Below are positions 1 to 14,121 of a DNA stretch of 14,121 nucleotides, piece after piece. The position numbers were made by a program, and so were the translations under genes. The stretch lies in the IMG/VR virus record IMGVR_UViG_3300042731_008053. One strand, given 5' to 3'. The notes beneath the pieces were generated by a model. The model saw only the letters and a list, made by a program, of their open reading frames with translations. It had not been told where the DNA came from and made no database searches. The DNA is from a virus. Numbering within the stretch: position 1 is the stretch's first letter; every line of letters begins with the position of its first letter.

Positions 1-101
1 TTTGCTGCTTCTGGCGCAGGCGTTGCCTGCATGACGGGCGGTTCTATACGGGGAAGCGGCGCTGAGGTAGAAATGCCATCTTTGGTCCGTGCAGTGAGCA
101 T

Positions 102-545
102 TTAGCTCCTCTTGATGATTTCAATGAAGTGATGGTTGCCGAGTGCTGCGGGGCCACGCGCGCGACGTACGAGCGCGATCGCTTGTTCGGCCGGCATTTT
201 GTAAACATGACGTAAGGCCAGTGCACTGATGACACCAGAGCGATTGAGACCAGCGTTGCAAGTCACGAGGACAGTCTTTCCAGCTCGTAAAGCTCGCGCC
301 ACAAGACGCGCTGTCCTGTCAATCATCTCGCGCTCCGCCAACGTGACACCCCATAGATTGTCCAAGATGGGCGCATGGACGACGGTCGTGCCAGGGAAAT
401 TGTGACCACGGGGCTGGTACTCTTCGGCCATGAGTACCAAGACATCAACGGGGTAGGCCCTACCTGGCGTTGGCTTGGGACCCTGGTAAAGGTTCGGAGC
501 AACACGATCCAGTGGAGTGTCGTGGTACGCGTGGCGCGTGTTCAT
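102..545 (-). CDS. Dual-specificity / tyrosine protein phosphatase (CX5R). SD-supported ATG at 545; the track's GTG at 578 is the alternative start.
   Basis: Active-site signature VLVTCNAGLNRSG (HCX5R[ST] P-loop) lies in a 158-aa ORF of typical DSP size. ATG 545..543 is preceded by GGAGA at a 5-nt spacing and overlaps the upstream stop (TGA 544..542) as ATGA. Confidence 0.75.
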   Translation of the reverse strand: MNTRHAYHDTPLDRVAPNLYQGPKPTPGRAYPVDVLVLMAEEYQPRGHNFPGTTVVHAPILDNLWGVTLAEREMIDRTARLVARALRAGKTVLVTCNAGLNRSGVISALALRHVYKMPAEQAIALVRRARGPAALGNHHFIEIIKRS

Positions 546-1261
546 CGGCGTCTCCAAGCCGGACTCACGGCTGCCCACATCAGTGTTGCGGCCTCAGCAT
601 CGTGCGGCACGAGCGCATGAGACGGCTCTTCGTGCGAAACAAATGGCCACTTTTGATTCTTGCGTGCCCAAATCAACGCTCCGCCGACTGCTGCAGCAGC
701 AACAAGACCAAAAACGATCGTCCAAACGTTGTAGCCCTTTTTGCCTGTTGCCTTGTCGATAGCGCCCTTGATGCGGGGATGTTCCGGCAAGTTCGAGAAG
801 GCCCGCTGAAGCTTGACGAGAAACTCGACGGTACCCGCCGCGCCGCGCGCGATGGTAGGAGCCGTCTTGAAGGGCTCGACGTACGTGGTACCGACCGAGT
901 ACTGCATGTCGGTGGGATCGCCCAACGCGAAGTTAGACGCGAACAGGCCCATTGCGTCGCTGAGAGTCTTCCACGCTGCTTGCCATGACTCATACTCGCC
1001 CAACGACCACTCGACGTAGTTGGCAGAATCACCAGTTGCTGGATTTTCGATACGTCTGACAGCTGGTTTGGTAACGCCGTCAATCGGCACGACAGGATAC
1101 GCCGCCCACCCGGTGTCAGCGGCTTGATTGAGGCGCTCCAACATCTGAACGAGCGTTTCCCGCGCGTTCGTCACCGTGAGCATCCTGTCTTGAGGCAACG
1201 TGCCTTCCAACGTCGCTGCTGCCTCCATCGCTTCAGCGTTGATGATGCTGTATGTGAACAT
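542..1261 (-). CDS. Hypothetical membrane protein with one TM helix near the C-terminus, followed by a ~40-aa basic tail. Translationally coupled to the phosphatase.
   Basis: ORF 542..1264 has TTG at 1264 and ATG at 1261. Hydrophobic segment VWTIVFGLVAAAAVGGALIWA then RKNQKW. The upstream gene's stop overlaps the start as TGATG. Confidence 0.6.
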   Translation of the reverse strand: MFTYSIINAEAMEAAATLEGTLPQDRMLTVTNARETLVQMLERLNQAADTGWAAYPVVPIDGVTKPAVRRIENPATGDSANYVEWSLGEYESWQAAWKTLSDAMGLFASNFALGDPTDMQYSVGTTYVEPFKTAPTIARGAAGTVEFLVKLQRAFSNLPEHPRIKGAIDKATGKKGYNVWTIVFGLVAAAAVGGALIWARKNQKWPFVSHEEPSHALVPHDAEAATLMWAAVSPAWRRR

Positions 1262-2220
1262 CAACCACCGTGCTTTTGTCGCATCGATCGAACGATGTTG
1301 ATAGCTGCGACAGTGACAATCGCAGCCGTGGACAAAGCCGACAAGTAGAACATGCGACGCTGGTGTCGAGACAATTCAAAGACAGCATCGGCCGCAGCGT
1401 CCGCCACAGCCCCCAATGGAGCTGTCGGCGGTCCATACGGGGGTGTAACGGGGCGCCAATTATTGGGCGGCACGTAGGGAGGGGCGACATAACCTTCTTT
1501 GGTCCAAATCCATGCCGACTGCACAGGCGTATAACACTCGTTGGGACCCAGCTCTGCATCGGTCGGAATCGCGCCCAACATCGTGTCGTAATAAAAGCCC
1601 TGTTCGCCGCGCTCGTTGTACCGTGGGTCGAAGGGCCGTAAAAACGGTGCGCCTCCCGGAAGTGTACGGTTGATCTCCCAGCCGCCACCCTGGGTCAGTA
1701 CGAACCCGAGTCCTGCAGGACCGTTCATGTTCGCAAACGATCCATAGGGGTCGTAGTAGCGTGGCAGTGCTGGTGCGGCCATCGGTTTCGATGGACCGAA
1801 CGGTACTGAAGTAGTGGGACTGGTAGTGACGTGTGTCGGGCCGGTCGGAAGCGTAACGGGCGGCGGCGGTTTCACCTCCCAGCCCGTAGACGAGGTGGGT
1901 GTCCGCGTTGTGGTAGGTGTGGTAGTCACGGTTGCGGTGGGGGTGATCGACGTTGGCCCTACAGGCGGCGTAGGTGTGGTTGGTGGGACTGGACCAATCG
2001 GGCCCCACGGTGATGCGGGTCCGACTCTCCACTGAACGGGTGGGAACAACCGCGCGTCGATGGGGAACTTTTGCTGATCCGGTACGAGATGGATCGGCAT
2101 TGGCTCAGGTGGACACTGTTGAACCCCGAGCTGGACTCCACCAGCCATACCCCCACGACGCTGGACAAGGACACTGGTTCCAGGGGCGGTACCGACGCGG
2201 CGCGTGAACTTGAGCATCAC
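1261..2220 (-). CDS. Pro/Thr/Tyr-rich C-terminally anchored (tail-anchored) membrane protein.
   Basis: 319-aa ORF. Long PT-rich linker (PPTTPTPPVGPTSITPTATVTTTPTTTRTPTSST) and a Y/P-rich region. C-terminal TM FYLSALSTAAIVTVAAINIV followed by RSMRQKHGG. GTG start at 2220, ATG at 2217. Confidence 0.6.
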   Translation of the reverse strand: MMLKFTRRVGTAPGTSVLVQRRGGMAGGVQLGVQQCPPEPMPIHLVPDQQKFPIDARLFPPVQWRVGPASPWGPIGPVPPTTPTPPVGPTSITPTATVTTTPTTTRTPTSSTGWEVKPPPPVTLPTGPTHVTTSPTTSVPFGPSKPMAAPALPRYYDPYGSFANMNGPAGLGFVLTQGGGWEINRTLPGGAPFLRPFDPRYNERGEQGFYYDTMLGAIPTDAELGPNECYTPVQSAWIWTKEGYVAPPYVPPNNWRPVTPPYGPPTAPLGAVADAAADAVFELSRHQRRMFYLSALSTAAIVTVAAINIVRSMRQKHGG

Positions 2221-2253
2221 CGCTACGTTACCATTGATCGCAGCAGCGATCTA

Positions 2254-2577
2254 TCAGCGTCGGCGGCGCGTCCGGCGGTACTGTTTCTTGGGGACGAAGG
2301 TCCACGCCAAAATCAGGCCAGCCGTCCCGAGCAGCCCAGCTATTACCAGACTGTACGTTTTGCGCTGGCGGTTCCACTCATCCTGGGTAGGAGCCGCACC
2401 AAGTTGGTGCTGCGCGTCCCACACAGGCGTCGGCGGCAAGCGTTCGCAGTGCGGTCCAAACGGTGCGTAGTCGTCTGGCCCAGGACCGCAATGATAATAA
2501 CCACGACCGTACGGACCGTATCCACGGCCGTCTCGGATGCCCGTGCCGCCGGGACATGGCTGCGGACCGTGTCTCAT
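2254..2577 (-). CDS. Small Gly/Tyr/Pro-rich tail-anchored membrane protein.
   Basis: 107 aa. GRGYGPYGRGYY N-region. C-terminal TM YSLVIAGLLGTAGLILAWTFV then KKQYRRTRRRR. ATGA overlap with the upstream gene at 2574-2577. Confidence 0.55.
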   Translation of the reverse strand: MRHGPQPCPGGTGIRDGRGYGPYGRGYYHCGPGPDDYAPFGPHCERLPPTPVWDAQHQLGAAPTQDEWNRQRKTYSLVIAGLLGTAGLILAWTFVPKKQYRRTRRRR

Positions 2578-2846
2578 GGCCGTCGCTTTCTGACGTAAAG
2601 AACCGTGCCGACGCCGACGAGGAGACTCAGGACGCCAAGACTCAACGCTGCGATCACGTAAGGCGTCATCTCTTTTTTGACGGCGGCACGGATCTGAGGT
2701 TCGGCTTCCAAGGCGCCCGTTTTGGCCTCGCTACGGATAAGCGCTTCCAGCTCGTCGATCTTGGCTTCAGCTTTCTCACGATCACCGCCGCAGGCGATGG
2801 CTAAGATGCCGATGAGATCGTCGCGGACACTACCAAAACCCGACAT
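2574..2846 (-). CDS. Small coiled-coil tail-anchored membrane protein.
   Basis: 90 aa. Charged helical N-part (REKAEAKIDELEALIRSEAK). C-terminal TM YVIAALSLGVLSLLVGVGTVLYV then RKRRP. GGGAG SD 7 nt upstream of ATG 2846. Confidence 0.6.
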   Translation of the reverse strand: MSGFGSVRDDLIGILAIACGGDREKAEAKIDELEALIRSEAKTGALEAEPQIRAAVKKEMTPYVIAALSLGVLSLLVGVGTVLYVRKRRP

Positions 2847-2865
2847 GACCGGACTCCCGCGTCAG

Positions 2866-3750
2866 CTAGGCGTACCTGCGTGTGTAGACGACGGCGCCAA
2901 CGCCAGCGGCAGCAGCGAGACCGATCGCTGTCCAGAACCACCATTTTTTGTACACGGGGGTCGTGGCAGCTTTGCCTTCTTTTTCAGTGACGGTCTTGGC
3001 GGTTGGGTCAGGCGTTGAACCGCTGCCAACGACGGTGTGACTCTCACCGACGCCCCATGTTGAATGATACGGGTTGTCTGCCGTGTTGACGTCGAACCAG
3101 TTGAACTGGCGGCGCCACAAGGTCTTTTTGTACAAACCGGGAGGTACAGCATACGGCGATGTGTACCGACTCGGTTTGAGCCACGGAGAAATGAACCCTT
3201 GTGCGCCCAGGGCTCCGTTAAGCGCCTCGATAGTTGCCAGCCCCAGCGCCGAGCCTTTGGGGGCCGCGTAAATCCACTGACCGGTCCTGCTGTCTTGCCA
3301 TTGGATCGAGCCAGGCGGCAATGCGGGTGGTGTTGCCGTGACGGTCACACCCGGCGTCGGAGGAGATACCGTCGCTGGAGTACGTGCCCACCCTGCGGTC
3401 TGGATCGGCATACTGCAAGACGTGGGTTGGTGCGCGACGTTGCAGATACCAGTGCCGGCCGCAACCGCCTTCGAGGTACCTTGGGCCCACACCGATGGGG
3501 CTTTGCTCGCAAACGACGCACCCTGTTGGATCGACGGGTCGCGAACCAAGCCGCACGGGCCTGCGGCAGTCGCTGCCGCAATGGACGGCAACATCTTGCC
3601 GGCCTGAATGACGCCTGCGGCGACAGCGTTTGCAGAGTTGATGATGCCGCCCGCCGCAGCGTCGGCGCCGCTGTTCACGGCGATCTTCATCGAGTTGGTG
3701 GCACCCTGCACTGAGAAGCCGAGCGGGCCGTTGTAATGAGCTTGAAGCAT
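2866..3750 (-). CDS. Ala/Pro/Thr-rich tail-anchored membrane protein. First gene of the minus-strand operon.
   Basis: 294 aa. Ala-rich N-terminal repeats and a PT linker (SPPTPGVTVTATPPALPP). C-terminal TM WWFWTAIGLAAAAGVGAVVYT then RRYA. GGAGGA SD 4 nt upstream of ATG 3750. Confidence 0.65.
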   Translation of the reverse strand: MLQAHYNGPLGFSVQGATNSMKIAVNSGADAAAGGIINSANAVAAGVIQAGKMLPSIAAATAAGPCGLVRDPSIQQGASFASKAPSVWAQGTSKAVAAGTGICNVAHQPTSCSMPIQTAGWARTPATVSPPTPGVTVTATPPALPPGSIQWQDSRTGQWIYAAPKGSALGLATIEALNGALGAQGFISPWLKPSRYTSPYAVPPGLYKKTLWRRQFNWFDVNTADNPYHSTWGVGESHTVVGSGSTPDPTAKTVTEKEGKAATTPVYKKWWFWTAIGLAAAAGVGAVVYTRRYA

Positions 3751-3813
3751 TGAGTCCTCCGGTTAGGTGATCGCAGCTGTGATCGTATTTAACGGTACGT
3801 GGTTATACAGAGG

Positions 3814-3844
3814 TTTGTCAAACGCCGAACGCGCGTGATACGTT
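3814..3844 (+). promoter_or_regulatory. Candidate promoter in the 100-bp divergent intergenic region ahead of the 3851 gene.
   Basis: TTGTCA (3814-3819), then a 19-nt spacer including TG (3836-3837), then TACGTT (3839-3844). The match is weak. Confidence 0.2.
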
Positions 3845-3850
3845 GTTGAC

Positions 3851-5554
3851 ATGACAGGTTTGTTGCCCGCTTCCGACGGTTCCCTCGGGGACATGATGGG
3901 GCTCGACGATCGCGGACGGAAAATCGTCAATGGTGTGTTGATCGTAGGCGCGATCAGTCTTGTTGGCGGCCTGGTGTACTGGCTGTACCGGAAAGGTGGC
4001 GGCAGCTTCGGTCGCTCCACGATTGTAGATCCGCCAGTCAACGAAGCGGGTATGACCCTTACGCACTACCGTCACCGCAAGATGCCCATCGACGAGCGGC
4101 TGCGTATCTTGCAAGACCTCACGTGGAAGTCAGTCCAGGATCCACGCAACCGAAAACTCGCGTTGGGTATGACCCACAACTGTCCCGAACGGGACGGTGC
4201 TTGCGAAGCCAAAGCGGTCTACGATCACATCAAGAACAACATCCGGTACACGGGCGACGTCGCACCCGTCAAGATGGGTGCCGACGGTCCGATCGAAGGC
4301 GTTGACTTGTTCCAAAGCGCGTACCGTACATGGGAGTTCAAAGGCGGTGATTGTCTGCCGCTTTCAACGCTGGTCCTGCGCGACGACTACACACTGGTGC
4401 CGCTCATCGCGCTGAACCCAGGCGATCGGATCGCCGACGGTGAGGGATGGACGGTAATTCAGGATCGGTGGTTGACTGGCGAAAAGAAGCTACTGGCGTT
4501 CGATCTGTCAAACGGCTGTACGTTCCGCTGTTCGGCCGATCACCGTATCTTCCGTGTTGTTGGTGAGCGCGTTGAAGAGATTCGCGCGGGCGAAGCACGT
4601 GTAGGCGACGACTTGCTCATGGGTGATGGTGTTCCCACACAGAAAACACCAGAGTACCACTGGCCTTCACCATTCGATCAGCTGAGTGAGGTGGAACAAG
4701 CATGGCTTCTTGGCGTGTACGTCGCTGACGGCTGGCACGAAGTACGTAGCGGTGACCGTAAACCCACACCCTACCGTGTCGGTATCTCCGGCCGCGACGG
4801 CCATCCTAAGGAAGCCCAGAAAAAGCGCGTCAAAGACATCGTCGAGCAGCTCGGGTTGAATACAGAGTGGCACAAACGGTTCATTCGTATCGCCAACACA
4901 GACCTTGCGACGTTCTTGGCAGCGGCAGGTGCTGTCGCGCCTGAAAAGCGGGTCCCTGCTATGGGCGGTTTCACCGAATCAGGTGTCCAATCGTTACTGG
5001 AAGGACTCGCGGCTGACGCTACCTACGGTGGTCGCAATCACGATATTCGCACTTTCGGGACGACATCACCGACATTGGCAATGCAGCTCCGTGTCTTGCA
5101 TCGAATGATCGGTCAGGGTGTTCACATCCGCCGGGTAGACGATCATGGCGGTCTCGGTAACAACCCAATCTATCGCGTAACTGTGCGTGAGAATCCGCAA
5201 CGCCGCGACACGAAGTACGCACGTATCCGTGCGATCCGCGACGGAGGTGTTGAGTTGTGTGCAGACCTGACGACGGAGACAGGTCGTCTTTGGTTGCCTG
5301 AAAACGATCTGGTTGTTCACAATTGCGACGACCATTCAGTGTTGGCGGCGACACTGTTGACGCTCAATGGTATTCCCGCAAAGTTCCGCGTGACTGCCCC
5401 CAGCCGAGGCGGCGACTTCTCCCACATCTATGTCTTGGCGGGACTACCAAAAATGCGGCCCACAAAATGGATCCCGATCGACACGACACTGCCGGGCAAC
5501 GATCGCTTTGGTTATGAAGTCCCGTACGGCCGCAAAGCCGATTACGCTGCATAG
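3851..5554 (+). CDS. Membrane-anchored (SAR-like N-terminal TM) transglutaminase-like cysteine peptidase, interrupted by an intein at the catalytic Cys. Candidate virion-associated or lysis peptidase.
   Basis: 567 aa. N-terminal G/A-rich TM IVNGVLIVGAISLVGGLVYWLY. Joined exteins give ...WEFKGGD|CDDHSVLAATLLTLNGIPAKFRV...GGDFSHIYVLAG...KWIPIDTT, which fits the transglutaminase-like Cys (GIPAR-type), His and Asp motifs. An alternative start at 3893 (MMGL) has a GGGG SD. Confidence 0.8.
   Translation: MTGLLPASDGSLGDMMGLDDRGRKIVNGVLIVGAISLVGGLVYWLYRKGGGSFGRSTIVDPPVNEAGMTLTHYRHRKMPIDERLRILQDLTWKSVQDPRNRKLALGMTHNCPERDGACEAKAVYDHIKNNIRYTGDVAPVKMGADGPIEGVDLFQSAYRTWEFKGGDCLPLSTLVLRDDYTLVPLIALNPGDRIADGEGWTVIQDRWLTGEKKLLAFDLSNGCTFRCSADHRIFRVVGERVEEIRAGEARVGDDLLMGDGVPTQKTPEYHWPSPFDQLSEVEQAWLLGVYVADGWHEVRSGDRKPTPYRVGISGRDGHPKEAQKKRVKDIVEQLGLNTEWHKRFIRIANTDLATFLAAAGAVAPEKRVPAMGGFTESGVQSLLEGLAADATYGGRNHDIRTFGTTSPTLAMQLRVLHRMIGQGVHIRRVDDHGGLGNNPIYRVTVRENPQRRDTKYARIRAIRDGGVELCADLTTETGRLWLPENDLVVHNCDDHSVLAATLLTLNGIPAKFRVTAPSRGGDFSHIYVLAGLPKMRPTKWIPIDTTLPGNDRFGYEVPYGRKADYAA
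4352..5323 (+). mobile_element. Intein (324 aa) with Hint splicing domain and LAGLIDADG homing-endonuclease domain, in frame within CDS 3851..5554.
   Basis: Starts with Cys (GGD|CLPLSTLVL...), the A block. Block B-like SADHRIF. Two LAGLIDADG motifs (AWLLGVYVADGW and LLEGLAADATY). C-terminal VVHN followed by the +1 Cys (LVVHN|CDD). Confidence 0.75.
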
Positions 5555-5563
5555 GAGACAACG

Positions 5564-5989
5564 ATGGCAAAGAAACGCACCCCTGAAGAGTGTCACCTGC
5601 TAGCCGGCGACTTTGAGCGTATCGCGTCTACACACGGTGATCTACGCGTCATCGAGGGCCAATCTGGGTTCGTGACACCCACACCGAAGAAGTTCACCAA
5701 AGGAAAAAAGCTGTTCGGTACGGTCGTAGGACCCAGCGGCAACGAGATTTACTACGACGTGTCCTGTGCAATGCCACGGGACGGAGGCAAGACTTGCGCT
5801 TCATTTGAAATCAAGCGACGCGGACCAGGCGCCAAGGGCCTTGAGGCTACACGCCATGTCGGAAACGTACACGGTCTCAAACGACAGATGGCTCGTGACG
5901 CTGCGCGAGCGTGGGGATGTCCACCGCCTCCTACGCGCGGCTTTGAAGGAGCGCGCCGACAACCCAAACGACGTAAACGGGGAAAGTGA
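5564..5989 (+). CDS. Hypothetical basic protein. The 3' third overlaps an alternative frame (see the next feature), so the true end is uncertain.
   Basis: AGGAGA SD at a 4-nt spacing. The first ~95 codons have good GC3 and look protein-like. From about 5857 this frame loses GC3 while the +1 frame gains it. Ends ...RRQPKRRKRGK. Confidence 0.45.
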   Translation: MAKKRTPEECHLLAGDFERIASTHGDLRVIEGQSGFVTPTPKKFTKGKKLFGTVVGPSGNEIYYDVSCAMPRDGGKTCASFEIKRRGPGAKGLEATRHVGNVHGLKRQMARDAARAWGCPPPPTRGFEGARRQPKRRKRGK

Positions 5990-6116
5990 ACAGCTATGCC
6001 TCGAAAACGACGCTCATTGGGCAGCAAAGCAAGCATTCGTCTTGCCATCAAAGGCAACAAAAAGAACGCGACGCGTGAAGCAGCGCGCCGCAAAATTCCC
6101 GTCTGGGGTTGTATGA
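5857..6116 (+). CDS. Hypothetical protein in the alternative frame, either an overlapping gene or the frameshifted C-terminal part of the 5564 gene. The frame is open from 5766.
   Basis: High-GC3, helical-looking sequence MSETYTVSNDRWLVTLRERGDVHRLLRAALKERADN... The stop TGA 6114..6116 overlaps an in-frame ATG 6113 of the next ORF as ATGA. Confidence 0.35.
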
Positions 6117-6271
6117 CCCGACGTGACACGACGTATTGTGATGCGCCCTGCTCGAAAGAGGTTGCTGTCGCGCGATGGTACATCGCGCATGCGCGCACCA
6201 AACCAGGTCGTGGGTTTCCACCTGGAACGTTGACCCACTACAGTGCAAAATCCTGTGAAAGGAAACGGTAA
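5996..6271 (+). CDS. Small basic Cys-containing protein. The real start may be ATG 6113, giving a 52-aa product. Translationally coupled to the gene at 6275.
   Basis: The ORF ends 3 nt before ATG 6275. Cys cluster WGCMTRRDTTYCDAPC...SAKSC. ATGA overlap with the previous frame at 6113-6116. GC3 is only moderate. Confidence 0.4.
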   Translation: MPRKRRSLGSKASIRLAIKGNKKNATREAARRKIPVWGCMTRRDTTYCDAPCSKEVAVARWYIAHARTKPGRGFPPGTLTHYSAKSCERKR

Positions 6272-6274
6272 ATC

Positions 6275-6784
6275 ATGGCCGCAGTAATCGAAGCTCTCAA
6301 TGGTCCAGATGGACTCCAACTGCTCGGACCGAACATTCAGTTGCTCGACGGAGGCAACTGCATGATGGGTTTGGGTTCAAGCCTCACTGACGCAGAGATC
6401 AACGAAATGGGCAAGAGCCTCGCGCCCCAAACACAGACAGGAGGCGGCGTCGATGATGTACGCCTCGCAGCGCTCATGTCCAACTACGATCAGATGACGC
6501 AGGCAAAGCTCGGGGCCGCGATCATCTCGGCTGGAGGTAGCGACAAAGTCGTGTCGGGCGCGCTCAAGATGCTCAAAAACGACAGCTGGAAAGCAGACAA
6601 ACGCTGGGGCGCGTTCTTGGGTATTCTTTCGACCGCGTCTGCCGCCGCGAGTGCTTATCACGGCTACAAACGCAACGACAGCGTCGGCTGGGCCGTCGTG
6701 TGGTTCTTGATGGGCGGCTTGTTCCCGGTCATCACGCCTGCGGTGGCGCTCGCACAAGGTTTCGGCAAGCCGAAAGGAGACTAG
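6275..6784 (+). CDS. Paralog family member 1 (169 aa) carrying the conserved C-terminal HGYKRN / FPVITPAVALAQGF membrane-hairpin module.
   Basis: AAGGA SD. C-terminal WGAFLGILSTASAAASAYHGYKRNDSVGWAVVWFLMGGLFPVITPAVALAQGFGKPKGD. Shares the N-proximal QLLDGGNCMMGL motif with member 2. Confidence 0.7.
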   Translation: MAAVIEALNGPDGLQLLGPNIQLLDGGNCMMGLGSSLTDAEINEMGKSLAPQTQTGGGVDDVRLAALMSNYDQMTQAKLGAAIISAGGSDKVVSGALKMLKNDSWKADKRWGAFLGILSTASAAASAYHGYKRNDSVGWAVVWFLMGGLFPVITPAVALAQGFGKPKGD

Positions 6785-6787
6785 ATC

Positions 6788-7126
6788 ATGGCCCTCGCAC
6801 TTCAAACGGTAGACAACCAGATGCCTCAGCTCCTGTACGGCAACATGATGGGGCTCGATGCCTACGACGCGGCCAGCTACGGTATGGGCGGCTGGTTCGA
6901 GGACGCGACACAAAAGATCGAAGGCACGGTCGTCGGCGGCATCATTTGGTTTTTGCAACTGTTGCGTCCCGTCAGCGCCGTCATTGCCGGCATCCACGGC
7001 TACAACCGCAACTGTGATAGCTGGGGCGCCGCCGCCGGTTGGGCTGCACTGGGCTTTCTGTTTCCGGTCATCACCCCAGTCGTCGCGCTCGCGCAAGGCT
7101 TCACGAAGGAAAAAGCGACATGCTGA
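6788..7126 (+). CDS. Paralog family member 2 (112 aa).
   Basis: AAAGGAGA SD at a 7-nt spacing. C-terminal VIAGIHGYNRNCDSWGAAAGWAALGFLFPVITPVVALAQGFTKEK. DNA-level identity to member 1 over the FPVITP..AQGF region. Confidence 0.7.
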   Translation: MALALQTVDNQMPQLLYGNMMGLDAYDAASYGMGGWFEDATQKIEGTVVGGIIWFLQLLRPVSAVIAGIHGYNRNCDSWGAAAGWAALGFLFPVITPVVALAQGFTKEKATC

Positions 7127-13688: not shown

Positions 13689-13731
13689 CCGCCACGTCGT
13701 ACCTTCTAGTACGGCGTGGCGGTTTCCTTTT
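13689..13731 (+). terminator. Rho-independent terminator for the 12889..13599 transcript.
   Basis: ccgccacgtcgtac / gtacggcgtggcgg forms a 14-bp stem with one G-U wobble and a cttcta loop. It is followed by tttcctttt. Confidence 0.6.
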
Positions 13732-13868
13732 CAGCAACCCTTCAGCGAAGCGGTGCTCTGCTCGTTCCTGAAGCGGTTGTTCGAGACTGGAATACGCCCG
13801 CTGTCGAGCTGCGCATGCAGCTTGGTGACCTTGACGTGGCGCTGCGGACGTATATGCAGCGCTGGAAG

Positions 13869-14121
13869 TCACGCGGCAAGGTCGTGGTACCAAAGTTTTT
13901 GCGCGGCCTGGTAAAGCTCCCGACGCGGATCGACGTTGACGTTGTTCCTCTCGACGAGGATCTGCGTCGCCGTCAGACGGTTATCCCATGCAATGACGTC
14001 ATCCGCTTTGAGGGCGTCGTGCGCCGCGAGCATAACGGCCTTCGTGTTGCTGTGCCGATGCCCTGGGTTCGAGGCGCGGCAGCAGCCCAATGGCCCACCA
14101 AACTCAACGCTCGTATTGCTT
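13869..14121 (-). CDS. 3' end (84 codons) of a minus-strand gene that continues beyond the right window edge. Hypothetical.
   Basis: Open frame from the edge with high GC3: ...FGGPLGCCRASNPGHRHSNTKAVMLAAHDALKADDVIAWDNRLTATQILVERNNVNVDPRRELYQAAQKLWYHDLAA*. Convergent with the 12889 gene. Confidence 0.55.
   Translation of the reverse strand, partial: SNTSVEFGGPLGCCRASNPGHRHSNTKAVMLAAHDALKADDVIAWDNRLTATQILVERNNVNVDPRRELYQAAQKLWYHDLAA

Follow-up and report, generated by a model that had tools for sequence, protein, structure and literature searches.

A class-1 intein with a nested LAGLIDADG homing endonuclease appears to sit, in frame, directly before the nucleophilic cysteine of a membrane-anchored viral transglutaminase-like protein. 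On the strength of sequence comparison and structural models, we put the probability of this reading at about 0.92. The window, by which we mean the whole 14,121-nucleotide stretch analysed here, comes from IMG/VR virus record IMGVR_UViG_3300042731_008053. The features are as follows.

3851..5554, + strand: precursor ORF (N-extein, intein and C-extein), 567 amino acids plus stop codon
3851..4351, + strand: N-extein, residues 1-167, ending WEFKGGD (alignments A1 and A2); helical N-terminal half of the transglutaminase-like domain
3923..3979, + strand: single predicted N-terminal transmembrane helix, residues 25-43, IVNGVLIVGAISLVGGLVY
4352..5323, + strand: predicted class-1 intein, 324 residues from Cys1 to His323-Asn324, equal to ORF residues 168-491
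4352..4633, + strand: Hint N-terminal lobe, with block A (Cys1, CLPLSTLVL) and block B
4532-4552, + strand: block B, SADHRIF, intein residues 61-67 (S61-A-D-H64 at nt 4532-4543)
4634..5206, + strand: nested LAGLIDADG homing-endonuclease domain, approximately intein residues 95-285
4706-4735, + strand: LAGLIDADG motif 1, LLGVYVADGW, intein residues 119-128
4994-5020, + strand: LAGLIDADG motif 2, LLEGLAADA, intein residues 215-223
5207..5323, + strand: Hint C-terminal lobe, with block F (Asp305, in CADLTTE) and block G (VVHN)
5258-5323, + strand: block F/G, CADLTTETGRLWLPENDLVVHN
5324..5551, + strand: C-extein, residues 492-567, bearing the whole putative catalytic triad
5324-5326, 5423-5425 and 5480-5482, + strand: putative triad residues Cys492 (+1), His525 and Asp544, respectively

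In the translation, the intein starts at Cys168, ends with VVHN at residue 491 and is followed by Cys492. The boundaries given in the initial annotation (residues 168-491, nt 4352-5323) are thereby borne out. All of the motifs named there, CLPLSTLVL, SADHRIF, LLGVYVADGW, LLEGLAADA and VVHN/C (here and below, a slash before C marks the insertion point), were located. The 972 nt encoding the intein contain zero frameshifts and zero stop codons. A protein identical to the 567-residue precursor, P0121, is on record in two assemblies; a 78-kb JGI contig carries it. GC3 is lower for the intein (0.58) than for the exteins (0.69), and both values are inside the range for genes of the window. Low intein GC3 was considered as a sign of recent transfer and dropped for this reason. 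What is shown directly is the layout of the ORF, its modelled folds, the existence of intein-free alleles and how well all catalytic residues are conserved.

Conservation of the splicing residues was counted across 39 aligned family members. Cys1 of block A and His64 of block B are invariant (39/39 each), as is Asp305 of block F among the aligned homologs. At position 61, 19 sequences have Ser and 20 have Thr. Hence, the Ser found in the window intein, where the canonical T-x-x-H has Thr, is a conservative variant. The penultimate His323 is kept in 33/39, position 324 is Asn in 36/39 and Gln in 3/39, and the +1 Cys is present in all 38 ungapped rows.

The initial annotation had proposed a Hint module combined with a LAGLIDADG endonuclease, and the predicted fold agrees. 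The AlphaFold2 model of the intein has a pLDDT of 95.4 and a pTM of 0.92. Its best PDB matches in Foldseek are full-length homing-endonuclease inteins: TliVMA (E 2e-17, TMq 0.77), then PhoVMA, PI-SceI and PI-PfuI, with E-values across the four from 2e-17 to 1e-11. Lower-ranked matches include I-DmoI and the Hint domains of hedgehog and mini-inteins. For the Hint fold, the Foldseek probability is 1.00 to full inteins, mini-inteins and the hedgehog Hint domain. We conclude that nt 4352-5323 encode a predicted canonical class-1 intein, and we infer splicing itself from its residues and fold.

A lack of significant Hint or LAGLIDADG profile matches had been named in the initial annotation as grounds for refutation; the window sequence by itself escapes this only narrowly, and its family and fold escape it clearly. 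The window sequence scores 22.7 bits with Pfam Intein_splicing, below the gathering threshold of 35.8, and has no match to Pfam LAGLIDADG profiles. Among the 39 aligned family members, 33 match Intein_splicing at E<=0.01 and 18 match LAGLIDADG_3 (best E 2e-8). The sub-threshold Intein_splicing score is a limit of profile sensitivity, not an absent feature. Marginal matches only (E 0.4-0.8) were returned by phmmer with the intein against PDB sequences; six of the seven are inteins, aligned at block B. Every weak match of this kind in the Hint N-terminal lobe is to a DnaE or PolC intein. NCBIfam and PHROGs yielded nothing informative for the precursor, the intein or the spliced extein, and no deposited phage genome matched the intein in tblastn.

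The endonuclease part of the model has the fold alpha-beta-beta-alpha-beta-beta-alpha. Its structural matches are I-DmoI (E 4e-6, TMt 0.62) and, within PI-SceI and the VMA inteins, the endonuclease domains. The two motifs, LLGVYVAD126GW and LLEGLAAD222A, fall at the ends of helices H113-126 and H209-222 of the model. Of the acidic residues, D126 is kept in 38/39 family members and D222 in 39/39, and K199 is invariant. The domain boundaries are consistent with a natural deletion in the mini-intein of P0211.

Removing residues 168-491 in silico leaves 243 residues, for which 529 homologs were found at E<=1e-3; intein-free homologs of equal length number in the hundreds. P0001 heads the set: it is intein-free, also has 243 residues and is 86% identical over 100% coverage. 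In the multiple alignment, the intein-free homologs show a clean gap precisely between GGD and CDDHS. Given the number of homologs and this clean gap, the boundaries and the insertion are far beyond chance. An intein-free allele also aligns over the junction at the DNA level; in the intein-free allele L001 the junction lies within nt 2290-2390 and reads GGCGGCGAC/TGCGACGAC.

Splicing in silico also restores a recognisable domain. The precursor scores 21.6 bits with Pfam Transglut_core, below the threshold of 23, and only the C-terminal half of the profile is covered (positions 53-107, aligned to residues 491-544). The spliced protein scores 32.7 bits, above threshold, and the full profile is covered by spliced residues 107-220, with the N-extein supplying profile positions 7-52. 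Triad columns were read from alignments A1, A2 and A4. C168, H201 and D220 in spliced numbering are invariant, with spacings of 33 and 19 residues. These data uphold the proposal in the initial annotation that the joined extein has a transglutaminase-like core with Cys, His and Asp. By sequence, the nucleophile of this putative Cys-His-Asp triad is the +1 Cys, which is invariant.

The profile of the host family has no match among PDB sequences. Hence, fold comparison was required. This used a model of the homolog P0001, not of the window protein itself (pLDDT 82.9). The model matches 3isr, 3kd4, PNGase, LapG, TglA and PeiW/PeiP, all transglutaminase-fold cysteine peptidases, although the similarity is modest, with TMq of 0.3-0.4 and E from about 1e-5 to 1e-3. 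It also contains a long helix at residues 20-52, which supports a membrane anchor. Together with a Kyte-Doolittle maximum of 2.13 (19-residue window) at residues 25-43 of the N-extein, this helix agrees with the membrane anchoring claimed earlier. The N-extein further holds a conserved CPERDGxCE cysteine pair, C111 and C118 (alignments A1 and A2). The function proposed for the host protein is drawn from fold similarity and from a single virion protein of 31% identity. Most likely, the mature protein would be a virion-associated, membrane-anchored peptidase or isopeptidase. A role in entry by cell-wall cleavage is our leading guess.

The route to this product would be the ordinary class-1 pathway. 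Briefly, Cys1 would carry out an N-S acyl shift at Asp167-Cys168, and the thioester would be attacked by Cys492 (+1). Cyclisation of Asn491, assisted by His490, would follow, and an S-N shift would ligate ...WEFKGGD to CDDHS..., giving the junction ...TWEFKGGD-CDDHSVLAATLLTLNGIPAK. From a precursor of about 63 kDa, splicing is expected to give a 243-residue enzyme of roughly 27 kDa and to release the intein, at about 36 kDa. Cys492 would then be reused as catalytic nucleophile once the enzyme is mature. No activity is expected of the precursor, since 324 residues hold its triad-bearing half apart from the N-terminal part of the fold. The earlier statement that enzyme activity is conditional on splicing is sound reasoning; it applies to any intein inside a catalytic core and carries no evidence of regulation. 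Endonuclease activity, like the substrate of the host enzyme, we infer. If the endonuclease is active, it would cut intein-free alleles around ...GGCGGYGAY/TGCGACGAC... in co-infection, and repair would copy the intein into them (homing).

Two other accounts of the insertion were weighed against an active intein. It could be a decayed intein or insertion domain, in which splicing is lost or the endonuclease dead, and the 567-residue product would be a non-functional or neo-functional fusion. The sub-threshold Pfam scores of the window sequence, the block B Ser in place of Thr, and the predominance of mini-inteins at this site, which implies that endonuclease loss is frequent here, all fit decay. 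However, the splicing residues C1, H64, D305, H323, N324 and the +1 Cys are all intact, as are both LAGLIDADG acidic residues and the invariant K199. The 972 nt have escaped frameshifts and stop codons, and the intein model folds confidently (pLDDT 95). Furthermore, the exteins retain 86% identity to intein-free homologs and keep the triad, which implies selection on the spliced product. We therefore regard decay as improbable.

Cleavage without ligation is a still more distant prospect, and we consider it highly improbable. Here, a BIL or hedgehog-type Hint domain would, for example, free the catalytic domain from the membrane anchor. Such Hint modules do occur among the weaker structural matches, and the anchor is in principle sheddable. 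Yet the fold and the Pfam domain run across the junction, with Transglut_core positions 7-52 on the N-extein side, and both halves are contiguous in intein-free homologs. The terminal HN/C and the nested LAGLIDADG domain mark inteins, not BIL domains. A splicing-competent intein remains our preferred reading.

The insertion site is occupied in 21 of the 150 best cluster representatives, by inteins of 131-361 residues that are mostly mini-inteins. By sequence, the site is an intein hot spot. Occupants range from full-length through partly deleted to mini (136 residues in P0211, 187 in P0208 and a shorter intein in P0019), and a second full-length allele is found on viral contig L023. Their C-termini are HN, SN, SQ and RQ. 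The site offers a ready series for the cycle of intein invasion and decay, with full-length, decaying and mini forms. It is also a source of compact mini-inteins, 131-190 residues long, that tolerate a GGD/CDD junction.

Related inteins occur in other small proteins at the same G-D/C-[D/E] motif, and these hosts also have invariant Cys/His/Asp. Roughly 100 clusters bear an intein, and the hosts fall into groups A-E. In two such groups of hosts, B and C, the motifs are GDCD[RNQ]LVAWR and GDCEDLACWR. With hhalign, the GDC motif of these hosts was aligned with that of the window family, at a probability of only 16%. Pfam gave one weak match for them (E 0.085) and a PDB profile search with them found nothing relevant. 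The invariant D-C...H...D alone suggests that the group B and C hosts may be transglutaminase-like.

There is an outside chance that the intein is more than a parasite. Its +1 cysteine would double as nucleophile of the enzyme, and a membrane-anchored virion peptidase could be harmful. Splicing might therefore serve as zymogen-like timing or as a redox switch, holding the enzyme inactive up to assembly or until it changes compartment. If true, this would explain why an intein is kept at one site in about 14% of family clusters, where those retained are mostly endonuclease-free mini-inteins no longer able to home. It would also explain the related inteins at G-D/C-[D/E] in other small viral Cys/His/Asp proteins.

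A viral origin is supported by 19 IMG/VR contigs with a syntenic neighbourhood. Among GTDB representatives of bacteria and archaea there are four distant matches only, 29-47% identical over part of the protein. Hence, the family is essentially absent from cellular genomes and, judged by these searches, is viral. The whole window has no megablast match among deposited phage genomes. About 22 neighbouring ORFs were compared with Pfam and PHROGs, giving one above-threshold match, HTH_17 (excisionase-like in PHROGs), and sub-threshold matches to DUF6962, CbtA and Zn_ribbon_Nudix. The window points to a viral lineage, uncharacterised and with genomes of roughly 80 kb (80.4 kb for L031/L032), in which nearly all genes are without Pfam or PHROG matches. 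Its conserved proteins include a 236-residue product encoded at window positions 12889-13596.

Only one cultured relative of the host protein was identified. [quoted passage not shown] Its gp34 is the sole homolog among 50,697 deposited phage genomes. It is 31% identical over spliced-extein residues 73-224, scores 29.6 bits with Transglut_core and is annotated as a 'structural protein' of the virion. The top BFVD structural match, I1ZBG7, has 304 residues, the same length as gp34. Unlike the window protein, gp34 has no intein. No further match to the SSIP-1 genome was found with other genes of the window, and the relatives of the window are contigs of 40-220 kb, compared with 43.8 kb for SSIP-1.

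PeiW and PeiP are phage pseudomurein endoisopeptidases. The window family resembles these proteins, Cytophaga hutchinsonii 3isr, PNGase, LapG and PF01841 in general by passing the PF01841 threshold, by its Cys...His...Asp order and by model matches. The N-terminal membrane anchor and the CPERDGxCE pair are specific to the window family and distinguish it from other transglutaminase-fold peptidases.

The intein shares a split Hint domain and a nested two-motif LAGLIDADG domain with TliVMA (7qsu, 7qss), PhoVMA (7qst), PI-SceI (1vde, 1lws) and PI-PfuI (1dq3). The class-1 residue set of Cys1, block B His, block F Asp, His-Asn and +1 Cys is also common to them. In contrast, sequence identity is only 12-17%. 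With 324 residues, the window intein does not reach the size of PI-SceI or PI-PfuI, and it showed no extra DNA-recognition region. VMA-type and PI-PfuI inteins reside in an ATPase, polymerase or reductase, whereas the host here is a viral transglutaminase-like protein.

Known intein hosts are mostly replication, repair, terminase and nucleotide-metabolism proteins. Phage inteins in a metagenome survey reportedly have traits similar to those in surveys of mycobacteriophages and actinobacteriophages. In the literature searched, we found no report of a transglutaminase-like family as intein host. The intein is mechanistically ordinary and, within that literature, its host class is new, namely a cysteine enzyme of transglutaminase fold and probably part of the virion. 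The initial description of the host as unusual stands for this literature but not for metagenomes, where the site is commonly occupied. Text searches of PMC5050341 and bioRxiv 10.1101/2025.01.02.630785 returned no transglutaminase, protease, peptidase or lysin as intein host. As described in these surveys, mycobacteriophage and actinobacteriophage inteins resemble the present one in splitting viral genes at conserved functional motifs, in having an initiating Cys and both full-length and mini forms, and in their sporadic occurrence among alleles. Insertion at catalytic residues is described as rare in a large intein survey (PMC4760082). Unlike the surveyed phage inteins, the +1 residue here would be the catalytic nucleophile of the host enzyme itself. 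The protein is a clear natural example of a single cysteine in two roles: it would serve first as the +1 nucleophile in splicing and later as the nucleophile in catalysis by the mature enzyme.

The initial annotation placed a 324-aa intein at nt 4352-5323 of the window. Its boundaries and motifs are confirmed at the following positions.

3851-5554, plus strand: precursor open reading frame of 567 codons, with a lone strongly hydrophobic stretch near the N-terminus (residues 25-43, Kyte-Doolittle mean 2.13)
4352-5323, plus strand: intein; precursor Cys168 opens CLPLSTLVL, residues 488-491 are VVHN and Cys492 is next
intein residues 61-67: SADHRIF
intein residues 119-128: LLGVYVADGW
intein residues 215-223: LLEGLAADA
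intein residues 303-324: CADLTTETGRLWLPENDLVVHN, the block with the VVHN end

GC3 is 0.58 in the intein (4352-5323) and 0.69 in the exteins (3851-4351 and 5324-5551), a mild difference that stays within the variation among other genes of the window.

Removal of the intein joins a real host protein, as had been proposed, and this comparison is the decisive one. Residues 168-491 were removed in silico and the 243-aa product was used as a homology query (E<=1e-3). The search recovered 529 homologs; the best have the same number of residues as the query and stay collinear over all of it. The intein-free homolog P0001 (243 aa) is 86% identical with 100% coverage. The full precursor was then aligned with eleven homologs. 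Ten have a single unbroken gap between ...EF(K/G)GGD and CDD(H/N/Q)..., while P0019 (392 aa) has a shorter insert at the same point, CLPAGTLLL...VSN, followed by CDDHS. On related contig L001, the intein-free allele can be aligned with the spliced coding sequence codon by codon; the two share 76% DNA identity over the whole length and 90% in a 30-nt stretch around the splice junction. In Pfam, the unspliced precursor scores 21.6 bits for Transglut_core (threshold 23) and matches only profile positions 53-107, the C-terminal part. The spliced extein passes this threshold with 32.7 bits and matches positions 7-107.

We identify the insertion as an intein with a homing endonuclease because its family matches the relevant profiles and its confident model has the fold of full-length inteins. 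The Hint and LAGLIDADG assignment proposed initially stands at the level of family and fold. Sequence profiles by themselves are weak for the window intein, which scores 22.7 bits for Pfam Intein_splicing, below the threshold of 35.8, and has no Pfam LAGLIDADG match. Its PDB sequence matches are marginal; six of the seven are inteins aligned at block B. Used as a query, the intein retrieved 98 clusters, most of them 34-68% identical across its whole length. Among 39 aligned members, Pfam detects Intein_splicing in 33, LAGLIDADG_3 in 18 and Hint in 6. An AlphaFold2 model was built from the family alignment (pLDDT 95.4, pTM 0.92). In the PDB it most resembles full-length inteins that contain an endonuclease, namely TliVMA (E 2e-17, TMq 0.77), PhoVMA, PI-SceI and PI-PfuI. 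I-DmoI, a free-standing LAGLIDADG enzyme, is next, followed by hedgehog Hint and mini-inteins.

The window intein has all residues needed for class-1 splicing, and they are conserved among the 39 aligned members. Cys1, block-B His64 and block-F Asp305 are kept in every sequence; at the Thr position preceding His64, 19 sequences have Ser and 20 have Thr. The penultimate residue is His in 33/39, the terminal residue is Asn (36/39) or Gln (3/39), and the +1 Cys occurs in all 38 ungapped rows. The endonuclease looks intact rather than decayed, since the LAGLIDADG helices terminate in Asp126 (38/39) and Asp222 (39/39) and Lys199 is invariant. The mechanism is that of a textbook class-1, LAGLIDADG-containing intein and is fully known.

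The +1 Cys had also been proposed as the nucleophile of a Cys-His-Asp transglutaminase-like core. Consistent with this, Cys168, His201 and Asp220 in spliced numbering (precursor Cys492, His525 and Asp544) are invariant in the intein-free family, as is the Cys111/Cys118 pair in CPERDGxCE. A model of P0001 (pLDDT 82.9, >90 in the catalytic domain) has an N-terminal helix at residues 20-52. Its fold matches a Cytophaga putative cysteine protease (3isr, E 5e-6), 3kd4, PNGase, LapG, TglA and PeiW/PeiP. Because the triad is invariant and the model matches transglutaminase-fold cysteine enzymes, the intein is predicted to abut the nucleophile on its N-terminal side. The +1 Cys of trans-thioesterification would then be the catalytic Cys of the enzyme. 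The 76-residue C-extein holds the entire putative triad, and the remainder of the fold comes from the N-extein. Hence, the unspliced precursor should be inactive, as would apply to any intein within a catalytic core.

Occupancy of the site was assessed by exhaustive search with P0001 (E<=1e-3, cluster representatives at 50% identity). Of the 1,529 matching representatives, the best 150 include 21 with an insertion exactly at this site, between GGD and C at one end and between [N/Q] and CD[D/E] at the other. These insertions span 131-361 aa and end in HN, SN, SQ or RQ. Mini-inteins make up about two thirds of them; another six have full length, and a single one is of intermediate size. The P0211 mini-intein keeps both Hint halves and lacks residues ~92-284, and the P0208 intein retains a remnant. 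Some of the mini-inteins have thus plainly arisen from the full-length form by deletion. At the same site, viral contig L023 has another full-length allele (569 aa), whose intein is 56% identical. These forms are what one expects where an intein passes through invasion, fixation and decay at a hot spot. Same-site inteins ending in Gln (SQ, AQ or RQ before Cys) occur in P0209, P0213, P0214, P0227, P0245, P0263, P0269, P0276, P0279 and P0294; Gln is a less common C-terminal cyclisation residue than Asn.

Together, these data support both the observation and the interpretation in the initial annotation. Sequence and model point to an intein that is real, complete and probably functional. A decayed insertion that no longer splices is unlikely, since the catalytic residues are intact, the reading frame is open and the exteins are under strong conservation. 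A cleavage-only Hint or BIL domain is in practice excluded by a fold continuous across the junction, and by the HN terminus before Cys with a nested endonuclease. Splicing might act as a zymogen-like switch that controls a hazardous virion peptidase, and the many endonuclease-free mini-inteins kept at the site are compatible with this. However, their retention is equally explained if precise deletion at a catalytic residue is hard, and we consider such a switch improbable.

Inteins 42-57% identical to that of the window split other small proteins between G-D and C-[D/E] (P0136-P0168, P0172-P0202 and others; loci L033 and L034). Two groups of these hosts, with motifs GDCD[RNQ]LVAWR and GDCEDLACWR, are 135-181 aa once spliced and have an invariant D-C...H...D. 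Their contexts are phage-like, with many genes lacking known relatives. Kinship to the transglutaminase fold is weakly suggested.

A full-text literature search for intein with transglutaminase(-like), subscription journals outside its scope, returned biotechnology papers only. A text search of two phage-intein surveys (PMC5050341; bioRxiv 10.1101/2025.01.02.630785) turned up no host that is a protease, peptidase, lysin or transglutaminase. P0184 and P0204 already have precomputed PF01841 and PF14890 in databases, where the architecture goes unremarked. Hence, we claim only that an intein in such a host is undescribed in the literature searched; the novelty is host and position. The host is "unusual", as first annotated, in that literature but not at the site itself, given its occupancy among the best 150 representatives.

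The neighbourhood is syntenic across related viral contigs. The shared set comprises the transglutaminase-like gene, tandem small hydrophobic paralogs, an opposite-strand helix-turn-helix gene and a 236-aa protein of very high conservation. Nearly all neighbouring genes lack a Pfam or PHROG match.

6275-6781, 6788-7123 and ~7120-7656, plus strand: three tandem paralogous small proteins with a common hydrophobic C-terminal motif, HGY[KN]RN...LGF[LM]FP[VL][IS]T..VA[LV][AV]QG[FY]
10617-11282, minus strand: HTH_17 (excisionase-like) ORF, 222 aa, overlapping the start of a 332-aa ORF (10998-11996, plus strand)
12889-13596, plus strand: 236-aa protein, the neighbourhood's most conserved gene

In most related viral contigs, copies of the tandem paralogs directly follow the transglutaminase-like gene on its downstream side; their Pfam matches, DUF6962 and CbtA, are sub-threshold. 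The HTH_17 frame is probably over-extended, because its L001 counterpart is called at just 54 aa. For the 236-aa protein, identity reaches 92% in L001, ranges over 57-76% across fifteen IMG/VR loci (L008-L023) and falls to 36-48% in a further three that are more distant. Its gene has the window's maximum GC3 (0.85). The protein matches nothing in Pfam, PHROG or PDB sequences and is a candidate major structural protein. The counterpart (L003, 728-1171, identical contig) of a minus-strand gene at ~102-545 has a precomputed Pfam DSPc (dual-specificity phosphatase) match, and a DSPc gene is also close to the transglutaminase-like gene in L029.

The identical precursor is recorded in two assemblies. 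Among 185,579 bacterial and archaeal representative genomes, the family is nearly missing, with four distant matches. In IMG/VR it is present on 19 viral contigs, 39-221 kb in length. One ~80.4-kb genome carrying it, the same virus from two independent samples (L031, L032), may be a complete genome of the lineage. Near its transglutaminase-like gene are ThyX (Thy1), DUF3310 and a multi-HTH/sigma-like protein. The lineage is almost wholly uncharacterised, and its intein-split protein represents a new class of extein in which one cysteine has a dual use.

[quoted passage not shown] Like the spliced window protein, gp34 contains Transglut_core, and it is annotated as a virion structural protein. 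Searched against predicted viral structures, the fold is best matched by a protein of 304 aa, the same length as gp34. From this homolog and the viral distribution of the family we infer that the mature protein is an enzyme of the virion, anchored in a membrane; our confidence in this is no more than moderate. Wall-degrading virion enzymes occur in membrane-containing phages, for example PRD1 P7. Because of this precedent, and the resemblance of the P0001 model to the transglutaminase-type fold of PeiW/PeiP, the phage pseudomurein endoisopeptidases, our leading guess for its putative activity is a cell-wall peptidase or isopeptidase.
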